Source of the DNA: a virus
Length of the DNA: 64,000 nucleotides
Reading direction: 5' to 3' (one strand)
Virus record (IMG/VR): IMGVR_UViG_3300045988_168437
Notes under the pieces: generated by a model
Database searches by the model: none
Told to the model about the DNA's origin: nothing
What the model saw: the letters and a program-made list of their open reading frames with translations, nothing else
Position numbers and translations under genes: made by a program
Shown here: in pieces, positions 1 to 64,000 of the stretch
Layout: each line of letters begins with the position of its first letter
Numbering within the stretch: position 1 is the stretch's first letter

Positions 1-2
1 AG

Positions 3-194
3 TTTATAAGCAGAGTACCATCTGGAATATATGGTGGTAAAAATGAAGACGGAGAAGAAGTTATAACAGTTGTATCTCAAGGATTTGGGATGACAATAAA
101 GACTAAACATCATGAGAAACCAAACTGGTGGGAATGTGTTGATTATGATGAACTTGGCTGCATGGAATGTGTAACATATGAAAGAGCAGATTAA
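3..194 (+). CDS. hypothetical protein, 3' fragment (gene starts upstream of window)
   Basis: Frame open from window edge to TAA 192-194; ends ...KPNWWECVDYDELGCMECVTYERAD*; co-oriented with downstream operon. Confidence 0.5.
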   Translation, partial: FISRVPSGIYGGKNEDGEEVITVVSQGFGMTIKTKHHEKPNWWECVDYDELGCMECVTYERAD

Positions 195-197
195 TTA

Positions 198-290
198 GAA
201 GGATAAATTCGAAACAGGTAGAATGAGGCAACTCATTTTACTTGTCTATAAGGTTAAGCTACTTATACTGACGAGATAGCTTAATCCTTC
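198..290 (+). ncRNA. type II hammerhead self-cleaving ribozyme (HH-1)
   Basis: Core CUGACGA 268-274 and GAAA 211-214; stem III 214-227/232-245 capped by GCAA tetraloop; GUC triplet 244-246 (predicted cleavage after C246); stem I 247-252/262-267; open stem II G275-C210, A276-U209, then 198-204/284-290; loop I 255-261 complementary to 277-283 (pseudoknot). Confidence 0.85.
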
Positions 291-312
291 AAAATGAAAG
301 GGGATAAAAAAG

Positions 313-840
313 ATGATGAAAAGAGAAAATGTTGTGAAATTTTTAGATTTATTACGTTCTGATGAAGTTAATGACGAAATAAAAGATTTATATATTGAAC
401 TATTAGAAGGACATATTCAAGATGCTCCAGGAACTCAAATTGAAATTATATTAGACTTAGACGGAGAAATTGATGAAAGATACTTTGTAGGAAATTCAAC
501 TAGAATGGATGTATATGAAGGCGATGCAATAGTTGTAGCAAGTATCAGATATGATGCAAACGTTACTTATGAAGACATGGGAGAATTATCAGATGCTTTA
601 GATGAATCTGAATATGAAAAATTCGTAGAATGGATATTTGCATACGAAGATATATCAGAAGATGATGAAAAAGAATATTTCGAAGAAAACTTTACATGGG
701 AAAATTTTTCAGAATTTAATCCTGATAGATTTAAAGAGCTAGAAGAAGAATCTTGGCAAGCAAATGTTGATTATTACGGATATGAAGAAATTGGGCAAAA
801 ATTATCTGAATGTATACAACAATTAGAAACTTTATTATAG
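313..840 (+). CDS. hypothetical acidic protein
   Basis: 175-aa ORF with SD-like aaagggga upstream; strongly D/E-rich; no family recognised. Confidence 0.6.
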   Translation: MMKRENVVKFLDLLRSDEVNDEIKDLYIELLEGHIQDAPGTQIEIILDLDGEIDERYFVGNSTRMDVYEGDAIVVASIRYDANVTYEDMGELSDALDESEYEKFVEWIFAYEDISEDDEKEYFEENFTWENFSEFNPDRFKELEEESWQANVDYYGYEEIGQKLSECIQQLETLL

Positions 841-856
841 GGGCAGCAATTGCTCC

Positions 857-913
857 TACTTTAAACCTACCAATGATGGTCCAAAGTCCATATGGAAAAA
901 GGTGATGGGAGTA
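857..913 (+). ncRNA. twister self-cleaving ribozyme (Tw-1, P1 type, no P3)
   Basis: P1 857-861/909-913; predicted cleavage U862/A863; P2 865-868/900-903; ACCAAUG linker; P4 876-879/888-891 with loop UCCAAAGU; 3' internal loop GAUGG 904-908. Nearly collinear with the rice Osa-1-4 twister as I recall it (..UAACACUGCCAAUGCCGGUCCCAAGCCCGGAUAAAAGUGGAGGG..). Confidence 0.8.
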
Positions 914-977
914 AATAAAGGCGAAGCTACTAAAATACTCGTCTATATATAAGAGTAGCAATTAAAAGGGGGTAAAA

Positions 978-1292
978 ATGAAGGTATATTTAGGGAATGC
1001 TTTTAGTTTACAAATGTTAGACACAACAAAGACTACAGATATAAAAGTAACACCAGTTGATGCATCAGTTGTAGCAAGTTCAGATTTTACATCAGTTATA
1101 GGTCATCCAGATACAGCTGCAGTAGTTTCAAACATCTTAGGAAAAGACGTAGCTTGTAATAGAGTTTCTGTTAGTTTAAGTAAAGGTGACATTTTATATG
1201 TAGCACAAGTTGTTGGTGGCAGACTTCCTGCTGGAGCTACCACTCTACCAGACGGATTTAGTTTAGTATTTTTAAAAGTTGTCATTCTATAA
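978..1292 (+). CDS. DUF1874 / STIV B116-like protein
   Basis: YLGNAFSLQML at N-terminus and IGHPDTAAVVSNILG...NRVSVSLSKGDILYV match the B116 pattern (FLTNAFSINML ... IGHDSTINLVNTL ... NRVEVKMNEGD) from memory; SD aaaaggggg. Confidence 0.75.
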   Translation: MKVYLGNAFSLQMLDTTKTTDIKVTPVDASVVASSDFTSVIGHPDTAAVVSNILGKDVACNRVSVSLSKGDILYVAQVVGGRLPAGATTLPDGFSLVFLKVVIL

Positions 1293-1357
1293 AAAGGTAG
1301 AAGGCTTATAGGAGTGTCTCAAACTCCTACATTATGTAAATGAAGGGAGAATTAAAA

Positions 1358-1495
1358 ATGAAAGTTAAAAAAGAAATTACAATTGAAGAAGAATTTGAAA
1401 TACATATGAAAAGCATGGAAGGGCATGTTTGCTATGGTTGCTCAGGTTGTAAGTTTGCTTACTATGGAGTTTGCCCATATGTTCAAGAGGGTTAA
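1358..1495 (+). CDS. small Cys-rich protein (45 aa)
   Basis: ATG 1358 preceded by SD gaagggaga; MKVKKEITIEEEFEIHMKSMEGHVCYGCSGCKFAYYGVCPYVQEG*; below ORF-track cutoff. Confidence 0.5.
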   Translation: MKVKKEITIEEEFEIHMKSMEGHVCYGCSGCKFAYYGVCPYVQEG

Positions 1496-1501
1496 TCCCT
1501 C

Positions 1502-1563
1502 TACTTTAAACTCACTTGACTAAGTCAAAAGGTCCAAAGTCCTTGAAAAGAGTGATGGGAGTA
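1502..1563 (+). ncRNA. twister self-cleaving ribozyme (Tw-2, with P3 hairpin)
   Basis: P1 1502-1506/1559-1563; predicted cleavage U1507/A1508; P2 1510-1513/1550-1553 (ACUC/GAGU versus ACCU/AGGU in Tw-1); extra P3 1516-1520/1524-1528; P4 1529-1532/1541-1544 (AAGG/CCUU versus AUGG/CCAU) with identical loop UCCAAAGU; GAUGG 1554-1558. Confidence 0.8.
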
Positions 1564-1583
1564 AATGAAAGGGGTAAAATGAT

Positions 1584-1859
1584 ATGAATAATTCTATTAA
1601 AAGATTAAAAGAAAAATTAATTGGAAAAGAATTCAAAGAAGAAGATTATAATAAAGAGTTAAATAATCTTGTAAAAGAATTTCATTTAGAGGCAAATACT
1701 TGTGATTTTGATTTTGACAGATTATATCACATTGGATATGAAGAAAAAGAAAATTGGGATGATGAATATGTTTGTAGTATACAAGTTAATTATATTCCTG
1801 TATATGATGAAAATGGATATCATGACTTTGATATCATAAAAATATTTGATGTGTTTTAA
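1584..1859 (+). CDS. hypothetical protein
   Basis: 91-aa ORF, SD aaagggg upstream. Confidence 0.6.
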   Translation: MNNSIKRLKEKLIGKEFKEEDYNKELNNLVKEFHLEANTCDFDFDRLYHIGYEEKENWDDEYVCSIQVNYIPVYDENGYHDFDIIKIFDVF

Positions 1860-1889
1860 TATAATTAAATCATATAGGGAGGTATGAAA

Positions 1890-2057
1890 ATGAGAACTTA
1901 CTTAGCAGATTATGAAGACGATAATTTTGAAACAATAATAGCGAATACAGATAATGAAGCTTACTTTGAAGCTCTTGACCATGAAGAAGAACATGGGACT
2001 TTATATAATCTTTTTGAAATTGATGATGACTACAATAAAATAAGAGAAGTTAAATAG
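1890..2057 (+). CDS. hypothetical small acidic protein (55 aa)
   Basis: ATG 1890, SD GGGAGG 1877-1882; MRTYLADYEDDNFETIIANTDNEAYFEALDHEEEHGTLYNLFEIDDDYNKIREVK*; stop TAG 2055-2057. Confidence 0.5.
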   Translation: MRTYLADYEDDNFETIIANTDNEAYFEALDHEEEHGTLYNLFEIDDDYNKIREVK

Positions 2058-2135
2058 AAGGCAAAATTCGAAACCGTGGTGGTCCACGGTCTGTAAGCAA
2101 TAGGCTACTTATACTGACGAGATAGCCTTGCCAAC
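2057..2135 (+). ncRNA. type II hammerhead self-cleaving ribozyme (HH-2)
   Basis: GAAA 2070-2073; stem III 2073-2079/2084-2090; GUC 2089-2091 (cleavage after C2091); stem I 2092-2097/2108-2113; CUGACGA 2114-2120; G2121-C2069; loop I 2102-2107 pairs with 2123-2128 (AGGCUA/UAGCCU versus AAGCUA/UAGCUU in HH-1). Confidence 0.85.
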
Positions 2136-2262
2136 AATAAAAAGGAAGGTAAGATAAAATAGCTATCAAGAACTCGTGAAAACGGGTGTTGAATAAATTA
2201 TCATTTTGGGAGAGGGTTGCCCTCTCCTATCCCCAATATAAATGGGAGAGAGGAGTATAATA

Positions 2263-2613
2263 ATGATAAATACTTATGCTTATGAAATAAAACCACATAT
2301 CTTTGACAGTATTATAGTTACTGTGAAAGATGATGATAATAACTATGTTGAATTATTAGCTATGAAAGATAAGACAATTGGGGATTATAGAACTTTTTTA
2401 CACGGTGAAGTAAATAGCACTATTTTCCAAAAAGATTATCGTAATAGTAAATATTATAAAAAGGTAGGCAGAGGTAGAATAAAGGACGAAAAAAGAACCC
2501 TAGATACAATTAGCAGATTAGTTGGGACAGGAAAACATATTATTCTTTTTCGTTTAGATAACTATATAAAAGATAATAATTTTGAAGGTGACATTAAAAT
2601 ATCATTTAAGTAA
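2263..2613 (+). CDS. hypothetical protein
   Basis: ORF track starts at 2242, but GGGAGAGAGGAG 2244-2255 looks like the SD for ATG 2263 (MINTYAYEIK...). Confidence 0.6.
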   Translation: MINTYAYEIKPHIFDSIIVTVKDDDNNYVELLAMKDKTIGDYRTFLHGEVNSTIFQKDYRNSKYYKKVGRGRIKDEKRTLDTISRLVGTGKHIILFRLDNYIKDNNFEGDIKISFK

Positions 2614-2623
2614 TATATATAAT

Positions 2624-2651
2624 AATCCCCTGATTGGGGGTTATTTTTTTG
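2624..2651 (+). terminator. intrinsic terminator ending the ribozyme operon
   Basis: Stem 2624-2630/2636-2642 (AAUCCCC/GGGGGUU) followed by AUUUUUUUG. Confidence 0.75.
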
Positions 2652-2683
2652 CTTAAAAATAATTTATTTTTTACAGAAATCAC

Positions 2684-2712
2684 TTGCAAGTTTTATATCA
2701 AAATGCTATAAT
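2684..2712 (+). promoter_or_regulatory. sigma70-type promoter
   Basis: TTGCAA 2684-2689, 17-bp spacer, TGcTATAAT with -10 at 2707-2712. Confidence 0.65.
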
Positions 2713-2734
2713 TAAATCAAAGGCGGTGAATAAT

Positions 2735-3025
2735 ATGAAAAATATTTCATTAGTGCAACTTAGAAAAGATTACAATTATCTAAATAGTAAAATTTCTTAT
2801 CATGTGTTAAATGAAGATGAACTATTAAATGAAGTTGTTCCTAAAATGTTGAGCGGGAAAATGGATTTAAAAAACTTTATTCTGTGGGCAATAAAAGATA
2901 CTATAACATATGTAGTAGAAGACAGAGAGGCAATGAATACAAAAGAAGACATTGAATTTATTGAATCAGATAAAAGATTTAAAAGGATTCTTGACAGATA
3001 CGATATTGATATAGAGGAGGTTTAA
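2735..3025 (+). CDS. hypothetical protein (tandem paralog A)
   Basis: ATG 2735 after SD aaaggcggtga; upstream part of the track ORF overlaps the promoter. Similar to the next ORF (LRKDYNYL.. / LRADFEYL.., NFILWAIKD / QFLLWSIWD). Confidence 0.6.
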   Translation: MKNISLVQLRKDYNYLNSKISYHVLNEDELLNEVVPKMLSGKMDLKNFILWAIKDTITYVVEDREAMNTKEDIEFIESDKRFKRILDRYDIDIEEV

Positions 3026-3026
3026 T

Positions 3027-3347
3027 ATGAATATAGAGCAACAATTAAAAGGATTAGAAATAAAACAATCTACAACTACTCTAAGAGCAGATTTTGAATA
3101 TTTAGATGATAATATCAATTGGTATCTAATTGATGAAGCAATATTAGTAACAGAAATTGCTCCAGGATTGCAATATGGAACACTAAATCTAAAACAATTT
3201 TTGCTTTGGAGCATCTGGGACATTATTGCTTTTGTTATTATAGAAAATCATGACGAAGATGATGTCAATTTTGTTAAAACAGACAGTAGGGTTAAAAGAA
3301 TCATAAGAAAATATGGTTTAAAAGAAAGTATAGAAAAATTACTATAG
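3027..3347 (+). CDS. hypothetical protein (tandem paralog B)
   Basis: 106-aa ORF, SD gaggagg; paralog of 2735-3025. Confidence 0.6.
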   Translation: MNIEQQLKGLEIKQSTTTLRADFEYLDDNINWYLIDEAILVTEIAPGLQYGTLNLKQFLLWSIWDIIAFVIIENHDEDDVNFVKTDSRVKRIIRKYGLKESIEKLL

Positions 3348-3352
3348 AAAGG

Positions 3353-4150
3353 ATGACAAAGATGTTAAAAAATAGTTACTGGAATCATACAGGAAAATAT
3401 CAAAATGAAAGTGAAGAATTAGAAAAATTAATACCTCACTGGGGTAGAACTACTAACCCTTATATGAACTTATTCATAGTTGCAAGTCAATTATACTATG
3501 ATGTTTATAACAATGGTGGTTGTAATATCGAGGATTGTTATGTTGATGATATTGAAAAATATATAAAACCTTATGCAAAGGAATTAGAAGGAATTAATTT
3601 TAAATGTTCATTAAGAACAATAGTTAATAATCTTATGAACGAAGAAAAATTAGAAAATTTCTTAAATTCCGTTATGGAATTTATTTCTGACAAAGACTTG
3701 TCTTATCGTAAATATTTAGCTTATTTTGATAGTAACAATCACCTTCTTTCTTATGATAAAAAAGAGGGTTATTATGAAATAAGTTTTGGTGAAAAAGAAG
3801 AATTTGAAAGATGGATAAACAACAGAAAAAATTCTGGGTATAAATTAATAGGAGGTATAGTGATGAAATATAGAGTTTGGTGGATACCGCAAATAGGTTA
3901 TGATGGTACTTTTTATGTACCTGTAAATTCTCCAGAAGAAGGACTAAAAATAATGTCAGTATTAGGTGCATATGATTTATTTCAATTAAAGAATAATATT
4001 AAACCAGACTTTTCAAATACAGGTGGCTTAGAAGTCTTTGAAGACGGAGAATGGGTAGATTACTATGATGAAGACGGCAGAGATATAGATGAACATTTTG
4101 AAGAAGATGTGAATATGCAAGATTTTATAGAAAAAGTTTATAATTTTTAG
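3353..4150 (+). CDS. hypothetical protein, possibly two fused modules
   Basis: 265-aa ORF; strong in-frame internal SD AGGAGG 3850-3855 plus ATG 3863 (MKYRVWWIPQ...). Confidence 0.6.
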   Translation: MTKMLKNSYWNHTGKYQNESEELEKLIPHWGRTTNPYMNLFIVASQLYYDVYNNGGCNIEDCYVDDIEKYIKPYAKELEGINFKCSLRTIVNNLMNEEKLENFLNSVMEFISDKDLSYRKYLAYFDSNNHLLSYDKKEGYYEISFGEKEEFERWINNRKNSGYKLIGGIVMKYRVWWIPQIGYDGTFYVPVNSPEEGLKIMSVLGAYDLFQLKNNIKPDFSNTGGLEVFEDGEWVDYYDEDGRDIDEHFEEDVNMQDFIEKVYNF

Positions 4151-4163
4151 AGGGGGTTTTAAA

Positions 4164-4466
4164 ATGAAGGTTTTAATTAAGAATATAGGAGAAAACACTA
4201 AAATTACAGATATTGAAAATGATTTACAATCATTGCAAAATCTAGTAGGAGGGTATATTGAGGCATTACCATTAACTAAAGATGTATTATTAATATGTAA
4301 TGAAGAAGGAAAGCTAAAAGGACTTCCTGTAAATTTCAACATAGTCATAAATGGAAAGATAGAATCTATCGTAGGGAATGTATTTTTCGTAGGAAAAAAT
4401 GATTCTGATTTCGATAGTCTCACTAATGAACAAATCATTATATTACAAGATTATCTTGATAATTAA
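4164..4466 (+). CDS. DUF3846-like protein
   Basis: MKVLIKNIGENTKITDIENDLQSLQNLVGGYIEALPL...ICNEEGKLKGLPVN fits the DUF3846 pattern seen on phages and conjugative elements (recollection). Confidence 0.6.
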   Translation: MKVLIKNIGENTKITDIENDLQSLQNLVGGYIEALPLTKDVLLICNEEGKLKGLPVNFNIVINGKIESIVGNVFFVGKNDSDFDSLTNEQIIILQDYLDN

Positions 4467-4500
4467 TATTCCAAAATAAAAAATAAAATATATAAGGGAT

Positions 4501-4531
4501 AGAGCAGCTTAATTGCTGCTTTATTTTTTTA
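4501..4531 (+). terminator. intrinsic terminator
   Basis: Stem AGCAGC 4503-4508 / GCUGCU 4515-4520, then UUAUUUUUUU. Confidence 0.7.
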
Positions 4532-4551
4532 TAAAAAATTCCATATAATAG

Positions 4552-4580
4552 TTGACATACTTACATAAAAGTATTAATAT
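4552..4580 (+). promoter_or_regulatory. sigma70-type promoter
   Basis: TTGACA 4552-4557, 17 bp, TAATAT 4575-4580. Confidence 0.6.
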
Positions 4581-4633
4581 ATAAGTATAGTTAGTTTTAC
4601 ACAAAAACAAAATTTCTAAAAGGGGATGAAGAT

Positions 4634-5368
4634 ATGTTTACACTAGGCAACAGTAAAATTAAAACGGCACTAAAGAATATATCACAAAGGAAGTATGATT
4701 GTGATGTGTTTAAAATGGAAGTAAATAGTATATCAGAAATATGTAAAAAAGAATTTCAAGCAGAATATAGTAAGATGGAAAAATTCTCTTTCAACAAAGG
4801 ATATCTTGAATTTACATTTAAAGACCAAGCAGTAATTGGTTATTTTGAAATACAAGGATTTAATATAAGTTTAATTATTGCTCCCACAAATAATGTTTAT
4901 GGCAGTAGTTTTATCTTTAATGTAAATATAAAAGATATGCAAGGAGAAGTTGGATATGTAAAGAATTCTTTATTAATATTAGTGGAAGAAGATGAATCTT
5001 TGCATAAGAAAATTGGTGGAATTGGGAAAGCATTATGCGAAGGAATTTTAGTTGCAAATTATTTAGCTCAAACAAATCCAACAATAATAAAAGACAATGA
5101 AACTAGGATTGTTAAAAAGTCAAATAAAAAGGGAAAACATAAAAATAAAACTATCAGGAAAATAAACCTTACTAATATAAGACATGTAAAAGAATACAGT
5201 AATACTAATATAAATACAGATAAAAGAAATTACGAAAGACATACTGAATCTTGGACTGTAAGAGGGCATTACAGACATTATAAAAGTGGTAAGGTAGTTT
5301 GGATAGAACCATCTACTAGAGGGACTGGAAAACCTCAAGGAAAAGTTTACAATATAAATGTTGAATAA
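4634..5368 (+). CDS. hypothetical protein with basic C-terminal motif (paralog of 57981-58715)
   Basis: 244 aa; C-terminus RHTESWTVRGHYRHYKSGKVVWIEPSTRG matches RRTESWKVKGFWRTYKNGKKVWIKPSVRG in the other copy. Confidence 0.65.
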   Translation: MFTLGNSKIKTALKNISQRKYDCDVFKMEVNSISEICKKEFQAEYSKMEKFSFNKGYLEFTFKDQAVIGYFEIQGFNISLIIAPTNNVYGSSFIFNVNIKDMQGEVGYVKNSLLILVEEDESLHKKIGGIGKALCEGILVANYLAQTNPTIIKDNETRIVKKSNKKGKHKNKTIRKINLTNIRHVKEYSNTNINTDKRNYERHTESWTVRGHYRHYKSGKVVWIEPSTRGTGKPQGKVYNINVE

Positions 5369-5381
5369 GGGGGACTAAAAC

Positions 5382-5756
5382 ATGGTAGAAGTAAATAAAT
5401 TATACAGATGCAGACAAGATATAGTTTTAAATCCAAGTACAGTTGATAAAATCAATATATCATTAGACTTAGATATGGGAAATACAGTTATGGCAACTAT
5501 TGATGATGTTGGGATATATAAACCTATAACAATTTCAGAATTTAATTTAGCAAAAGAAATACTTAAGAAAAAAGCAGAGCAGCTAATTATAGAGAATAAA
5601 GAAGTGGACCATGTAATATACTCTATAGTAGAAACTGACTATGAAGGTTATTGTAATCGAATAATTATATGTCTTATTCCTCTTACTCATGAAGAATATG
5701 TTAGAAGAATGAGACTTTTAAATGACACAACAAAGTGTTTTGTATTAAATAGATAA
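5382..5756 (+). CDS. hypothetical protein
   Basis: 124-aa ORF, SD aaggggga. Confidence 0.6.
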   Translation: MVEVNKLYRCRQDIVLNPSTVDKINISLDLDMGNTVMATIDDVGIYKPITISEFNLAKEILKKKAEQLIIENKEVDHVIYSIVETDYEGYCNRIIICLIPLTHEEYVRRMRLLNDTTKCFVLNR

Positions 5757-5770
5757 TAGGAGGGTTTTAT

Positions 5771-6718
5771 ATGAGTAATTGTTATAAAGAGTTTTTAGGA
5801 TATATGAAAGATGTGCAAGGAGTTGATAATAAAACTCTAGTATGTTACGAAAAAAATTTAAAAGACTTTAACGAGTATATTTTTGGCGGGAAAGCAGATA
5901 CTACTTTTGAAGAAATAGCAAACTTAAAAGTATCTGAAATACAAACAAAATGGCTCAATAGACTTAAAGATGAAAAAGGATATAAATCAAATACCTTAAA
6001 TAACCGCATAATTACACTTACAAGACTTTACACATATATGGTAGGAGAAAACTATACTACTGTAAATAAAGGCAAACTAATACCTCATTACAAAGGCGAC
6101 AAGAAAGTTAAAAAAGAAATATCAACTGATGATTATATATCTTTATTAGAAGAACTTAGAAAAAATAGAGATAAAAACTTCACTAGTCTTAGAAATTGGT
6201 TTATGGTAGAATTCTTTTTAGCAACTGGACTTCGTAGAGCGGAAATCATAGCATTAGACATCGAAGATGTAAATATTCTTACTGGTGAAATAAAAGTCAC
6301 TAGAAAATATGACGAAGGTGTTAAATTTGGTAAAGAAAGAATAGAGTATCTTCCAGAAATACTTTTAGATGATTTACACTATTATCTTTCACGCAGATTA
6401 GACATAGAAACAGATAGTGATGCTTTCTTTATTTCTACTCATAAGAAAAGAATGTGTGCATCTAATATCAATAAGTTGCTTAATAAGATAGCAGATAATA
6501 ACGGCATGAAAATACACCCTCATATGCTTAGAGCGGGATTTTCAAGCAATACCATTAATAGTGGTAGGGTAGAATCATATGAAGTCGCAGAAGCGATGGG
6601 ACACAGTAATAAGACTACTACTTTGAACTATTATCATAAGTCTAATACAGAAGTATTAAAGAAAGTTGCCAACAGTAATATGATATTTGACAAAAGACAA
6701 GATGATAATGTAATATAA
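5771..6718 (+). CDS. tyrosine recombinase / integrase (XerC/D-like)
   Basis: LATGLRRAEIIALDIEDV (Arg box), HPHMLRAGF (HxLR), GHSNKTTTLNYYH (GH..Y) catalytic signature. Confidence 0.85.
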   Translation: MSNCYKEFLGYMKDVQGVDNKTLVCYEKNLKDFNEYIFGGKADTTFEEIANLKVSEIQTKWLNRLKDEKGYKSNTLNNRIITLTRLYTYMVGENYTTVNKGKLIPHYKGDKKVKKEISTDDYISLLEELRKNRDKNFTSLRNWFMVEFFLATGLRRAEIIALDIEDVNILTGEIKVTRKYDEGVKFGKERIEYLPEILLDDLHYYLSRRLDIETDSDAFFISTHKKRMCASNINKLLNKIADNNGMKIHPHMLRAGFSSNTINSGRVESYEVAEAMGHSNKTTTLNYYHKSNTEVLKKVANSNMIFDKRQDDNVI

Positions 6719-6751
6719 AAATAGTATAAATAAAACATAGAGGTGATTAAT

Positions 6752-7441
6752 ATGATGAAAAACAAAAACTCAATTGGGTTCTATATAGAAAGTTTAGGAT
6801 TCGATTTAGATAAAGTTTGGGATTTTGAAAAGAATACAAAAAATCCTGATGAAGTGACAAAAATGTCAAATGTTGAAATATGGTTAAAATGTGTTAATCA
6901 TGATTATCACGGCAGTTATAAAACAACTGCTAAGGCTTACTATTATTCCTCTTCTACAGAGGGATATGGTTGCCCTTACTGTTCTAAAATAAGTCCAAAT
7001 AGAAAGGTCCACATACTTGATAGTTTTGCATATAAACATCAAGATTGGGCAAAATGGTGGGATAGTTCTAATAAGAAAACTCCTTTTGAATGCAAAGGAA
7101 ATGAACAACATGAGACATTTAAATTTACTTGTCCTGTTTGTGGATATAGTTTTGAAAGTACATTAATGTTCCTTTCCGATTTAAAATTTAAACATGTATG
7201 TGAATCAGATAAAACAAGAGGTAAGGGGTATGATGAATATCAAGACTATAGAAAACAACAACAGTTTGAAAGGGCAGCAAAGCATATAAAGAAATCTGGT
7301 AAAGGAGAATGGGAACTTATAGAATTCAATGGAACAAACAGACCTGGTACTGTTAAGCATCATTGTGGAGCAACTAAGACAGTTACTAGAATATCTTCTT
7401 TATATAATAAAAATATAGTTTGTCCTAATTGTGATAAATAG
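6752..7441 (+). CDS. zinc-ribbon protein (DUF4379-like repeats)
   Basis: ATG 6752 after SD GAGGTGA; W.KC...H.......GCPYCS plus CPVCG...CPNC motifs. Confidence 0.6.
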   Translation: MMKNKNSIGFYIESLGFDLDKVWDFEKNTKNPDEVTKMSNVEIWLKCVNHDYHGSYKTTAKAYYYSSSTEGYGCPYCSKISPNRKVHILDSFAYKHQDWAKWWDSSNKKTPFECKGNEQHETFKFTCPVCGYSFESTLMFLSDLKFKHVCESDKTRGKGYDEYQDYRKQQQFERAAKHIKKSGKGEWELIEFNGTNRPGTVKHHCGATKTVTRISSLYNKNIVCPNCDK

Positions 7442-7470
7442 TTGACATACTTATAAAAAAATAGTAAGAT
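7442..7470 (+). promoter_or_regulatory. sigma70-type promoter
   Basis: TTGACA 7442-7447, 17 bp, TAAGAT 7465-7470; 160-nt leader follows. Confidence 0.55.
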
Positions 7471-7631
7471 AAAAAAAAGAGGTAGATGTCGAACCCATCT
7501 ACCTTAAACAATATTGATATAATCAATCTTTAGAATTGTTTTTAGAGTTAATCTTTTTAAATTGTATTTTTATAATACCATAAAAGGATTGATTATGTCA
7601 AGAAGTACTGCTATTTTTTAAGGAGAATTTT

Positions 7632-8588
7632 ATGAAAAAAAAGGAAGAGAAATTAGAACACTTAAGAGAATACGGCATAGTCAATTTAAATGACGGCAGA
7701 TTAGTATTTTCGGCTTGTCATGATGTATCAAAAGAAGAAAATCTTACGATAATTAACGATTTAAACAAAGAAGACAAAGAAAAGAGAAACAAAATATTAG
7801 AATTCAAAAGATTTAATAGAAAGTTAGGAGGATTTTATTTTATGGTTTACAGTAATAACAAAGCTTTATTTTCTGAAATTCCAGAAGTTAAAAATGGGGA
7901 CTTACCTAAATTGCTTTATTTAGCCTCATACATGGATTATGAGAATAGACATGGGAATAAGATATGTAAGGTAATAGGAGGAAATAAAAAAGTCCCTATG
8001 CCTAAGAGAGAAGTTTTTAAGTTAATAAGATTTGCAGATTCAACAAAGGCAAAAAATTGGTTTTTAAAAATGGAGAAATTAGGACTATTATATATTTATG
8101 ATGATTCAGTAGAACTAAATGAAAAATATTTTATTAAAGGCTGTACTGGAACAGAATATAAATATAGTCGAGTTTATATTAACACGATAAGGGGATTATA
8201 TACTAATTGTGATTTAAGAAAACATAGACAAATTGGCTTAATATTAAGACTATTGCCTTATATGAATATAAATTCAAATATACTTTGTAGCACTAGTGAA
8301 GATGAAATTCACAAACTAGATAGATATGAAATTGCAGAAATACTTGATGTAAAAGACGATAAGAGAAATTTATCTAAAATGATAAGAACTCTTTTAAATC
8401 TTAAAGTTGATTTTGAAAATTATAAATTGCAGGTATTTAAATTAGTAAAAGTATATGACACCAATTTTGTTGAAGAATATTTTGTAGTCAATCCAATTTT
8501 AGCATATAAAGGAGATGACTATTATAAGATGCAAGAAATCCTAAAAACATATTTCTTTGATGAAGATGATATTAAAATAATAAGATAA
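7632..8588 (+). CDS. Rep-like replication initiator candidate (paralog 1)
   Basis: 318 aa; paralog of 16073-17008 (LGGFYFMVY/LGGFIHVCY, LLYLASYMDYEN/LIYLATYIDYNN, YFVVNPILAYKGDD/YFITNPLLIWKGND); followed by an iteron array. The Rep function is inferred from context only. Confidence 0.5.
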   Translation: MKKKEEKLEHLREYGIVNLNDGRLVFSACHDVSKEENLTIINDLNKEDKEKRNKILEFKRFNRKLGGFYFMVYSNNKALFSEIPEVKNGDLPKLLYLASYMDYENRHGNKICKVIGGNKKVPMPKREVFKLIRFADSTKAKNWFLKMEKLGLLYIYDDSVELNEKYFIKGCTGTEYKYSRVYINTIRGLYTNCDLRKHRQIGLILRLLPYMNINSNILCSTSEDEIHKLDRYEIAEILDVKDDKRNLSKMIRTLLNLKVDFENYKLQVFKLVKVYDTNFVEEYFVVNPILAYKGDDYYKMQEILKTYFFDEDDIKIIR

Positions 8589-8659
8589 ATAGATTCGCTC
8601 TGATTAATTTCAGGGCGATTTTTAATATTTTTGAACATTGGTGTATTTGAGGACGATTT

Positions 8660-8766
8660 TAAAAAAGTAAAAACCACTCTCAAAAGCCAATAAAGAGTGG
8701 TTCGCATAAATAATAGTTAATACTTCAAGAACTTCCACTCTACTACCAATAGAATGTAGTTCTCTT
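8660..8766 (-). ncRNA. candidate sRNA-1 (promoter to terminator, about 105 nt)
   Basis: Minus-strand promoter TTGTAA(8795-8800 rc)-16-TGaTATAAT(8773-8778 rc); terminator stem 8672-8680/8694-8702 followed on the minus strand by UUUUUACUUUUUU; no ORF or SD. Confidence 0.5.
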
Positions 8767-8772
8767 TTTTTA

Positions 8773-8800
8773 ATTATATCATATATGGAAAATTTTACAA
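8773..8800 (-). promoter_or_regulatory. extended -10 promoter of sRNA-1
   Basis: Reverse complement reads TTGTAA-16 nt-TGATATAAT. Confidence 0.55.
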
Positions 8801-8859
8801 TAGTTTTTTTACAAATAATAAATTTAATGTTTTTGAACCTTAGTGTATTTGAGGACGAT

Positions 8860-8966
8860 TTTAAAAAATAAAAAACCACTCAAATGCCGATAAGAGTGGT
8901 TTAAACTAAAAAAATTTTTATCTTAAGGAACTATCCATCTAAGGCTAAATAGAATGCAGTTCTCTT
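8860..8966 (-). ncRNA. candidate sRNA-2 (tandem paralog of sRNA-1)
   Basis: Promoter TTGCAA(8996-9001)-17-TGaTATAAT(8973-8978 rc); terminator stem 8873-8881/8894-8902 plus U-run; loop UUAUCGGCAUUU versus UUAUUGGCUUUUG in sRNA-1. Confidence 0.5.
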
Positions 8967-8972
8967 ATTTTT

Positions 8973-9001
8973 ATTATATCATGTATAGAAAAATTTTGCA
9001 A
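8973..9001 (-). promoter_or_regulatory. extended -10 promoter of sRNA-2
   Basis: Reverse complement reads TTGCAA-17 nt-TGATATAAT. Confidence 0.55.
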
Positions 9002-9521
9002 GAATTTATTTTTTAAACAACTTCATGTTTTTGAACATCAGTATATTTGAGGCAGACTTTTTTATATAAAATCCATGTTTTTAAACATTAGTGTATTTGA
9101 GGACGATTTTAAAAAAACACATTAAAAACATTGATATTTCAACGATTGCATAGCAATAGGATTTGATTAGGTTAAATTTAATGGTCTACTTTGAGGCAGA
9201 AAAAAACAACGATTTTGACACTTTGAGGCAGATTTTTAAAATGGCAGAGAATGTTGATATTTCAACAATAACTCCAATTTTAGGTAGTTGTATCATTATT
9301 ATTATTCTCTCTATATAGCTAACGCCAAATTCTTTTCCGATAAACGAGAAATATTCTTTAAATTTTCCCAAGCGATTAATTAGTTTTCGTGATATAAAAA
9401 CACATGGAAAATTCTGTTCAGATTTATTTTTATCTTCCCTCACTTCATAACAAATAGATAAGATAGAAACAACTAGATGTTCAGTCCAGCTAAAAAACAT
9501 CTGAACTTTTACAAATTATTC

Positions 9522-9550
9522 TTGACATTTTTATATTAAAATACTATAAT
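9522..9550 (+). promoter_or_regulatory. sigma70-type promoter
   Basis: TTGACA 9522-9527, 17 bp, TATAAT 9545-9550. Confidence 0.7.
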
Positions 9551-9582
9551 CTACTTATAAACAGTAAAGGAGAGATTCAATC

Positions 9583-9615
9583 ATGAAAAATAACTCTTCA
9601 TTTTATAGGAAATAA
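9583..9615 (+). CDS. 10-codon upstream ORF (MKNNSSFYRK)
   Basis: Strong SD aaaggagag 7 nt upstream of ATG 9583, located in the leader of the 9663 gene. Confidence 0.3.
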   Translation: MKNNSSFYRK

Positions 9616-9662
9616 GGGTTTTATACTTGTTGTATAATTCCCAAATAAAAAGGAGAAGGAAA

Positions 9663-10580
9663 ATGAAAGAAATCAATATTTATAACGAAAAAAAAGTAGA
9701 AGAAGTTATGTCAACATGGAAACCAACTGCAAGGAATTCTGCTAAAGGTGGTTATAAAAAATTACTTTTTTACTTAAAAAGAGAAGGTTCTTTAAAAGTA
9801 AAAGGGAAAAACTATTATACAACAAAAGACATGTTAGACAGATATTTAGAAGAGACAACAAATAAGAGTTCGTATCAGGCTATGAGTATTATTAAAACTT
9901 ATATGAACAAACTGTTTAGAGAGTTGGAAATTGATTATCAATTCGAAGCAATATCTAGTAAGCAATACATTAGAAATACAGACTTTTACAACAAAGAAGA
10001 AGTAAAACAAATAGCTCTATTAACTAGAAATGCACAGGATAGATTTATAATCTACGGACTGTTTAGCGGTCTAAAAGGCAGCAAGTTTTGTGAGTTATTA
10101 GATTTAAAAACGAAAGACATAGATTTTAAGCACAATCTAATTAAAATAAACAATAGAAAAATAGAAATGGATGAATTCATGACTATGATAGCTAAAGATA
10201 CAGTTAATCAAGAAATTTATTATAAGAAAGGGGAGAAAGAAAACACTAGTAAGTCATCTATGTTTTATGAACTTAATATGCATAGTGAATATGTTTTAAA
10301 ACCAAAGCCATACGCTAAAAACAATAAAGGTTTAAAGCCATTTAGTTTATGTGGATTTAAAACAAAGCTAGAAAAAATAAGTGCAGATTTAGAGGATTCT
10401 AGTTTTTATCCAGTTTTAGCAGACAAACTGTATAAGTCAGGAATCTTATATCAAATGAAAAAAATAGAAGAAGAAACAGGTATAGTATGGAAAAATAAAA
10501 ATCTTGATGACTGGAAAAAAACAGAAGGCTTAATTTTTGGTACTTCTGAAATTCTAAATATCTATAGACAAATGAATTAA
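9663..10580 (+). CDS. hypothetical protein, weak tyrosine-recombinase-like box
   Basis: ATG 9663 after SD aaaaggagaagg. IIYGLFSGLKGSKFCELLDLKTKDIDF resembles recombinase box I with K in place of R; no clear HxxR or Tyr box. Confidence 0.55.
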   Translation: MKEINIYNEKKVEEVMSTWKPTARNSAKGGYKKLLFYLKREGSLKVKGKNYYTTKDMLDRYLEETTNKSSYQAMSIIKTYMNKLFRELEIDYQFEAISSKQYIRNTDFYNKEEVKQIALLTRNAQDRFIIYGLFSGLKGSKFCELLDLKTKDIDFKHNLIKINNRKIEMDEFMTMIAKDTVNQEIYYKKGEKENTSKSSMFYELNMHSEYVLKPKPYAKNNKGLKPFSLCGFKTKLEKISADLEDSSFYPVLADKLYKSGILYQMKKIEEETGIVWKNKNLDDWKKTEGLIFGTSEILNIYRQMN

Positions 10581-10603
10581 CATTTCGGAAAGGGTTTTGT
10601 TGT

Positions 10604-10945
10604 ATGTTAAGAAATATTGAGGGAAATAATGTTTTAGATATGCTAAAAACATTAGAAAGAGTAGAAAAAAATAAAACAAATGAGGAATATTATATTCCTA
10701 AGTTTAAGCAACTAAAAGGGTTTTTATACAGAAAAGAAATACTTAAAGCAATAGAAGTATTCGAAGAACTTTTTAGTGAAAAAATCAATATCTGTTTTAG
10801 AGACATACTGACACAATATTTAAGAAACAAAACTAAGGCAGATATTGACAAAGACATTCAAAGATGGATGACAGAATATAAAAATAGAGCCGAATGGGGG
10901 TTCATAACTTGTATAGGAGCAGAAATGCATAAAAACATAGGCTAG
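10604..10945 (+). CDS. hypothetical protein
   Basis: 113-aa ORF. Confidence 0.55.
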   Translation: MLRNIEGNNVLDMLKTLERVEKNKTNEEYYIPKFKQLKGFLYRKEILKAIEVFEELFSEKINICFRDILTQYLRNKTKADIDKDIQRWMTEYKNRAEWGFITCIGAEMHKNIG

Positions 10946-10973
10946 GGTTCTCCCTAGTCTTTAGGAGGTAATT

Positions 10974-11501
10974 ATGGAGCAAAATAAATTACGTTGCAGT
11001 TGGTGTCAATATCATATTCATGAAGGCATAGGTTATAAGCCTTGTCCTAATTTAGACCATGATAAAATACAGTTAAGACCACAAGTGTTTAATGGGTATT
11101 CTGGGGCATATGACAGTTGTGAAATATGTTCACATTATAAGTCTGCGAAATGGATTAAAAATCCAACATTTACAAATATAGAAGATTATATAGAGTTCTT
11201 AGATAAAGAATGGTATGAACCTAGTAATTATCAAAAGGCAATCGGCATTAGTAATCTTAAACAATTCAGATATGTAAGCATAAGAATACCTTCTGAAGAT
11301 TTAGAAATAGAAGTACCTTTGATACATTGGTTAAAGGGCACTTGGAGAAACGAAAATAAAATAAGATATAAAAAAATTAGCAGATTAATCAAAAATAAAA
11401 AAGGCGAATATTATAAAATGGAATTAATAGATACTGTCAACATAAAAACCGATGAAGTTTATCATGGCGAGTTTAAATGGCATGAATTAAAGGAGAAATA
11501 A
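10974..11501 (+). CDS. hypothetical protein, Cys/His-rich N-terminus
   Basis: 175-aa ORF, SD taggaggt; CSWCQYHIH...CPNLDH...CEIC. Confidence 0.6.
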   Translation: MEQNKLRCSWCQYHIHEGIGYKPCPNLDHDKIQLRPQVFNGYSGAYDSCEICSHYKSAKWIKNPTFTNIEDYIEFLDKEWYEPSNYQKAIGISNLKQFRYVSIRIPSEDLEIEVPLIHWLKGTWRNENKIRYKKISRLIKNKKGEYYKMELIDTVNIKTDEVYHGEFKWHELKEK

Positions 11502-11503
11502 TT

Positions 11504-11701
11504 ATGAGAACTTTTAAATTCACAAAGAAAGAACAACAATTATTAAGAGATGTCTATGATATGGGGATGGGGCAGATGTGTCGTAGTGGTTGTTATATTG
11601 AGAAATATCAAAATAACCCAAGAATAAGTTGTTATACCAACTGTAAGTTTTATAAAGAAATGTGGGACTTATGGGAAAGATTAGAAAATGAATGTGAGTA
11701 A
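11504..11701 (+). CDS. hypothetical small Cys-rich protein
   Basis: 65-aa ORF coupled to the upstream stop. Confidence 0.55.
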   Translation: MRTFKFTKKEQQLLRDVYDMGMGQMCRSGCYIEKYQNNPRISCYTNCKFYKEMWDLWERLENECE

Positions 11702-11718
11702 GAAATGGAGATGATTAG

Positions 11719-12639
11719 ATGAATAATTACAGTACAGAAACTAAGAAAAGATTTTGTAAAGATTTTGATATTCCAATAAAAATTTTTAGCGAGCCTTACT
11801 GGAGTTACTTGACAAACTTATATGAAAACTATTTTGGATTGTCAGATAAGCTTGCTTTACTAGATGAAGAAATCAGTAAATGCAATTCAGAGCAAGAGTT
11901 TTTAGATAAAATGTTTCATCTTAGAGACGATATTATAACAAAAACAAAAGAGACGGATGCTTATAAACATTTTTTAGAAATGGATATGAATAAATATGGA
12001 GTTAAAACAAAATATTCTAGTAAACATATTTACAACAATCAGAATATTGGACAGGTGTTTATATCTATTGATTTAGTAAAGGCTAATTTCCAAGCATTAA
12101 AACATATAGACAAAGAACTTGTATTCGGCTCTAAAACCTACGGAGAGTATCTTGGTAGATTTACCAATAGTAAGTATCTAAAAGAGAGTAAAAGACTAAG
12201 ACAGGTCATTTTTGGGAATATGAATCCTAAGCGACAAGTTACAGTAGAAAAATTTCTAATGAAGCAAGTCCTAGACTTGTTAGAAAGAAAATATGAATTA
12301 GGGACAATAGTTTCTTTTTCTAATGATGAAATCATATATCAAGCAGATGATTTTGTTGCAGAATATTTAACTAATTTTCTTCCTGAAAATATAAAAAACA
12401 TAGTAAAGGCAAATTTAGGATTAGATGTTCGTGTTGAAATATTTAAACTTTGCAAAATAGAAAATTCAGACTTTTATGTAAAAGAAAATGTTAATACCAA
12501 TGATTATAAATTGATGTGCGTACCATCTAATTATTTTGCTCAAGCATATAAAAAATATAATGGACTAAAAATTATTGATATGGATTTGGCTTTTTGGTAT
12601 GAAAATCAATTATGTAAATTTATGAATCCATTGTTTTAA
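11719..12639 (+). CDS. hypothetical protein (faint family-A polymerase-like motifs)
   Basis: 306 aa; FISIDLVKANFQAL, KRLRQVIFGNMNPKR and VSFSNDEIIYQADD loosely recall PolA motifs A/B/C, but key residues and spacing differ. Confidence 0.55.
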   Translation: MNNYSTETKKRFCKDFDIPIKIFSEPYWSYLTNLYENYFGLSDKLALLDEEISKCNSEQEFLDKMFHLRDDIITKTKETDAYKHFLEMDMNKYGVKTKYSSKHIYNNQNIGQVFISIDLVKANFQALKHIDKELVFGSKTYGEYLGRFTNSKYLKESKRLRQVIFGNMNPKRQVTVEKFLMKQVLDLLERKYELGTIVSFSNDEIIYQADDFVAEYLTNFLPENIKNIVKANLGLDVRVEIFKLCKIENSDFYVKENVNTNDYKLMCVPSNYFAQAYKKYNGLKIIDMDLAFWYENQLCKFMNPLF

Positions 12640-12658
12640 CATAAATAGGAGGGAACAT

Positions 12659-12913
12659 ATGAAGTTTTATAAGACAAAAAGAAATGAGTTAAATGACAAA
12701 TTGAGGAATACAGAAACTATGGAGCAGCTACTCTCTTTAGAAGGTGAAGCTCTATGTTATGGATTCGGGTTTTATTCCAAACGTTGCCAAGATAGGCAAA
12801 TAGGAAACTTTAGAGATGGAGTTAACGACAAAGTCCAATATCTTTATATAGAGGATAAAAAAATAGGACATTCTCAAATAAAGAATTTATATAAATATTT
12901 TGAAATCAGATAA
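12659..12913 (+). CDS. hypothetical protein
   Basis: 84-aa ORF, SD taggaggg. Confidence 0.6.
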   Translation: MKFYKTKRNELNDKLRNTETMEQLLSLEGEALCYGFGFYSKRCQDRQIGNFRDGVNDKVQYLYIEDKKIGHSQIKNLYKYFEIR

Positions 12914-12924
12914 AGGAGGCTATC

Positions 12925-13623
12925 ATGAATTTTAAAACAGATGAAGAAAGAAATAACTTTGTAATAGACAATATGAGCCTTGTACCATTTTTAGTAAATA
13001 GATATTTCATGAATTATGTTGGAATAGATTCTGCATGGGGATATGAGGATATTTTACAGCTTGGATATATTTCATTAATAAAAGCTACAAATAAATTTGA
13101 TGAAGATGTAAATATAAAATTTTCATATTGGCTAAGACTTTTCATGAAAAGAGAATTTCAAAACACTTTTAGAGAAGTCAGATGTGGAATCAGATATAAG
13201 AGAGACATACCTAAGAAAAGAGATATGGTAATTAAATTAGCAAATAATGGGTTTACAGATAAAGAAATATCTAAAAAGACAGGAATGTCTTTAAAAGATA
13301 TAGATAGCATGAAACAAATCTCATATAATGGCATCAGTTTAGATGCATTAGACGATGACGGAGAAGAAACAGATTTTACATCTATTGACAGACTTATGTA
13401 TAAATCTAAGAATTATTCTACTTTAGATATAGAAGAAGATATCTTAGAAGGCTTTTCAGAGCGAGATAAAGACATTTTTAAATTAGCTAAAATAGGTGGG
13501 TTTACACATAAAGAAATTGCTAAAAAATATAATATGTCTGCTAAGAATGTTGGAAGAATAATATGCGATATAAAAAAAGGAATGAAAGAAAAGATAAATC
13601 CAGATATGAAAAAAGTTAGCTAA
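12925..13623 (+). CDS. sigma-70 family RNA polymerase sigma factor
   Basis: Region 2-like YEDILQLGYISLIKATNKFDEDVNIKFSYWLRLFMKREF and region 4 HTH FSERDKDIFKLAKIGGFTHKEIAKKYNMSAKNVGRII. Confidence 0.8.
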   Translation: MNFKTDEERNNFVIDNMSLVPFLVNRYFMNYVGIDSAWGYEDILQLGYISLIKATNKFDEDVNIKFSYWLRLFMKREFQNTFREVRCGIRYKRDIPKKRDMVIKLANNGFTDKEISKKTGMSLKDIDSMKQISYNGISLDALDDDGEETDFTSIDRLMYKSKNYSTLDIEEDILEGFSERDKDIFKLAKIGGFTHKEIAKKYNMSAKNVGRIICDIKKGMKEKINPDMKKVS

Positions 13624-13638
13624 ATTTAAAAAATAAAG

Positions 13639-13667
13639 TTGACAAACTAGTATAAAAAACATATAAT
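13639..13667 (+). promoter_or_regulatory. sigma70-type promoter
   Basis: TTGACA 13639-13644, 17 bp, TATAAT 13662-13667. Confidence 0.7.
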
Positions 13668-13735
13668 ATAATTAGTTAAATGCTTAATAGAATTTAACAT
13701 AAATAACAAATTTCCTCATATATCTTATCTATCTC

Positions 13736-13770
13736 GGCTCAAGATTATCCCCCTTGAGCCTATTTTTTTT
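13736..13770 (+). terminator. intrinsic terminator inside the 5' leader of the Bro-N gene
   Basis: Stem GGCUCAAG 13736-13743 / CUUGAGCC 13753-13760, loop AUUAUCCCC, then UAUUUUUUUU; lies about 70 nt downstream of the promoter and 40 nt upstream of ATG 13809. Confidence 0.7.
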
Positions 13771-13808
13771 AAGTATTTGACTGAACTATAAAGATTGGAG
13801 AATGTAAA

Positions 13809-14660
13809 ATGAATGAATTAATAAAAGTATTTAATTTTGAAGGAAAAGAATTAGAAGTATTAATGTATAACAATGAAGCTTTATTTAATCCAAGAGATGT
13901 TGGGAGATGTTTAGAAATCTCTGATGTAACAGTTAGAAGACATATGCAAAATATGAATCAAAAACAATTCATTAAGCTTACAAATTCAGATGTTCAAGAT
14001 ATGAACTTCCGAAAATTAAATAATGCAGGAGAAAATTTCTTAACAGAATCTGGTGTTTATAAGCTTATTTTTAAGTCCCATAAAGAATCCGCAGAAAAAT
14101 TTCAAGACTGGATAACAGATGAAGTTCTTCCAAGTATAAGAAAACATGGAACATATATGACAGATAATGTATTAGAACAAGCAATATCAAACCCAGATTT
14201 TTTAATAGGATTACTACAAAATTTAAAAGAAGAACAACAACAAAGAAAGATAGCAGAAGAAAAAGCTAAAGCATTAGAAATTGAAGTAGACCATAAAGAG
14301 GATGTTATTGTTGGTCTTTGTCAAGATATATCTTTAGCAGAAAAAAGACAAAGAATAAAACAAATTATAAATCATAATTCAAACGGCAGATATTCAGATA
14401 GATATAATCTTTTATATAAAGAATTCCAAGATAAATATCATATAGACTTAAAAAGACGTATGAATAATCTTGAAGTCAAATCAATTAGTGAGAATAGGCA
14501 TCATGAAGACATTAAGATTACATCAAAAATTAAGACTAACAAAATGGAGTACATAGATAAAATATTATGTATGATTCCTGAACTATACGAAATCAGCTGC
14601 AAGATATTTGAAAACGATGTCGCAGAACTAATGAAAGAATGGGAAACAACAATAGTATAA
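13809..14660 (+). CDS. Bro-N domain antirepressor-like protein
   Basis: FNFEGKELEVL...ALFNPRDVGRCLEI...FLTESGVYKLIFKSHKESAEKFQDWITDEVLPSIRKHGTYM is the typical Bro-N / phage antirepressor signature. Confidence 0.8.
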   Translation: MNELIKVFNFEGKELEVLMYNNEALFNPRDVGRCLEISDVTVRRHMQNMNQKQFIKLTNSDVQDMNFRKLNNAGENFLTESGVYKLIFKSHKESAEKFQDWITDEVLPSIRKHGTYMTDNVLEQAISNPDFLIGLLQNLKEEQQQRKIAEEKAKALEIEVDHKEDVIVGLCQDISLAEKRQRIKQIINHNSNGRYSDRYNLLYKEFQDKYHIDLKRRMNNLEVKSISENRHHEDIKITSKIKTNKMEYIDKILCMIPELYEISCKIFENDVAELMKEWETTIV

Positions 14661-14673
14661 ATTGGAGGCAAAA

Positions 14674-15000
14674 ATGGGAAAAGAAATAACTAAAAAAGAA
14701 TGGTTTCAATATGAATTAAAAGTACATTTTTCAGATGGAGCATATAGAAAAAGAACTTTAGAAGAATATAGTTTCTTAGATGAAGAGACCTTCTTATATT
14801 ATCAAATGAAATTACCAATTTGGAAAATGGACACAGGCGAATATTATAATACAAATTTTATTACATCTATAGAAATAGGAATTAAAGATATTCAATATGT
14901 AATTGGAGATTCAGAATTGGACCTTGGATTATATGCAACTCGTGAAGAAATAAAGAAATATAACGAGGAGGTTTTGAAAAAGAAAAAATGGCAATTTTAA
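14674..15000 (+). CDS. hypothetical protein
   Basis: ATG 14674 after SD GGAGG 14664-14668. Confidence 0.55.
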   Translation: MGKEITKKEWFQYELKVHFSDGAYRKRTLEEYSFLDEETFLYYQMKLPIWKMDTGEYYNTNFITSIEIGIKDIQYVIGDSELDLGLYATREEIKKYNEEVLKKKKWQF

Positions 15001-15926
15001 CGATAACTCAAAAAGATTACGATTTAATTAAGATTAAAAAGGGGGAAATAGGTTATACAACACTTGAAGATTTTTTAGATTATGGAAAAGAAAAATTTAA
15101 TTTAGAAGAAGAAAGAATTAAAGAAATATTTTTTGAAAACATTCAAGCAAAAATTTCAGATTTAATTTATTTAGATAATGAGAATAAATCAATTTGTGGA
15201 ATTCATATAACTCATTGTGAAATAGAGAATATAAAATTAGAAGGAATCAAACATTTAAGAATAAAAAAATCTAAAATAGGAACAGTTTGTGCAGAAGAAA
15301 TAAAAACAATAGGTCTTCTTAATTCAACAATTTTCTTTTTACAATTGTCTGAAAGTATTGTGAACATAACTCTTTCAGATACTACAAATATAGGAACATT
15401 ACATTTATTTTGTTGTATTTATAAAATTTTTACTGATTCTCCCTTCTGTACGCTAGAAAAGATTCATGTAGAAAATAGTTATGTTACAAATATATGTAGG
15501 AACACTTCTTTATTAATGAAGGAAAGTAAGAAAATAACTAATTGTGGAAACAATCTATATCCTATAGTTCCAGAAACGGGTTCTTTTATTGGATACAAAA
15601 AAGCACTTAGTTGTATTACTCCAGGAAGACATTTTCCTGTAATTATAAAGCTGGAAATACAAGAAGATAGTTTAAGAAATTCTGCTTGTGGGAGAAAATG
15701 CAGAGCAAGTAAGGTAAAAGTTTTAGATATTTATAGTATTAAAGATAAAAATATAAAATACGAAATTGCTTATAGTAAATTTGGTTTATGTTACGAAAAT
15801 TCATTAAAATATGAAATTGGGAAAATAGTTGAGCCAAATTCTTTTGAAGAAGATAGATGGATTGAGTGCGCTCCAGGTATTCATTTCTTTATAACAGAAG
15901 AAGAAGCAATAAATTATGATTTTTAG
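14988..15926 (+). CDS. hypothetical protein (repeat-rich N-terminus, conserved C-terminal domain)
   Basis: 312-aa ORF; C-terminus ...GRKCRASKVKVLDIY...CAPGIHFFITEEEAINY; family not assigned. Confidence 0.55.
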   Translation: MAILTITQKDYDLIKIKKGEIGYTTLEDFLDYGKEKFNLEEERIKEIFFENIQAKISDLIYLDNENKSICGIHITHCEIENIKLEGIKHLRIKKSKIGTVCAEEIKTIGLLNSTIFFLQLSESIVNITLSDTTNIGTLHLFCCIYKIFTDSPFCTLEKIHVENSYVTNICRNTSLLMKESKKITNCGNNLYPIVPETGSFIGYKKALSCITPGRHFPVIIKLEIQEDSLRNSACGRKCRASKVKVLDIYSIKDKNIKYEIAYSKFGLCYENSLKYEIGKIVEPNSFEEDRWIECAPGIHFFITEEEAINYDF

Positions 15927-15955
15927 TTGACAAACTTAAATAAAAAATATATAAT
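15927..15955 (+). promoter_or_regulatory. sigma70-type promoter
   Basis: TTGACA 15927-15932, 17 bp, TATAAT 15950-15955. Confidence 0.7.
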
Positions 15956-16027
15956 GTATATATACTCAATTAAATACTCTCCCCAGTATTTAGTTATCAA
16001 TAATATATATCATTAATATATTCCTCA

Positions 16028-16058
16028 GACCCAAGAATTCCCCTTGGGTCCATTTTTT
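16028..16058 (+). terminator. intrinsic terminator inside the 5' leader of Rep paralog 2
   Basis: Stem GACCCAAG 16028-16035 / CUUGGGUC 16043-16050, loop AAUUCCC, then CAUUUUUU; SD aaggag follows immediately. Confidence 0.7.
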
Positions 16059-16072
16059 AAGGAGATGAACAG

Positions 16073-17008
16073 ATGCCAAACTACAAAAGAATTTACAAAG
16101 AAAATGAAACAGAAGGGCAAGATGTTATTGGTTATATAAAACCCAATGAAACAGTAAGAGTTGTAAAGAATCTAACTCCTCAACAAATAGCTATTATAAA
16201 TCAAAAAGACGAACTTAAAGAGCATTGTAGAGAATTAGGTGGATTTATTCATGTTTGTTATGTAAAAAACGAATTGCTATTTAATAATTTAAATTTAACA
16301 AGACCCACAATCACGAGACTAATTTACTTAGCTACATATATTGATTATAATAACAGGGATTCAAATTTATTAGTAAAATACGGAAAGAATCACAAATTAG
16401 AACCATTGAAGAAAAAAGATATAGAAAATCTAATGAAACTTTCAAACCCATCTTTTCTTAAATTTTTTAATGAAATAAAAGAAAAGGGAATATTATTTGA
16501 AGACAATAAGAAATATTATTTATCAAATAAATATTTTTCTAAAGGGCAAAGTATTTATAAAAAGAAAGAATATACTAGAATTTTTATTGACTCTACTAGA
16601 TTTTTCTATCAAAATTCAACTAGTAGGCAACACACACAATTGTCATATGTTTTTCAATTAATTCCATTTTTGCATTACGAAACAAATATTTTATGTAGAA
16701 ATCCAGATGAACTAGATATAGATAATTTAGATATATTATCTTTGAGAGATATATGTGAATTACTTAAAATTAAAACAAGCTACGAACAAATGAGTAGAGT
16801 TGAAAATTCTTTATTAAAATTCAAGTTAATATTTAACAATAAAAAATACCATTTATTTAAAAGAATAATAGTCAAAGGAGAAGATGAAAAAGTAGATTAT
16901 TTTATAACTAATCCGCTATTGATTTGGAAAGGAAATGATGTGGATAAAAACAAAGAAACTATTGAAAAATTGTATTTTTCTAACAAAAATAACAAGGTCT
17001 CACACTAA
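16073..17008 (+). CDS. Rep-like replication initiator candidate (paralog 2)
   Basis: 311 aa, paralog of 7632-8588; direct repeats start on its stop codon. Confidence 0.5.
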   Translation: MPNYKRIYKENETEGQDVIGYIKPNETVRVVKNLTPQQIAIINQKDELKEHCRELGGFIHVCYVKNELLFNNLNLTRPTITRLIYLATYIDYNNRDSNLLVKYGKNHKLEPLKKKDIENLMKLSNPSFLKFFNEIKEKGILFEDNKKYYLSNKYFSKGQSIYKKKEYTRIFIDSTRFFYQNSTSRQHTQLSYVFQLIPFLHYETNILCRNPDELDIDNLDILSLRDICELLKIKTSYEQMSRVENSLLKFKLIFNNKKYHLFKRIIVKGEDEKVDYFITNPLLIWKGNDVDKNKETIEKLYFSNKNNKVSH

Positions 17009-17046
17009 GTTTTAAAAAATAGCCTAAAACCTCACACTAAGTTTTA
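16999..17046 (+). repeat. two 16-bp direct repeats CTCACACTAAGTTTTA
   Basis: Copies at 16999-17014 and 17031-17046, immediately 3' of Rep paralog 2. Confidence 0.7.
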
Positions 17047-17176
17047 TGTTAAAAACACTTAATTAGATAGAAAAATATAACCAGATAGTATATTTTTTAT
17101 TGCTCGACTGTTATTATTATTAGACTACACACTACTAAACCATTCATACAGTATAATATTTTTAAGGAGTAAAATT

Positions 17177-18142
17177 ATGAATAAATTTATAAAAGAAATT
17201 GAGAAAACAAATAAAATAGCCTTATTAACTTACGGAGGCAGCTATGCATATGGAACAAATGTAGAAGGCTCTGATATTGATTTAAGGGGTATATTTCTAC
17301 CTTCTAAATTAGAAATATTATCTATGACATCAGGAGACAAAGCATTGACTGACAATGAAACAGATACAGTTATGTACCCTTTAAAACAAATGATTCAACT
17401 GTTATGTAATGCAAATCCAAATACAATTGAAGTTTTAGGCACGAGAGAGCAAGATATATTCATAATATCAGAGGAAGGGCAAATGCTTAGGAAAAATGTA
17501 AATTTATTTTTAACTAAGAGTAAAGTTCATTCTGCCTTTTTAGGATATGCACAAAATCAATTAAGAAGACTTAAAAATGCAATAGCTCGAGATGATTTAG
17601 AACAGGCAGAAAAAGAGAAACATATTTTAAAATCAGTTGAAAAGAGAATGTCTGCTTTCGAACAGTCATATGCTCCAATAACAAATGGAAAATTAAAGCT
17701 GCACATAGAAAAATCAAATAAAGAAGATTTAGAAGAGGAAATTATGATAGACATGTGCTTAGAAAATTATCCATTACGAGACTGTAAAAAAATGTTAGAT
17801 GAAATGGCAATAACCTTAAAACAATATGGAAAATTAAATCACAGAAATAAAAAGAAAGACGAACAACATCTTCTGAAACATTCTATGCACCTTGTGAGAC
17901 TTTATTTAATGGGAATTGATATATTACAAGGAAATGGAATTAAAACTTACAGAGAGGACGACAGAGAGTTATTATTAGATATTAGAAATGGCAAATATTC
18001 TTATGAACAAATTTATAATATGGCAGAAAAATTAGAAGAAGAATTTAAAGATGTACTGCAAACAAGTAAATTGCCTGAAAAATTAGATTATAACAAAATA
18101 AATAACCTTGTTGCAGAAATAAATAAACAAATGTTAAAATAA
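17177..18142 (+). CDS. nucleotidyltransferase (Pol-beta superfamily, RlaP/PF10127-like)
   Basis: N-terminal TYGGSYAYGTNVEGSDIDLRGIF (GS...SD.D NTase motif). Confidence 0.7.
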   Translation: MNKFIKEIEKTNKIALLTYGGSYAYGTNVEGSDIDLRGIFLPSKLEILSMTSGDKALTDNETDTVMYPLKQMIQLLCNANPNTIEVLGTREQDIFIISEEGQMLRKNVNLFLTKSKVHSAFLGYAQNQLRRLKNAIARDDLEQAEKEKHILKSVEKRMSAFEQSYAPITNGKLKLHIEKSNKEDLEEEIMIDMCLENYPLRDCKKMLDEMAITLKQYGKLNHRNKKKDEQHLLKHSMHLVRLYLMGIDILQGNGIKTYREDDRELLLDIRNGKYSYEQIYNMAEKLEEEFKDVLQTSKLPEKLDYNKINNLVAEINKQMLK

Positions 18143-18163
18143 TTATTTTTTTTAGAAATTCAC

Positions 18164-18192
18164 TTGACAGTTTAATACAAAAATGCTATTAT
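18164..18192 (+). promoter_or_regulatory. sigma70-type promoter upstream of tnpB
   Basis: TTGACA 18164-18169, 17 bp, TGcTATTAT (-10 at 18187-18192); the cassette closely resembles the promoter at 2684. Confidence 0.65.
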
Positions 18193-18217
18193 TTATATAT
18201 GTAAAGGGGGTTATAAA

Positions 18218-18304
18218 ATGAGAATGACAAGTAGAAGATTCAATAATATAGTTAAGAAAATGATTAAGGAGTTGATAGAAGATGATACTTGCAAAGAAAG
18301 TTAG
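18218..18304 (+). CDS. possible 28-aa basic peptide overlapping the tnpB start
   Basis: ATG 18218 after SD aaaggggg; MRMTSRRFNNIVKKMIKELIEDDTCKES*. Confidence 0.25.
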   Translation: MRMTSRRFNNIVKKMIKELIEDDTCKES

Positions 18305-19397
18305 ATTGCGCCCAAGTGAACTACAAGAAGAAAAATTATGGAAATCAGTAGGGACTGCAAGATTTATTTATAATTGGACTTTAAATAGGCAAGAAGAAAA
18401 TTATAAAGGTGGTGGTAAATTCATACCTGATAGTGTTCTTAGAAAAGAAATAACTCAATTAAAGAAAACTGACTTAAGTTGGTTAAATGAAGTATCTAAT
18501 AATGTTGCAAAACAAGCTGTAAAAGATGCCTGTGATTCATATAAAAGATTCTTTAAAGGATTGTCAGGTAAACCTAGATTTAAAAGTAGGAAAAGAAGTA
18601 AGAAGTCTTTTTATCATGACAATGTTAAACTTAAAGTTAAAGATAATAAATTAGTTAAGATTGAAAAAGTTGGGTGGATAAAAACCAATGAACAATTACC
18701 TATTGGAGTTAAATATACCAATCCGAGAATTAGTTATGATAATAAGTATTGGTATTTATCTGTAGGAATTGAACAGGAAGGAATCCAAGAAGAATTAACA
18801 GAAATATCATTAGGAATAGATTTAGGGTTGAAAAACTTAGCAATTTGTTCCGATGGTGCAATATATAAAAATATAAATAAAACTTGTACAGTCAAAAAAA
18901 TCGAAAAGAAACTAAAAAGATTACAAAGACAAATAAGTAGAAAGTATGAAAAAAATAAAAAAGGAAAGGAGTATGTCAAAACTAAAAATATTATAAAACT
19001 TGAAAAGCAGATACAACAAGTACATAGAAGGTTGACTAACATTAGAAATAACTATCTTCATCAAACTACGACAAGTATAGTGAAAACCAAACCATACAGA
19101 GTTGTAATAGAAGATTTAAGTGTTTCTAATATGATGAAAAATAAACATTTATCTGATGCTATAAGGAAACAAGGATTCTATGAATTCAGAAGACAACTTG
19201 AATACAAGTGTAAATTTAGAGGAATTAAGTTAGTCGTAGCAGATAGATTTTATCCATCGTCAAAAATTTGTAGCCAATGTGGAGAGATTAAGAAGGATTT
19301 AAAGCTATCCGATAGAGTATACAAGTGTGATTGTGGGCTTGTGATTGATAGAGATTTAAATGCAAGTATTAATCTTTCTAAATATAAATTAGCATAA
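18282..19397 (+). CDS. tnpB: TnpB (IS200/IS605-family OrfB, RNA-guided nuclease)
   Basis: KKVRLRPSELQEEKLWKSVGTARFIYNWTL N-terminus; RuvC triad candidates GIDLGLKNLA, VIEDLSVSNM, DRDLNASINL; zinc ribbon CSQCGE...YKCDCG. Confidence 0.85.
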   Translation: MILAKKVRLRPSELQEEKLWKSVGTARFIYNWTLNRQEENYKGGGKFIPDSVLRKEITQLKKTDLSWLNEVSNNVAKQAVKDACDSYKRFFKGLSGKPRFKSRKRSKKSFYHDNVKLKVKDNKLVKIEKVGWIKTNEQLPIGVKYTNPRISYDNKYWYLSVGIEQEGIQEELTEISLGIDLGLKNLAICSDGAIYKNINKTCTVKKIEKKLKRLQRQISRKYEKNKKGKEYVKTKNIIKLEKQIQQVHRRLTNIRNNYLHQTTTSIVKTKPYRVVIEDLSVSNMMKNKHLSDAIRKQGFYEFRRQLEYKCKFRGIKLVVADRFYPSSKICSQCGEIKKDLKLSDRVYKCDCGLVIDRDLNASINLSKYKLA

Positions 19398-19560
19398 TAT
19401 CATTAATAAGATAATGCTAATATGTAGGATGTGTTGTATCCGAATTTACGCCCTTGGAGAGTTATATCAAACGAAAGTAGGTTGTTATTTATAATTTCCA
19501 AAATCGAATTCGTAGAACAGGGAATTAAACAAGATTTATAGATATTTATAGATTTTTGGC
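19280..19560 (+). ncRNA. candidate omega/reRNA scaffold of TnpB (boundaries not determined)
   Basis: By analogy with characterised TnpB loci, the guide RNA overlaps the 3' end of tnpB and the right end. Hairpins are visible at 19390-19420 and 19494-19527. No right-end boundary could be fixed by eye. Confidence 0.3.
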
Positions 19561-19595
19561 AACAGAGATTTTCTCCTCTTTATTTAAAAAATAAG

Positions 19596-19624
19596 TTGAC
19601 ATATTATTATAAAAATGCTAATAT
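19596..19624 (+). promoter_or_regulatory. sigma70-type promoter
   Basis: TTGACA 19596-19601, 17 bp, TGcTAATAT (-10 at 19619-19624). Confidence 0.65.
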
Positions 19625-19649
19625 ATAAATATGCAAGGGAGGTTGAAAA

Positions 19650-20600
19650 ATGCTAAAACTTATAACTCATAATGATTTAGACGGAGTTGGGTGTGGGATT
19701 ATTGCAAGTTATATACTGGGAAATGGAATAGACATAAGTTATTGTAGTAATCATCAAGTCGATAAAGTTTTTTCAGATGCTTTATCTAGTGGAGAATACG
19801 AAATGATAATTCTAACAGATGTAAGCATTAATAAAGAAAATGCAGAAAAGGTTAAAGAATCAGATATGAACGTTCTTTTATTAGACCATCATCCAACTGC
19901 ACTTTGGTTAAATGAATATCCGTTTGCTAAAGTTTTTATAGAAGATGCAGATGGAACAAAGACTTGTGGAACTCAACTATTTGCAAGTTTCCTTTATCAA
20001 TCAATAGAGGAAGACAAAGATTTCCACAAAGGCAGAAAAATGTTTGAAATGGTTACAAATAAAGTTCTTTGGAAATTTGTAAAACTAGTAACTTATTGGG
20101 ACACATGGCAATGGAAAGAAGAAAATATATTAGAAGCAAAAGAGCTTAATATGTTATTTGACATTTATGGACTTGAAGAATTTTCAAAGCTAATTAAAAA
20201 GAAATTTGAAAACTATGAGCTATATGGAGACGATTCTAGTTTCTTTGGAATGGCAGAAAGACATGTATTAAAATTAAGACAAAGAGAAATAGATGATTTG
20301 TTCAAAAAGAAAAATAAATCATTAAAGAAAACTAAATTCGAAGGTCATGATGTTGGAGTTATATTCTGTGATAGATTTTATTCAGAAATAGGAAATAGAA
20401 TTTGTGAAGAGAATTCTGACATAGATTTTGTGGTTATGTTACAAGACTATACTACAAGCCTTAGAGGTATAGATAAAGTTAATTTAGGAGATATCGCCAA
20501 AAAATACGGTGGTGGAGGACATAATAATGCTGCAGGATTCCCAATTGGTGCAGTAAATTTTATAGATGAAATATTGGGTGATATGAATGATTTCTTATAA
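19650..20600 (+). CDS. DHH-family phosphoesterase (NrnA/RecJ-core-like)
   Basis: HNDLDGVGCG, LLLDHHP and GGGGHNNAAGF (DHH and DHHA1 motifs). Confidence 0.8.
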   Translation: MLKLITHNDLDGVGCGIIASYILGNGIDISYCSNHQVDKVFSDALSSGEYEMIILTDVSINKENAEKVKESDMNVLLLDHHPTALWLNEYPFAKVFIEDADGTKTCGTQLFASFLYQSIEEDKDFHKGRKMFEMVTNKVLWKFVKLVTYWDTWQWKEENILEAKELNMLFDIYGLEEFSKLIKKKFENYELYGDDSSFFGMAERHVLKLRQREIDDLFKKKNKSLKKTKFEGHDVGVIFCDRFYSEIGNRICEENSDIDFVVMLQDYTTSLRGIDKVNLGDIAKKYGGGGHNNAAGFPIGAVNFIDEILGDMNDFL

Positions 20601-21153
20601 GGTTGCATTTACTGGACATAGACCAAATGGTTTATATGGATATGATATGAATGCCTATAAATATATTGAATTAGAACTTAAAATTGAGCAAACTATCAGA
20701 TGGTTAATTCAAAAGTATGGTTCTAATGATTTTTATACAGGTGGAGCTTTAGGATTTGATACGCTTGTAGCAAAAATCTTAATAAACTTTAGAAAAAATG
20801 AATATCCAAATATTCAAGATTATGTATGTGTTCCTTTCAAAGAGCAATATAAGGCTTGGAGTAAAGAACAAATAAAAGAATGGTTATATATTGTAAATAA
20901 TTGTTATAAATCATTTGCAATTGATACAATAGAAGGTTATACTTGTAATAAGGCAGAAATTGGAAAATATCATCCATATAAAATGGAATTAAGAAACCAA
21001 TATATGGTAGATAATTGCGATATTCTTATTGCTTGTTGGAATGAGGAGAAACATGGAGGAACTTACAACTGTGTTAGATATGCTTTAGAGAATAATAAAA
21101 AAGTTTTAGTCATAAACCCTCAAACCTTAAAAACAAATAAAATTAACTTTTAG
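20587..21153 (+). CDS. DUF1273 / SLOG-family protein (YoqJ-like)
   Basis: VAFTGHRPNGL...GGALGFDTLVAKIL...VCVPFKEQYKAWS...RNQYMVDNCDILIACWNEEKHGGTYN. Confidence 0.7.
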   Translation: MISYKVAFTGHRPNGLYGYDMNAYKYIELELKIEQTIRWLIQKYGSNDFYTGGALGFDTLVAKILINFRKNEYPNIQDYVCVPFKEQYKAWSKEQIKEWLYIVNNCYKSFAIDTIEGYTCNKAEIGKYHPYKMELRNQYMVDNCDILIACWNEEKHGGTYNCVRYALENNKKVLVINPQTLKTNKINF

Positions 21154-21167
21154 GAGGAGACAAAGAA

Positions 21168-21674
21168 ATGGAAGTTTACAAATTATTAGAAAAAGGAATT
21201 GGAAGTTTCCCAGGAGATAATGGGACAGAATGGATGAATAAAGAATTCGCCCTTATACACAAAGGAGCTATAGCTACTACATTATTTGGACCACTAGAGT
21301 CATCTGGTGCAGAATTATTTGGAATTTCAGAACTTACATTTAAAAATCACTTTGTAAGAACTGGAGAAACAAATAATCCAATAGTAAAAAAAATAGCAAC
21401 AATGTATAAAGAAATTTCAACAGATATAGAAAAAGATATATTATCTGATATGTTAAAAACAAAATTAGGAATATCTGATAAAGAAGAAAAGAAAAAGGAA
21501 ACAGTAAATAAGAGTTTAGATTTCTTAGACTTTTTAAATAAAATATTTGATGTAGATACTGATTCAGATGAAGAATGTGATGTAGATATAGAAGAAAGAT
21601 TAGACAGAATGGAGCAAAAATTAGATAGAATAGAATCTGTAATAGATAGAATAGCTGCTTTCTGCAAATTATAA
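21168..21674 (+). CDS. hypothetical protein
   Basis: 168-aa ORF, SD aggagga. Confidence 0.6.
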   Translation: MEVYKLLEKGIGSFPGDNGTEWMNKEFALIHKGAIATTLFGPLESSGAELFGISELTFKNHFVRTGETNNPIVKKIATMYKEISTDIEKDILSDMLKTKLGISDKEEKKKETVNKSLDFLDFLNKIFDVDTDSDEECDVDIEERLDRMEQKLDRIESVIDRIAAFCKL

Positions 21675-21684
21675 AGCATTTTAA

Positions 21685-21714
21685 GGTAGTCAAAATTTTG
21701 GCTACCATTTTTTA
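21685..21714 (+). terminator. intrinsic terminator
   Basis: Stem GGUAGUC 21685-21691 / GGCUACC 21700-21706, then AUUUUUU. Confidence 0.7.
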
Positions 21715-21723
21715 TAAAATCAG

Positions 21724-21752
21724 TTGACATACTAATACAAAAAATATATAAT
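21724..21752 (+). promoter_or_regulatory. sigma70-type promoter
   Basis: TTGACA 21724-21729, 17 bp, TATAAT 21747-21752; nearly identical to the promoter at 29304. Confidence 0.7.
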
Positions 21753-21777
21753 TAATATATACGAAAGGAGAATGAAA

Positions 21778-22551
21778 ATGTTAGAAGTTTTATATTGTGA
21801 CGAAAAGGTAATAATAGACACTTTAGCTGAAAGTTTAGTAATAGGTGGACTACCTATGAATGACAAAATTCCTACGCAAGAAGATTTAACTAATGAAATA
21901 GAGGATTTAAAACTTAAATTAAAGTTAATTTGGGCACATAAAAAGTTATTTAATTTTGACAAAAATAATAAAATTATAAGACTTAAAAAAGATTTAACAG
22001 AAGAGGACTTAAAAAAATCTTATATTGAACCAGAAGAAATACCTATGATAAATAAAATATGTGAACAGTTAGATGTCTATTGTAAAAGAGGTAGAACTCT
22101 TGGAAATGTCCCAACAGGAAGTGGACACAACTCTTTATTCAAAGGAGTTCAGTTTAATATGGTGGTTAACTTTCCATTATATTGGCTTAAAGAGTATCAG
22201 AGGTATCATTTTACAGATATAATATCTAGTCAATCTACTATGCATAAAATATTAAAATTTAATTTAGATGATATGTTCAGTAATGAAGTTGACCCAAGAT
22301 GTATCTCTGTAATCAAAGAATTAAAATGTGAGTATGAACAGGAAGAAAATAAAGACAAAAAGAAACAAATATGGAGAAGAATAATAAATAGTTTACCAGA
22401 CGGATTTACAATGTCTATGGGAATCACAATGAACTATTTGCAATTAACAACTATGATTCCCCAACGTAGACACCATAAATTATCTGAATGGTCCAAAGAT
22501 TTAATTCCTTTCTTTGAATCCTTACCATATTATGATTTCTTTTTAATATAA
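21778..22551 (+). CDS. divergent ThyX-like (flavin-dependent thymidylate synthase fold) protein
   Basis: HNSLFKGVQFNMVVNFPLYWLKEYQRYHFTDIISSQSTMH aligns by eye with ThyX ETPFEH..F.F.V.AP.....Q..RHR..S..E.S.RY. ITMNYLQLTTMIPQRRHHKLSEWSKDL aligns with N.RSL.NF..LR....AQWEI. The canonical RHR/RY residues are not conserved. Confidence 0.45.
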   Translation: MLEVLYCDEKVIIDTLAESLVIGGLPMNDKIPTQEDLTNEIEDLKLKLKLIWAHKKLFNFDKNNKIIRLKKDLTEEDLKKSYIEPEEIPMINKICEQLDVYCKRGRTLGNVPTGSGHNSLFKGVQFNMVVNFPLYWLKEYQRYHFTDIISSQSTMHKILKFNLDDMFSNEVDPRCISVIKELKCEYEQEENKDKKKQIWRRIINSLPDGFTMSMGITMNYLQLTTMIPQRRHHKLSEWSKDLIPFFESLPYYDFFLI

Positions 22552-22589
22552 AATTCATTAATAAAATAAAAAAACAGGAGGATTTTATA

Positions 22590-23453
22590 ATGGCGAAAGT
22601 AAATATGAAATCAACAAAAGCAGAGATTTTTGAAAAATTACAAGAAGTTGAAAAACAACTTGAAGCAGAAAGAAACTCTAAGAAAACAGCAGTAGATGTA
22701 GCTCAAGAAAAAGTTGCTACAGAAAGAAAAGTAAAGGTAAATAACCTAGTAGGGAAAGAAATTCTTTCACAAGAAATAATAGACGGATATAATGCTTTAA
22801 AAGAAGAAGAAGTGTCTATAAAGAAAAGAATAAAAGATTTATATGACATAGAAGTTAATTTAAATACTTTAGATGCTTTAAAAATAGTACATAAAGAAGA
22901 ACTAGAAAAACATAAAGCAGAATTAGAATCTATTAACGAAGAAATAAAAACTTCAAAACTTGAAACTCAAAGAGAAAGAGAAGAGGAAGAAAAAGAATAT
23001 ATATTCCAAAGAGATAAAAAGAGAAAAGCAGAACAAAGAGAATATGAAACTCAAAAGACAGAAAGAGAAATTGCTATCAGAGAAAAAGAAAGAGCAGTTG
23101 AAGTTAGGGAAAATGACATAGCAAATAAAGAAGAAGAAATTTCTAATTTATATAAAGAAATAACAGAGTTAAAACTTCTTGCAGAAGAAAAATACAAAGA
23201 AGGTTTAGAAAAAGGGAAGAAAGACGAATCTAAATCAAATGTATTTGAAAAGAGAGCTTTAGAAAATAAACATAGTGCTGAAATAGAAAAACTACAAAAT
23301 AAAATAGAAATCTTAGAAGATAGCTTATCAACTGAAAAACAAAGAAATATAGACTTATCTTCTAAATTAGATAAAGCTTATGAAAAAATAAATAATACTG
23401 CTTTAGAAGTTGCTAAAAACTCAGGCACTAAAATCTTGAATGACAATAAATAA
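22590..23453 (+). CDS. hypothetical K/E-rich coiled-coil protein
   Basis: 287 aa, heptad-like charged repeats throughout. Confidence 0.6.
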   Translation: MAKVNMKSTKAEIFEKLQEVEKQLEAERNSKKTAVDVAQEKVATERKVKVNNLVGKEILSQEIIDGYNALKEEEVSIKKRIKDLYDIEVNLNTLDALKIVHKEELEKHKAELESINEEIKTSKLETQREREEEEKEYIFQRDKKRKAEQREYETQKTEREIAIREKERAVEVRENDIANKEEEISNLYKEITELKLLAEEKYKEGLEKGKKDESKSNVFEKRALENKHSAEIEKLQNKIEILEDSLSTEKQRNIDLSSKLDKAYEKINNTALEVAKNSGTKILNDNK

Positions 23454-23476
23454 TATTTAGATGGGGGCTGATATAT

Positions 23477-24424
23477 TTGGCTAAAATAAAATTTAATGAA
23501 GTAGTTATATCTGGGGAAGTTCTTGATTTATTTAATCCAAGAATAACTCCAATTAAATCTAAAGATGCAGATGGAGTTGAATTTGACAATGAAATGTTAT
23601 CATATCAAATTCAAGTAGAAACAGGAAAAGACGAAAGTAAAGTTGTTGATATTAATTCAAGAAAATTTAACTTTGATGGAACACCTTCTCAAGATTATAT
23701 GAGAAAGAAAACTTTAGGGAATGACCTAGAAACTAGAGCAGAAAATGAAGAAGGTGGAGAATTAGTTAGATGTACAGGTTCTTTAATAGGAAATGTTTAC
23801 TACAATAAAGAGGGCGAATTAGTGCAAGGATATAGAATAGACTGCCAATTCTGTAATAGAAAATCAGACAGTAAATTCAATATCTATAAAACTCAAAACT
23901 GGAAAGCATATGCTCTTATAAAAGAAATTGTAGAAATGGAAGATTCTCTAAACGGACAACCTTATTTATTAGTTACTTTAGCTATAAACAAATGGGTTAA
24001 AAAAGACAGAACAAATGCTGCTTGGAGTATAGTTAAAGCTAGAACTTATGACAATATAGAAGTATTCAAAAAAATGTATAAAGTTGGAGATGTAGCTTTC
24101 TTTAAAGGAAAATTTAGTTCTCATATGGTAGAAGAAACAGGTGCATTTGGTGAATGCAATACTAGAAAAACAGAATCCTTTTTAGAAATAAAAGGAGGGA
24201 AACCACCTGTACAAGAAACTCTTGAAAATGGAGAATTTTCTGTATTAGATAAAGAAATATGTTCAGATGAAAAATATCCTTTTACAAAAGAACTTGTTGA
24301 AATACAAGAAAAAGCCTATGAAGAAGAATTAGCTAGAGCCAAAGAGAAATGGGTTAAAAAACAAGAAGAAGAAGTAAACACATCATCACAAATGGAAATA
24401 ACTGACGATGACATACCATTCTAG
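23477..24424 (+). CDS. SSB-like protein with canonical acidic C-terminal tip
   Basis: Ends ...EITDDDIPF*, the bacterial SSB protein-interaction tip; TTG start; sits directly upstream of the ERF annealase. Confidence 0.55.
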   Translation: MAKIKFNEVVISGEVLDLFNPRITPIKSKDADGVEFDNEMLSYQIQVETGKDESKVVDINSRKFNFDGTPSQDYMRKKTLGNDLETRAENEEGGELVRCTGSLIGNVYYNKEGELVQGYRIDCQFCNRKSDSKFNIYKTQNWKAYALIKEIVEMEDSLNGQPYLLVTLAINKWVKKDRTNAAWSIVKARTYDNIEVFKKMYKVGDVAFFKGKFSSHMVEETGAFGECNTRKTESFLEIKGGKPPVQETLENGEFSVLDKEICSDEKYPFTKELVEIQEKAYEEELARAKEKWVKKQEEEVNTSSQMEITDDDIPF

Positions 24425-24437
24425 GAAAGGAGAAAAT

Positions 24438-25055
24438 ATGGAAGAAGTAAAAGAAACACCAGTTGTTAATGAAGAATTAGAAAACCTTAAAAAAGAAAAA
24501 GAAACAGCACTTAAAAAAGTGACTGTTTTATCACAAGAAAATGAAATGTTGAGTTCTATAATAGAAGATTATCAAAAAGAATCGGGAGTTAAATTCAATC
24601 TTAACAAAGGAAAATTACTTCCTGCTTTGGTAGCTACACAAATGGAATTAAAAGAGGTTGAAAAAAGTAGTGAAAACCCTTTCTTTAATTCTAGTTATGC
24701 AGATTTATCTACGATAATAAAAGAGACAAGACCAATCCTAGCAAAACATGGCTTAGTAGTCGTACAAGCTCCGATTAATGGTAAAATGGGATTAGATAAG
24801 AAACCAACACTTACAGTAAAAACAATTCTTTTCCATGAGGATGGAGAATTTATAGAATATGATTCAACTACCTTTGCTCCAAAAAACCCAGCAGATATAC
24901 AGGCTTGGGGTTCTGCTATGACTTATTTAAAACGTTATACTTTGCAATCATTATTATGCATTTCTTTCAAAGTAGAGGACGATGACGGAAATTCAAATAG
25001 TGGAAAATCACCAGTTAAAGCTACTCCAACAAAGACAAAAGGTAATAGACTATAG
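24438..25055 (+). CDS. ERF-family single-strand annealing protein
   Basis: ATG 24438 after SD aaaggaga; NPFFNSSYADLSTIIKETRPILAKHGL...QAWGSAMTYLKRYTLQSLL. Confidence 0.8.
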   Translation: MEEVKETPVVNEELENLKKEKETALKKVTVLSQENEMLSSIIEDYQKESGVKFNLNKGKLLPALVATQMELKEVEKSSENPFFNSSYADLSTIIKETRPILAKHGLVVVQAPINGKMGLDKKPTLTVKTILFHEDGEFIEYDSTTFAPKNPADIQAWGSAMTYLKRYTLQSLLCISFKVEDDDGNSNSGKSPVKATPTKTKGNRL

Positions 25056-25061
25056 AAAAGG

Positions 25062-25093
25062 AATAGGTGAGCTTTCGGGTTCGCCTATTTTTT
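25062..25093 (+). terminator. intrinsic terminator
   Basis: 11-bp stem 25062-25072/25079-25089 (two G-U pairs), then UUUUU. Confidence 0.6.
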
Positions 25094-25630
25094 ATGGCTA
25101 GAACTGTTAAATGTAAATATTGTAATAAAAAAATTTTAAATACAGAGGCTTTTAAGCAAGAAGTTTCTGTAGGGAGTAAAACTCAAAACTGGTATTTTTG
25201 CAATAAAGAAGAGGCAAGACAGTATAGAATAGATTTAGACACATGGAAAACTATCATGTTTGCACTTGATGTCTTAGCAAAAGACAAAATAGCACATAGC
25301 AGTAAAGCAAAGAAAATGAATGATATTTTGAATCAAGGTTACACAAAAACAGATATATATTGTTGTTTAGTTGAAATGGTTAATGATATTTATCTTGAAA
25401 GTAAAATGAAGTATGACATAGAGACCCCTTATCAAAAATTGTGTTATCTTAGTGCAGTAATAGAAAACAACATAGCTAGGATTCACAAAGATAATACTAG
25501 AGCAAATATGGAGCAGCAATATACTCCAACTGTAGAAGTCTTTAAAGAGCAAACAAAGGTAAAAAATAATAGAAGAAAAACATTGAGGGATAAAATAAAT
25601 GAAAAACTTCAAGATAATAACAAAGAATAG
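25094..25630 (+). CDS. hypothetical protein, N-terminal zinc-ribbon-like motif
   Basis: ATG 25094 (MARTVKCKYCNKK...). An alternative GTG at 25067 would lie inside the terminator hairpin. Start uncertain, no clear SD. Confidence 0.5.
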   Translation: MARTVKCKYCNKKILNTEAFKQEVSVGSKTQNWYFCNKEEARQYRIDLDTWKTIMFALDVLAKDKIAHSSKAKKMNDILNQGYTKTDIYCCLVEMVNDIYLESKMKYDIETPYQKLCYLSAVIENNIARIHKDNTRANMEQQYTPTVEVFKEQTKVKNNRRKTLRDKINEKLQDNNKE

Positions 25631-27179
25631 AAAACAAATAGAATCTCTTGTTTTAGGAGGTTTCTTAAGCAACTTAGATTTTTATGGAACTTACAATAAA
25701 ATAAGCGACAAAGATTTTAGAATTGAAGAAATTAAATTCTTTTTTAACATAGCAAAAACTATCAGTAAAAAATATAAAGAATTAGATGAATTTAGCATCA
25801 TGGAATTAATTTCAGGAAACAAAGAATCTAAGATTAAATATGAAAAATATGGTGGTTGGGATGCAATAGAAGAATATATAGATAACTCAAATCCAAACAA
25901 TATAGATGCATATATAGATAATTTAGCAAAAAATAATTATTTATTATATTTAGATGAAAAAGGCATTGATTTAGTTGAAGAAATTGAAATAGAGGGAACT
26001 ATGATTTCTCCTTTAGATTTATTTTCTACATGGACTTGTGCAGAAGTTGGAGCTTTTTACGAAGGAATAGTTGCAAAAGGAGAAGTTCAGTCTATTAATA
26101 AAAAATACAAAAGAGAAAGTCTTCTGTTTAGTGATGAAGAAATAATAAACTTGCAAGATAAAGTCGAAGCAGGAACTCCATACAATGTCATATTTGAATA
26201 TACAGACAAAGAAATCGGGATGGGAGATTCAGAAGAGCCAAGGTATATTTATGGACTTCCTCTTACTTCTAATAAAACATCAGGAATGGGCAAAGGTGGA
26301 GGAGTTTCTTTTATAGCTGGTTATTCAGGTATAGGGAAATCAACTTTAACTTTCATTGATATTATTCTACCGCTTATCTATCAAGGAGAGAAAATAGTTA
26401 TGTTCTCCAATGAACAAGGCTCTTTATATTTTAAGACTATCTTATATTCATTTGTAGCTTATAATGTATTTGGATATAAAAACCTAAGAAGAAGTGACAT
26501 TGTTAATGGGGAATTTGATGCCGAAAGTCTTGAAATTATGAAAAAAGTTAAAAAATTCCTTCAAGATAGAGAATATGACGAATTATTGACTTTTTATGAG
26601 TTAGAAGACTTTGACATTAGTGAAATTCTAAAAGTGGCAACAAGTTTAGTAACTCATGAAGGATATACTGGAATACTGGTAGATACTTTCAAAAGTGAAG
26701 ATATGGCAGATGCACAATATGTTGGAAAAATATTAGAAAATGCGAAACAAATAGATAAATTTGGAAATAAATATAAAATATTAACTTTTTTAACTATGCA
26801 ATTAACTCCCGCTACTACTGATAAAAACGCTTATTTGACCGTAGGAGAGCTTTCTGAATGTAAGGCAATAGTTACTGTGGCAGATTTATTATTCCTCGTT
26901 AGAAGGGTAATAAACGACTTAGAACTAGATGAAAAAAATAAAAAATATTATTTAAATCCATATAGGCTTAAATACAACGAAGTAACAGAAGAATATGAAA
27001 GAGAATATATACAATTTAATGAAGAAGATTTAAAGAAAGACTATAGACTTGTATTTCTTACAAAATCACGAAGAGGGGGAGATGGAATGATTATTTTGTT
27101 AAGATTTAATGGGACAACAGGCTGGTTTAAAGAAATTGGCTATGTCAGTCATGTATATAGAGGGCCACTTAGCTATTGA
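25599..27179 (+). CDS. DnaB-type replicative helicase
   Basis: N-terminal ESLVLGGFL; Walker A IAGYSGIGKSTL; RecA-like C-terminal domain. Confidence 0.8.
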   Translation: MKNFKIITKNRKQIESLVLGGFLSNLDFYGTYNKISDKDFRIEEIKFFFNIAKTISKKYKELDEFSIMELISGNKESKIKYEKYGGWDAIEEYIDNSNPNNIDAYIDNLAKNNYLLYLDEKGIDLVEEIEIEGTMISPLDLFSTWTCAEVGAFYEGIVAKGEVQSINKKYKRESLLFSDEEIINLQDKVEAGTPYNVIFEYTDKEIGMGDSEEPRYIYGLPLTSNKTSGMGKGGGVSFIAGYSGIGKSTLTFIDIILPLIYQGEKIVMFSNEQGSLYFKTILYSFVAYNVFGYKNLRRSDIVNGEFDAESLEIMKKVKKFLQDREYDELLTFYELEDFDISEILKVATSLVTHEGYTGILVDTFKSEDMADAQYVGKILENAKQIDKFGNKYKILTFLTMQLTPATTDKNAYLTVGELSECKAIVTVADLLFLVRRVINDLELDEKNKKYYLNPYRLKYNEVTEEYEREYIQFNEEDLKKDYRLVFLTKSRRGGDGMIILLRFNGTTGWFKEIGYVSHVYRGPLSY

Positions 27180-28252
27180 TTGAACAAATAATAAATTCCT
27201 TCTCAAGTAACGATATCATTAACTTCATGAAAATAGTCTTTGATGCCGACATTTTATTTGAAAATAACGAGAGATTAGTCTTTTCTACAGAAGTTTGTCA
27301 TGGTGGAGATAGCCATAATTTAGTTTATTTTAAAAGTAATCATCTTTTCTTTTGTAGGACTCATTGTAATAATATTGGGTCACTTCTTGATTTAGTTATG
27401 AAAAATAAAAACTGTAATGAATCTGCTGCTACTGATATTATATTAGAATTTGTAAATCTTAGAAGAGAAGGTTATGAGTTTGATTTTGATTCAAGCATAG
27501 AGAATGTTGAAAAACAAACTGTAGATGACATTGAAATAGAATTTTTACCTACAATAGATAAACCATTCCTTCATAGAATATTTAGTAACAGAACTATTAA
27601 GTGTTGGGAATCTGAATTCATTACAAAAGAAACTATGCAAAAATATGAAATAAGATATGACATAGAACGTAATCAAATTATAATTCCACACTTTTGTTGG
27701 AACTCTCGACATAGAGTGGTAGGGATTAGAGTTCGAAATTTAGATTCTAAGGTATCTGAAAAATATGGAAAGTATATTCCTTTGACTTATCATGGAGTAT
27801 CTTATAATCATGCATTATCAAAGAATTTATATGGATTTAATTTTAATAAAAAGTTCATTAAAAAAAAGAAAAAGGTAATTATTTTTGAAGGTGAGAAATC
27901 TGTTTTACAGATGGATTCATTTTATAGAGATAAAAATTTAGCAGTAGCAGTTTGTGGAAGTGCTTTAAATATTTTTCAAAAGAAAATTCTTATAGATAAT
28001 GGAGTTAAAGATATTACAATAGCTTTTGATAAGCAATTTCAAAAAACGGGGGACGAAGAATATTATATTTGGAAAGAAAAAATAAAGAAAATTACAATGG
28101 ACTTAAGAGGGATTGTTGATGTTTATGTTATTTGGGATACCAATAATATCCTCGATTATAAGGATAGTCCATCAGATAAAGGTAAGAAAATATTTGAACA
28201 ATTGTACAAAGAAAGAATCAGATTGGAGGATTTTTATGAGCAAGAGCTTTAA
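27176..28252 (+). CDS. DNA primase (zinc finger plus Toprim)
   Basis: CHGGDSHNLVYFKSNHLFFCRTHC zinc-binding motif; Toprim IIFEGEKSVLQMDS; start codon uncertain (TTG 27176 overlaps the dnaB-like stop). Confidence 0.75.
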   Translation: MIEQIINSFSSNDIINFMKIVFDADILFENNERLVFSTEVCHGGDSHNLVYFKSNHLFFCRTHCNNIGSLLDLVMKNKNCNESAATDIILEFVNLRREGYEFDFDSSIENVEKQTVDDIEIEFLPTIDKPFLHRIFSNRTIKCWESEFITKETMQKYEIRYDIERNQIIIPHFCWNSRHRVVGIRVRNLDSKVSEKYGKYIPLTYHGVSYNHALSKNLYGFNFNKKFIKKKKKVIIFEGEKSVLQMDSFYRDKNLAVAVCGSALNIFQKKILIDNGVKDITIAFDKQFQKTGDEEYYIWKEKIKKITMDLRGIVDVYVIWDTNNILDYKDSPSDKGKKIFEQLYKERIRLEDFYEQEL

Positions 28253-28556
28253 GAAAATACCAATTTGTCTTGATAAAACAGGAAAGAAATATAAAAAATT
28301 AAGTAATAAAATCATTAGACGATATAATAGAGAGCTTGTACAAAATCTCCACTTAAACAACTATGATACAGATGATTATATTGGATTTTATGTAAAGGAA
28401 ATTCCAAACGGGAATACATATAAACATGTGTTTCAAAGTTGGGATATTTGTGATTGGAAGATTGAAATATCTTTTGAGGAATATCTTGATTTTTGGAATA
28501 TAGAATCCAATAAAGAGTCTTATAGAGATTGGTATACGAGATATATCATGAAATAG
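28236..28556 (+). CDS. hypothetical protein
   Basis: ATG 28236 after SD ggagga (MSKSFKKIP...); upstream part of the track ORF overlaps the primase. Confidence 0.55.
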   Translation: MSKSFKKIPICLDKTGKKYKKLSNKIIRRYNRELVQNLHLNNYDTDDYIGFYVKEIPNGNTYKHVFQSWDICDWKIEISFEEYLDFWNIESNKESYRDWYTRYIMK

Positions 28557-28587
28557 TTGACAAACTTAAACGGAAAGGAAATAAAAA

Positions 28588-29247
28588 ATGTATAATTATA
28601 AGTATGCTAGAATTATAGATTCTCTATGTACAAGACCAACATATACTGAATTTATTAGTAAATATTTTAAAGAATGGCTTCCTTCATTCTCTTATGATAA
28701 ATTACCTGAAAACGGAGAAAAAGTTGTTGTCTTAGGGAGTCAAGTAGAGGAAAATACAGAAGAATTGATTTATTTAGTTAGAAGTATTTTTACAGGGAAT
28801 GTTTATATGATAGATGACGAAGGAATTGACTTTACAAATATAAAAGATTTCTTATGTCCAGGAATGAATATACAGTTAAAAAATGGAACTTGGTATTTCG
28901 TTTCGCACAATAAAGAATCTCTTATAAAAGAGAAAAATTATAGAATCCCATTAAAGTCATATGATTCAAATTTAAGCCATATAGAAGGAATGGAACAATG
29001 GGATATATCATCTGTAGTTATTAATTTAAATGGCACTACATGGCGAATATGGGAACGAAAAAAGGTAGATTGGAGTAAAGTTCCAAAAGACACAAGAGTA
29101 TTTGTAAGAGATTCTACAGATAAAGAATGGAAGAAAGCTCATTTTGCTCTTTATGATAAAGGAACTTTTTATGTTTATCAAGAAGGAATGTCTTCTTGGA
29201 CGGCAGAGAAAATTTATCCATACAGATATTGCGAGTTAGCAAAATAA
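28588..29247 (+). CDS. hypothetical protein (C-terminal domain shared with 38714-39064)
   Basis: VDWSKVPKDTRVFVRDSTDKEWKKAHFALYDKGTFYVYQEGMSSWT versus IDWTKVPVDAKILVREFHNDRWLKRRFAKFENGKVYAFQLGMDSWT. Confidence 0.6.
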   Translation: MYNYKYARIIDSLCTRPTYTEFISKYFKEWLPSFSYDKLPENGEKVVVLGSQVEENTEELIYLVRSIFTGNVYMIDDEGIDFTNIKDFLCPGMNIQLKNGTWYFVSHNKESLIKEKNYRIPLKSYDSNLSHIEGMEQWDISSVVINLNGTTWRIWERKKVDWSKVPKDTRVFVRDSTDKEWKKAHFALYDKGTFYVYQEGMSSWTAEKIYPYRYCELAK

Positions 29248-29254
29248 TGCAATC

Positions 29255-29293
29255 AAGACTATTGGATTATTTCTAATAGTCTTATTTTATTTC
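29255..29293 (+). terminator. intrinsic terminator
   Basis: 9-bp stem 29255-29263/29275-29283, then AUUUUAUUU. Confidence 0.65.
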
Positions 29294-29303
29294 CAAAAAT
29301 TAG

Positions 29304-29332
29304 TTGACATACTAATATAAAAAATATATAAT
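29304..29332 (+). promoter_or_regulatory. sigma70-type promoter (probable leaderless transcript)
   Basis: TTGACA 29304-29309, 17 bp, TATAAT 29327-29332; ATG 29339 begins 7 nt after the -10 with no SD. Confidence 0.65.
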
Positions 29333-29338
29333 TAAGAT

Positions 29339-31021
29339 ATGAAGATAAAGTTAAATAAAACAACAGAAGACATTAAAACAAACATGTTGACTAATCGAGG
29401 ATTGACTGTAGAAGAAGTAAATAATCTTTTAAATCCAACTGGAAAAATGGTAGAAAGTATTTCTCATTATAATGTTGAAAAAGGGATTGATATGTATTTA
29501 AATTCAATAAAAAATAATGAATTAATTGCCACTTTAGTAGATGTAGATGCAGATGGTTATTGTTCTTCTTCTATAGTATATCAAGTTACAACAGACGAAT
29601 TTGGATATGAAAATATTGTTTATATACTTCAAGACGGCAAAACTCATGGACTTACAAGAAAGGTTGTAGATAAACTTCTAAATTCAGATGTAAAATTACT
29701 GATAATTCCAGATGCGGGTTCAGATAATATTAAATTATTAAAAGAAATTTCAACACATGGTATTAGTGTACTGATACTGGACCATCATATAATTGAATTG
29801 CCAATGGATGAATTAAATAGTTTACATAATATTGTTCTAGTAAACTGTCAGAATGGAATTGTAGAAAATAAATATCTATCAGGAACTGGAGTCACATATA
29901 AATTTTTTAGTGAAGTGGCTAAAAAACAAGGAATAAAGCTAAGAAGTAAATATTTAGACTTAGTTGCTCTTAGTCTTATTACAGATGTGTGTGATATGAA
30001 ATTTAGTTTTGAAAATAGATATTATCTTTCTCAAGGTTCGAAAATAAGCAAAATAACTAATCCATTAATTGAACTTTTCAAAGAAAAACTTAAAAAGAAA
30101 AGCAAAGATAAGTTTTCTATTACAGAGTTTGGATTTGAAATAGGCCCAAAGATAAATGCAATTATACGATATGGGACATTAGAAGAAAAAGAAATTCTTT
30201 TTAATGCAATGATTGGAGTTGAAGAATTACTACCGAATAAAAAGACATATCAACAAGAAACTTACACTATTGGTAGTAGATATCAAAGAATTCAAAGAGA
30301 ATCCAGTAAAGAAATTATTCCATTACTCAATGACATTGTAGAAGAGACAAAAGCAAATGAGAAACCTGTAATTTTTATAGATGGGACAGACATTGTTCCA
30401 AAGGAAATAAAAGGATTATTATGTAACAAAATGCTTGATATATATAAAAAGCCAATTATGATTTCCACTTTAGATAATGGAATTTATAGTGGTAGTAGCA
30501 GAAGTATAAAAACAGAACAATTATCTGATTTTAAATCTTTTTGTGAAAAAAGTCAATTGTTTGAATGGGTTCGTGGACATAATAATGCACATGGACATAA
30601 GATTAAAAAAGAAAACATACCTAAATTTTTAGAATACTGTGACAATAATTTAGATATGCAAGAGTATCAAGAGGAAGTAGAAAATATTTATGTAAATGAA
30701 ATACCTCTTGAAGATGTAGTAGAAATAGCTAATTATGAAGAATTATGGTGCAATCAAATAGAACCACCAAAATACCTTCTTAAAGGAGTTTGTTTAACTC
30801 CTGAAAGCATAGTTAGAGCAGGAAGTTCAACTTATAACATAATAATAGGAGATGTTAAATTTACTAAAGAATTTGGTTCTTTAGCTTGGTATAATGAAGT
30901 TTTAGATGAAATTTCAAAAACGGGATTATTAAATGTTGAACTTATTGTTGAATTTAGACAACAAAAGAATAAACAACCTTACGCAAAAATTCTTGAATTG
31001 AGGTGGGAACATGAAAGTTAG
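29339..31021 (+). CDS. RecJ-like single-strand DNA exonuclease (DHH/DHHA1)
   Basis: VDVDADGYCSS, LILDHHI and GHNNAHGH motifs; 560 aa. Confidence 0.75.
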   Translation: MKIKLNKTTEDIKTNMLTNRGLTVEEVNNLLNPTGKMVESISHYNVEKGIDMYLNSIKNNELIATLVDVDADGYCSSSIVYQVTTDEFGYENIVYILQDGKTHGLTRKVVDKLLNSDVKLLIIPDAGSDNIKLLKEISTHGISVLILDHHIIELPMDELNSLHNIVLVNCQNGIVENKYLSGTGVTYKFFSEVAKKQGIKLRSKYLDLVALSLITDVCDMKFSFENRYYLSQGSKISKITNPLIELFKEKLKKKSKDKFSITEFGFEIGPKINAIIRYGTLEEKEILFNAMIGVEELLPNKKTYQQETYTIGSRYQRIQRESSKEIIPLLNDIVEETKANEKPVIFIDGTDIVPKEIKGLLCNKMLDIYKKPIMISTLDNGIYSGSSRSIKTEQLSDFKSFCEKSQLFEWVRGHNNAHGHKIKKENIPKFLEYCDNNLDMQEYQEEVENIYVNEIPLEDVVEIANYEELWCNQIEPPKYLLKGVCLTPESIVRAGSSTYNIIIGDVKFTKEFGSLAWYNEVLDEISKTGLLNVELIVEFRQQKNKQPYAKILELRWEHES

Positions 31022-31433
31022 AGCAATACAAAATGTTGCTTTTATCAAAAAAGGTGAAATATACGATGCAACAGTCAATCATTGGGGAAATTATAGTATT
31101 TCTATAGATGGAGTGAGTCGTAGTTTCTCTCCTAAGTGGTTTGAGAAAATAACAAGAAAGGAACAAAAGCAAATGAAAAATAATAACACTATTTATGAAA
31201 TGCCGTCATATGTAACACTTCTTAGTGAAGGAGATGTAACTAAAGTTATATTTAACGAAGAAAAAGGAGTTACAGTTGTAAAACTTAATGATGGAACAAA
31301 AGCAACTGCAAGATGTAGTGAACATGATGTATTTTGTAGAGAAACAGGTTTTAGAGTTGCTTATGCAAAGGCAGAAATAAAACAACTTAAAAAAATGATA
31401 AAAGACAGAGAAGAATTTATAGCAAGAGTTTAA
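31011..31433 (+). CDS. hypothetical protein
   Basis: 140-aa ORF overlapping the upstream stop. Confidence 0.55.
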   Translation: MKVRAIQNVAFIKKGEIYDATVNHWGNYSISIDGVSRSFSPKWFEKITRKEQKQMKNNNTIYEMPSYVTLLSEGDVTKVIFNEEKGVTVVKLNDGTKATARCSEHDVFCRETGFRVAYAKAEIKQLKKMIKDREEFIARV

Positions 31434-31544
31434 AACTCAATAGAAAAATAAAAGTTGCCAACTGTCTATTGAGTTAATATAAAAAAGGTATGTGGATGTT
31501 TTAAATAGCTACATACCTTTAATCGTAAAAGGAGTGGTATTTTA

Positions 31545-32348
31545 GTGACATTAAAAGTATTTGAATCTTTTAGTGGTTATGGTTCACAATCTATTGCTTT
31601 AGAAAATATAGGCATTGATTATGAAGTAGTAGCAACTTCTGAAATTGATAAATATGCTATTATTGCTTATGATGCATTACATAGACATAATATGAATACA
31701 GAAGTAGAACAAAAAACAAAAGAAGAAATGGTAGAGTATTTACAAAATAAAAGAATAGCATGGGATTCAAAGAAAGAAAAATGTATGTTGCCGAAGTCTG
31801 AAAAACAAATAAGGCAGCTATATGAAGCCTGTGTTAGAAGTAAGAATTTGGGAGACATAAGTAACATCAAAGTAGAAGATATTCCAAAACACGATTTATT
31901 TACAGTAAGTTCTCCTTGTACTGATTTTTCAGTAGCAGGGAAAACAAAAGGAGCAATGTGGACTTGTAAAAAATGTGAAACTAAGTTTAATCCTTTTGAA
32001 ACAAATTTCACATCGAAATGTCCTAATTGTGGTTCAGAGGAAATAACAAAAACTGCTAGTTCATTATTAGTTGAATGCAGTAAAATCATTCAATATTGTC
32101 GTCCTAAATTTATATTTATGGAAAATGTAAAAAACCTAGTAGGAAAGAAATTTAAACCATTCTTTGATAAATGGTGTGAATACTTAGAATCTCTTGGATA
32201 TACAAATTATTATTCTGTTCTTAATGGAAAGGATTTTGGAATTCCACAAAACAGAGAAAGAGTTTTTATGATAAGTATACACGGAGAGCATACTCCGTAT
32301 GAATTCCCAAAAGGATTTCCTTTGAAATTAAGACTTAAGATATGTTAG
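31545..32348 (+). CDS. DNA (cytosine-5) methyltransferase, N-terminal part (motifs I-VIII)
   Basis: FESFSGYGSQ (I), SSPCTDFSVAGK (IV), ENVKNLV (VI), QNRERVFMISI (VIII); Cys4 zinc-ribbon insertion CKKCETKF...CPNCGS between motifs IV and VI; GTG start. Confidence 0.85.
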   Translation: MTLKVFESFSGYGSQSIALENIGIDYEVVATSEIDKYAIIAYDALHRHNMNTEVEQKTKEEMVEYLQNKRIAWDSKKEKCMLPKSEKQIRQLYEACVRSKNLGDISNIKVEDIPKHDLFTVSSPCTDFSVAGKTKGAMWTCKKCETKFNPFETNFTSKCPNCGSEEITKTASSLLVECSKIIQYCRPKFIFMENVKNLVGKKFKPFFDKWCEYLESLGYTNYYSVLNGKDFGIPQNRERVFMISIHGEHTPYEFPKGFPLKLRLKIC

Positions 32349-34348
32349 AAGATAAAGTAGATGAAAAATATTATTTGCCACAAGAAATGCACGATAGATT
32401 TCTTGCTTTTCCAAAGAACAGACTTAATAATGAAGACTTAGAAGTGATTGGAACTACTGCTCCCAATCCTTATGATAAAGAAGGAAATATAATTTATGAT
32501 AAATGTACTTCTGCATGGTGTTATAGTCCAGATAAATGTATTTCAACTTTATCTGCTAGAGATTATAAACAACCTAAACAGATAGTTGAATCAAATAATG
32601 ATAAATTCGTTTCTAAAAAATACAAAGAGTTTATTGATAAAAACGGATATATCCCAGAGATGTTTAATCCTTACAATTGCAAGGAAGTAAATGATATTTC
32701 TCCAACTCAAACAACTCAATGTGGAAGTACAACAAGTAGTGCTACTGTTTTAAAAACAGAAACAGATAGAGTTATTGTAGAAGGAAATGCATCTAAAAAT
32801 CCAAAATCACAGGCTAATCAAGTTGTTTCGGACAAAGGTATTTCAATGACTTTATGTTCAGGCACTCATGGGTATGCAATGGGATATGTAAAGGAATCAA
32901 AAGATTCTGCAAAAATAATAGAACATAAATTAATGCAAAATGTAAAAGTTAGAAAACATAAAGTAGACATTGAAAAATTAAAAGAAATTTTAAAAGTTCA
33001 GAAACAAAAATTAGGATTAACTATAAATGATATAAGTAATACCTTAAATGTCAATAAAACAACAGTAGAACATTGGTTTAGGAGCGATGATTGTTTTAGT
33101 ATTCCTGATGCAGAAATTTGGTTAGATTTAAAAAAATTACTTCAAATGGATACAGATGAATTCATGGATAAATCTATTATGGAATTTGAAATAAAACCAA
33201 ATGAGTATGATATGACAAATAGAGTTTATGATGAAAATGGTATTTCTCCAACTTTAACGTGTACTGGAGAAAGTGGAGCTAAAAAAGTCCTTCAATATAT
33301 AGAAGAATCAAAACCAATTAAACTTAATGAAAAAGAAAACTTCCAATTCAAGAAAAGTGGAGAGAATATAATAGGAGAATTAAGTGGAGAACTATGGGAC
33401 TCAAGACATGAACAAACAAGAAGAGTATATGATACAAATACGATATCTCCTACTATTCCAACCTCTCAAGGCGGAGGAGTTTGCCCCAAAATATTAGTGG
33501 AAAAACTAGGAAATATATATCCTAGTAATGGGCAAAATGGCAATATATATAGCTCAAATGGAATATCTCCAACAATTTCTGCTGGAACAGGAATAAAAGG
33601 AAATGGTATTGGAAGTAATAATGCTCCTAAAATATTAATAGATAAACTAAATTTTGTAGGTGGAATTGGAGAAAAAGATTGGGCAGGAGACGGCAAGAAA
33701 TTATCAAGAAATTACCCGCAAGGAAATAGAGTATATGACGAAAATGGAATAGCTTGCAGTCAAACCTCTAATGGCGGAGGATTAGGTGGCCCAACTGGAT
33801 TATATTTAACAGATAATAAAGATATAAATCCAATTCGACTAGGTGGAGTTTTTGACGATGAAAAATCAAGACATCAAGCAGGTAGTGTGCGGGATAAAGA
33901 ACAACTATCTCCAACTTTAGATACTGCACAAGGAGGTTATAGAGAGCCTTGTATAGTAGAAAAAGTCCAATTAAAAAATTCGGATATTGAGTTAACTCAA
34001 GAAGAATTACCTTGTTGCGTTGCTAGTCGAGGAAGAAATGTCGATAATCCATCTCGTAGAATCACAGGAGACGATTTGGAACAGAGATTAGAACCAAATA
34101 GAAATAACTGTACAAATACTCTTACAAGTGTATCTAAAGACAATTATGTTATGCAAAGAAATTTCAGAATCAGAAGACTTACTTGTCGAGAATGTTTTAG
34201 ATTAATGGGACTTAAAGATTATCAAATTGATTTAATTCAAAATGCAAAAATATCAGATACTCAACAATATAAAATGGCTGGAAATTCAATAATTGTAGAT
34301 GTTCTTGAATATATTTTTTCTAATTTATTCAAAGGGACTGATTTGTAA
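32342..34348 (+). CDS. DNA (cytosine-5) methyltransferase, C-terminal part (multiple TRD modules plus motifs IX-X)
   Basis: In the -1 frame relative to the N-terminal part (ATGTTAG overlap). At least 8 repeats of the TRD-like module (RVYDENGISPTLT, RVYDTNTISPTIPTSQGGG, NIYSSNGISPTISAG, ...). Ends FRIRRLTCRECFRLMG ... QYKMAGNSI (IX, X). Confidence 0.85.
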   Translation: MLEDKVDEKYYLPQEMHDRFLAFPKNRLNNEDLEVIGTTAPNPYDKEGNIIYDKCTSAWCYSPDKCISTLSARDYKQPKQIVESNNDKFVSKKYKEFIDKNGYIPEMFNPYNCKEVNDISPTQTTQCGSTTSSATVLKTETDRVIVEGNASKNPKSQANQVVSDKGISMTLCSGTHGYAMGYVKESKDSAKIIEHKLMQNVKVRKHKVDIEKLKEILKVQKQKLGLTINDISNTLNVNKTTVEHWFRSDDCFSIPDAEIWLDLKKLLQMDTDEFMDKSIMEFEIKPNEYDMTNRVYDENGISPTLTCTGESGAKKVLQYIEESKPIKLNEKENFQFKKSGENIIGELSGELWDSRHEQTRRVYDTNTISPTIPTSQGGGVCPKILVEKLGNIYPSNGQNGNIYSSNGISPTISAGTGIKGNGIGSNNAPKILIDKLNFVGGIGEKDWAGDGKKLSRNYPQGNRVYDENGIACSQTSNGGGLGGPTGLYLTDNKDINPIRLGGVFDDEKSRHQAGSVRDKEQLSPTLDTAQGGYREPCIVEKVQLKNSDIELTQEELPCCVASRGRNVDNPSRRITGDDLEQRLEPNRNNCTNTLTSVSKDNYVMQRNFRIRRLTCRECFRLMGLKDYQIDLIQNAKISDTQQYKMAGNSIIVDVLEYIFSNLFKGTDL

Positions 34349-34509
34349 TGTATAAAGTATTTTATAGTATTTTAATAATTATTTGGCTATTAGATGTTTC
34401 TAATTTCCTGCAAATGGAATTTTTAGATACAACATATCCAGTCAATGGAGTTCTTTGGTTTTTGATTTGGTGTATCTTACCAAGTCCAGATGAAAATAAA
34501 AAAGAATAA
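34348..34509 (+). CDS. small membrane protein (53 aa)
   Basis: ATG overlaps the MTase stop (TAATG); MYKVFYSILIIIWLLDVSNF...VLWFLIWCILPSPDENKKE*. Confidence 0.4.
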   Translation: MYKVFYSILIIIWLLDVSNFLQMEFLDTTYPVNGVLWFLIWCILPSPDENKKE

Positions 34510-34582
34510 AAAATACGACTCCCTAGAATCAATTCTAAGGGGTCTGCAATTTATTCATAATGTATTTATATGGAGGTTTGAA

Positions 34583-34657
34583 ATGGAAAGAATTATTACA
34601 GATTTCATTATGTTAATAATTTTAGTTATACTTGCGATATGTTTGCTAGGAGGATAG
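34583..34657 (+). CDS. 24-aa hydrophobic peptide
   Basis: SD GGAGG 34572-34576; MERIITDFIMLIILVILAICLLGG*. Confidence 0.4.
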   Translation: MERIITDFIMLIILVILAICLLGG

Positions 34658-34660
34658 ATT

Positions 34661-34978
34661 ATGGGTTGGGAACATTTAAAAGAAAGCATTGATAATCTTG
34701 GGAAAGACTCAAAAGAAAATGAAGTAAAAATAGCATTATGTCATTTTACTGGTGGGACAAAATTATATGCTTTCAAAACAATAGAACAGGAATTAAAGTT
34801 TGGAGATACAGTTATCGTAAATGTACTTGATGGATTTGAAATTGTTAAATTTATTGAATATACTGATTCAAGTCAAATGAGAAATATAGCATCTAAGTGG
34901 CTTATTGAAAAAATAGATATTCAAGGATTTTATAATAAAGTAAAAGAATTAGATAAATTAATAAACATAAGGAGATGA
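34661..34978 (+). CDS. hypothetical protein
   Basis: 105-aa ORF, SD aggagga. Confidence 0.6.
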   Translation: MGWEHLKESIDNLGKDSKENEVKIALCHFTGGTKLYAFKTIEQELKFGDTVIVNVLDGFEIVKFIEYTDSSQMRNIASKWLIEKIDIQGFYNKVKELDKLINIRR

Positions 34979-34988
34979 ATTATGAATT

Positions 34989-35201
34989 ATGAAATGTTTT
35001 AGAGGAATAAGTGGTTGTGTGGGATATTCAAATGGAGAATGTCATAGTATAGAGAATTGTAAGTATCAAGATTATTTTTATAATAGCACAACAAATGACA
35101 ACAGTTCAAAATCTACTAACGAATGCAGTAAGAAAGGATTTTGCCCATATAAATCAGGTGATTGGTGTACAGTGGTAAAAAATTGTGCTTATAAAGGTTG
35201 A
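34989..35201 (+). CDS. hypothetical Cys-rich protein
   Basis: 70-aa ORF with 8 Cys. Confidence 0.5.
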   Translation: MKCFRGISGCVGYSNGECHSIENCKYQDYFYNSTTNDNSSKSTNECSKKGFCPYKSGDWCTVVKNCAYKG

Positions 35202-35222
35202 GAATAATTGTGAGGGCAGACT

Positions 35223-35891
35223 ATGAAAATAGGAATAACTGGAGATGTTCATGGAGATAGGGATTTTAGACAAATATATAATGCCAAAAAACTTGGAATT
35301 ACCCATTTAATTATATGTGGAGATTTTGGACATATTTGGGATGGCTCATATAAAGAGCAAAAAAGACTTAATTACATGAACAAAATAGGAATAAAGATAT
35401 TATTTGTCGATGGAAACCATGAAAATTTTGACTTGTTATATAAATATCCTGTATCAGAAATGTATAGTGGGAAAGTTCAAGTCATAAGAGAAAATATTAT
35501 ACATCTTATGAGAGGAGAAATTTATACAATTAACAACAAGAAGTTCTTTGCTTTTGGTGGAGCAGCATCAACTGACAAAGAGTTTCGCACAGAAGGGAAA
35601 AGTTGGTGGGAACAAGAACTTCCTAGCATCGAAGAATATCAAAATGCAATACTTAATTTACAAAAACATAATTTTAATGTTGATTATATAGTAACACATA
35701 CAAGCTTTCCAAAAGCTTTGATTGAATTAGGTGGAGATTATAGAATTGACGATATGTCTAATTTTTTGAATTACGTGAAAACACAAACAAATTATAAATA
35801 TTGGTTCTTTGGACATATGCATACAAATACAGATATAAAAGGCTTAAATGCTATGTGTTTATATAAAAATATATATGTATTGGAGGAATAA
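35223..35891 (+). CDS. calcineurin-like metallophosphoesterase
   Basis: GDVHGD, CGDFG, DGNHENF, THT and GHMH motifs in canonical order. Confidence 0.8.
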   Translation: MKIGITGDVHGDRDFRQIYNAKKLGITHLIICGDFGHIWDGSYKEQKRLNYMNKIGIKILFVDGNHENFDLLYKYPVSEMYSGKVQVIRENIIHLMRGEIYTINNKKFFAFGGAASTDKEFRTEGKSWWEQELPSIEEYQNAILNLQKHNFNVDYIVTHTSFPKALIELGGDYRIDDMSNFLNYVKTQTNYKYWFFGHMHTNTDIKGLNAMCLYKNIYVLEE

Positions 35892-35895
35892 AAAA

Positions 35896-36696
35896 ATGGC
35901 AATATTAGGTGCAATTATGGGAGATATAGCTGGTTCTCCTTATGAGTTTCATAATATAAAATATCAATTAAAAAAAGAAGAGTTAATTACTAACAAATGT
36001 AAATTTACAGACGATACAGTTATGACGATTGCAGTTGCAGATGCTTTGCTTGATTGTAATATTAGAGGAATTGATTCAGATGAAACTATCAAATCAACTA
36101 TTTCAAGATATATGAAAAGTTATGGAAGAAAATATCCACATGTAGGATATGGAGGGAATTTTAGAACCTGGCTTAAATCAGATTCTCTCGAAGCATATAA
36201 TAGCTGGGGTAATGGTTCTGCTATGAGATGTTCTTATTGTGGTTGGATAGCGACAGATTTAAATGAGGCAAATAAATTTGGAAGACTATCAGCAGAGACA
36301 ACTCACAATCACCCAGAGGGGATTAAAGGAGCAGTAGTTATCTCTGAATGCATTTATCTTTTGAAAAATGGAGCTACTAAAGAAGAAATATTTAATCATG
36401 CATCAAAATATTATGATTTAAACTTTACTTTAGACCAAATTAGACCTTATTATATTTTTGATGTAAGTTGTCAAGGTTCAGTTCCTCAAGCAATAAAGGC
36501 ATTTTTAGAATCAAATGATTTTTATGATGCAATTTCTAAAGCTATATCAATAGGTGGAGATAGCGACACGATAGCTACTATTACTGGAAGTTTAGCAGAA
36601 GCTCACTATGGGATTCCTAATGACTTTAAAATAAAATTGCCATTGGATGATTTTTTATTTAAAAAAGTACTCAATTTAGAATTAGCAATTTCGTAA
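35896..36696 (+). CDS. ADP-ribosylglycohydrolase family protein
   Basis: ATG 35896 after SD tggagga; GAIMGDIAGSPYEF, FTDDTVMT, GNGSAMR and GGDSDTIATITGSLAEAHYG. Confidence 0.85.
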   Translation: MAILGAIMGDIAGSPYEFHNIKYQLKKEELITNKCKFTDDTVMTIAVADALLDCNIRGIDSDETIKSTISRYMKSYGRKYPHVGYGGNFRTWLKSDSLEAYNSWGNGSAMRCSYCGWIATDLNEANKFGRLSAETTHNHPEGIKGAVVISECIYLLKNGATKEEIFNHASKYYDLNFTLDQIRPYYIFDVSCQGSVPQAIKAFLESNDFYDAISKAISIGGDSDTIATITGSLAEAHYGIPNDFKIKLPLDDFLFKKVLNLELAIS

Positions 36697-36709
36697 AAGA
36701 GGGATTCAT

Positions 36710-37021
36710 ATGAATAGTATATTAGATTTAGGTTCAGTTTATGAAATAAGAAATATAAATTATGTAATAATAGAAGTTTATAAATTAGAGGACCATGATT
36801 GTGGTGGATGGGGTAATGGAGGCTGGATAACGTATTATTATAAAGCGATTCCATTAAGTATTATTAAAGCAGATACATATAATCTATTAGATTTAGATAA
36901 TAGGATTATTGAATTTAATTCTGATGATAAAGAAATAATGGAAAATATTAAAAAAGTAAGTGATATTAATTATGATGTTAAAAGTTGGACCATAAGTGGT
37001 TTTATTTTAAATAAAAAATAA
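36710..37021 (+). CDS. hypothetical protein
   Basis: 103-aa ORF. Confidence 0.55.
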   Translation: MNSILDLGSVYEIRNINYVIIEVYKLEDHDCGGWGNGGWITYYYKAIPLSIIKADTYNLLDLDNRIIEFNSDDKEIMENIKKVSDINYDVKSWTISGFILNKK

Positions 37022-37206
37022 TTGACAATTATTATCAATAAGACGACCTCATGAGAGCCATTTTAAAAATATGGTCGAGTGTTTATACCTTGAGATTCTT
37101 AGAATTGAAATTAGAAAAATTCAAAAGTTTAAACTTTCCGTTTACAATAAAAAATGTGTGAATAACACCATATTTTATATATTTTAATAAAAACATAATA
37201 AAATCC

Positions 37207-37236
37207 TTGCTAATAACCCCGTAATCTCTATATAAT
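37207..37236 (+). promoter_or_regulatory. sigma70-type promoter of the mini-integrase
   Basis: TTGCTA 37207-37212, 18 bp, TATAAT 37231-37236. Confidence 0.5.
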
Positions 37237-37265
37237 ATGGGTAATAGGGTAAAAGGAGATTTATT

Positions 37266-37856
37266 ATGGAAAGAAAAATTAAATCAAGAAAGATACCAGA
37301 GGTTCTTACTGATTATGAACAAAGACAATTAATTAATGTTTTTAATACAAGATATTTTTATCCGTACAGAAATCAAACTATGATTGAATTATTTTTATGT
37401 ACTGGATTAAGACTTTCAGAAATGACGCATTTAAAATGGAAAGATATAAATTTAATGACTGGGCAGCTTAAAGTTGTTCAAGGTAAGAATTCAAAAGATA
37501 GAATATTGTGGATTAGTGAAAATATGTTAAACAAACTTCAAATTTGGAAATCAAAAGAATTCGAAAGATTTGGAAAGTGTGAATTGGTTTTCTGTACTAG
37601 TAATCATAATCCAATAGATAGCAAGACTATGGATACTATGATAAAAACTTATTCAAAAAAAGCAGGAATAACTAAACATATTTCATGTCACACACTTAGA
37701 CATACTTTTGCTACAGACTTACTTAAAGCGACTAAAAATATACGATTAGTTCAAAAAGCATTGGGACATTCAGATATATCAACTACTATGATTTATACTC
37801 ATATTGTAGATGATGAATTGGAAGATGCTTTAAAAAACTTTAGAAGGGAGTTATAA
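37266..37856 (+). CDS. small tyrosine recombinase (196 aa, catalytic domain only)
   Basis: LCTGLRLSEMTHLKWKDI, HTLRHTFATDLL and LGHSDISTTMIYTH. Confidence 0.85.
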   Translation: MERKIKSRKIPEVLTDYEQRQLINVFNTRYFYPYRNQTMIELFLCTGLRLSEMTHLKWKDINLMTGQLKVVQGKNSKDRILWISENMLNKLQIWKSKEFERFGKCELVFCTSNHNPIDSKTMDTMIKTYSKKAGITKHISCHTLRHTFATDLLKATKNIRLVQKALGHSDISTTMIYTHIVDDELEDALKNFRREL

Positions 37857-37859
37857 ATT

Positions 37860-38219
37860 GTGATTGTAAAAGGTGATGAATATATTAAAAAAATGAGAAC
37901 ACAGATTCTTTTAAACAGTTCAGATGTAATGTCTCCTACTTTTTCTCATATTTCATATAGTGAGAAAATAAATAATGAAAAAGATATGACATTAATGAGA
38001 TATGTTGATTACGAAGAATTTACATTAAATGAAATGATTAGAATGTTCAAGAGTTTAATAAATCGCAATATTCATTTAGATACAGAAAAAATATTAAGTA
38101 AGAAAACTAGATATATAATTGGAGATTTAAGAATAGAAAATCCTAAAGTATCAAGTAGGTGTGGATTTATTGAGTTACCAATAAGAGTAATTGAGGAGGA
38201 ACAAATATGGCAGAAGTAG
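37860..38219 (+). CDS. hypothetical protein
   Basis: 119-aa ORF, GTG start, start uncertain. Confidence 0.5.
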   Translation: MIVKGDEYIKKMRTQILLNSSDVMSPTFSHISYSEKINNEKDMTLMRYVDYEEFTLNEMIRMFKSLINRNIHLDTEKILSKKTRYIIGDLRIENPKVSSRCGFIELPIRVIEEEQIWQK

Positions 38220-38614
38220 ATTATAAATTTCAACGTTGTGATAGAGATGAAAATGGCAATTTTAAATTAACAACTATTAAACCATTAGAAGATATCTTTA
38301 AAGATTTAGAAAATTACAATAAATATTTGGAAGATGTAATTGTTGATTTACGAAAAGAAGTAAAAAAATTAAAAAACTTTAATAAAGACGAAGAAATTGA
38401 AAAGCTTAAAAAAGAAATAGAAAATTTGGAAGAACAATCAGTTTATATCTTAACTAAATCTCAAAAAGAAAAAATGGAAAAATTCAGACACGAACACTAT
38501 AAAATGACAGGTCATAGTTATCATCAAGTTGTATTAAGACCCAACGAGATATTTACAAAGGTTGTAATACAATGTGATAAATGTGATGAAGAATTAGATT
38601 TGACTATATATTAA
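38207..38614 (+). CDS. hypothetical coiled-coil protein
   Basis: 135-aa ORF, SD gaggagga. Confidence 0.6.
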   Translation: MAEVDYKFQRCDRDENGNFKLTTIKPLEDIFKDLENYNKYLEDVIVDLRKEVKKLKNFNKDEEIEKLKKEIENLEEQSVYILTKSQKEKMEKFRHEHYKMTGHSYHQVVLRPNEIFTKVVIQCDKCDEELDLTIY

Positions 38615-38628
38615 GTGGAGAAAATATA

Positions 38629-38697
38629 ATGTATTTATTGTGTTTTTTGTTTGGAATAGTAATTGGAATGGCTATTTTAAGTATTTTAGAAAAATAG
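38629..38697 (+). CDS. 22-aa hydrophobic peptide
   Basis: SD gtggag; MYLLCFLFGIVIGMAILSILEK*. Confidence 0.35.
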   Translation: MYLLCFLFGIVIGMAILSILEK

Positions 38698-38713
38698 AAA
38701 TTGAGGTGAAAAT

Positions 38714-39064
38714 ATGAATAGAACACAATTAAATGACAGATTTGATAAATATTGTGAACAAAAAGATTGTGAGAGAATCTGTACATTAGAAAACTATAGA
38801 GATTGTTTTATTGGTTATTTATTAGATAATTATGATTTAAAATTAAAAGAAGAACCAAAAATTGACTGGACAAAAGTTCCAGTCGATGCTAAAATATTGG
38901 TAAGAGAATTTCATAACGATAGATGGCTTAAAAGACGATTTGCAAAATTCGAAAATGGAAAAGTATATGCTTTTCAACTTGGAATGGATTCTTGGACAAC
39001 AGGAATTAAATCTCCGATAAGTTGGAATTTTGCAAAATTAGTTGACAAACTTGAACAAAAATAA
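38714..39064 (+). CDS. hypothetical protein (shares C-terminal domain with 28588-29247)
   Basis: 116-aa ORF, SD gaggtga. Confidence 0.6.
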   Translation: MNRTQLNDRFDKYCEQKDCERICTLENYRDCFIGYLLDNYDLKLKEEPKIDWTKVPVDAKILVREFHNDRWLKRRFAKFENGKVYAFQLGMDSWTTGIKSPISWNFAKLVDKLEQK

Positions 39065-39095
39065 TGTTTTTAAATAATAAAACGGAGGAAATGAA

Positions 39096-39890
39096 ATGGG
39101 ATTATTTAACAAATTGTTTGGAAAACAAGAAAACAAAGAAGAATCTTTGAAAGTGGGAACACAAAATATAACGCCACAAGGTATTACAGATGTTGAATTT
39201 AAAATGCCAGATAGCACTGAACAAATGAGAAAAATCAATCTTAGAAAAGAAACTTTAAATAAGGTATGCTTAACTAAAGAGCCTTTGAATAACTTAACAG
39301 CAAGAGTTGTTGTAGCACTTGACTATTCTGGCTCAATGAGAAGTTTATACAAAAATGGAGCAGTACAAGATGTTTTGAATAGATTATTACCTTTAGGATT
39401 AAAATTTGATGATAACGGAGAAGTTGAGCTACATTTATTTTCAAATAAATCTTGGCAAATTCCTTCATTAAATATAAACAATTTTTACAATTATATAAAT
39501 AAGAATAAAATTTTAAAAAAATACGAAATGGGCGGAACTAATTATGCTCCTGTCATGGAATCAATAATTAAAGAACATTCGTCACATAAAGACAAAGTAC
39601 CAACTTTTGTTATTTTTATTACAGATGGAGATGCATGGGATAAGCCTAAATCAGAAAAAGTTATTAAAGATGCATCAAAATTAGGAATCTTTTGGCAGTT
39701 TGTTGGAATTGGATATGAAGATTTTGATTTCTTAGAAAAACTAGATGACATGACTGGAAGAGTTGTTGATAATGCAGATTTTTTAAATGTAAATAAAATA
39801 GCAAACCTATCTGATGAAGAACTATATGCTAAATTATTAGGAGAATTTCCAAACTGGATTCAAGCTGCTAAAAATAAAAACATAATTTAA
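39096..39890 (+). CDS. vWA-domain protein (TerF C-terminal-like / TerY-like)
   Basis: MIDAS-like VVALDYSGSM, GGTNYAPV and VIFITDGD; WQFVGIG. Confidence 0.7.
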   Translation: MGLFNKLFGKQENKEESLKVGTQNITPQGITDVEFKMPDSTEQMRKINLRKETLNKVCLTKEPLNNLTARVVVALDYSGSMRSLYKNGAVQDVLNRLLPLGLKFDDNGEVELHLFSNKSWQIPSLNINNFYNYINKNKILKKYEMGGTNYAPVMESIIKEHSSHKDKVPTFVIFITDGDAWDKPKSEKVIKDASKLGIFWQFVGIGYEDFDFLEKLDDMTGRVVDNADFLNVNKIANLSDEELYAKLLGEFPNWIQAAKNKNII

Positions 39891-39944
39891 CAGACGGTGA
39901 GAGAGTAATTTACTCTCTCATTTTACTAGAAAGGAATAATTTTT

Positions 39945-40712
39945 ATGAGCAAAAAAATAGATAGGACAGGAGAAGAAAGACATAATAATTTTGGAAGCAA
40001 AATGATTATAAAGGAATACAGAAACAATATGGATATAGATGTATATTTCCCAGAATATAATTACACAAAATATAATGTTAAATATAAACCATTCCAAACA
40101 GGGCAAATTCGCTGCCCTTATGAAAAGAGAGCATACGGAAAAGGATATTTAGGGGAAGGAAAATATCCAACAAAGATAAACAAAAAAAGAACAAAACCAT
40201 ATCTCAAATGGACTCAAATGTTATTAAGATGTTACGATGAAAATTATAAGAAAAAACAAAAAACATACGAAAACTGTAAAGTTTGTGACGAATGGTTAAA
40301 TTTCCAAAATTTTGCAGAATGGTATGAAGAAAATTATTATGAGATAAAAGGACAAAATATGCAATTAGATAAGGATATATTAATTAAAGGGAATAAAATA
40401 TATAGTCCTAAAACATGTGTATTCGTTCCCCAAGATATAAATCTTCTTTTTGTTAAGAGAGAAACATGTAGAGGAGATTTACCGATTGGAGTACATTGCG
40501 ATAAAACTAAAAAGAAAGTATTTATATCTAGCATTGGAATAAACAATAACACTATTTCTTTAGGAAGATATAAAACTCCAGAAGAAGCATTTGTGGCATA
40601 TAAAGAATATAAAGAAAAAATAATTAAGGAATTTGCCAATAAATATAAAACTCAAATACCACAAAAACTTTATGATGCTATGTATCAATACGAAGTAGAA
40701 ATAACAGATTAA
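39945..40712 (+). CDS. free-standing homing-endonuclease-like DNA-binding protein (AP2-like C-terminus)
   Basis: W..MLLRCYDENY...CDEWLNFQNFAEWYEENYY...LDKDIL.KGNKIYSPKTCVFV...LPIGVH...ISLGRYKTPEEAFVAYKEYKE; typical phage endonuclease architecture; catalytic class not assigned. Confidence 0.5.
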   Translation: MSKKIDRTGEERHNNFGSKMIIKEYRNNMDIDVYFPEYNYTKYNVKYKPFQTGQIRCPYEKRAYGKGYLGEGKYPTKINKKRTKPYLKWTQMLLRCYDENYKKKQKTYENCKVCDEWLNFQNFAEWYEENYYEIKGQNMQLDKDILIKGNKIYSPKTCVFVPQDINLLFVKRETCRGDLPIGVHCDKTKKKVFISSIGINNNTISLGRYKTPEEAFVAYKEYKEKIIKEFANKYKTQIPQKLYDAMYQYEVEITD

Positions 40713-40723
40713 GGAGCGATTTT

Positions 40724-43700
40724 ATGAAAACATATGTTAATTATCACAAACATAGTTATTACTCAAATGCTTTTGTGCAAGATTCAACTGTATCTGTAGA
40801 ACAATATTTAGAAAGAATTGCAGAATTAGGGCATAAAGCATATTCGACAGTAGAACATGGATACATGGGAATGTTTTACAATCATTACTTAGAAGTAGAA
40901 AAATTTAATAAAAAAAGAATTGATAGAGGTTTAGAGCCTATAAAAATAATTGCAGGATGTGAGGCATATTGGGTTCAAAATCGTTTCGAAAAAGATAAGG
41001 CAAATGGACATATAGTTCTTTTGGCTAGAAATAATAACGGAAGAAAAGCCATAAATAGAATTACAAGTCAGGCGAATAAAGACGGATACTATTATAAGCC
41101 TAGAGTTGATTTAGAACTTCTTATGACCCTTCCTCCAAATGATGTAATGATAACAACGGCTTGCATCGCTTTTAATAGATATGAAGACATAGATGATATA
41201 ATACTTATGTTAAATGATAGATTTCCACATTTTTATTTAGAAGTTCAAGCACATAATGTAGAAACTCAAAAGAAATGGAATCAACACCTTTTAGATTTAA
41301 GCTATGAGTATGATTTAAAAATAATTGCAGGGTGCGATTCTCATATGATAAATAAAAGTCAAGAGATTGAAAGAGATAATTATTTAAAAAGTTATAAAAT
41401 ATCATATGAAGAAGAAAGTGGTTGGGATTTAACATATCCAGACTACGATACTTTGTTTAAAAATTTTCAAAGACAAGGAGTTTTATCGGACGAAGAAATA
41501 TCTATTGCTATAGATAACACGAATAAAATTTTGGATTTTGAAGATATAATATTAGATAAGAATTTGAAATTACCAAATGTATATCCTGATTTATCTCAAG
41601 AAGAAAGAAATATAAAGTTGAAAAATCTTGTATATGAAAATTGGGAAAAGGAAAAAATAAACATACCTCAAAAAGAATGGAAACATTATAAGGAACAAAT
41701 TGAATATGAGTTATCTGAAATAATAGGTTGTCATATGGCAGATTATTTCTTATTAAATGAAAAAATAGTTGGATTAGGAATTAAGAAATATGGGGGAATT
41801 TTAACTCATAGTTCAAGAGGTTCTGCTGGTGGATGTTATATAGGCAAACTGTTAGGATTTACAAATATAGATAGAATAAATGCCCCAGTTCCTCTGATAT
41901 TTGAAAGATTCCTTACAAAAGACAGAATATTAAAAAGTAAAAGTCTAGTAGATATAGATTGGAATGTTGCAGACAGACAACCATTTATAATGGCTCAAAA
42001 AGAGTTATTAGGAGAAAAAAGTTCATATGATTTATTAGCATTTGGAACATTAAAAACAAAAGCTGCTTTTAAACTCTATTGTAGAGCTTGTAATGTAAAC
42101 CCAGAAGAGGCCAATGAAGTTTCTAAACAAATTGAAAAGTACGAAGAAAAACTTAAATATGCAGAACGAGACGATACAGGAGAATTATTAGAAGAAATTA
42201 ATATTGAAGACTTTGTTGAACCTAAGTATTCTTATTTAATAGAAGAAAGTAAAAAATATCTTGGGATAAAAACAAATGCGAGACCACACCCTTGTGGGTT
42301 TTGTACGACTTCAATCAATTTAGAGGAAGAAATTGGAATTATAAAAGTTAAATCAGAGGCTACGAGAAATGAGGTTTTATGCGTCTGTATAGAAAGTGGA
42401 GATATGGATGCATTTCAATTTGTAAAAGAAGATTTCTTAAAAGTTGAAGTGGTAAAAACAACAAATGAAATATACAAAAGAATAGGAATCTCACAACCTT
42501 CTGTTTCAGAATTATTAAATATTGTAAAAAACAATGATAAAGTTTGGAATATCTATGCAAAGGGATTAACATTAGGAATTAATCAAGTAGAACAAGAGGG
42601 AAGTAGAAATAAATGTAAAAAATATAAACCTAAGAATATCGTAGAATTAACAGCTTTTGTTGCTGCGATTAGACCATCGTTTAAGTCTTTAGTAAAACAA
42701 TTTATATCAAGAAAATCTTTTGAGTATGGAATAAAAGAATTGGACGAACTTTTACAAACAAAAGAAATGCCATATTCCTATATCTTCTATCAAGAACAAT
42801 TAATGAAAATACTCGAATTTGCAGGATTTCCAATGAAGGAAACATATGACATTATCAAAATGATTAGTAAGAAAAAAACTTATTGTGCAAATTGTGGAAC
42901 TATAGGTAACGATGGAATGACAATTTGTCCTTCTTGTAAGGGACGAGTAATAAAACCTTTAGTTGATAAATATAAGGAACAATTCGTAGAAGGATTTATT
43001 AAGAGAACTGGAGAAGGTAATTCGGACATGGCCCTTAAAGTATATCAAATAGTTGTTGATTTTGCTAAATATGGATTTAACTGTTCGCATAGCTATGCGA
43101 TGGCTTTAGATTCAGTAGAACAAGCATATTTAAAAGCATATTATTCAGGAGAATTTTATGAGGTAATGTTAAGAACATATACTGAAAAAGGAGAAAAAGA
43201 TAAAGTAAGCGCCTTTAAACAAGAAATGAAAAACTTTGGCATCAAATTAGGTAAAATAGCTTTTGGAGAAAATAATTATGAGTTTAAATACATTCCTGAA
43301 AAGAATGAAATAACTCAAAATATAACTTCTTTTAAAAATATAAATCAACAATGTGCGATAGAGTTATATAAACTTTCTCAAGCTAAACGCTATAATAATT
43401 TTTTAGAATTATTAAAAGATATAAAAGAAAAAACTTCAATCTCAAAAAGACAATTAGACCCACTTATAGATATGGGATATTTTGCAGAATTTGGAAACAC
43501 ACAATATATTAGAAAATGTTATGAAGTATTTGAAATGTTTTATAAAAAAGTACAATTTAGTAATACAAATCCATATTCTTATATTATTGAAAAATACGCT
43601 AATAAAAAAACTCTTAAGCAATACAGAGAAGTAGATACAGATAAAGTAATGTTAGATATCATGAGTAACTATGATAAAGCTGTGAGCGACATTGAAAAGG

Positions 43701-43996
43701 TTATATACGATTTTAAAAAATACAATGAAACAAGTCACATAACAGAAAATAAATATTATGTCGTTATGGATTTAGATACAAAATATTCTCCAAAACTTAC
43801 TTTGTATAATACTAAAAATAAAAACAAACAGGTAGTAAAAATAAGTAAAGCTTTGTTTAATAAAATACCATTGTCAGAGTATGATGCAATTAAAATAAAA
43901 AAAGTAGTTCCAAAACCTAGAAAGAAAAAAATTGACGGAGAATGGACTAATTTATCTGTAACAGATTATTGGATAATAGACTATGAAAAAGTATAG
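40724..43996 (+). CDS. dnaE: DNA polymerase III alpha subunit (DnaE-type, PHP domain)
   Basis: PHP motifs YVNYHKHSYYS and TVEHGYM; 1090 aa; internal Cys4 insertion CANCGTIGNDGMTICPSCKG. Confidence 0.8.
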   Translation: MKTYVNYHKHSYYSNAFVQDSTVSVEQYLERIAELGHKAYSTVEHGYMGMFYNHYLEVEKFNKKRIDRGLEPIKIIAGCEAYWVQNRFEKDKANGHIVLLARNNNGRKAINRITSQANKDGYYYKPRVDLELLMTLPPNDVMITTACIAFNRYEDIDDIILMLNDRFPHFYLEVQAHNVETQKKWNQHLLDLSYEYDLKIIAGCDSHMINKSQEIERDNYLKSYKISYEEESGWDLTYPDYDTLFKNFQRQGVLSDEEISIAIDNTNKILDFEDIILDKNLKLPNVYPDLSQEERNIKLKNLVYENWEKEKINIPQKEWKHYKEQIEYELSEIIGCHMADYFLLNEKIVGLGIKKYGGILTHSSRGSAGGCYIGKLLGFTNIDRINAPVPLIFERFLTKDRILKSKSLVDIDWNVADRQPFIMAQKELLGEKSSYDLLAFGTLKTKAAFKLYCRACNVNPEEANEVSKQIEKYEEKLKYAERDDTGELLEEINIEDFVEPKYSYLIEESKKYLGIKTNARPHPCGFCTTSINLEEEIGIIKVKSEATRNEVLCVCIESGDMDAFQFVKEDFLKVEVVKTTNEIYKRIGISQPSVSELLNIVKNNDKVWNIYAKGLTLGINQVEQEGSRNKCKKYKPKNIVELTAFVAAIRPSFKSLVKQFISRKSFEYGIKELDELLQTKEMPYSYIFYQEQLMKILEFAGFPMKETYDIIKMISKKKTYCANCGTIGNDGMTICPSCKGRVIKPLVDKYKEQFVEGFIKRTGEGNSDMALKVYQIVVDFAKYGFNCSHSYAMALDSVEQAYLKAYYSGEFYEVMLRTYTEKGEKDKVSAFKQEMKNFGIKLGKIAFGENNYEFKYIPEKNEITQNITSFKNINQQCAIELYKLSQAKRYNNFLELLKDIKEKTSISKRQLDPLIDMGYFAEFGNTQYIRKCYEVFEMFYKKVQFSNTNPYSYIIEKYANKKTLKQYREVDTDKVMLDIMSNYDKAVSDIEKVIYDFKKYNETSHITENKYYVVMDLDTKYSPKLTLYNTKNKNKQVVKISKALFNKIPLSEYDAIKIKKVVPKPRKKKIDGEWTNLSVTDYWIIDYEKV

Positions 43997-44005
43997 TTTT
44001 CTTAG

Positions 44006-44034
44006 TTGACATACCGAAATAAAAATACTATAAT
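44006..44034 (+). promoter_or_regulatory. sigma70-type promoter
   Basis: TTGACA 44006-44011, 17 bp, TATAAT 44029-44034. Confidence 0.7.
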
Positions 44035-44157
44035 TAACTTATAAAATACATAAGCAAATAAATAATTAATATGCCACCTATTAATGCAGAATGTGTTTTA
44101 ATTAGGGTAATATGTTTTATTTTTCTTGTGATTAGGTGGCATATGGAAAGGATGTAA

Positions 44158-44412
44158 ATGACAAAAGAAAAACCTATAAGAGTTCTTTTTGGAAATGAAA
44201 GTGGTAGAATCCTCGTAGATAAAGACTACTTAGAAATTGAAAATGGATTATATAAAGTTTCTTCAAATGCAGAAGATGTAACAGGTGATGCAATATTTGC
44301 AGTCGCCAAATTCTTAGAACAAGGAAAATGGAAATTTGAATTTGAAGAAGACGGGAAAATCTATCAGTTGAAATTAAAGACAAAGAAAAAAATCAGAAAG
44401 AGAAATGATTAG
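44158..44412 (+). CDS. hypothetical protein
   Basis: 84-aa ORF, SD ggaaagga. Confidence 0.6.
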   Translation: MTKEKPIRVLFGNESGRILVDKDYLEIENGLYKVSSNAEDVTGDAIFAVAKFLEQGKWKFEFEEDGKIYQLKLKTKKKIRKRND

Positions 44413-44414
44413 AC

Positions 44415-45872
44415 ATGAAAAAGAAAAACAACGATGTTATCATTGAGTTTTTAGGGACCAGTAGAGACGAAGTTACTGGCTCATGTGTGCTAGTTTCATA
44501 TGTAAATTCAGATAACGAAAGGGAAAATATCCTAATCGAATGTGGAATGAATCAGGGGTGTCCTACTATATTATCTGACTATAATACAAATAAAAGAATG
44601 GTTGAGAAAGTTCCGTTTTCAAACATTAAATATATATTTGTTAATCATGTCCATGTAGACCATATAGGAAACCTTCCTACTGCCTTCAACAGAGGATTTA
44701 CAGGAGAGGTAATAACAACAGAAGACAATAGAGAATTAATGATTCCCTTACTTAATGACACATATACAATACATTTAAAAAATGTAAAAAAAATAAATGA
44801 AAAAGGAAAGAATTTAGATTTACTCTTTAATAAAATAGATGTACATACTGCTATTCATAAAACTAGAATCTTTGAAAAAAATATTATTCATAAATTAAAT
44901 GAAACTCTTTCTTTTAGATTCTTGCCAAATAATCATTGCGTAGGAGCTTGTCAATTAGAATTGTTTATTAAGAAACCAAGTGGGAAAATTGCTAAAATAT
45001 TTTATTCATCAGATTTAGGCTCTAATTACAATTCTAAGTACTCTCCTTTCTTGGATGATATAGTATATTCAACTACTTCTGACATAGCTATATTCGAAGC
45101 GACATATGGCAATAAAGACAGAAATTTTGCTAAGAAAAACGTAATCAACGAAAGAAAAGATTTAATTACACAAATAAAAAAATATACTAGTATGAATCAT
45201 CGAGTTTTAATACCTTCTTTTTCATTTAGTAGAAGTCAAATGCTTATGTCATTTTTATATGATAATTTAAAAGACGATAAAGATTTTGACAACATTTCAG
45301 TTATAGTCGATTCTAAACTATTAAATGACATTAATGGAGTTTATAGCAAAATACTTAAAGGAGAAAATAAAGAATATTGGGAACAGGTTTTAAGTTGGAG
45401 CAATTTTCATTTTGTTAAGGAATTTAAAGATACCGAAACCATTATTAAGAAGAAAGATATCCCAATGGTGATAATTTCAAGCGCTGGAATGTGTAATGCA
45501 GGGCATGTAGTAAGTTATGCTAAATCTATATTGCTAAATCCTAATGACTGCATGATATTTGTTGGTTATTGTGGCTTAAACACTTTAGGAAGTATGATTC
45601 AGAATAATAGACTAAATAGCGTTACAATAAACAGAGAAATATACGAAAAAAAATGCGATATCATTTCTTACAAAACTTTTTCTTCTCATATACAACAAGC
45701 AGAACTTATTGATTATATGAAAAAAATCAATACAGGAAAAATTTTATTGCATCATGGTAGTACTAGCAGTAAAGAGGAACTTAAATTAGCAGCTAAAGAA
45801 GAATTGTTCAAGGCAAATAAAACAACTCCTATTGAAATAGTAACAAATAAGAACAAGGAGTTTAGAGTTTAA
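44415..45872 (+). CDS. MBL-fold beta-CASP nuclease
   Basis: NHVHVDHIGNLP (HxHxDH); beta-CASP-like D, H (FSSH) and H (LHHGS) positions. Confidence 0.7.
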   Translation: MKKKNNDVIIEFLGTSRDEVTGSCVLVSYVNSDNERENILIECGMNQGCPTILSDYNTNKRMVEKVPFSNIKYIFVNHVHVDHIGNLPTAFNRGFTGEVITTEDNRELMIPLLNDTYTIHLKNVKKINEKGKNLDLLFNKIDVHTAIHKTRIFEKNIIHKLNETLSFRFLPNNHCVGACQLELFIKKPSGKIAKIFYSSDLGSNYNSKYSPFLDDIVYSTTSDIAIFEATYGNKDRNFAKKNVINERKDLITQIKKYTSMNHRVLIPSFSFSRSQMLMSFLYDNLKDDKDFDNISVIVDSKLLNDINGVYSKILKGENKEYWEQVLSWSNFHFVKEFKDTETIIKKKDIPMVIISSAGMCNAGHVVSYAKSILLNPNDCMIFVGYCGLNTLGSMIQNNRLNSVTINREIYEKKCDIISYKTFSSHIQQAELIDYMKKINTGKILLHHGSTSSKEELKLAAKEELFKANKTTPIEIVTNKNKEFRV

Positions 45873-46075
45873 TGTATGACTTAGAATTTTATGACATTTT
45901 AGAACAAAGAAACGACTTATTACGAGAAGTCGAAGAACTTAAAGATGAAATTCGTTTTCTTACAGAAGAAATAGAAGATTATCAAGAAGCTCTTGAACAA
46001 CGGAATAACTTTAGAGACGAAATACAAAAAGAAAAAAAGTTTAAATCTCTTTACGAAAAAATAAAAGATTTCTAA
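45872..46075 (+). CDS. hypothetical small coiled-coil protein
   Basis: 67-aa ORF, ATG overlaps the upstream stop. Confidence 0.55.
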   Translation: MYDLEFYDILEQRNDLLREVEELKDEIRFLTEEIEDYQEALEQRNNFRDEIQKEKKFKSLYEKIKDF

Positions 46076-46084
46076 GGAGAAACT

Positions 46085-46243
46085 ATGGAAAGCAAAATAA
46101 AGACTTATATTGGAGAAGATATAAGATTTAAAAATAAAAAAGTAACAATAAAATCAACTAGAGGAAATAAAAAACGTATATTTATTAATGATGAAATATA
46201 TGGGAAAATTTATGCAACAGTTGATAAAAAATATTTGAAATAG
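46085..46243 (+). CDS. hypothetical small basic protein (52 aa)
   Basis: ATG 46085 after SD aaggaga; below ORF-track cutoff. Confidence 0.45.
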   Translation: MESKIKTYIGEDIRFKNKKVTIKSTRGNKKRIFINDEIYGKIYATVDKKYLK

Positions 46244-46251
46244 GAGAAAAT

Positions 46252-46734
46252 ATGAGCTTTGACAAAGACATTATACTCGGAAACGTTGGAGAAGAATTAA
46301 CTTTAAAATTACTTAAACAAGATAAAACTATAACAAAAATTAAAGATGTTAGGACAGAGAGAAAATTTCAAAAATGGGATATTGATTTTATTATATATAA
46401 AGGAGATAAAAAAATAAAACTAGAAGTCAAAACAGACAGATTGGCTTTTGAAACAGGAAATATTATATATGAAAAATATAGTAATATAAAATACAATTCA
46501 ATCGGTTGTTTTGAGAAGACTAGAGCAAATTATATTCTTTATTATATTTTATATACAAATGTTTTGTATATCATTAATGTATTAGAATTTAATTTTTGGG
46601 TTAATAGTCATAAACCTAATGAGTTAGAAGTTATTAGAATGGGCGATAATGCAATAGGTTATTTATTTTCATTAGAAGAATTAGAAGAACATTCTTTTAT
46701 TGAGAAAGTATATTTAAGGGAGCGATTGATATGA
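46252..46734 (+). CDS. PD-(D/E)xK nuclease-fold protein
   Basis: WDIDFIIYKGDKKIKLEVKTD fits the D...(D/E)xK motif. Confidence 0.5.
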   Translation: MSFDKDIILGNVGEELTLKLLKQDKTITKIKDVRTERKFQKWDIDFIIYKGDKKIKLEVKTDRLAFETGNIIYEKYSNIKYNSIGCFEKTRANYILYYILYTNVLYIINVLEFNFWVNSHKPNELEVIRMGDNAIGYLFSLEELEEHSFIEKVYLRERLI

Positions 46735-47051
46735 ATAATTGTGCAACATGTTCAATGAGAGTAAAGCCTTATATTTCAAAAGAAATTGACTCACAATTAA
46801 TGGATAAAGGCTTTAAATTTGACAATGGAGCTATCTATTATGATGATTCTGAAAACAATATTCATTTTACTATTTCAGTCTTTAGAAAAGATATAATAAT
46901 AGGAAATGATTTAGACGATGGATATTCTGTACAATGTATAGTAGAAAAAGAAAAAATTACAAGTATTGATAAAATATTTGAAATATTTGAAACAATTAAA
47001 AAAAGCAAATTTAAATTAAAAGATGATTTTAATGACGAAATTTTTAAATAG
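46731..47051 (+). CDS. hypothetical protein
   Basis: 106-aa ORF. Confidence 0.55.
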   Translation: MNNCATCSMRVKPYISKEIDSQLMDKGFKFDNGAIYYDDSENNIHFTISVFRKDIIIGNDLDDGYSVQCIVEKEKITSIDKIFEIFETIKKSKFKLKDDFNDEIFK

Positions 47052-47065
47052 GAAGAAGGAGTTAA

Positions 47066-49324
47066 ATGTTTGTAATAAAACGTAACAACAGTTTAGTAGA
47101 TTTTGATTTAAATAAAATAAAGGTTGCTATTTCAAAAGCAATGAAAGAATGTGATAAATACGATAAAGCAGATTTAGATAAAGTCGTTGAAAAAATAGAT
47201 AATGAAATATCGGATTGGAATAAAGAATACAACGAAGACTTAATTCATATTGAAGATATTCAAAATATAATCGAAAATCAATTAATGAAAAATGGCTTAA
47301 CAGAAGTTGCTAAGGCTTATATTTTATATCGTGATAATAGAAGAAAAATAAGAGATGAACAAGCTCATTTATACAAAGAATCTCAAGATAGAATTAAAGA
47401 AATTATAGAAATGAAAAATATAGAAAATGCAAATGCAAATGTAGACGAAGGTTCTTTTAGTGGTAAAAATGCCAAAATAACTTCTTATTTTTTAAAAGAA
47501 TATGCATTAAATAATTTAATAGATAAAGAGGTAGCTAAAGCACATAGAGAAGGCAGATTATATACTCATGATTTAGATAGTTATTGTTGTGGACAGCATA
47601 ATTGTTTGTTTATAGATTTTCAAGATTTATTTGACAACAATAAAGGTTTTGAAACAAGAAATGGAGATGTAAGAAAGCCAAATGATATCATGACTTTCTT
47701 TCAACTCGTAGCAGTTGTATTTCAATGTGAGAGTCAAGTCCAATATGGAGGAGTTGGAGCAAATAAAATAGATTATGATGCTGCACCATATGTCGCAATA
47801 ACTTTTAGAAAGACTTTCGTAGATGCCTTAGTTGACTTAAGAGATATTACAGAACAAGAAGCTAAAAAAATAGTTGAATCAATTAAAGACAAAGTTAAAT
47901 TAGAAAGCTCTTATTTGAAAGATTACTATCCAAAAGAATATGAAGTCGCAAAACGACATACTATAAAAAAAACAATGCAAGGAGCAGAAAGTCTTTATCA
48001 TAACTTAAATACTCTCGAAAGTAGAGCTGGAAGCCAAGTTCCGTTTACATCTATAAACTTTGGAACAGATACTTCTCCAGAAGGACGATTAGTTTCTAAA
48101 TCTTTATTACAAGCGAGTATAAACGGTATTGGAAAATTTCATAGAACATCAATCTTTCCAATCTCAATATTTAAATATAAGAAAGGTATTAACGATAAAA
48201 AAGGAACTCCAAACTATGATTTAAAACTATTAGCTATTGAAAGCTTAAGTAAAAGAATCTATCCTAATTTTTGTAATGTAGATATATCTTATCAGAAAGA
48301 AATAAATTGTCCAGATGACGAGTTTTCTACTATGGGATGTAGAACAACAGTAGGTAAGGATATAAACGGATTAGGTTGGAGTAAAGGTGGCAGAGGAAAC
48401 ATTTCTCCAGTTACAATAAATTTAGTTGATATCGGTATTAAAAATGGAATATGTTTAGGAGAAAGAAATAAAGCAGATATAGAAGGCTTTTGGAAAGACT
48501 TAGATGATATGCTTAAATTATCTGAAAAGGCTTTATTAGATAGATACGAATGGATATGCTCTCAAAAAGCCAAAAGCGGATTCTTTTTACATCAAAATGG
48601 ATTAATGAAAAACACAATAGGTAGAAAATTAAATTTAGAGGAAGATGTAAGAGAATCAATGAAACATGGAACGCTTGCAATTGGCTATATTGGTATAGCA
48701 GAAACAATGGTCGCTATGTTTGGAGAAACCCAAACTAATAATGATAAAATATATGATTTTGCATATAAAATCGTAGAAAGAATTTATAATTTCACAAAAG
48801 AGTGTACAGAAAGAAATTCATTGAACTTTAGTTGTTATGCTACTCCTGCCGAAAACTGCTGTAAGACATTACGAAATGATTTAGTTAAAAGATATGGAGT
48901 AATAAAGGGAGTTACGGATAAAAAATATATTACAAATTCACATCATATTCCAGTATATGATGAAATTACTATTAAAGATAAAATCGACAAAGAAGCTCCT
49001 TTTAGTAAATTAGCTACGGGCGGAAATATAATGTATGTAGAATTAGAATCTAGCATGATAAATAATTTAAAAGCTATTGAAAAAATGATTGATTATGCTA
49101 TGTCTAAAGATGTTTCATATTTCGCATTAAATTTCCCAATTGATACATGTATGAATTGTGGATATTCTTCTGAAATAAATGACAAATGCCCTCAATGTGG
49201 TAGTAAAGATATTGAAAGACTTAGACGCGTAACAGGTTACTTAACTACAGATTATAGAAAATTTAATGAAGGAAAAATAGAAGAAGTCCACGATAGAGTT
49301 AGACATTCATTAGGAGAGATGTAA
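47066..49324 (+). CDS. nrdD: anaerobic ribonucleoside-triphosphate reductase
   Basis: ATP-cone-like N-terminus VIKRNNSLVDFDLNKI; C-terminal CMNCGY...CPQCGS zinc site and glycyl-radical RRVTGYL. Confidence 0.9.
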   Translation: MFVIKRNNSLVDFDLNKIKVAISKAMKECDKYDKADLDKVVEKIDNEISDWNKEYNEDLIHIEDIQNIIENQLMKNGLTEVAKAYILYRDNRRKIRDEQAHLYKESQDRIKEIIEMKNIENANANVDEGSFSGKNAKITSYFLKEYALNNLIDKEVAKAHREGRLYTHDLDSYCCGQHNCLFIDFQDLFDNNKGFETRNGDVRKPNDIMTFFQLVAVVFQCESQVQYGGVGANKIDYDAAPYVAITFRKTFVDALVDLRDITEQEAKKIVESIKDKVKLESSYLKDYYPKEYEVAKRHTIKKTMQGAESLYHNLNTLESRAGSQVPFTSINFGTDTSPEGRLVSKSLLQASINGIGKFHRTSIFPISIFKYKKGINDKKGTPNYDLKLLAIESLSKRIYPNFCNVDISYQKEINCPDDEFSTMGCRTTVGKDINGLGWSKGGRGNISPVTINLVDIGIKNGICLGERNKADIEGFWKDLDDMLKLSEKALLDRYEWICSQKAKSGFFLHQNGLMKNTIGRKLNLEEDVRESMKHGTLAIGYIGIAETMVAMFGETQTNNDKIYDFAYKIVERIYNFTKECTERNSLNFSCYATPAENCCKTLRNDLVKRYGVIKGVTDKKYITNSHHIPVYDEITIKDKIDKEAPFSKLATGGNIMYVELESSMINNLKAIEKMIDYAMSKDVSYFALNFPIDTCMNCGYSSEINDKCPQCGSKDIERLRRVTGYLTTDYRKFNEGKIEEVHDRVRHSLGEM

Positions 49325-49819
49325 ATGAATTTAGGTGGAATAATATACGATTCTGTTGTAGATGGAGACGGAATTAGAAATACAATTTTTGTTAGTGGTT
49401 GTTTACATAAATGTAAATCCTGTCAAAATCCTCAAACATGGGATTTCAATTATGGTTATCCATTTACTTATGAACTGCAAGAATCCTTCATAGAGGAATG
49501 CAAAGAAAATATTATGCTAGATGGCATAACAATAAGTGGAGGAGACCCAATATATAGCTACAAAGACCTTGTTCCTTTTTTAACAAAATATAAAGAAAAA
49601 AATCCAACACATACAATTTGGTTATATACAGGATTTAGATTTGAAGAAATTAAAGAAAATCCAATTCTTAAATATATAGATGTATTAGTAGATGGAGAAT
49701 ACATAAATGAATTAAAAGACTTAACCTTAAGGTTTAGAGGTTCATCAAATCAAAGAATTATAGATGTTCAAAAATCTTTAAAGCAAAATAAAATAATAGA
49801 ATATATAGGTGAGAATTAA
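49325..49819 (+). CDS. nrdG: anaerobic RNR activating protein (radical SAM)
   Basis: GDGIRNTIFVSGCLHKCKSCQNPQTW. Confidence 0.85.
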   Translation: MNLGGIIYDSVVDGDGIRNTIFVSGCLHKCKSCQNPQTWDFNYGYPFTYELQESFIEECKENIMLDGITISGGDPIYSYKDLVPFLTKYKEKNPTHTIWLYTGFRFEEIKENPILKYIDVLVDGEYINELKDLTLRFRGSSNQRIIDVQKSLKQNKIIEYIGEN

Positions 49820-49822
49820 TTT

Positions 49823-50293
49823 ATGAATAGAAAATTATGTATTGAAGATTTAATAATATATGCTCTAAGAGGAATTGATTATGCCGAAACTAAGAAGGGA
49901 GGTGAATTAATGCGAAAATTAGATACAATACAAACTAAAGAAAACTTAAACGACATTTATGCAATAGATAATATTGGACCAGGTGGAGCAAATCATCAAT
50001 ATATGATTGTTCCAAATGGAACTCAGGTAACAGAAGAAACACTCAACTATGGATATTTAAATAAAATCCAAATGCAATGCGGCCCAAGAAATGAGACAAA
50101 TCTAGCAAATGGATTACTCCCTAATGATTTATTAGAGATAGCTAGAGATGTGCTAAAGGGTTTTCAATCAAGTGACTTTGCAAATATATATAATGAAAAA
50201 GCATTAGGACATATTGAAATAGCTTTACTATATCTTAATAAAAGAGTAGAAGACAGAATAAAAAGACAGGTGTTAGGCAAATATGAAAAATAA
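49823..50293 (+). CDS. hypothetical protein
   Basis: 156-aa ORF; the better start may be ATG 49910, preceded by GGGAGGTGA. Confidence 0.55.
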   Translation: MNRKLCIEDLIIYALRGIDYAETKKGGELMRKLDTIQTKENLNDIYAIDNIGPGGANHQYMIVPNGTQVTEETLNYGYLNKIQMQCGPRNETNLANGLLPNDLLEIARDVLKGFQSSDFANIYNEKALGHIEIALLYLNKRVEDRIKRQVLGKYEK

Positions 50294-50495
50294 TCATGAA
50301 ACATCTAAATATATAATATCAATTCTTGCAGTAGTTGGAATTATGTCTATTACTGTAGTAACAATTGCATATATATGTGTAATATTTAATCTTGACGTAA
50401 ACAACTATGAATCATTTGTTAAAGTATTACTTATAACAATTTTAATAGGCGGAACTTTATTTATAGCCAATGAAATAGACAAAATATCAAAATAG
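50283..50495 (+). CDS. small membrane protein (2 TM)
   Basis: 70-aa ORF, hydrophobic segments. Confidence 0.5.
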   Translation: MKNNHETSKYIISILAVVGIMSITVVTIAYICVIFNLDVNNYESFVKVLLITILIGGTLFIANEIDKISK

Positions 50496-50537
50496 AAAAA
50501 GTGGGAACAAAGAAAAATAATAATTAGGAGTGATAAT

Positions 50538-50774
50538 ATGAAAATATATCCAAAAACTTTTAAGGTACTTGATGTAGTTAAAGGTAAATATAACCACATC
50601 ACTGCATTAAAAGGAGCTACATTACAAATAGTTTCTTTTGGAAAACTAAGTTATCTATTATTTGATAATAAAATATGGATAAAAGAATTTAACAAACAAA
50701 TAACTTATTTAGAATCTAAAAATGTATATCACTTAGAGTCTAAAGTAGGATTATTTGTATTGGCAGAAGTTTAG
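50538..50774 (+). CDS. hypothetical protein
   Basis: 78-aa ORF, SD aggagtga. Confidence 0.55.
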   Translation: MKIYPKTFKVLDVVKGKYNHITALKGATLQIVSFGKLSYLLFDNKIWIKEFNKQITYLESKNVYHLESKVGLFVLAEV

Positions 50775-50782
50775 GAGGCAGT

Positions 50783-51346
50783 ATGAATCTATTTTTAATA
50801 TGTGGAAAATCAAATAGCGGTAAAGATAGTTTAGTAAATGCTTTAATACAAAATCCTTTTTGTCATGTAGAAAAAGCAATAAACTTTACCACTAGACCAA
50901 AAAGAGAAGGAGAAGTTGACGGACTTACATATAATTTCATTACAGAACAAGACTTTGAAGAAAAGCTTAGAAATGGAGAAATACTAGAATACGAATCATA
51001 TCAAATAGATTCAGAAAACACTAACTGGCTATATGGCTCTATAAAAGGTGAGTTGACTAAATCAGATAATGTAGTAGTAATAGTAAATCCAAAAGGCTTA
51101 AAATCCATTCTAGCAACTGATTTAGTCCCTTATATAACCACAATACTAATAGAATGTGATGACAAGATTCGCCTACAAAGAGCTTTAGTCAGAGATTCTA
51201 ATGTTAAAGAAATTATTGATAGATATTTGCGTGATGAAAAAGACTTTGAACATACAGATTTATATGACTATAAAATAAATAATAAAGACTTTTGTAAAGC
51301 TTATAATGAGCTTTTAGCAATAATAAAATCTAAACAAGGAGAATAA
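50783..51346 (+). CDS. guanylate-kinase-like dNMP kinase
   Basis: P-loop CGKSNSGKDSL; TTRPKREGEVDGLTYNFI...GEILEY. Confidence 0.75.
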   Translation: MNLFLICGKSNSGKDSLVNALIQNPFCHVEKAINFTTRPKREGEVDGLTYNFITEQDFEEKLRNGEILEYESYQIDSENTNWLYGSIKGELTKSDNVVVIVNPKGLKSILATDLVPYITTILIECDDKIRLQRALVRDSNVKEIIDRYLRDEKDFEHTDLYDYKINNKDFCKAYNELLAIIKSKQGE

Positions 51347-51347
51347 T

Positions 51348-51725
51348 ATGGATAAAGAAAATTATTTAATTATGACGAAGATATTAAAAAATGAAGGAAA
51401 GACTTTATTAGATTGCAAAGAAGAAACTGTTTCAAATTTTTTAGAATTTATAGGATTTAAATTAACTTTTCAAAGTTCAAAAATTTGTTATCAAAAATAT
51501 ATTGTAATTAACAAATCTCAATATAGAATAACGATATCTCCAAAAACATATAACGAATGTGATATATCTATTTGGAATATTACTAAAAATTCTCCATTTG
51601 AACACACAGAAAAAATAATTTTTGAAGATGGGAAAAGCAGAGTAATTCCTATTTGTAATAAAATTATGCAAGGATTTGAAGACTTAGAGGAAGACTTAAC
51701 TGAATTAAAATTAAAATATAAGTAA
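51348..51725 (+). CDS. hypothetical protein
   Basis: 125-aa ORF. Confidence 0.55.
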   Translation: MDKENYLIMTKILKNEGKTLLDCKEETVSNFLEFIGFKLTFQSSKICYQKYIVINKSQYRITISPKTYNECDISIWNITKNSPFEHTEKIIFEDGKSRVIPICNKIMQGFEDLEEDLTELKLKYK

Positions 51726-51735
51726 GGAGAATAAT

Positions 51736-51978
51736 ATGGATATTAGAGATTTAGAAAAAAGAATAAGTAATGAAATAGAATATGTTAAATTGCTCCTTAA
51801 TGAAAGACTTGATGAAGTGAATATTTTAATAAAAAAAGAATCAAATTATTTACAACCTAAAACAATAGAACAACTAAATTTAGAAAAGAAAATAGTAAGC
51901 AAAGAATTAATTGTATTACAAGAGTTAGAACGTAGAGTTATGGGAAGTTTTAAAGAGTTTAAAAAAGGCAGAGTATAG
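51736..51978 (+). CDS. hypothetical protein
   Basis: 80-aa ORF, SD aaggaga. Confidence 0.55.
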   Translation: MDIRDLEKRISNEIEYVKLLLNERLDEVNILIKKESNYLQPKTIEQLNLEKKIVSKELIVLQELERRVMGSFKEFKKGRV

Positions 51979-51980
51979 GA

Positions 51981-52481
51981 GTGATTGACATAAAAATATT
52001 AGGATTAGATGCATCCCTGTCTTGTACAGGGCGGTGTATATTAGAAAACAATAAAGTAATTTCATATGGTAAAATTCAAACAAAGAAATCAGACTTTGAT
52101 AATGACTTACAGAGATTAAAACATATTACAGACGAAATTGAAAAAATAGCTATACAAAATAAAATTAAAATAGCAGCTCTTGAAGACAGTATCCCAGTTA
52201 AAAGTAGTAGAAGTGTTATGCAGCTTAATATATTAAAAGGAGAGCTTATAAGAGCCTTACAGATGAATCAGATTGACATCGACCTAATATTCCCTTCTTC
52301 TGTTAAAAAACTTGTAACAGGCAATGGGAGAGCCACAAAGGAAATTGTAGCTAAATACATTCAAGAAAACTACATTGACATAGGTGAATATAGCGATAAG
52401 CAAGGAAAGAATAAAACATCTGATATATACGATGCAATAAGTATAGCAATAGCACATAATAATAAAATGTCAAAAGAGTAG
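51981..52481 (+). CDS. RuvC-like Holliday junction resolvase
   Basis: ILGLDASLSCTG, AALEDSIP and DIYDAISIAIAH; start codon uncertain (GTG). Confidence 0.7.
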   Translation: MIDIKILGLDASLSCTGRCILENNKVISYGKIQTKKSDFDNDLQRLKHITDEIEKIAIQNKIKIAALEDSIPVKSSRSVMQLNILKGELIRALQMNQIDIDLIFPSSVKKLVTGNGRATKEIVAKYIQENYIDIGEYSDKQGKNKTSDIYDAISIAIAHNNKMSKE

Positions 52482-52500
52482 GATTTTTCCTACTTTTTTT
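52478..52500 (+). terminator. intrinsic terminator
   Basis: GUAGGA 52478-52483 / UCCUAC 52488-52493, then UUUUUUU. Confidence 0.75.
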
Positions 52501-52501
52501 G

Positions 52502-52530
52502 TTGACATACTATTACAAAAATATTATAAT
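52502..52530 (+). promoter_or_regulatory. sigma70-type promoter
   Basis: TTGACA 52502-52507, 17 bp, TATAAT 52525-52530. Confidence 0.7.
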
Positions 52531-52562
52531 AAACTCATAGAAATAAAAAAGGAGGAATCGAA

Positions 52563-53132
52563 ATGAGCGAATTTCAAGATTTAGTAAAAGGTCAAAAAGT
52601 TGACTTAACAAAAGGAAATCCAGGATTAACTAAAATTCAAGTTGGACTTGGTTGGGATGTAAAAGCAGGAAATGGAGCAGACTTTGATTTAGATGCAGTT
52701 GCTTTATGTTTAACAAATGATAAACTAGTAGATAAATCAGATATGGTATTCTATGGAAATCTTACACATACTAGTGAAGCAATAAAACATAGTGGAGATA
52801 ACCTTACAGGAGTAGGAGAAGGTGTTGACGAGGCTATAAACATAGATTTATCTAAAGTTCCTGATTCAATAAATAAAATAGTATTTGTTGTAAGTATATA
52901 TCAAGCAAATGCAAGAAGACAAAATTTTGGACAAGTCAATAATGCTTTTATTCAATTAGTAAATTCAGAATCTAATGAAAACTTAGTTAAATTTGATTTA
53001 TCAGAAGATTATTCAGTTGAAACTTCTATGATTCTAGGAGAAATATACAGACACAATGGAGAATGGAAGTTTAGTGCTAAAGGAGAAGGAATAGAAGGAG
53101 AGCTTGGAGATGTTAGAGCAAAATATTTGTAA
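52563..53132 (+). CDS. terD: TerD-family stress protein
   Basis: GLGWDV....GADFDLDAVALCL...MVFYGNL...SGDNLTG.GEGVDE.I.IDL..VP..I.KIVFVVSIY; full-length TerD-domain signature. Confidence 0.85.
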   Translation: MSEFQDLVKGQKVDLTKGNPGLTKIQVGLGWDVKAGNGADFDLDAVALCLTNDKLVDKSDMVFYGNLTHTSEAIKHSGDNLTGVGEGVDEAINIDLSKVPDSINKIVFVVSIYQANARRQNFGQVNNAFIQLVNSESNENLVKFDLSEDYSVETSMILGEIYRHNGEWKFSAKGEGIEGELGDVRAKYL

Positions 53133-53139
53133 GAGACTT

Positions 53140-53478
53140 ATGAGATGTCCTAAAAAAAGACGAGTATATGTTTCTGCTAAATATGGAGGAAAACAAGAAA
53201 ATAAAGATATTATAGAAAAACAAATAAAAGAATTAATTGAATATGATAAAGAAATGGGAGTAGACGATATTATTTATATTTCTCCAGTTCATTGTTTCGG
53301 ATATTTGTATGATGTAGTTCCTTATGAAGAAGGACTTGATATGTGCTTAGAATTATTAAAAACATGTGATGAAATAATATTTTTAGATTCTTGGCAAACT
53401 AGCAGAGGAGCTAATGTCGAATATGGATTTGCAAAAGGTATGAGAATGCCAATGTATTATAAAACATCAAGAAAATAA
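53140..53478 (+). CDS. DUF4406 / nucleoside 2-deoxyribosyltransferase-like protein
   Basis: VYVSAKYGG...YISPVHCFGYLYD...CDEIIFLDSWQTSRGANVEYGFAKGMRMP; family call from recollection. Confidence 0.45.
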   Translation: MRCPKKRRVYVSAKYGGKQENKDIIEKQIKELIEYDKEMGVDDIIYISPVHCFGYLYDVVPYEEGLDMCLELLKTCDEIIFLDSWQTSRGANVEYGFAKGMRMPMYYKTSRK

Positions 53479-53506
53479 GACATAAATAAGACAATTGAGA
53501 CAATAT

Positions 53507-53534
53507 AGGGACTGGAGATTTTCTAGTCCCTTTG
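53507..53534 (+). terminator. hairpin / weak terminator
   Basis: 10-bp stem 53507-53516/53522-53531, followed by UUGUAAU (poor U-tract). Confidence 0.4.
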
Positions 53535-53549
53535 TAATAGGAGGGTTTT

Positions 53550-54050
53550 ATGAAAGTTAAAATTAAAAAAACACACAAAGATAGTAAGATACCAGAATAT
53601 AAAAATGGAAATTGGATGGATGCTTATGTTGCAGATGTGGCAATTGTATCTAATAACCAAGATTTCAAAATGAGTAATTTAATATGGACAAGTGAAATAT
53701 GTGAAGATGCAAAAACAATATATGTTCCTAGCAATGCGGTAGTTGTTATAAATCTAGGATTTGCAATAAGTCTACCAGAAGGTAAAGAAATGCACATATT
53801 ACCTAGAAGTGGGACATTCCGTAAATATGGACTTTTACTTACAAATAGCGAAGGCATAATAGACAATAACTATAATGGGGATACAGATGTTGTAATGGCT
53901 ATGTTTTATTCAACAAGACAAACAAGAATTTCAATTGGAGAAAGACTTGTACAATTAAAAATAGAAGATGTTATGGAACAATATGAATTTGAAGAAGTGG
54001 ACGACCTTGGTAATGAGGCTAGAGGTGGTTTTGGAGGAACTGGTCGATGA
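53550..54050 (+). CDS. dut: dUTPase
   Basis: LPRSGTFRKYGLLL, GIIDNNYNGD and C-terminal ARGGFGGTG. Confidence 0.8.
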   Translation: MKVKIKKTHKDSKIPEYKNGNWMDAYVADVAIVSNNQDFKMSNLIWTSEICEDAKTIYVPSNAVVVINLGFAISLPEGKEMHILPRSGTFRKYGLLLTNSEGIIDNNYNGDTDVVMAMFYSTRQTRISIGERLVQLKIEDVMEQYEFEEVDDLGNEARGGFGGTGR

Positions 54051-54409
54051 TTAGTTCAATAAAGAATACAGAACTTGTTAGAATTGCAAATACAAGGCTT
54101 TCTCAAATAACTAGATTTTCTTCTGATTTAAAGGTTAATTACGTAATTTGTGATGAAAAAGTTACAGAATCTAATTGTGATTATTGTCATTATCTAAAAA
54201 CTGTTTGGGATACTTCCACTTTTGAATTACAAAATGCTTTATTGGGAATATATTTAAAATTAATTACAAAAGAAATACTTCCTAAATACGGAAATAAAAA
54301 TTTTGGAAACAGAGATTTTAAATATTTAATCGGAAATGTGCAGCTTGATTTAGATTTCGAGGGTAGACTAATGACAATTAAGTTACCAATAAAATTTGAG
54401 GAGATATAA
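54047..54409 (+). CDS. hypothetical protein
   Basis: 120-aa ORF overlapping the dut stop. Confidence 0.55.
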   Translation: MISSIKNTELVRIANTRLSQITRFSSDLKVNYVICDEKVTESNCDYCHYLKTVWDTSTFELQNALLGIYLKLITKEILPKYGNKNFGNRDFKYLIGNVQLDLDFEGRLMTIKLPIKFEEI

Positions 54410-54411
54410 AT

Positions 54412-55062
54412 ATGGCATTATTAGGAATTGGATATCAAAACAAATGGACTTCTAGATGTATAGTTCATGAAAATAAAGTAATGCAATTAACAAATTTTTA
54501 TAACGAAAAATTTGACGATATTGCTTATACAGTAAGTAAATATATTGAAATGTATAATGTAAATAAAATTCTTTTAGATAAAACAGAATCAGATTTATTT
54601 GAAGAATTATGCAAAGAAGTTGGACCATCAAAAGTATATCAATATGTTAGAGACAAACAAAGAGAATTAGAGCTTTATGATATATTAAAAAATAACTCTT
54701 TTGTTGAAGAGTTAGGACATAAGATTTACAGAAAACAACCAGATTTTTTAGGAGATAAACAACTAGATAGAAGTAAATATACTGATTCAGAAATAGCCAC
54801 TTTAGATGCTATAGATTGGGCATTTTATCAAAAAGAAGAAACACATAAAGCTCCTAAGCCATATAATTATAGCTATTTTGTTTCTTATCATTATAAAGTA
54901 GATGAAGGATTTGCAATTGGAAATACTATTATAGGAAGAAAAACAGAAATAAAAACAGTAGCAGACTTTAGAGACGTAGAAAAAGAAATTCTTGATTATG
55001 TGATAGGAGAGGATTGTGAAGTAGATAAAATAATTATCTTAAATTTCCAAAGAATGGAGTAA
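54412..55062 (+). CDS. hypothetical protein
   Basis: 216-aa ORF. Confidence 0.55.
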   Translation: MALLGIGYQNKWTSRCIVHENKVMQLTNFYNEKFDDIAYTVSKYIEMYNVNKILLDKTESDLFEELCKEVGPSKVYQYVRDKQRELELYDILKNNSFVEELGHKIYRKQPDFLGDKQLDRSKYTDSEIATLDAIDWAFYQKEETHKAPKPYNYSYFVSYHYKVDEGFAIGNTIIGRKTEIKTVADFRDVEKEILDYVIGEDCEVDKIIILNFQRME

Positions 55063-55066
55063 TTAA

Positions 55067-55183
55067 GTGACAAAATACAAAAGAATTATTGAAAAAGGAG
55101 TAATTGGTAGAAATGATTTCTTTGCAATCAATCCTTGTGTAATTTGGAAAGGTTCTGATATTATTAGACACACTACAGGTTAA
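55067..55183 (+). pseudogene. remnant of a third Rep-like paralog (38 codons)
   Basis: VTKYKRIIEKGVIGRNDFFAINPCVIWKGSDIIRHTTG*. FFAINPCVIWKGSD matches the C-terminal YFVVNPILAYKGDD / YFITNPLLIWKGND of the two full-length paralogs, and KYKRI matches the N-terminus NYKRI of paralog 2. Confidence 0.5.
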
Positions 55184-55243
55184 GTCATTTAAAAATAAAT
55201 TAGGTTGCTCTAATTATAGGGCGACCTATAGAAAGGAGAAAAT

Positions 55244-55606
55244 ATGGCAAATGAAATAATAAAAGTCTTAGATAATCTTGGTGAGAAATTTGGTATAGCT
55301 ATAGATTGGTCATCTGCAAATATTATGCCGTATCTTCAAGATTTGATGACAAGAATTGTAAAATATGAAACATACACTAGCATAGCTTGGATTATATTAT
55401 TTATCTTAGGAATATTAATATTATTTGCTATAAAAAAACTTATAAAAGATGAAGAAATTAAAGAATATATAAGCATGGGGTTAGTGATATGGATAGTATT
55501 GTCGGCTTTAGTATTTTCAAAACAAGTACTTGACATTATAGAAGTAAATACAATTCCTGAAAAATATGTTATTCATATGATAAATAATGAATTAGATAAT
55601 GAATAA
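55244..55606 (+). CDS. membrane protein (2 TM)
   Basis: 120-aa ORF, SD aaaggaga. Confidence 0.6.
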   Translation: MANEIIKVLDNLGEKFGIAIDWSSANIMPYLQDLMTRIVKYETYTSIAWIILFILGILILFAIKKLIKDEEIKEYISMGLVIWIVLSALVFSKQVLDIIEVNTIPEKYVIHMINNELDNE

Positions 55607-55653
55607 TTAGACAAAGAAAGAAACAGGTTGATTTTACATAAGGAGGGTATAGC

Positions 55654-56001
55654 ATGAAATTAATGAGTTGTTTTGATAATTTTCAAGCAGATAGAACTTG
55701 TGAATTATGTAAGATTGCAAACCATATGCAATATAGATATTGTAAACAATTAATGCAACTAAAGAAAGAAATTGAAAAATGTTGTCGTGTTTCAGAATGT
55801 GAATATGCAAAAGAAAGATATGAAGAATGGCAACCTTATACCGAATGTGTATATTTTAAATGTGATTGTAAACCTAGAGAACTTTGTATGAAATCAGAAT
55901 ACGATAAAGCCGTTAGTGAATATAATACACTCAAAGAAGGAGCTCTAAAATCAATTAGAAATCAAATAGGAACATATGTTCTTAATGACGAAGGGAGATA
56001 A
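55654..56001 (+). CDS. hypothetical Cys-rich protein
   Basis: 115-aa ORF, SD aaggaggg. Confidence 0.6.
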   Translation: MKLMSCFDNFQADRTCELCKIANHMQYRYCKQLMQLKKEIEKCCRVSECEYAKERYEEWQPYTECVYFKCDCKPRELCMKSEYDKAVSEYNTLKEGALKSIRNQIGTYVLNDEGR

Positions 56002-56004
56002 CTT

Positions 56005-56490
56005 ATGAAGTTACCAAAGTTTAGAGCATGGAATAAAAAACAAGAAAAAATGTATTATAATGTAAGTATATTATCAGATACTAATAGTGTAGCAATTGAA
56101 AATAGTTCTGTTTTGTATTCTAATTGTGGACAATTTTCTTGCTATAGAGAATATTGCATATATGAAACAGATACATTTAAATTTGAAGATATAGAATTAA
56201 TGCAATATATAAACAAAAAAGATATTAAAAAACAAGAAATATATGAAGGAGATATAGTTGAAATAGTTGGAAATCCAAGCATGCATCCGAACCTTTGTTA
56301 CATAGGAACTAAATTTAAAGTCTTCTACAATAAAAAAAGTTGCAGCTTTATGATGCAAGATATCTCTAATAAAAATAATGTACAATACTTCGATTTAGAT
56401 TTAGGAGGGATACCTTCAAAAGATTTACTTGTTATTGGAAATATCTATAAAGATAAAAAGGTATTGGAGGAAAATAATGAGAGAGTATAA
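56005..56490 (+). CDS. YopX-family protein
   Basis: MKLPKFRAWNKKQEKMYY...EIYEGDIVE. Confidence 0.7.
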   Translation: MKLPKFRAWNKKQEKMYYNVSILSDTNSVAIENSSVLYSNCGQFSCYREYCIYETDTFKFEDIELMQYINKKDIKKQEIYEGDIVEIVGNPSMHPNLCYIGTKFKVFYNKKSCSFMMQDISNKNNVQYFDLDLGGIPSKDLLVIGNIYKDKKVLEENNERV

Positions 56491-56860
56491 ATTTAAAGGA
56501 TTTTCTAAGTCAAAAAATGCTTGGATTATTGGATTTGGAGCAAAAGAAATAAGAGTTAAAGAAGAAAATATCGCTATTTTATGTACTAACAAAGGATATG
56601 AACAAGTTTATCCAAATAGTGTGGGACAATATACAGGAATAAAAGATATAAACGGACAAGAAATATATGAAGGAGATTTAATTAGAATGGATATTGACTC
56701 AATGGCAGATTTAGATTCAACTCCTTCTGACTATGTATTTTATGGAGAAGTTAAATTTTATGATGGATGCTTTTATATAGATAATGGAATAGATGCTCAT
56801 TTATTGTTTCAAGAAATTAATCAAATAGAAATAGTTGGACATAAACTTATAGTTCCATAA
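56477..56860 (+). CDS. YopX-family protein (second copy)
   Basis: ATG 56477 after SD ggagga; MREYKFKGF...QYTGIKDINGQEIYEGDLI. Confidence 0.7.
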   Translation: MREYKFKGFSKSKNAWIIGFGAKEIRVKEENIAILCTNKGYEQVYPNSVGQYTGIKDINGQEIYEGDLIRMDIDSMADLDSTPSDYVFYGEVKFYDGCFYIDNGIDAHLLFQEINQIEIVGHKLIVP

Positions 56861-56877
56861 AGAAAAGAGGTGAATTT

Positions 56878-57030
56878 ATGACTTTATCAGGAGTTATTAC
56901 AGTAGTGTTACTTGTATTAAAAGTGTTAAACATAATTAATATTTCATGGTGGATTGTGTTTGCTCCAGTAGTAATAGTTGCATTAATACAAATAATAATA
57001 TTTGTTGTTCTACATTTAATTTTAAAATAA
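56878..57030 (+). CDS. small membrane protein (50 aa)
   Basis: ATG 56878 after SD agaggtga; two hydrophobic segments. Confidence 0.45.
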   Translation: MTLSGVITVVLLVLKVLNIINISWWIVFAPVVIVALIQIIIFVVLHLILK

Positions 57031-57040
57031 GGAGAAACGT

Positions 57041-57205
57041 ATGAAAATGTATGAAATTGAATGGAAATATAAAATATATAATACCATTAATATATCTTTC
57101 GTGGCAGGAAGAAATACTAGAGCTGCGATAAAATCATTTCTAGATGTAACAAAAAACTTTTCTCCAATAATAATTGTTGGAGTTAATAAGGTAAAGGATA
57201 TATAA
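57041..57205 (+). CDS. hypothetical small protein (54 aa)
   Basis: ATG 57041 after SD aaggaga. Confidence 0.45.
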   Translation: MKMYEIEWKYKIYNTINISFVAGRNTRAAIKSFLDVTKNFSPIIIVGVNKVKDI

Positions 57206-57207
57206 AA

Positions 57208-57426
57208 ATGGATAATACTACATTACTAGATAAATACATAGACATAAGAAATAAAGTAAAAAATAATAAATCTGTATCTCAAAATGAATTAATAATAAAA
57301 GACTTATTAGAAACTCTGTTTGATATTATAGAATATAAAACATCTTTAGATAAGTCACATATTTCAGAAGATGTGTTTATAGATAAATTAGATAAGGCTT
57401 TAAATGTAATAGATAAGAAATATTAA
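57208..57426 (+). CDS. hypothetical protein
   Basis: 72-aa ORF. Confidence 0.55.
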   Translation: MDNTTLLDKYIDIRNKVKNNKSVSQNELIIKDLLETLFDIIEYKTSLDKSHISEDVFIDKLDKALNVIDKKY

Positions 57427-57447
57427 GTGTTTAGAAAGGAGAATAAA

Positions 57448-57885
57448 ATGAAATTAACAATAAAGCAAATGGACTTGTTTAAAAGTAAAAGAAAAGTATT
57501 AGTTCATTGTATTTCACAAGATTGTGCTATGGGTGCAGGAATTGCTAAAACATTTGATAAAAAGTTTCCAAACATGAGAAATGCCCTTTTATATGAGTTA
57601 TCTGAAAACAAAATTAAATATCCAGTTTCCATTCCATATTGTGAAAAGGATATGGTTGTTATAAACATGATAACTAAGCCAAGATACTTTAATAAACCTA
57701 CATATTCAGAGTTTAGAAAGGCTCTAATAGAGGTTAAATATATTTGTCTTATGAATGGTTATAAAGAAATTGGAATGCCTAAGATTGGATGTGGGTTAGA
57801 TAAACTGTCATGGAAGAAAGTTGAAAAAATGATAAGAGAGATATTTGACGATACAGATATTGATATATTGGTATGTTGGAAATAA
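57448..57885 (+). CDS. macrodomain (ADP-ribose binding/hydrolase) protein
   Basis: ATG 57448 after SD aaaggaga; VLVHCISQDCAMGAGIAKTFDKKFP...IGMPKIGCGLDKLSW. Confidence 0.75.
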   Translation: MKLTIKQMDLFKSKRKVLVHCISQDCAMGAGIAKTFDKKFPNMRNALLYELSENKIKYPVSIPYCEKDMVVINMITKPRYFNKPTYSEFRKALIEVKYICLMNGYKEIGMPKIGCGLDKLSWKKVEKMIREIFDDTDIDILVCWK

Positions 57886-57947
57886 GGTAATTTAGTTATC
57901 TTGAAATAATAATTTCAATAATTTTCATATTAAAAATATTATTTTTA

Positions 57948-57956
57948 TGCTAATAT
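57948..57956 (+). promoter_or_regulatory. extended -10 element TGcTAATAT
   Basis: Same aTGcTAnnAT element as the promoters at 2704, 18184 and 19616; no good -35. Confidence 0.4.
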
Positions 57957-57980
57957 AATATCAAAAAAAGAGGTGAAAAT

Positions 57981-58715
57981 ATGAAATTTAAAAAGAAAGA
58001 ACAAATAATACTTCTTCTTAATAAAATGAAAAAAAATAATTATGATTTAGATGTTATTAAAGCTAATCCTAATTGTTTTACAGATTCATATTCAATAGAT
58101 ACATACTATAAATCATTAGGGAATATGTTCATTGAAGAAGGTTATTATATATATACAATAAGTCAAGATAATTTTATTAAATGTTATTTTAAAAAACAAG
58201 AAAACAATATTTATGTACTTATATTTGTATCTGAAAAACATTTTAATATATATTTTGAAATAATTTATGATATTGATAAAATTAATGCACAAATAAATGT
58301 TGATGATAAAATTTTTATAAAGAATAAAGAAGAAATGGAACAGGTAATTAAAGAAGTCTCTGAAATGGTTATGGTTCAAATTGCTTGCATTAATTATTAT
58401 GCCACAAATAGTGATGTAACATATTATCAAAAAGTTGAAAGAAAAATAGTAAACAAATATTCTAATGTTTCTAGTAAAAAAAATAAAACAAAGAATAAAT
58501 CTAAAAAAATAACTTTATCTACTAAAGTAATCACTATTCCGAATAATTTGAATAATAATCCAATTAAAAGAAGTTATATCAGAAGAACTGAAAGTTGGAA
58601 AGTCAAAGGTTTCTGGAGAACTTATAAAAACGGTAAAAAAGTATGGATTAAACCTAGTGTTAGAGGAGAAAAAGATAAAAAAGCAGAATCAAATATATAT
58701 GAATTAGAAAAATGA
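57981..58715 (+). CDS. hypothetical protein, paralog of 4634-5368
   Basis: 244 aa, same length and same C-terminal basic motif. Confidence 0.65.
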   Translation: MKFKKKEQIILLLNKMKKNNYDLDVIKANPNCFTDSYSIDTYYKSLGNMFIEEGYYIYTISQDNFIKCYFKKQENNIYVLIFVSEKHFNIYFEIIYDIDKINAQINVDDKIFIKNKEEMEQVIKEVSEMVMVQIACINYYATNSDVTYYQKVERKIVNKYSNVSSKKNKTKNKSKKITLSTKVITIPNNLNNNPIKRSYIRRTESWKVKGFWRTYKNGKKVWIKPSVRGEKDKKAESNIYELEK

Positions 58716-58717
58716 CA

Positions 58718-58746
58718 TTGACATATTTTTATAATTATGATATTCT
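58718..58746 (+). promoter_or_regulatory. promoter of sRNA-3
   Basis: TTGACA 58718-58723, 17 bp, TGaTATTCT (-10 at 58741-58746). Confidence 0.55.
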
Positions 58747-58752
58747 ATATGC

Positions 58753-58886
58753 ATAGAAATATTTTTGCTTTGAGTGAATGTTCTCAAAAATATTACTTAT
58801 TATAGAACACTCTTATTGGCATTTGAGTGTTCCTTTCGCAATAAGAAAAAAATTAGGGACGGGAGTTACCCCGTCCCTTTTGCTTT
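58753..58886 (+). ncRNA. candidate sRNA-3 (inverted homolog of sRNA-1/2)
   Basis: Hairpin 58805-58812/58825-58832 with loop UUAUUGGCAUUU, the same loop as the sRNA-1/2 terminator hairpins; ends at terminator 58855-58886; no ORF. Confidence 0.5.
58855..58886. terminator. bidirectional intrinsic terminator between convergent blocks
   Basis: 9-bp GC-rich stem AGGGACGGG 58855-58863 / CCCGUCCCU 58870-58878; U-runs on both strands. Confidence 0.8.
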
Positions 58887-58908
58887 AGTTTTTTATAATA
58901 TAAAACAA

Positions 58909-59724
58909 TTATCTTTCAAATACTTCTATATATTTACTTGATGCAGTTACATAAATTCCTGATTTAGTAAGATACATATCAGTTCCAGTTCTTTCTATTT
59001 TCTTTACTATAGTTAATACTGTTCCAACTTCAAGTTTTCCACATACAGAATCTTTATTGAAATTTGGAGCATTATGCATATTTATTTCCTTAATTACTCT
59101 TAAGTATTTAGTTTTAGTAGTTGTAGTATTTGGAACTTGAGTTACTTTACCTTTCCCATTTGTACAATTTACTATATCGTTGACTTTTATTTTTCCTTTT
59201 GTTAAATTATAACAGTCTAATTTAAACTGTTCGTATTTTTTAGGATTTAAAACCATATATATTGGACATAACTTATAAGCTCTACCAACAACATCTGTAT
59301 GTCTTATTATATCCTTTTTACAATTTAGTCCTTTTCTATCACATAGCCATGCACATAATTGAACCATACTTCTATAAGTTGCATCTGTATAATGATTATC
59401 TTTACCTGTTGTCGCAACTTCAATTCCAACCGCATATGAATTAGCACTATTTGTAGCATAACACATTTCATTAATTGGTATTAATTGATATATAGTACCA
59501 TCAAGGTCTATTACATAATGAGCAGATGCATAAATATATCTACCATTTACTTTAGTTCCATTTGCAACGACATTGTTAAAGTAAGAGACTGTTGCACTTC
59601 CTTTTACATCTGCTTGACCTGTGTAATGAATGGCAACCTTTGTATAATTTAATGATGTTCCAGGTCTACCATATTTGTTTTTCTTTTGCCATTTTTCAAC
59701 TATTGTTGGTTTTTTAACTGACAT
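58909..59724 (-). CDS. N-acetylmuramoyl-L-alanine amidase endolysin (amidase_2/PGRP plus SH3-like C-terminus)
   Basis: VAIHYTGQ...SAHYVIDLDGTIYQLIP...YAVGIEV...RHTDV....KLCP. Confidence 0.85.
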   Translation of the reverse strand: MSVKKPTIVEKWQKKNKYGRPGTSLNYTKVAIHYTGQADVKGSATVSYFNNVVANGTKVNGRYIYASAHYVIDLDGTIYQLIPINEMCYATNSANSYAVGIEVATTGKDNHYTDATYRSMVQLCAWLCDRKGLNCKKDIIRHTDVVGRAYKLCPIYMVLNPKKYEQFKLDCYNLTKGKIKVNDIVNCTNGKGKVTQVPNTTTTKTKYLRVIKEINMHNAPNFNKDSVCGKLEVGTVLTIVKKIERTGTDMYLTKSGIYVTASSKYIEVFER

Positions 59725-59784
59725 TTAACATCACCTTTCTTTAATTATTTTTATGTAAATTTGTCAACTTATTTTGTTTGATTG

Positions 59785-60192
59785 TTATTTATCTTTATTT
59801 TCAGTTGAATCTCTTAGTTGTTCTAAAACATCTTTTAATGCATCAGGAATAGGAATGAATTCGCTTGCATTCTCTAATAAGCTTATAGATTCATTTGCAA
59901 TAAAAAACATTATAACCATTTCTCTTATAGCAATATTACTTGCAGTTACTTTTTGTATTTCGTATGCAACAGCTATCACTATAAATATGAATACTTTTCT
60001 AATTATTCCCCTATATCCAATTTTGCTAGATAATTTTTTATTATATATAGCTTTTAAAACACCTGCTATATAGTCTAAGACAACCAGAGTTAGCATTGTG
60101 CTTAATAACATATCCCAACCTCCTAAGTGCTGTCCTATGAATCCACCTAATATGGCTGCAAAAATACTTATAGTATTAAAATATTTTTCCAT
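59785..60192 (-). CDS. holin (phage_holin_4_1 / TcdE-like)
   Basis: Three TM segments; LVVLDYIAGVLKAIYNKKLSSKIGYRGIIRKV; directly upstream of the endolysin. Confidence 0.8.
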   Translation of the reverse strand: MEKYFNTISIFAAILGGFIGQHLGGWDMLLSTMLTLVVLDYIAGVLKAIYNKKLSSKIGYRGIIRKVFIFIVIAVAYEIQKVTASNIAIREMVIMFFIANESISLLENASEFIPIPDALKDVLEQLRDSTENKDK

Positions 60193-60293
60193 AAAAATCT
60201 TCCTTTCTAATTTTATTACAATAAATTACTGTTTCTTTCTTTAAACTTCCACCTCCTTTATATAAAATATCTATATTAAAATCCTAAAATAGA

Positions 60294-60321
60294 CAATAAA
60301 AAAGCCACCATAAAAGGTGGC
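60294..60321 (-). terminator. intrinsic terminator (minus strand), about 100 nt upstream of the holin
   Basis: Reverse complement reads GCCACC-UUUUAU-GGUGGC followed by UUUUUUAUU. Confidence 0.7.
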
Positions 60322-60399
60322 AAGCTCCATAAGTGTATCTTTCTTTTTTTGGCAAGTAGGAGCAATATATGTAATAATACCATAATTACCCATGTATTT

Positions 60400-60426
60400 C
60401 AATAAAAAAATTGCATAAAGCAATTT
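60400..60426 (-). terminator. intrinsic terminator-like hairpin (minus strand)
   Basis: Reverse complement reads AAAUUGC-UUUAU-GCAAUUU followed by UUUUAUU. Confidence 0.5.
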
Positions 60427-60445
60427 AATATTTGGAATTATTTGC

Positions 60446-60479
60446 ATATATAAAACAAACCCAGATTAATTTCTAGGTT
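60446..60479 (-). terminator. intrinsic terminator-like hairpin (minus strand)
   Basis: Reverse complement reads AACCUAGA-AAUUAA-UCUGGGUU plus UGUUUUAUAU. The U-G wobble on the minus strand would be a C-A mismatch on the plus strand. Confidence 0.55.
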
Positions 60480-60744
60480 CATTTCCGTATCCTGTATGGT
60501 AAAAGTGTATATTCATATTATATTTGTCTAAATAGATTTTATGCTTTAAATTATATGTTAAAATTTTGTAAAATTGGAATATTTCTAAAGACAAAAATCA
60601 TATGCTATGATATGTGTAACGATTATATAGGGAGCGATAGCGACCGAGAGTAATCGTGAAACGGTCATATCAAGGTTATAGCAATTTAGGATATCTATGT
60701 CTTTTAAAGTCTTTTAAAATCTTTACATAGAATTATATATTTTT

Positions 60745-60772
60745 CCAGAAAAATAAGGAGATTTCTCTCCTT
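60745..60772 (-). terminator. intrinsic terminator of the ATPase gene (minus strand)
   Basis: Reverse complement reads AAGGAGA-GAAA-UCUCCUU plus AUUUUUC, immediately after the stop at 60774. Confidence 0.7.
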
Positions 60773-60773
60773 T

Positions 60774-63029
60774 TTATTTTGGTAATTTAACCACAAATGC
60801 AGAATATACTTTTTCATCACTCTTAACCAAACAGAGTGCATGAAATCTTTTCAAATTAAGGAAATCAGACTCTGTATAGCCTTCCTTGATAAATAGTTCC
60901 TTAAGTTCAAAGAAGTTTCTTATATCCGCTCCAGCAATGAGTATGAAACTCATACCACTACTTAATATTGCTTCTTTACACTTCTTATTACATTGATTAA
61001 GAAAATGCAAGCTTATTGTTGGAATAAAAGAGAATTTTCTACATTCAGTTAAAATGTCTTGGAATATGATTTGAGCAGTTGGAAATAAATTAATTTCATC
61101 AATAAATATATGAGTTTTAGTCTTGGAGCTAATTTGTTTAGCTAACCATACTTTGCTAAGATAAAATGTAGCAATTAAATCTCTTATACTTCTATTTGTA
61201 AAATCTTCTTCTCTAGCCTTTATTAATATAATTTTATTTTCATTAAGAGCTTTAACAAAATTAATATTATTTGCAGCAGATTTATTAAAAGCTAATTTAG
61301 TATATAAGTTTGTTTTTAATATACTGATTCTATCTATAATTCCATCAATTTTTGTATCATAATTTTCAACATTTCCGTTTTTATCTACTTTATCTAATTC
61401 CATTAAGTCATTTATTTCATCTTCTAATAATACCTTGTCATCGCTACTTAAACCATGTAGTAAGTCTTCTCTTGAATTAGGACTCATTAAAACTCTTATA
61501 ATGTCTTTAAAACTTGAATTTGAGTCTTTATAAAAAGATATTGTACATGCTGCATTAAAATATCTTAACATTCGTGGAGTTAATTTTGTTTCTGCATTTA
61601 TAGTATTTAAAAGCATATAAAGTTGAGATGATTTTTCCATACATTTCGCTATTTTTCTATACTTATCAGGACTATTACAGGTAAGTTCGTTAAAACAAAA
61701 TCCTTGCAGTTGATGAACATCTGAACAATCTATTTCTATTAATCTATTCTTTGGAGTTACTGCTTTAATATTTTCTGCTAATTCGCAGTCTTTTATGATG
61801 TCTAAAACTACTAAGCCATCTCCTTTTTGTATTATACTCTCTGCTAAACGAGTCATATTATTAGTTTTACCTGAACCCATTCCTCCTATTAAAACTCTTC
61901 CCAATCTACTAAAGTTTTTATCAGTAGAATAATATACTTTTTCTCCTTTTAAGGAATGTGCCATAAATAAATCTCCTGTTTTCAAAGAATTTGGAATGGC
62001 TTTATCATATATATCATTGTGTTCAATACTTTTATATTGTTTAATAATAGAATCTCCAGGTAATGCTACGAAATTAGCATCTTCATATATAGAAGTATTA
62101 AGAACTTTTACATATGGTAATACTGGTTTAGTGATGTCTATTTCTTTTTTTAATCTTTTGCTAACAAGTTCATTGTCATTACTCACTTCACTATATGTCC
62201 CTATGAGACTCTCTGCAATCGTTTTAGAGCGACTTTTGGAGTTTCCGTTAGTAGTTATTAGTATTTGTGTTTTACAAATGTCAGAATTGCTTTTATCAAG
62301 TGTCTTTTGACTTAACTTATCAAATACAACTTTTCTTTCAGTTTGTTTTATATCAAATATAAAATCTAATGTAGAGTTTATAAAATCAATACTATAATCT
62401 AATATTTTTATTACTATATTAAGGAGTTTATTAGATGTATATTTTACAGAACTTTCTTTATATTCTTTTATGAATTTTTGACAAGAAGCTTTAAAATAGT
62501 TTAGCTGCTTTTCAGAGGTAGGAATAAAATTATATAGAATGCTAACTTCTTCATCACTTTGTAAAAGTTCTATAATTGTCATATTTGCATTAAGAAGCTC
62601 ATTGTTTCTCATATCTGCATTAGTAGAGAAAAAATCTTTTTTCTTGTACATAAGTTGATATTGAATTCCATTTTCTATTAGTGGAATATTATCAAGTTCT
62701 TCTATTTCTACCGACTTCCAAACCTCTTTGAATTTTACTTTAAATTTAGAATAAAAGATTTTTGGAACAATGAAATAGAAATTAATTTTTTCTTTAGTAA
62801 TATAGACATAATAGCTAGCTTTAAGTTGCGTTTTTATTACTAATTTTTTATCTTCTATACATATTAATTTATTTAGGCTTATAAACATTTTATTGACTAA
62901 TCTTAAAATATCATGAGTTTTATTGTTTTTTATAGATTTTGTAGGAATGAGCTTAAGATAAATATATTCCTGATTTTTTATTTCAAAATATTTAGATATA
63001 GGAATACTAAGCATTTGTAATAACTCCAA
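60774..63029 (-). CDS. FtsK/HerA/TraD-like P-loop ATPase (751 aa)
   Basis: Walker A LIGGMGSGKTNN followed by GLVVLDIIKD; Walker B HIFIDEINLF; exact family not assigned. Confidence 0.65.
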   Translation of the reverse strand: MELLQMLSIPISKYFEIKNQEYIYLKLIPTKSIKNNKTHDILRLVNKMFISLNKLICIEDKKLVIKTQLKASYYVYITKEKINFYFIVPKIFYSKFKVKFKEVWKSVEIEELDNIPLIENGIQYQLMYKKKDFFSTNADMRNNELLNANMTIIELLQSDEEVSILYNFIPTSEKQLNYFKASCQKFIKEYKESSVKYTSNKLLNIVIKILDYSIDFINSTLDFIFDIKQTERKVVFDKLSQKTLDKSNSDICKTQILITTNGNSKSRSKTIAESLIGTYSEVSNDNELVSKRLKKEIDITKPVLPYVKVLNTSIYEDANFVALPGDSIIKQYKSIEHNDIYDKAIPNSLKTGDLFMAHSLKGEKVYYSTDKNFSRLGRVLIGGMGSGKTNNMTRLAESIIQKGDGLVVLDIIKDCELAENIKAVTPKNRLIEIDCSDVHQLQGFCFNELTCNSPDKYRKIAKCMEKSSQLYMLLNTINAETKLTPRMLRYFNAACTISFYKDSNSSFKDIIRVLMSPNSREDLLHGLSSDDKVLLEDEINDLMELDKVDKNGNVENYDTKIDGIIDRISILKTNLYTKLAFNKSAANNINFVKALNENKIILIKAREEDFTNRSIRDLIATFYLSKVWLAKQISSKTKTHIFIDEINLFPTAQIIFQDILTECRKFSFIPTISLHFLNQCNKKCKEAILSSGMSFILIAGADIRNFFELKELFIKEGYTESDFLNLKRFHALCLVKSDEKVYSAFVVKLPK

Positions 63030-63258
63030 TGATTATATTTAAAATTAAGTATATGCAAGGAATCATAAATGCCCATTTTTTACCTTTGTCGTAGCCAAAA
63101 ACATACAATAATAGTGCTACAAATCCTGCAACAAGGCAAACATTAAATGAAAATTTTTCAATAAGAATTAAAAGCTCATATCCAGTTTCTTTTAAACTTT
63201 CTATCGGATGTAAAAGAATATCCAATTTATCCATAACTTGCATAAATTTTTCTTCCAT
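63007..63258 (-). CDS. small membrane protein (2 TM)
   Basis: 83-aa ORF overlapping the ATPase start. Confidence 0.55.
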   Translation of the reverse strand: MEEKFMQVMDKLDILLHPIESLKETGYELLILIEKFSFNVCLVAGFVALLLYVFGYDKGKKWAFMIPCIYLILNIIIGVITNA

Positions 63259-63271
63259 AACTTTCTCTCCT

Positions 63272-63658
63272 TTACATTTTTATCATTGAAAATAATTTTG
63301 GGTAAAATGTTAAAAGTATATATATCAAAAAGTATTGGATTCCTGCTGTTGTAGCTTGACGGAAGTCTGCTCCTTGCAATGCATTTTCTATAATGCTTTT
63401 AATCCCCATGCACATGCAACCATATTGTGCAAATATCATTAATAAATCGAGTATTTGATTTGCTACATTTGATATTTCAGCTTCAGTTGTTATTCCATAA
63501 GAAATAAATCCTTTATGCATAAATATAGCTATTAAAATAATAATTTTTTTATATTCTACTTTACTTAGGCTATTAAGAAACTTTTCAACAATAATATATT
63601 TACTAATATTTTCATTTTCTATCATTTGTTTATATTCTGAAAATGTATAAGATTTCAT
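63272..63658 (-). CDS. membrane protein (about 3 TM)
   Basis: 128-aa ORF, SD aaggagg (reverse complement of 63666-63672). Confidence 0.6.
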   Translation of the reverse strand: MKSYTFSEYKQMIENENISKYIIVEKFLNSLSKVEYKKIIILIAIFMHKGFISYGITTEAEISNVANQILDLLMIFAQYGCMCMGIKSIIENALQGADFRQATTAGIQYFLIYILLTFYPKLFSMIKM

Positions 63659-63739
63659 GTATAATTTACCTCCTTTTGGCTATACTAAAAAATAAAACGA
63701 GGTGATATAACAATGGGTGAAGCTTTATTTTGGTTTGGA

Positions 63740-63928
63740 CTATCTTTTGCTTTCAACTGCTTGCGTAGTTTGATTTAGCTCTGAATACATTTTCTCTCTT
63801 AAAACATATTTGATATAGGCACTCTTATTCCCATATGCAGAAAATTTTTCTTCTAACCAGGAATATAAAAGAGTGTCTTCCATATTATTCTTGAAACTTA
63901 CCTCAAACGATTTTTTATTTTTACGCAT
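63740..63928 (-). CDS. ribbon-helix-helix-like small DNA-binding protein
   Basis: KKSFEVSF (beta strand) followed by two predicted helices; SD aaggaggt upstream; fold assignment by pattern only. Confidence 0.45.
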   Translation of the reverse strand: MRKNKKSFEVSFKNNMEDTLLYSWLEEKFSAYGNKSAYIKYVLREKMYSELNQTTQAVESKR

Positions 63929-64000
63929 GAATTTTACCTCCTTTTACTGTCTTTTAATAAAAAATATGTAAAAGTACTGAAAAATATTCCAAAAAAAAAT

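Follow-up and report, generated by a model that had tools for sequence, protein, structure and literature searches.

Clustered type II hammerhead ribozymes of prophages cleave in vitro and in vivo, and mRNA processing has been proposed for them (Perreault et al. 2011, PMC3088659). The array described here lies in a 64-kb stretch of viral DNA (IMG/VR record IMGVR_UViG_3300045988_168437, hereafter the window) and resembles those clusters in its type II topology, in having a very short stem II and in the pairing of loop I with the 3′ tail as a pseudoknot, as well as in the way that several co-oriented ribozymes flank single small genes or short gene blocks of a phage; the window has four of them and the whole operon 15. 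It has been known since 2011 that hammerheads occur in clusters around prophage genes, and the array is a rich new example of that arrangement; its variant features are that three ribozyme classes, 15 ribozymes in all, are mixed in one operon and that strain variants swap the class before the same gene. The hammerheads also differ from those of the 2011 clusters in being AT-rich, below threshold in Rfam and equipped with an extra covarying outer helix. Hammerhead-only arrays were found in unrelated IMG/VR contigs, with 6, about 11 and about 6 copies (L061, L119 and L055, respectively).

According to PMC6765202 and PMC5737381, which summarise the work of Roth 2014 and Weinberg 2015, gene neighbourhoods of twister and hammerhead ribozymes led to the discovery of pistol, hatchet and twister-sister. 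As far as those summaries describe them, the neighbourhoods are similar to the present one in having both classes a few kb apart near phage-type genes, whereas the present twisters have A-U in T1 and AC/GU in T2 and form a lineage-specific variant, which was not found in IMG/VR contigs outside this phage lineage. Scans with the pistol, hatchet and twister-sister models detected none of these classes. The third class of the operon is HDV-like and has the minimal double-pseudoknot core of drz-Fpra-1 (RF02682) and the theta ribozymes (PMC10879173), which likewise occur in human-gut phage DNA; P3/L3 CCUCCNCGUGG, the catalytic C in CUAA and a reduced P4 are common to them. Theta ribozymes of gut phages adjoin tRNAs and process them (PMC10879173), whereas the HDV-like copies here precede protein-coding cassettes, at the same positions as hammerheads and twisters.

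Cleavage in cis within a Firmicute mRNA leader, leaving a downstream fragment with a 5′-OH, is known from the glmS ribozyme and is predicted here. The glmS product is degraded by RNase J1 in B. subtilis (PMC3328962). Unlike glmS, which is metabolite-dependent and triggers this decay, the present ribozymes lack an evident ligand domain and number 15 in one operon. Repeated intergenic regulatory modules flanking small variable early genes are also present in T4-type phages, where the PeSL modules (PMC2839356, PMC4122927), like those of this operon, coincide with breakpoints of insertion, deletion and replacement between close relatives. PeSLs are promoter-terminator motifs of DNA and RNA, whereas the modules here combine a putative self-cleaving ribozyme with a ribosome binding site (RBS).

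Hammerhead and twister motifs of the window

Judged from their sequences, the four motifs in the window are genuine-looking self-cleaving ribozymes of the hammerhead and twister classes (Table 1). The type II descriptor, defined as CUGANGA, GAAA, A15.1-U16.1, H17 and three stems, matched only two sites in the window, 211-274 (cleavage after C246) and 2070-2120 (after C2091), compared with a mean of 0.07 matches when both strands of 100 dinucleotide-shuffled versions of the 64-kb window were scanned. The catalytic core (CUGACGA, GAAA, A-U and C17) is present in both, and these columns are invariant across 12 copies. In the alignment of the 12 copies (A1), 98.1% of the cells were paired, which was reached by 0 of 500 shuffles, and slid controls were 34-50% paired; both sides changed in 9 pairs, the pseudoknot included. 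Stem III showed both-side changes in 6 of 8 pairs, stem I was 98.6% paired, and the pseudoknot of 6-8 bp (AGGCUA/UAGCCU or UUAAGCUA/UAGCUUAA) had 2 pairs with such changes. Hammerheads had been proposed at 198-290 and 2057-2135 in an earlier note made from the letters alone, and the descriptor and covariation found complete type II cores with the pseudoknot there.

The twisters of that note, here refined to 858-912 and 1503-1562, are type-P1 folds according to the Rfam E-values, which are from a 3-kb scan (1.6e-8 for 1503-1562), and to a strict descriptor of P1, P2, P4 and both pseudoknots, which gave exactly two matches in the window versus 0.03 in shuffles. Both aligned with the model over its full length, with all helices paired and the P1/P2 internal loop carrying the N-A of the cleavage site in its 5′ strand. 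P2 covaries (ACCU/AGGU versus ACUC/GAGU). T1, which pairs L4 with the 3′ internal-loop strand, is CCA/UGG or CGC/GCG (consensus CCC/GGG), and T2, in which the end of L4 pairs with the dinucleotide that follows P2, is AC/GU, AG/CU or GC/GC; both were complementary in 9 of 9 parsed distinct copies. Covariation between copies, which the note had also claimed, is thus seen in the twister pseudoknots as well as in the hammerhead alignment. Its predicted cleavage positions, 246/247, 862/863, 1507/1508 and 2091/2092, were recovered as they stood, the hammerhead sites from the descriptor and those of the twisters from the Rfam alignment. The twister consensus nucleotides are mostly retained (UAA, GGUCC, AAG and GA-GG), and the departures are the pseudoknot changes and an A for U in the 'UAAA' junction of both window copies. 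Since these positions are usually conserved, the activity of the window twisters is not guaranteed.

All Rfam scores were below gathering (GA), an outcome that the earlier note itself had named as speaking against the ribozymes. Hammerhead_II (RF02276) gave 28.8 bits at 2066-2131 (GA 37), a match seen only when a 106-nt slice was scanned, and none on 198-290; whole-window Rfam scans gave no hammerhead match, and twister-P1 (RF03160) gave 46.6 and 34.4 bits (GA 67.2). Identity must therefore rest on other evidence, namely the descriptor scans against shuffles, the covariation among paralogous copies and the Rfam-grade matches elsewhere of a covariance model, CM R1, built from copies of this array alone. 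Type II hammerheads that this model detects in unrelated IMG/VR contigs attain the gathering score of Rfam Hammerhead_II.

Table 1. Features at the 3′ end of the ribozyme operon (window coordinates; ribozyme assignments and cleavage sites are predictions)
Feature	Position	Strand	Basis	Details
Gene g13, 3′ part, 88-aa ORF	3..194	+	ORF list	called at L003 9616-9882 = window -72..194
Type II hammerhead 1	198..290	+	descriptor; CM R1 82 bits at 195-294; covariation; fold z-score -6.2	outer helix 198-204/284-290; stem II U209 C210 / G275 A276; G12A13A14 at 211-213; stem III 214-245 (14 bp); stem I 247-252/262-267; C17 = 246, predicted cleavage 246/247; core CUGACGA 268-274; pseudoknot of loop I 254-261 with 3′ tail 277-284
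RBS module AAAGGGGAUAAAAAAG	from 297	+	sequence	ahead of 175-aa ORF
175-aa ORF	313-840	+	ORF list	very acidic, D+E 29%
Hairpin before twister 1	838..857	+		overlaps stop codon 838-840; would form 3′ end of upstream product
Type-P1 twister 1, without P3	858..912	+	Rfam twister-P1 34.4 bits, E 5e-5; descriptor parse	P1 ACUU/GAGU; P2 ACCU/AGGU; P4 AUGG/CCAU; L4 UCCAAAGU; T1 CCA/UGG; T2 AC/GU; predicted cleavage U862/A863
Orphan conserved stem-loop GCUACU...AGUAGC	926..959	+		between twister 1 and RBS of B116-like gene
STIV B116-like 104-aa ORF	978..1292	+	PF08960 E 7e-10; phrog_5063 E 7e-18	
Hairpin UAGGAGU/ACUCCUA	1309..1329	+		inside 65-nt spacer
Cys-rich 45-aa ORF	1358..1495	+	ORF list	
Hairpin AGAGGG-UUAAU-CCCUCU	1486..1502	+		stop codon 1493-1495 in loop; abuts twister 2
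Type-P1 twister 2, with P3	1503..1562	+	Rfam twister-P1 46.6 bits, E 1.6e-8; descriptor parse	P1 ACUU/GAGU; P2 ACUC/GAGU; P3 UUGAC/GUCAA; P4 AAGG/CCUU; T1 CCA/UGG; T2 AC/GU; predicted cleavage U1507/A1508
Acidic 91-aa ORF	1584-1859	+	ORF list	
Acidic 55-aa ORF	1890-2057	+	ORF list	
Type II hammerhead 2	2057..2135	+	descriptor; Hammerhead_II 28.8 bits; R1 86 bits; covariation	outer helix 2060-2064/2128-2132; stem II U2068 C2069 / G2121 A2122; GAA 2070-2072; stem III 2073-2090; stem I 2092-2097/2108-2113; C17 = 2091, predicted cleavage 2091/2092; core CUGACGA 2114-2120; pseudoknot 2102-2107 with 2123-2128
Conserved structured leader	2136..2262	+		MFE -32.4 kcal/mol
Final ORF of operon, 116 aa	2263..2613	+	ORF list	
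Intrinsic terminator	2621..2651	+		
Promoter-like site TTGCAA-17-TATAAT, extended TG	2684..2712	+		belongs to next operon

The operon and its junction modules

Positions 1-2651 are the 3′ end of a long early-type operon, and the window opens in the middle of it. Locus L003, identical to the window across the 10,840 nt compared, carries this operon over about 8-9 kb, where 15 ribozymes (6 HDV-like, 6 hammerheads and 3 twisters), 15 of 15 on the coding strand, precede 15 of 19 small ORFs. The two hammerheads and two twisters of the window are the last four of them, and every one of the HDV-like copies is upstream of position 1; model scans detected no HDV-like ribozyme within the window and no further ribozymes in the rest of its 64 kb outside the array. 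The operon is laid out as a string of single-gene, occasionally two-gene, cassettes encoding small, acidic, early-type proteins. The compact four-ribozyme operon of the earlier note is therefore the end of a larger one, the alternating class order that it reported is incidental, and its eight ORFs are seven in its own list. Its B116-like call for 978-1292, its single terminator, which is the sole + strand terminator of the entire array, and its description of motifs co-oriented with the genes on a phage-like replicon all held, the last by its phage gene content.

Three tandem strong promoters were found upstream of position 1, and two internal sigma70-like promoters are located upstream at window -1750 and -598, with a ribozyme directly after each. 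Given the internal promoters, the operon probably yields more than one primary transcript, so that the single transcript assumed in the earlier note is doubtful; the processing into mRNAs that it proposed matches the 2011 hypothesis (PMC3088659). The replicon is most likely a phage or phage-plasmid of roughly 140 kb, common in the human gut, with low-GC gut Firmicutes as the likely host. Contigs of 114-142 kb carry the 175-aa protein at 100% identity, and 146 blocks of the collection list it.

The HDV-like copies were recognised by a P1 whose first nucleotide, G1, is at the cleavage site, together with P2, P3/L3 and the catalytic C in J4/2. The nested double pseudoknot parses in 16 of the 16 distinct copies listed, with P1 of 6-7 bp, P2 of 5-8 bp, a CC/GG P3, L3 UYCNCGU and CUAA. 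P1 and P2 vary in sequence from copy to copy yet stay fully complementary, and the score against RF02682 was 40.2 bits (GA 44).

At most cassette boundaries there is a portable junction module, in the order stable hairpin close behind the stop codon, ribozyme, A-rich linker and RBS. The hairpin ends 1-5 nt 5′ of the cleavage site at 14 of the 15 sites, the exception being the promoter-proximal HDV-like copy, and the hairpins of non-hammerhead sites exceed random 40-mers in stability (Mann-Whitney p = 6e-6). The 45-nt segment preceding 862/863 folds at -10.7 kcal/mol, and its hairpin stops 4 nt short of the cleavage site; the hairpin at 1486-1502 (-9.6 kcal/mol) ends 5 nt before its site. A near-identical strong RBS, AAAGGGGAUAAAnAUG, follows most ribozymes. 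The notion that each ribozyme lies just upstream of a Shine-Dalgarno (SD) sequence applies to hammerhead 1 and twister 2, which end 30 and 21 nt before the ATG, directly ahead of the RBS, but not to twister 1 and hammerhead 2, where a further conserved structured leader of 65 and 134 nt intervenes. The 91-aa and 55-aa ORFs are separated by a 30-nt spacer without a ribozyme.

Synthetic insulators of the RiboJ type give mRNAs a uniform 5′ end by means of a cis-cleaving ribozyme that separates the RBS from the upstream context. The placement before the RBS is alike, although RiboJ is engineered and the array is natural. As for insulation, RBS accessibility calculated from nested folds of the array was 0.69 in cleaved and 0.61 in uncleaved RNA, which is not a significant difference (p = 0.14).

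Probable processing of the transcript and its alternatives

We consider it likely that the junction modules of the array are interchangeable and self-cleaving, and that they divide the transcript into mRNAs of one gene each. Each ribozyme would cut the nascent transcript in cis, so that the upstream mRNA would end in the hairpin and a 2′,3′-cyclic phosphate, and the downstream mRNA would begin with a 5′-OH that is base-paired into, or at most 2 nucleotides from, the remaining ribozyme structure and is followed by the standard RBS. Each cassette would thereby be expressed from its own defined mRNA, regardless of the upstream context.

Cleavage may instead act on mRNA stability, with 5′-OH fragments fed to RNase J1 as in the case of glmS, and the mRNAs of early, possibly toxic genes would then be short-lived, so that expression would stop abruptly in time or leak little in the plasmid or prophage state. 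The 5′-OH end is a substrate of RNase J1 in Firmicutes, with the glmS precedent in B. subtilis (PMC3328962), and cleavage alone therefore does not imply stable mRNAs. A low-GC Firmicute as the likely host and small acidic early-type proteins are consistent with this, and the promoter-proximal ribozymes would strip the protective 5′-triphosphate even from primary transcripts. However, the new 3′ ends would fall exactly at conserved hairpins and the 5′ ends would be buried in ribozyme helices, features that look protective, and fifteen strong RBS modules argue for efficient expression. Destabilisation as the role of cleavage is unlikely, although it deserves some weight.

Strains differ by whole gene cassettes with breakpoints in the junction modules. 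When near-identical genomes were compared, all indel and swap breakpoints were in spacers or no more than ~15 nt away from the start of an ORF. Of the deletions, one connects a pair of 130-nt HDV-like modules and another a pair of RBS modules. The 175-aa gene is preceded by a hammerhead in 10 loci and by a twister in L007, and three other genes also change the class of the preceding ribozyme between loci. Because the modules resemble one another, they may also serve as sites of cassette gain, loss and swap, and recombination may be what causes the shuffling. Selection for intact genes would by itself also place breakpoints in intergenic modules.

These breakpoints and the two deletions, together with the long identical stretches common to the array copies, would fit modules that are mainly recombination or selfish repeat elements, in which the shuffling is mediated by repeated DNA and RNA cleavage as such does not contribute to expression. 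We find this improbable, since the catalytic cores of three unrelated folds have stayed intact and their helices and pseudoknots show compensatory changes, indicating selection on RNA structure and not on DNA identity, and every copy is on the coding strand.

That the end chemistry itself is the purpose is very improbable: no RtcB or other RNA ligase was found in the 64-kb window or the flanks examined, and Perreault et al. sought spliced or circular products and found none (PMC3088659). Fragments with 5′-OH and 2′,3′-cyclic phosphate ends would in that case be made for RtcB-type ligation into circular or rejoined mRNAs, or for evading or occupying host RNA sensing and repair. Internal cassette RNAs would each bear both end types, circular products were considered for hammerhead clusters (PMC3088659), and the phage has genes for an RlaP 'RNA repair pathway' nucleotidyltransferase, for a beta-CASP/RMMBL nuclease and for DHH phosphoesterases. 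The motifs are almost certainly not inactive look-alikes, whether chance matches or decayed ribozymes, because, despite the sub-threshold Rfam scores, the twister deviations and an extra U after A9 in some array copies of other strains, 4 matches were observed versus 0.03-0.07 expected from shuffles, covariation is extensive and the hammerhead cores are complete.

Further conserved structures between the genes

The operon after the promoter-like site has no ribozymes according to the model scan. The 65-nt spacer around the hairpin at 1309-1329 gave no match to the ribozyme models, and the Rfam scan gave none for the orphan stem-loop at 926-959, of which the stem covaries to GUUACC/GGUAAC in L073 while the loop sequence is kept. 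The leader at 2136-2262 recurs before a different gene in L001 and L073, and its hairpin at 2208-2227 (GGGAGAGGG/CCCUCUCC) could instead base-pair with the SD at 2244-2255.

Genes and ribozymes at the start of the window

According to the ORF list, seven co-oriented ORFs, and not the eight counted in the earlier note, lie on the + strand within 1-2651, and an intrinsic terminator, the only + strand terminator of the array, was placed at 2621-2651, at the end where one had been predicted. The B116-like nature of 978-1292 was borne out by PF08960 (STIV B116-like, E 7e-10) and phrog_5063. The operon runs about 6 kb farther upstream and the window opens within it.

A type II hammerhead descriptor (CUGANGA, GAAA, A15.1-U16.1, H17 and three stems in type II order) matched the + strand only at 211-274 and 2070-2120, giving C17 at 246 and 2091, the same junctions as proposed before. 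With slightly stricter stems, there were two matches in the window versus 0.07 per shuffled window. In both elements, HH1 and HH2, the stem I loop is complementary to the tail past a 2-bp stem II (UUAAGCUA/UAGCUUAA and AGGCUA/UAGCCU), and an extra outer helix closes each of them. This complementarity is the pseudoknot known from natural type II hammerheads (PMC3088659). When 12 paralogous copies from this phage lineage were aligned, pairing in the given structure (stems I, II and III and the pseudoknot) was 98.1%, and 9 pairs were changed on both sides; none of 500 column shuffles reached this pairing, and slid controls were 34-50% paired.

The covariance model built from this alignment, R1, found only 195-294 and 2054-2140 in the 64-kb window, apart from a weak match at 20324-20389 (18.8 bits, E 0.038), which is within an ORF and was judged to be due to chance. 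The same model detected more than 100 elements in unrelated IMG/VR contigs, many of them at the Rfam Hammerhead_II gathering score, which argues that the copies of the array are, as judged from sequence, AT-rich, divergent members of that family. A hammerhead-pattern scan of genome contigs returned unrelated single type II hammerheads from many phyla, and the array element was not among them. In L001, a contig of another strain, and L073, a divergent relative of the phage in IMG/VR, some hammerheads (table) read CUGAUGA-U-GAUAGCC, so that A9 and G10.1 are separated by an extra U, and all other core positions and helices are kept; these may be an active core variant or decayed copies. The extra U is in neither HH1 nor HH2.

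Both window twisters aligned end to end with the type-P1 model, and the predicted sites read from this alignment, U862/A863 and U1507/A1508, agree with those of the earlier note. Since MAFFT did not align the twister and HDV-like copies in register, pairing was counted by field-by-field parses, in which P1, P2, P4 and both pseudoknots were paired in 9/9 parsed distinct copies of the lineage. T1 (consensus CCC/GGG) reads CCA/UGG in both window twisters and CGC/GCG in a different subtype, T2 is AC/GU, AG/CU or GC/GC across the copies, and P2 is ACCU/AGGU in twister 1 versus ACUC/GAGU in twister 2. A strict twister descriptor gave 0.03 matches per shuffled window, and the twister-variant pattern was found in IMG/VR only in L073. 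In both window twisters A takes the place of U in the consensus 'UAAA', so their activity is only predicted.

At gathering thresholds, Rfam found no ribozyme in the whole window, and its sole match at this level was RAGATH-18 (67.6 bits), which was rejected as part of the array since it belongs to a TnpB element. With E-value reporting, twister-P1, whose gathering score is 67.2, matched twister 2 with 46.6 bits (E 1.6e-8) and twister 1 with 34.4 bits (E 5e-5). Hammerhead_II matched 2066-2131 with 28.8 bits versus gathering at 37, only when a 106-nt slice was scanned, and did not match HH1 even with a 111-nt scan; pistol, hatchet, twister-sister and HDV were absent from the window in the E-value scan. 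Scores under gathering, which the earlier note had named as counting against the ribozymes, were therefore what we obtained; nevertheless, the reality of the motifs is upheld by the other evidence.

Positions of features in the window and in related contigs
Feature	Sequence	Position	Strand	Source
ORF	window	..194	+	ORF list
ORF	window	313-840	+	ORF list
ORF	window	978-1292	+	ORF list
ORF	window	1358-1495	+	ORF list
ORF	window	1584-1859	+	ORF list
ORF	window	1890-2057	+	ORF list
ORF	window	2263-2613	+	ORF list
HH1	window	198-290	+	
Twister 1	window	858-912		
Twister 2	window	1503-1562		
HH2	window	2057-2135	+	
Separate pre-cleavage hairpins (examples)	window	838-857, 1486-1502		
Conserved stem-loop	window	926-959		
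Conserved leader	window	2136-2262		
Leader hairpin	window	2208-2227		
Promoter-like site of next operon	window	2684-2712	+	
TnpB gene	window	18282-19397		
RAGATH-18	window	19451-19524		Rfam
RNA-end/nucleotide-processing genes	window	17177-18142, 19650-20600, 29339-31021, 44415-45872		
Extra-U hammerheads	L001	7269-7358, 11741-11830, 12379-12469		
Extra-U hammerheads	L073	1717-1818, 3690-3792		
Stretch without called genes	L001	1100-3700		
IS200/IS605-type insertion	L002	13023-16899		
IS200/IS605-type insertion	L004	13023-15076		

The whole operon and its junction modules

The 175-aa protein of ORF 313-840 is 100% identical on human-gut contigs of 114-142 kb, and 146 blocks of the collection list it. 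Contig L003 (ena:ERZ27261314:k119_117257), which carries the whole operon, was compared with the window over 10,840 nt and showed 0 mismatches; subtracting 9688 from an L003 position gives the window position. The upstream 6 kb or so is of the same style, with a ribozyme in nearly every 100-140-nt spacer. In total, 15 ribozymes, comprising six minimal HDV-like, six type II hammerheads and three twisters, span L003 4051-11816 and precede 15 of the 19 ORFs. Their order is HDV, HDV, HDV, HH, HDV, HDV, HH, HH, TW, HH, HDV, and then HH, TW, TW, HH in the window part; given this order, the alternation remarked on earlier is incidental. The HDV-like copies, none of which is within the window, reach at most 40.2 bits with RF02682, for which gathering is 44, and all of them parse into a G1-initiated P1, P2, a CC/GG P3, L3 UYCNCGU and CUAA, with P1 and P2 varying in sequence among copies and keeping complementarity.

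Three strong sigma70-like promoters lie ahead of the array (L001 3122, 3223 and 3318), and two more are inside it, at window -1750 and -598, with a ribozyme within about 30-45 nt after each. The three tandem promoters form the array-side end of a 2.6-kb stretch of L001 without called genes, located between the array and a divergent actin-like (ALP_N) partition gene just upstream. The operon that follows the promoter-like site past the terminator has no ribozymes.

A stable hairpin ends 1-5 nt 5′ of each predicted cleavage site, except for the promoter-proximal HDV-like copy. In the hammerheads this hairpin is stem III. In the twister and HDV-like copies it is separate, as at 838-857 and 1486-1502, where the stop codon is in the stem or loop, and compared with random 40-mers these hairpins are far more stable (Mann-Whitney p = 6e-6). 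At 16-38 nt past most ribozymes is a nearly invariant RBS module (AAAGGGGAUAAAnAUG); within the window, this spacing fits HH1 and twister 2. Twister 1 is separated from the RBS of the B116-like gene by a conserved stem-loop that matched no Rfam family. Its stem, GCUACU/AGUAGC, covaries to GUUACC/GGUAAC in L073 (~2830-2865), where the loop AAAAUrCUCGUCUAwAUAUAA is retained. Past HH2 is a conserved 127-nt leader with a strong hairpin (arms GGGAGAGGG/CCCUCUCC), whose 3′ arm could alternatively pair with the SD at 2244-2255 (GGGAGAGAGGAG), and the first ~100 nt, hairpin included, are ahead of a different gene in L001 and L073. The leader may act as a translational switch with a possible anti-SD hairpin.

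Genomes with 98-99% identical flanks differ by whole cassettes, each cassette being one gene (occasionally two) between junction modules. L007 is without L001 8079-9979 and the junction is in the RBS module; therefore, its 175-aa gene is behind a twister and not a hammerhead. L006 is without 5074-6502, and there two 130-nt HDV-like modules hold the junction; further swaps start or end within hammerheads. All the 15 distinct breakpoints were in spacers or no more than ~15 nt from ORF starts, and for four genes the class of the ribozyme ahead differs between genomes. Because breakpoints coincide with modules, the comparison suggests, without proving it, that the modules may also serve as recombination substrates, as PeSL modules do in T4-type phages (PMC2839356). 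Separately, L002 and L004 have an IS200/IS605-type insertion with Y1 transposase and OrfB just 3′ of the ribozyme operon; the L002 copy includes an HNH gene, and L003 lacks the whole insertion.

Probable processing of the transcript and comparison with known arrays

The most likely reading, which we consider probable, is cleavage of the transcript in cis by each module. This would leave the upstream mRNA ending with a hairpin and a 2′,3′-cyclic phosphate, and the downstream mRNA would start with a 5′-OH that is paired in hammerhead stem I or HDV-like P1, or is within 2 nt of the twister P2 helix, with a standard RBS past the ribozyme remnant. Because three unrelated folds share equivalent positions and can stand in for one another ahead of a given gene, what is selected appears to be the cut and the ends it makes rather than a fold-specific function.

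What the cut does to the mRNA is a separate matter. Cleavage might have a destabilising role as a temporal shut-off, and since the 5′-OH end of glmS in B. subtilis is degraded by RNase J1 (PMC3328962), this is the main rival, and the effect on stability could go either way. As for insulation, RBS accessibility with and without the upstream RNA did not differ significantly in a nested-fold estimate. Going beyond cleavage in cis, we tentatively propose, as an idea somewhat more apt to fail than to hold, that the three unrelated classes serve as an interchangeable standard cassette junction, whose modules both insulate expression and supply homology for shuffling. Such a junction would consist of a 3′ hairpin, cleavage site, ribozyme cap and fixed RBS, and would operate in a hypervariable array of early genes, in a phage-plasmid that is prevalent in the human gut. 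If true, it would be a ribozyme-based counterpart of integron attC sites or T4 PeSL modules.

What self-cleaving ribozymes do in bacteria and phages has been asked since hammerhead clusters were described in 2011 and twister neighbourhoods in 2014-15. In prophages, Perreault et al. (2011) reported single genes with several hammerheads on their flanks, showed cleavage for three such arrangements and proposed processing into gene-length mRNAs (PMC3088659). Reviews note that twisters and hammerheads co-occur near phage genes with unresolved function (PMC6765202, PMC5737381), and that of 2019 calls the roles of bacterial and phage self-cleaving ribozymes 'largely elusive' (PMC6765202). Ribozyme-flanked phage gene clusters are already known and the present array is another case. 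Dense arrays of type II hammerheads alone were also found in unrelated viral contigs of higher G+C from IMG/VR (six in 5.3 kb of L061, ~11 in 12.5 kb of L119 and ~6 in 2 kb of L055); many copies in these three arrays reach the Rfam gathering score, and no second ribozyme class was detected in them at E <= 0.05. Four features go beyond the descriptions found in the literature: the presence of HDV-like ribozymes alongside hammerheads and twisters in a single operon, the density of 15 ribozymes in about 8 kb, the conserved pre-cleavage hairpins and the natural swaps of ribozyme class.

The locus leaves the general picture unchanged and is an unusually informative test bed, with 15 ribozymes of three classes in one operon sharing the geometry of hairpin, cut, ribozyme and fixed RBS, and with natural variants in which, depending on the genome, the ribozyme ahead of the same gene is a hammerhead or a twister. 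Human-gut samples have yielded many assemblies of the phage, so the processing could be probed directly with metatranscriptomes already available and by mapping of 5′-OH/2′,3′-cP ends.

The replicon and its other loci

The window has 27.6% G+C and nearly all genes on one strand, including those for PolIII alpha, a DnaB-like helicase, ERF, RuvC, NrdD/NrdG, dUTPase, YorF, YopX, an amidase endolysin and tyrosine recombinases. The identity of PolIII alpha with its counterparts in Geobacillus virus E3, C. difficile phiCD211/phiCDIF1296T (35% for phiCD211) and plasmid-prophages of C. difficile and C. botulinum is 35-38%. No DNA match to the array or HH2 was found in GenBank phages, and a near-identity search of PLSDB with the 12-kb segment 38000-50000 gave only a trivial nrdG match and thus pointed to no host or cultured relative. 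The genes of the cassettes are small and their products often very acidic (D+E 24-31%), and the only domains seen in them are RadC, DUF7222, DUF8033 and B116-like; the array would fit an early region of the host-takeover type.

The TnpB gene, with HTH_OrfB_IS605, OrfB_IS605 and Cas12f1-like TNB domains, is followed by RAGATH-18, and this pairing agrees with the published IS607 TnpB and reRNA guide system (PMC11061315). The locus (18282-19524) is unrelated to the ribozyme array. Genes for RNA-end or nucleotide processing were also observed in the phage, namely those for a beta-CASP/RMMBL nuclease, for DHH/DHHA1 and DHH phosphoesterases and for an RlaP 'RNA repair pathway' nucleotidyltransferase, and no RtcB ligase was seen in the 64-kb window or the flanks examined; a link of these proteins with ribozyme-made ends is speculative. 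The beta-CASP/RMMBL nuclease has a weak match to anti-Pycsar Apyc1 as well.

Follow-up and report, generated by a model that had tools for sequence, protein, structure and literature searches.

Type II hammerhead ribozymes share a consensus in which loop I forms a pseudoknot of at least 4 bp with the nucleotides that immediately follow a very short stem II; experiments in which this pseudoknot was mutated and then rescued have demonstrated that fast cleavage at 0.5 mM Mg2+ requires it (PMC3088659). The co-location of hammerheads and twisters in bacteria and phages led to twister-sister, pistol, and hatchet (PMC6765202; PMC10085705). A role in mRNA processing has been proposed but is unproven for bacterial hammerheads and twisters, and what hammerheads do in bacteria and phages is still described as elusive (PMC6765202).

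The candidate described here, HH-1, is located in a 64-kb stretch of DNA from a large AT-rich phage (G+C = 27.6%; the whole stretch analyzed is referred to below as the window). HH-1 resembles the type II hammerheads of Perreault et al. 2011 (PMC3088659; Rfam RF02276) in its permutation, its core, a 2-bp stem II, and a pseudoknot between loop I and the 3' tail, and it has a habitat in common with them, namely several copies flanking single genes or short blocks in phage-like DNA. It differs from RF02276 in that it is AT-rich, is missed by Rfam, has a 14-bp stem III, can form a longer pseudoknot without a linker, and carries a 7-bp outer helix. The type II hammerheads of Desulfovibrio vulgaris, active in vivo by cyPhyRNA-seq (PMC8782182), also occur beside hypothetical or phage-like genes, a likeness drawn by description, but they sit in a GC-rich background and at three dispersed loci as opposed to a dense array. 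The array around HH-1 is similar to the co-located ribozymes described previously (PMC6765202; PMC10085705) in that hammerheads alternate with twister-like RNAs in intergenic positions on one strand, and a RAGATH-family RNA is present in the window. Unlike those cases, it holds 11 candidates in 7.8 kb, a figure for this array alone, and all four of its twister-like RNAs are sub-threshold. Taken together, the comparative data argue that HH-1 is a cleavage-competent type II hammerhead with a loop I pseudoknot, a reading given a probability of about 0.85.

Architecture and detection of HH-1

Relatives with the same type II layout were gathered from viral, metagenome, and genome collections and amounted to 153 distinct sequences. 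Three alignments were used: A1, 27 sequences that align without gaps, each having a 6-bp stem I and a 9-nt loop; A2, in which 65 type II hammerheads from metagenomes were aligned and neither the window nor its close relatives were included; and A3, composed of 17 hammerheads from the window's own phage clade. The closest relative of the window is the 138-kb IMG/VR contig L032, and a metagenome contig, L219, matches window positions 1-2535 over its positions 5263-7797 at 99.4% identity and reaches 5.3 kb further upstream. The elements of HH-1, all on the + strand, are as follows.

198-290, + strand: HH-1, type II hammerhead candidate, from a base-by-base reading of 181-320
198-204, + strand: 5' strand of the outer closing helix, GAAGGAU, partner 284-290
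209-210, + strand: stem II positions 11.2 and 11.1 (U209, C210), partners A276 and G275
211-213, + strand: core G12 A13 A14 (GAA), invariant in alignments A2 and A3; GAAA occupies 211-214
214-245, + strand: stem III hairpin, A15.1-U16.1 plus 13 more pairs, with a GCAA loop at 228-231
244-246, + strand: cleavage triplet GUC, from the sequence
246, + strand: C17 (C246), predicted scissile bond C246/U247, from the position of GUC relative to stems III and I
247-267, + strand: stem I hairpin with loop I, UAUAAG (247-252) with CUUAUA (262-267), 9-nt loop at 253-261
268-274, + strand: core CUGACGA (C3 U4 G5 A6 C7 G8 A9), invariant save N7 in A1, A2, and A3
275-276, + strand: stem II positions 10.1 and 10.2 (G275, A276), pairs G275-C210 and A276-U209
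277-283, + strand: 3' strand of the pseudoknot, UAGCUUA, the 3' tail right after stem II, partner 255-261
284-290, + strand: 3' strand of the outer closing helix, AUCCUUC, partner 198-204

These elements occur in the type II order (11.x, GAA, stem III hairpin, C17, stem I hairpin, CUGANGA, 10.x), and the conserved hammerhead core is complete, with CUGANGA, GAA, A15.1-U16.1, and an H17 that is not G. The 10.1-11.1 position is a G-C pair (G275-C210) adjoined by A276-U209, and neither pair varies among the 17 clade sequences. Stem III runs for 14 pairs from A214-U245 to G227-C232 and includes two G.U pairs, G217.U242 and G221.U238. In loop I, UAAGCUA (255-261) is the perfect complement of UAGCUUA (277-283), and an eighth pair, U254-A284, is possible, though A284 can alternatively pair with U204; the pseudoknot with the nucleotides just 3' of stem II would therefore reach 7-8 bp (254/255-261 with 277-283/284), where the consensus has at least 4 bp. 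An initial annotation of this DNA had placed GAAA, GUC, stem I, CUGACGA, and G275-C210 at coordinates that agree exactly with the sequence and with an independent architecture scanner. Its 14-bp stem III capped by GCAA was equally exact, G.U pairs included, and its 7-nt complement between loop I and the tail was correct and can be extended by the eighth pair.

The bare gapped core motif has no excess over chance in 64 kb (4 matches, with 6.2 expected), and such patterns were rejected as evidence by themselves because of this frequency. The full 93-nt HH-1 stretch folds better than its shuffles (z = -6.35). A type II scanner that needs the core motifs, a stem I of at least 4 bp, a stem III of at least 3-4 bp, and the 10.1-11.1 pair returned exactly two sites in the 64 kb, HH-1 and 2069-2121, the latter within a second candidate, HH-2. 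A 14-mer scan of viral contigs yielded a real hammerhead at approximately 10 of 117 loci, the others being mostly chance matches, and a search of the INPHARED phage collection with window positions 1-6000 returned three trivial matches and no annotated relative.

A covariance model, R1, was built from A2 and run against the 64-kb window with filters off. The two best matches were HH-1 (206-286, 55.9 bits, E 4.8e-12) and HH-2 (2065-2132, 59.6 bits, E 5.3e-13), both E-values being for the 64-kb window. The next-best match had 12.6 bits (E 0.58), leaving HH-1 and HH-2 as the only real matches, and the score of HH-1 falls inside the range of metagenomic and genomic family members.

The check proposed in the initial annotation, cmsearch with the Hammerhead_II model, gave a different outcome. 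Rfam 15 reported no hammerhead in the window, either at the gathering threshold and E<=1 for the whole window or at E<=10 for 100-1400 and 185-300; HH-1 thus stays below the Hammerhead_II gathering score of 37 bits, and 185-300 is silent even at the most permissive of these settings. As no scan reported any hammerhead, Rfam neither confirms nor refutes HH-1. It should be noted that one of nine related loci scanned, L123:625-691, does pass Hammerhead_II, at 43.5 bits against the gathering score of 37. This locus has the same sub-architecture as HH-1, with the AAUUCGAAAC...CUGACGAGAUAGCC frame common to both, and was part of the R1 training set. Because L123 passes Rfam, holds the HH-1 frame, and contributed to R1, HH-1 is linked to the curated family through its relatives. 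Judging from the L123 alignment, the Rfam Hammerhead_II consensus is GC-rich with a stem III of 6 bp, whereas HH-1 is AT-rich. The failure of Rfam to report HH-1 is taken here as a sensitivity limit of the curated model and as no argument against membership.

Covariation and clade-specific helices

The pseudoknot was no criterion in the selection of relatives, and for this reason a permutation test of loop I against the 3' tail is independent of how the family was assembled. Family-wide, the best Watson-Crick complement between the two segments has a mean of 4.69 bp for own pairs versus 2.91 bp for mismatched pairs; 0 of 1000 permutations reach the observed mean, and the family holds 91 different pseudoknot helices. 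A complement of at least 7 bp, the length seen in HH-1, occurs in 0.4% of mismatched family pairs (101 of 23,020). Within A1, 87% of pseudoknot cells are paired in a fixed-column count (n = 27), and one pair, 11/37, is found as all four Watson-Crick types (GC 9, AU 8, UA 5, CG 2). The covariation score of the A1 pseudoknot is 0.842, compared with 0.209 for column shuffles and at most 0.124 with the partner slid. Stem I of the same alignment has every cell paired (100%), and each of its 6 pairs covaries, though its pairing is partly by construction, stem I having been a selection criterion.

The same pattern is seen at closer range in A3, in which 94% of cells are paired and 9 pairs, distributed across stem III, stem I, and the pseudoknot, have changed on both sides. 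Pairing reaches 98% in stem III and 97% in stem I, with compensatory changes in each, and 4 of the 6 outer pairs of stem III have double changes. Both an orthologue of HH-1 (L032:2109-2188) and a paralogue (L219:4097-4178) retain its long stem III via several double substitutions, and the distal half of the HH-1 stem has compensatory changes relative to both. These data show, at the level of predicted structure, a three-way junction with a complete catalytic core for the HH-1 RNA, and likewise a predicted pairing of loop I with the nucleotides that immediately follow the 2-bp stem II on its 3' side. The assignment in the initial annotation, a type II hammerhead with a loop I pseudoknot, is upheld by the features that can be tested in sequence, by the R1 matches, by the covariation of the pseudoknot, and by L123 passing Rfam.

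Several features of HH-1 are particular to its clade. The stem III of 14 bp compares with a family mode of 6-8 bp and is found in 3 of 153 sequences. In most family members the pseudoknot starts after an unpaired UA, whereas HH-1, HH-2, and their relatives can form it right from stem II onward, with a length of up to 7-8 bp, versus a family mean of 4.7 bp (8 bp in 2 of 153). Two extra pairs, U260-A278 and A261-U277, are clade-specific and abut the 2-bp stem II. The pair A261-U277 is missing in 5 of 17 clade members and may therefore be non-essential. A loop I of 8 nt, fully paired and with a single linker nucleotide, may be strained.

Additionally, a 7-bp outer helix (198-204/284-290) is predicted to close the whole HH-1 domain and adds -6.7 kcal/mol to the nested HH-1 fold. 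The register of this helix shifts by one column between copies, which rules out a fixed-column pair count, and it was instead assessed by a per-sequence search with a permutation control. At least 8 different sequences form the helix at the same position within the clade (L032, L132, L174, and L219), and the comparison shows it as a predicted element of HH-1. Outside the HH-1 clade the helix is sporadic, and most family members are without it. This distribution bears on how the pseudoknot partner is described. The initial annotation had named it the internal loop of stem II, wording that is valid only because the HH-1 phage clade adds the outer closing helix, which formally makes 277-283 the 3' side of an internal loop; in the family and in the published consensus, the partner is the 3' tail after a stem II of 1-2 bp.

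The ribozyme array and its gene context

HH-1 is one of several candidate self-cleaving RNAs in this part of the phage genome, and the elements accompanying it in the window are as follows.

297-315, + strand: Shine-Dalgarno-like AAAGGGGA (297-304) and ATG (313-315) of ORF 313-840, from the sequence; ribosome-binding site at 300-303
858-912, + strand: twister-P1-like RNA 1, Rfam 34.4 bits (E 2.3e-05; gathering score 67.2, hence sub-threshold); same operon as HH-1, in the gap after ORF 313-840
1503-1562, + strand: twister-P1-like RNA 2, Rfam 46.6 bits (E 3.5e-07; gathering score 67.2, hence sub-threshold); same operon as HH-1, in the gap after ORF 1340-1495
2057-2135, + strand: HH-2, paralogous type II hammerhead, R1 59.6 bits, C17 = C2091
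2621-2645, + strand: terminator-like hairpin and T run, likely end of the HH-1/HH-2 transcription unit

HH-2 has a short stem III (7 bp, UGGU loop), a pseudoknot of AGGCUA (2102-2107) with UAGCCU (2123-2128), and an outer helix of GGCA (2060-2063) with UGCC (2129-2132). An identical 23-mer is common to HH-1 and HH-2, and the compensatory pseudoknot change that the initial annotation had reported between them, an exchange of A-U for G-C, is real in the sequence. The longer contig L219 extends this picture: R1 finds hammerheads at 148, 2080, 2457, 2855, 4097, 5468 (HH-1), and 7327 (HH-2), and sub-threshold Rfam matches to twister-P1 are located at 995, 3564, 6120, and 6765. This amounts to 7 hammerheads and 4 twister-like RNAs in 7.8 kb, with 11 of 11 on the coding strand and between small ORFs. 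Sub-threshold twisters occur at matching places in L032 and L219.

Not all copies have an intact core. An extra U between A9 and G10.1 (CUGAUGA-U-GAUAGCC) is present in L032:1728-1810, L032:3701-3784, and L132:1919-1989, the second of these being the HH-2 orthologue, and at L219:2457-2525 GUC is replaced by GCC (U16.1 to C). With R1 scores of 37.7-52.2 bits, the extra-U and GCC copies appear to be natural core variants or decaying copies.

The gene upstream of HH-1 ends with the stop codon TAA at 192-194, and the outer helix begins 4 nt later. Placement before a gene is also common in the family, where a Shine-Dalgarno sequence and start codon lie at most 60 nt downstream in 109 of 146 members (75%), most often 15-25 nt downstream of the hammerhead, versus upstream in 19 of 146. 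The window is a replication and nucleotide-metabolism region with a DNA polymerase, NrdD, RecJ, a DnaB-like helicase, and a primase, while the proteins near HH-1 are small and mostly unannotated (one STIV B116-like, one superinfection-exclusion gp17-like). The transcription unit predicted to hold both HH-1 and HH-2 likely ends at 2621-2645, after which a promoter-like site with an extended -10 is located at 2684-2712. Before 2621 there is no terminator-like hairpin of more than 5 stem pairs, only one weak 5-pair stem inside an ORF (1979-1996). Stem III of HH-1 was also considered as a terminator, a reading that was rejected because no U run follows it.

Gene content between the ribozymes varies. 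The near-identical phage contig L174 is without window ~922-1858 (compared over window 1-2440), with junctions in or beside twisters, and in L032 the space from the second twister to HH-2 is occupied by another ORF; the cassettes thus differ between contigs, whereas the ribozymes bordering them persist.

Further structured elements were observed in the same region. Right after the first twister, a conserved 65-nt element (913-977, +) contains GGCGAAG followed by a GCUACU...AGUAGC hairpin with a 22-nt loop; the matching place in L032 (2819-2879) has GUUACC...GGUAAC, a compensatory change. Rfam offers no match for the element at E<=10. Between ORF 978-1292 and ORF 1340-1495 lies a hairpin, UAGGAGU-GUCUCAA-ACUCCUA (1308-1328, +), with a stem that is kept by compensation, since L032 has GGGAGU...ACUCCC at the same place. 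After HH-2, an element of ~110 nt (2133-2241, +) with the hairpin GGGAGAGGG-UUG-CCCUCUCC belongs to no Rfam family; it is 91% conserved in L032:3793-3888, although the ORF that follows it (2242-2613) is absent from L032. Elsewhere in the window, a 371-aa TnpB-type protein (18282-19397, +; Pfam HTH_OrfB_IS605, OrfB_IS605, and Cas12f1-like_TNB) is followed after 54 nt by a full-length RAGATH-18 RNA (19451-19524, +; 67.6 bits). A pairing of TnpB with a RAGATH-18-derived guide RNA, as at 18282-19524, has been described (PMC11061315).

Predicted consequences of cleavage and competing readings

Should HH-1 be active, the pseudoknot would hold stems I and II parallel, the arrangement for fast cutting at cellular Mg2+, and the RNA would cut itself between C246 and U247 within a polycistronic mRNA of the phage early region, during or soon after transcription. 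Stem III (14 bp) would form the 3' terminus of the upstream message, which would carry a 2',3'-cyclic phosphate. The downstream message would start with a 5'-OH on the paired U247-A267, flush on the stem I hairpin, approximately 50 nt before the ribosome-binding site at 300-303 and the start codon at 313, with the stem I/pseudoknot domain in between. Terminal hairpins, at the 5' as at the 3' end, shield Gram-positive mRNAs from exonucleases, and the glmS precedent indicates that RNase J1 can sense 5'-OH ends; ends of this kind would therefore give each cistron a stability of its own. HH-1, HH-2, and the twister-like RNAs together could convert one transcript into gene-sized messages and uncouple stability and translation. 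Consequences of this type for mRNA fate are put at about even odds.

A more elaborate function for the array, beyond a set of independent cutters, is quite improbable. Such a 'ribozyme-punctuated operon' might produce tethered messages that can be re-ligated or circularized, or might provide module boundaries for the shuffling of early-gene cassettes. The former is conceivable because the outer helix carried by every hammerhead of the clade would keep both cleavage products paired and because each excised gene-sized RNA would have a 5'-OH and a 2',3'-cyclic phosphate, the ends used by RtcB-type ligases. Among 46 window ORFs scanned, which cover 38 of the 50 ORFs of at least 150 aa, no RNA ligase or RtcB was found; 10 ORFs around the ribozymes were compared with both Pfam and PHROGs, a further 30 from the set of at least 150 aa with Pfam alone, and 6 with PHROGs alone. 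One of these 6, the 751-aa ORF at 60774-63029, had its sole match in a family of unknown function. The search turned up only a beta-CASP/RMMBL metallo-beta-lactamase RNase (RNase J/CPSF-like; 44415-45872, +) and an RlaP-type 'RNA repair pathway' nucleotidyltransferase (17177-18142, +).

The predicted folding energies raise the question of how often the active structure would form. The nested minimum-free-energy fold of HH-1 (-32.4 kcal/mol) contains an alternative hairpin, 255-264/273-283, which consists of the pseudoknot helix plus C262-U264/G273-G275. This hairpin abolishes stem I and ties up G8, A9, and G10.1. For the hammerhead, the nested fold amounts to -25.3 kcal/mol, to which a pseudoknot duplex worth approximately -7 kcal/mol is still to be added. 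Because the two states are close in energy, misfolding of a fraction of HH-1, or regulation, is possible. It is unlikely that HH-1 is conditional, with the active fold decided by the alternative hairpin or by a ribosome that terminates at 192-194 and melts the outer helix; whether cleavage takes place would then be a matter of folding kinetics or of upstream-gene translation. In favor of conditional cleavage, HH-1 and HH-2 both have the alternative hairpin as their nested minimum-free-energy structure, and the 5' strand of the outer helix follows the upstream stop codon by 0-4 nt in HH-1 and HH-2 as well as in the copies on L032. Yet the alternative helix is largely the pseudoknot plus three pairs and follows from the shared 23-mer with no need for selection, covariation specific to C262-U264/G273-G275 is absent, these positions being core or stem I, and most family members have no outer helix for a ribosome to melt.

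The decayed copies within the same array (the GCC copy at L219:2457-2525 and three relatives with an extra U after A9 and lower scores), together with the silence of Rfam on a hammerhead at this site, could be taken to indicate that HH-1 is itself an inactive relic, or a purely structural intergenic RNA such as a stabilizing hairpin set or an RNase entry site. This is very unlikely, as the invariant core of HH-1 is intact while its stems and pseudoknot change by compensation, the signature of selection for the catalytic fold, and its R1 score is within the family range. Least probable is a role at the DNA level, in which the ~70-nt units would serve as homology blocks for cassette exchange or deletion between related phages and RNA cleavage would be secondary. 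The identical 23-mer in HH-1 and HH-2, the differing ORFs between conserved ribozymes in the window and L032, and the loss of window ~922-1858 from L174 with junctions at twisters would all fit such a role, but compensatory changes that keep RNA pairing intact, and a strand-specific position shortly before ribosome-binding sites, would be superfluous for homology blocks. Exchange of this kind may coexist with the ribozymes as a side effect of their function.

The preferred reading thus remains that of a cleavage-competent type II hammerhead. The comparisons support HH-1 as a putative Rfam-invisible addition to the kind described in 2011, with clade-specific embellishments, in a notably dense array. 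HH-1 leaves what is known of hammerhead structure and catalysis unchanged, and instead adds a well-supported hammerhead missed by the curated Rfam model and, with its relatives, an AT-rich, helix-closed sub-group with a long stem III in large phages of anaerobes. With each candidate just 5' of a ribosome-binding site, the array offers a compact natural test bed for asking why phages and bacteria punctuate operons with self-cleaving RNAs.

What the first reader, a model, noticed from the sequence alone, without database searches (positions are those of the whole stretch)
857..913. Twister ribozyme Tw-1
The segment is almost collinear with the rice twister sequence as I recall it: P1, then U/A cleavage dinucleotide plus A, P2, xCCAAUG, P4 with an 8-nt loop UCCAAAGU (rice UCCCAAGC), an A-rich strand, the P2 3' strand, GAUGG (rice GAGGG), and the P1 3' strand. 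The loop CC (881-882) can pair with GG 907-908, and loop GU (886-887) can pair with AC 869-870, reproducing the two twister pseudoknots. P2 and P4 differ from Tw-2 only by compensatory changes.
Basis: partly seen in the sequence, partly recalled or inferred. Interest (0 to 1): 0.8.

Follow-up and report, generated by a model that had tools for sequence, protein, structure and literature searches.

The report
Phage twister self-cleaving ribozyme
Bases 857-913 are a genuine but ordinary example of the known twister self-cleaving RNA, one of two sitting between small genes of a large uncultured phage, where it most likely cuts the multi-gene messenger RNA into pieces.

Summary
857-913 (+) has every element of a type-P1 twister ribozyme: P1, the U862/A863 cleavage site, P2, a vestigial P3 (CAAUG), P4, the 8-nt loop and both pseudoknots. 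This pair explains "GAUGG" versus rice "GAGGG" as a compensatory change.

Rfam twister-P1 gives 34.4 bits, below the gathering score of 67.2. However, 13 other phage-contig twisters score only 33-55 bits, so that threshold does not discriminate here. A model built from 30 phage-contig twisters, without the window, gives 62.3 bits (E 3e-17). The next non-twister hit scores 14.9 bits.

In that set the two positions where Tw-1 departs from rice covary without mismatch or nearly so. The first T2 pair is G-C 19, A-U 9. The third T1 pair is A-U 13, G-C 8, C-G 7, U-A 2.

Each twister lies between a stop codon and the next ribosome-binding site, directly after a P0 hairpin. The same layout recurs in a syntenic phage and in arrays of 2-4 twisters on other viral contigs.

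Verdict: a new member of a known class in a known (phage) context. Cleavage itself is untested. Interest is low to moderate.

The parts
840..856 (+). P0 hairpin directly abutting P1. Pairs are G840-C856, G841-C855, G842-U854, G843-C853, C844-G852 and A845-U851, with loop 846-850. G840 is the last base of the stop codon of ORF 313-840.
   Evidence: Folds. About 24 of 32 phage twisters have a hairpin ending 0-4 nt before P1. P0/L0 is a described auxiliary element (PMC11662667).
857..913 (+). Tw-1, a complete type-P1 twister ribozyme.
   Evidence: Rfam RF03160 gives 34.4 bits, E 7.2e-6. Own model R1 gives 62.3 bits, E 2.8e-17.
857..861 (+). P1 5' strand (UACUU), pairs with 909-913.
862..863 (+). 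Predicted scissile bond U862/A863. A863 is the conserved A that acts as general acid in characterised twisters.
   Evidence: Aligned to model positions 5-6 (UA). Columns T6, A7 and A8 are invariant in 30 twisters. The role comes from the literature (PMC5408937, PMC11662667).
865..868 (+). P2 5' strand (ACCU), pairs with 900-903 (AGGU).
   Evidence: The P2 columns are 100% paired in A1, but those rows were pre-filtered for P2.
869..870 (+). T2 pseudoknot 5' half (AC). A869 pairs with U887 and C870 with G886.
   Evidence: Direct reading. The first T2 pair is G-C 19, A-U 9, G-U 1, other 1 in A1.
871..875 (+). CAAUG, a vestigial P3 (C871-G875 closing AAU). The rice Osa-1-4 sequence as I recall it has the same pentamer here (recalled, not checked); P3 is reported dispensable in about 20% of twisters.
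   Evidence: alignment shows P3 deleted. [quoted passage not shown]
876..891 (+). P4 (876-879 AUGG with 888-891 CCAU) and loop L4 (880-887 UCCAAAGU). The loop carries T1 bases C881, C882, A883, A884 and T2 bases G886, U887.
   Evidence: P4 is 99% paired and T1 100% paired in A1.
892..899 (+). L2 3' linker AUGGAAAA, 3 nt longer than the consensus.
   Evidence: Shown as an insertion in the alignments. A strain variant U893C lies here. L2 tolerates insertions (PMC11662667).
900..903 (+). P2 3' strand (AGGU).
904..908 (+). GAUGG. G904 is the conserved catalytic G, A905 is the A.A partner of A884, and U906, G907, G908 form the T1 3' half.
   Evidence: Direct reading. The third T1 pair is A-U 13, G-C 8, C-G 7, U-A 2 with no mismatch.
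909..913 (+). P1 3' strand (GAGUA).
313..840 (+). Upstream cistron (175 aa, no family match). Its stop codon overlaps the first base of P0.
   Evidence: A 58%-identical homologue precedes the orthologous twister in L008.
978..1292 (+). Downstream cistron (104 aa, STIV_B116-like, PF08960).
1487..1501 (+). P0 hairpin of Tw-2. The stop codon of ORF 1340-1495 lies in its loop.
1502..1563 (+). Tw-2, the second type-P1 twister. It has a 5-bp P3, the same P1 arms and the same core variant as Tw-1. Predicted cleavage is at U1507/A1508.
   Evidence: Rfam gives 46.6 bits, E 3.5e-7. R1 gives 59.9 bits, E 1.7e-16.

Best explanation
Bases 857-913 encode a type-P1 twister self-cleaving ribozyme (Tw-1). It sits in the transcribed spacer between two same-strand genes of a roughly 140-kb uncultured phage of low-G+C Firmicutes type.

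Shown by sequence analysis: the RNA can form P1, P2 and P4, a one-pair vestigial P3, and both pseudoknots (T1 is C881-G908, C882-G907, A883-U906 plus A884.A905; T2 is A869-U887 and C870-G886). All invariant core bases are in place. A second twister (Tw-2) lies 645 nt downstream.

Inferred from the characterised family: once transcribed, the fold positions G904 and A863 at the U862-A863 phosphodiester. The 2'-OH of U862 attacks the phosphate. The products are an upstream RNA ending in a 2',3'-cyclic phosphate and a downstream RNA starting with a 5'-OH at A863.

Inferred from context: cleavage cuts the polycistronic phage transcript between cistrons. The upstream piece is left with the P0 hairpin (840-856) six nucleotides from its new 3' end, a likely shield against 3' exonucleases. 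The downstream piece begins with a compact 5'-OH-terminated twister body ahead of the ribosome-binding site. Neighbouring cistrons can therefore acquire different stabilities or translation rates.

My confidence differs by step: about 0.95 that this is a true twister fold, about 0.85 that it cleaves at U862/A863, and about 0.55 for the mRNA-punctuation role.
For: Family match: Rfam RF03160 covers the full model at 34.4 bits, E 7.2e-6 and E 1.6e-4 in 9 kb. Model R1, built from 30 twisters on other viral contigs, gives 62.3 bits, E 2.8e-17, and 59.9 bits for Tw-2, with the next hit at 14.9 bits.

Covariation in that set: 96.7% of cells are paired against 65% in shuffles and 32-42% for slid partners, and 19 of 21 pairs change on both sides. 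An unbiased pattern scan with N at the T1 and T2 positions gave only Watson-Crick combinations in 26 of 26 sequences.

Tolerance of the variants: in Osa-1-4 the T2 pair C14-G30 can be replaced by any other Watson-Crick pair and most T1 pairs by another pair with activity retained; the G13-C31 position that is A-U here is covered by natural covariation, not by that statement (PMC5113685).

Conservation of place rather than sequence: the syntenic phage contig L008 has twisters at both orthologous spacers, with different P2, P3 and P4 sequences. Eight metagenome contigs of the same phage keep Tw-1; seven are identical and one carries a linker change.

Context: in 32 phage twisters the element lies between a same-strand stop codon (typically 5-42 nt upstream) and the next start (typically 10-65 nt downstream). 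It is spanned by a long ORF in only 2 cases. A P0 hairpin abuts P1 in most. Arrays of 2-4 twisters occur on many viral contigs. The polycistronic-processing idea and the phage association are in the literature (PMC6765202).
Against: No cleavage assay or RNA-end data exist for this sequence. The Rfam score is below the gathering score (34.4 against 67.2). The thermodynamic z-scores are not significant. Twisters with a P0 hairpin cleaved less on average in vitro, 0.40 against 0.85 (PMC11662667). Two competing pairings are predicted: P0 can extend by U838-A858 and A839-U857 into the P1 strand, and C870-A872 can pair with U893-G895, which competes with T2. The alignment used for covariation was partly selected for P1 and P2 pairing and by motifs taken from the window, so only P3, the outer P4 pairs, T1 and T2 are unbiased. 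The biological role is entirely inferential. No promoter was mapped, and the transcript start lies outside the window.
Confidence: 0.85

Rival explanations
1. The element has the twister fold but is catalytically weak or dead. It would act mainly as a structured spacer or an RNA-protein binding site, or be a decaying copy of a duplicated ribozyme.
For: P0-bearing twisters cleave less in vitro (PMC11662667). The linker is 3 nt longer than consensus, and alternative pairings compete with P1 and T2. Tw-1 has the lowest Rfam score of the phage's twisters.
Against: Every invariant core base and every pseudoknot pair is intact. 94% of natural candidates tested by CHiTA were active, and L2 insertions were tolerated (PMC11662667). 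Tw-1 is identical in 7 of 8 strains, and the only change is in the unpaired linker. The orthologous spacer in L008 keeps a twister despite 23% DNA divergence nearby.
Confidence: 0.07
2. Tw-1 and Tw-2 act as a pair. Cleavage at both sites releases a 645-nt RNA (A863 to U1507) carrying two small ORFs. Its 3' end (UACUUU with a cyclic phosphate) re-pairs with the retained Tw-1 P1 3' strand (GAGUA). The nick is then sealed by reverse twister chemistry or a host RtcB, giving a circular mRNA.
For: The P1 arms of Tw-1, Tw-2 and a strain-specific further copy are identical (UACUU/GAGUA) although P2, P3 and P4 differ. The end chemistry is what RtcB uses, and engineered twister pairs are used this way (my own knowledge of the Tornado system). 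An RlaP RNA-repair-type nucleotidyltransferase is encoded at 17177-18142.
Against: Across 21 neighbouring twister pairs, the arm compatibility needed for circularisation (3.19 of 5 pairs) is no better than the reverse-topology control (2.86) and little above random (2.42). Identical arms are equally explained by local duplication. No RtcB or RNA ligase was found among ORFs of 150 aa or more. No literature support was found.
Confidence: 0.04
3. The resemblance to twister is a chance match in AT-rich DNA.
For: The element is short (57 nt), the window has 28% G+C, the fold z-score is not significant, and the score is below the Rfam gathering score.
Against: E is 2.8e-17 with an independent model, and the next hit is 14.9 bits. 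The core pattern is expected 0.02 times per window. A second copy lies 645 nt away with compensatory stem changes. A twister occupies the orthologous position in a related phage.
Confidence: 0.01

Closest known systems
Type-P1 twister ribozyme (Rfam RF03160). The best-studied P3-less example is Oryza sativa Osa-1-4.
   Same: The helix order P1-P2-(P3)-P4 is the same, with a U/A cleavage site, an A.G step next to P2, an 8-nt L4 loop, a 2-bp T2 and a 3-bp T1 plus A.A. The CAAUG junction replaces P3, as I recall it in Osa-1-4.
   Different: The first T2 pair is A-U instead of G-C. The third T1 pair is A-U instead of C-G, so the sequence reads GAUGG rather than GAGGG. The L2 3' strand is 8 nt instead of 5. 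A P0 hairpin precedes P1. The origin is a phage rather than a plant. All of these differences fall within the natural variation seen.
Twister, hammerhead and pistol ribozyme clusters in phage-like Firmicutes DNA (Roth 2014 and Weinberg 2015, as summarised in PMC6765202).
   Same: Several self-cleaving ribozymes lie 0.4-1.5 kb apart between small same-strand genes of unknown function. A RAGATH-class RNA occurs in the same genome.
   Different: This phage lineage carries only twisters in the region examined. The biological role is as unknown here as elsewhere.
P0/L0 auxiliary stem-loop of twisters (McKinley et al. 2024, PMC11662667).
   Same: The hairpin lies immediately 5' of P1 with a 0-nt linker.
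   Different: Here the stop codon of the upstream gene lies in or at the edge of P0. That suggests a role as the 3'-terminal hairpin of the upstream cleavage product, which the paper did not test.
Twister-sister ribozyme.
   Same: There is a vague similarity of stems and of some conserved bases (PMC5408937).
   Different: Twister-sister has no pseudoknots and cleaves the opposite strand. Tw-1 has both pseudoknots and the twister cleavage-site context, so it is not a twister-sister.

Membership tests
Twister ribozyme, type P1 (RF03160) | Helices P1, P2 and P4 in this order, with the RNA ends in P1 (P3 and P5 optional). | tested here: met
   Full-length alignments to RF03160 and to R1. The MFE fold of 857-913 gives P1, P2 and P4.
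Twister ribozyme, type P1 (RF03160) | Highly conserved core nucleotides: the N-A cleavage step followed by A, the G-C and U.A extension of P4, AAG in L4, and G-A before T1. | tested here: met
   U862, A863, A864, G879, U880, A884, A885, G886, C888, G904 and A905 match the columns that are invariant or at least 90% conserved in 30 twisters and the Rfam consensus capitals.
Twister ribozyme, type P1 (RF03160) | Pseudoknot T1: three Watson-Crick pairs between L4 and the 3' strand of L1, plus an A.A pair. | tested here: met
   C881-G908, C882-G907, A883-U906 and A884/A905 are present. All three pairs are 100% paired with changes on both sides in A1.
Twister ribozyme, type P1 (RF03160) | Pseudoknot T2: two pairs between the dinucleotide after P2 and the last two L4 bases. 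| tested here: met
   A869-U887 and C870-G886 are present. G-C/A-U covariation is seen at the first pair. In Osa-1-4, all three alternative Watson-Crick replacements of the T2 pair C14-G30 retained RA >0.60; the double mutant corresponding to A869-U887 (G13A/C31U) is not described in the text I read, where single G13 substitutions all gave RA <0.20 (PMC5113685).
Twister ribozyme, type P1 (RF03160) | Score at or above the Rfam gathering threshold (67.2 bits). | tested here: not met
   The score is 34.4 bits. The same shortfall holds for all 13 twister hits on nine other viral loci (32.9-55.0 bits) and for Tw-2 (46.6 bits). This is a curation cut-off, not a biological feature, and the E-values are significant.
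Twister ribozyme, type P1 (RF03160) | Site-specific self-cleavage giving 2',3'-cyclic phosphate and 5'-OH ends. | not testable with these tools
   This needs an in vitro transcription and cleavage assay or end mapping.
Twister-sister ribozyme | No pseudoknots, with cleavage in the strand opposite to that of twister. | tested here: not met
   Both pseudoknots are present and covary. Any overlapping lower-scoring hit from the same clan is suppressed in that table, so the only listed hit in the clan is twister-P1.

The most novel reading that the evidence does not exclude
The twisters of this phage share identical P1 arms and act in pairs. They would excise gene-sized RNAs, such as A863 to U1507 (645 nt, two small ORFs). 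The ends of such an RNA re-form a nicked twister and are ligated into a circular, exonuclease-proof phage mRNA. This would be a natural counterpart of engineered twister-based circRNA systems.
Probability: 0.04. Interest if true: 0.75.

Novelty: new member of a known kind. Interest (0 to 1): 0.3.

Why it matters
The finding adds a well-supported twister, in fact an array of them, to a roughly 140-kb phage. One protein of this phage is indexed in 261 blocks of the public metagenome collection. Twisters near phage genes have been known since the class was described, so the identification will not surprise a specialist.

Its modest value lies elsewhere. First, it shows that the Rfam gathering score for twister-P1 misses essentially all phage twisters sampled here. 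Second, it documents a repeated layout of stop codon, P0 hairpin, twister, ribosome-binding site and next gene. That layout gives a concrete, testable version of the mRNA-punctuation hypothesis for the still-unknown biological role of bacterial and phage twisters. Third, it offers a natural set of orthologous and paralogous twisters with compensatory changes.

Tried and rejected
- **Rfam gathering scan of the window:** it found only RAGATH-18. The whole-window E-value scan listed Tw-2 but dropped Tw-1. This was a filter effect, because Tw-1 reappears in the 401-nt and 9-kb scans.
- **Source of the window:** megablast and blastn of the region against GenBank phages gave no match. The variant-core pattern in GTDB species genomes gave only two unrelated MAGs, so the source organism is not among them. 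The closest cultured relatives by Pol III alpha are only 35-38% identical (Geobacillus virus E3, C. difficile phiCD211-like phages).
- **Further twisters:** a loose descriptor search on both strands of the window found none beyond Tw-1 and Tw-2.
- **Thermodynamics:** z-scores are uninformative.
- **Circularisation idea:** I tested P1-arm compatibility between neighbouring twisters against a reverse-topology control and found no directional signal. No RtcB or ligase was found among the larger ORFs.
- **Alternative helix:** a pairing between the P0 3' half (CUCC) and GGAG 908-911 exists in Tw-1 but is not conserved in Tw-2, so I dropped it.
- **Papers not held:** Roth 2014 and Weinberg 2015. The CHiTA supplements are also not held, so I could not check whether this exact sequence has already been assayed.

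Full report
**What is there**

The + strand of 857-913 reads UACUU U AA ACCU AC CAAUG AUGG UCCAAAGU CCAU AUGGAAAA AGGU GAUGG GAGUA. This is collinear with a type-P1 twister.

- P1 is 857-861 with 909-913.
- The scissile step is U862/A863, followed by A864.
- P2 is 865-868 with 900-903.
- The T2 dinucleotide is A869-C870.
- A one-pair remnant of P3 follows (C871-G875 closing AAU).
- P4 is 876-879 with 888-891, and the 8-nt loop L4 is 880-887.
- A linker is followed by G904-A905 and the T1 strand U906-G908.

It missed A883-U906. Crystal structures show T1 to have three Watson-Crick pairs plus a trans A.A pair (PMC5408937). The loop C-to-A change and the GAGGG-to-GAUGG change relative to rice are therefore one compensatory event, and A884/A905 keeps the A.A contact.

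**Is it more than chance?**

Rfam twister-P1 (RF03160) aligns end to end at 34.4 bits. E is 7.2e-6 in a 401-nt scan and 1.6e-4 in a 9-kb scan. The whole-window scan lost Tw-1 to the speed filters but found a second twister, Tw-2, at 1503-1562 (46.6 bits, E 3.5e-7). The core pattern CCAATG...TCCNAAG is expected 0.02 times per shuffled window.

I built a covariance model (R1) from 30 twisters taken from other viral contigs (alignment A1), without the window sequences. I searched the whole window with filters off. Tw-1 scores 62.3 bits (E 2.8e-17) and Tw-2 59.9 bits, and the next hit scores 14.9 bits. A loose descriptor search found no further copies on either strand.

**The below-threshold Rfam score**

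I therefore scored nine other viral loci. All 13 twister-P1 hits there fall between 32.9 and 55.0 bits, including ones with a canonical GC T2 dinucleotide and ones with a P3 stem. The four twisters of a sister strain score 34-47 bits. The gathering score thus excludes phage twisters in general and says nothing specific about Tw-1. Much of Tw-1's deficit comes from the deleted P3, which is expendable in about 20% of twisters.

**Covariation**

A pattern scan of viral contigs left the two variable pseudoknot positions as N. It gave 26 distinct sequences with intact P1 and P2.

- The first T2 pair was G-C (16) or A-U (10).
- The third T1 pair was A-U (13), G-C (9), C-G (3) or U-A (1).
- No sequence had a mismatch at either position.

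On the 30-sequence alignment, with pseudoknots written in, the results were as follows.

- 96.7% of cells pair, against 65% in column shuffles and 32-42% when partners are slid.
- 19 of 21 pairs change on both sides.
- T1 is 100% paired.

One caveat applies. 24 rows were pre-filtered for P1 and P2 pairing, and seven came from a pattern derived from the window's own loop. The unbiased evidence is therefore in P3, the outer P4 pairs, T1 and T2.

Mutational scanning of Osa-1-4 shows that single changes at pseudoknot positions kill activity. [quoted passage not shown] The A-U/A-U core of Tw-1 is therefore a standard natural variant, not a defect.

**Surroundings**

All genes for 58 kb are on the + strand and G+C is 28%. 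The window encodes Pol III alpha, NrdD and its activase, a DnaB-like helicase, ERF, a sigma factor, two tyrosine recombinases, C5 methylases, a beta-CASP nuclease and a TnpB. This gene set indicates a large phage. Pol III alpha is 35-38% identical to those of Geobacillus virus E3 and of 130-kb C. difficile phages.

The exact ORF 978-1292 protein occurs on 92-142 kb metagenome contigs and is indexed in 261 blocks of the collection.

- Tw-1 lies between ORF 313-840 and ORF 978-1292 (STIV_B116-like).
- Tw-2 lies between ORF 1340-1495 and ORF 1584-1859.

Each twister is preceded, with no linker, by a hairpin. The first is 840-856, which starts at the last base of the stop codon. The second is 1487-1501, whose loop holds the stop codon. 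This is the P0/L0 element described for about 10% of twisters (PMC11662667).

**Relatives**

The IMG/VR contig L008 (138 kb) is syntenic with the window. Identity is 77% over the twister region and 92-99% further on. L008 has twisters at both orthologous spacers. The one in the Tw-1 position has a P3 stem and different P2 and P4 sequences. The one in the Tw-2 position has a G-C T2 pair. The position and fold are conserved while the sequence drifts by paired changes.

Among eight contigs of the same phage, Tw-1 is identical in seven and has a single linker change (U893C) in one. Tw-2 is identical in all eight. Five carry a further twister 2.56 kb upstream of Tw-1, beyond the window's start. Two carry a fourth twister in a variable gene cassette.

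More widely, arrays of 2-4 twisters spaced 0.4-1.5 kb apart occur on many viral contigs, one of them together with pistol ribozymes. In 32 phage twisters the element almost always lies between a same-strand stop codon and the next start codon. About 24 have a hairpin ending 0-4 nt before P1.

**How it most likely works**

The fold is shown. The chemistry is inferred from the family: G904 and A863 flank the scissile phosphate, the U862 2'-OH attacks, and the products carry a 2',3'-cyclic phosphate and a 5'-OH.

The role is inferred from context, in line with published suggestions for bacterial and phage ribozymes (PMC6765202). The ribozyme would cut a polycistronic phage transcript between cistrons.

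- The upstream product would end in P0 plus six nucleotides, a terminator-like protective 3' hairpin without terminating transcription.
- The downstream product would start with a folded, 5'-OH twister body ahead of its ribosome-binding site.

Neighbouring genes could thereby get separate decay and translation rates.

Several observations count against full activity.

- P0-bearing twisters cleaved less in vitro.
- P0 can extend into the P1 strand.
- C870-A872 can pair with U893-G895, competing with T2.

None of these removes a required base.

**A more novel reading**

The three GAUGG-type twisters of this phage share identical P1 arms. Double cleavage would therefore release RNAs whose ends could re-form a nicked twister and be ligated into circles. 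I tested the prediction that the downstream 5' arm should match the upstream 3' arm better than the reverse combination does. Across 21 neighbouring pairs the values were 3.19 against 2.86 of 5 pairs, with 2.42 for random combinations. That gives no directional signal. No RNA ligase was found in the window. I keep this reading at about 4%.

**Verdict**

This is a new member of a known ribozyme class in its known phage context. Cleavage and biological role are untested. Interest is low to moderate.

Noticed in passing
window 19451-19524 (+), with ORF 18282-19397 (+): A RAGATH-18 RNA scores above the Rfam gathering score (67.6 bits). It lies 54 nt downstream of a TnpB-like ORF with HTH_OrfB_IS605, OrfB_IS605 and Cas12f1-like TNB domains. 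This fits the published IS607-TnpB/reRNA guide-RNA pairing (PMC11061315). The upstream ORF is an RlaP nucleotidyltransferase, not a TnpA, so this looks like a solo TnpB inside a phage genome.
   Followed up: partly
window 926-959 (+): A hairpin (GCUACU 926-931 with AGUAGC 954-959, 22-nt loop) lies between Tw-1 and the ribosome-binding site of ORF 978-1292. In the syntenic contig L008 two of its stem pairs change on both sides (GUUACC/GGUAAC), which suggests a conserved structure of unknown role in the 5' leader left after cleavage.
   Followed up: partly
window 1502-1563 (+) and P0 at 1487-1501: A second twister (Tw-2) has a 5-bp P3. Its P1 arms (UACUU/GAGUA) and 3' flank (GGGAGUAAAU) are identical to those of Tw-1, although P2, P3 and P4 differ. 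A strain-specific further copy (L145/L149 4465-4518) shares the same arms.
   Followed up: yes
L145, L146, L150-L152 at 323-388 (about 2.56 kb upstream of Tw-1, outside the window): Sister strains of the same phage carry a further twister upstream, with a G-C-rich T1 variant (UCGCAACU with GAGCG). It precedes a 147-aa ORF of unknown function and lies about 0.6 kb upstream of a RadC-like gene. The window cuts the ribozyme array at its 5' end.
   Followed up: partly
window 17177-18142 (+) and 44415-45872 (+): The phage encodes an RlaP-type (RNA-repair-associated) nucleotidyltransferase and a beta-CASP/RMMBL (RNase J/CPSF-like) nuclease. These enzymes could act on the 5'-OH and cyclic-phosphate ends made by twisters. 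No RtcB or RNA ligase was found among ORFs of 150 aa or more.
   Followed up: partly
L026 64-142 and 914-983 (-); L090 2534-2709 (+): Another viral contig has two pistol ribozymes (70.1 and 50.4 bits, both above the gathering score) interleaved with three twisters. Another contig carries a permuted tmRNA next to a twister.
   Followed up: no
window 2621-2645 (+): A terminator-like hairpin (10-bp stem followed by a T-run) lies just after ORF 2242-2613. It may mark the 3' end of the twister-containing small-gene transcription unit.
   Followed up: no
Default Rfam annotation would therefore miss phage twisters systematically.
   Followed up: yes
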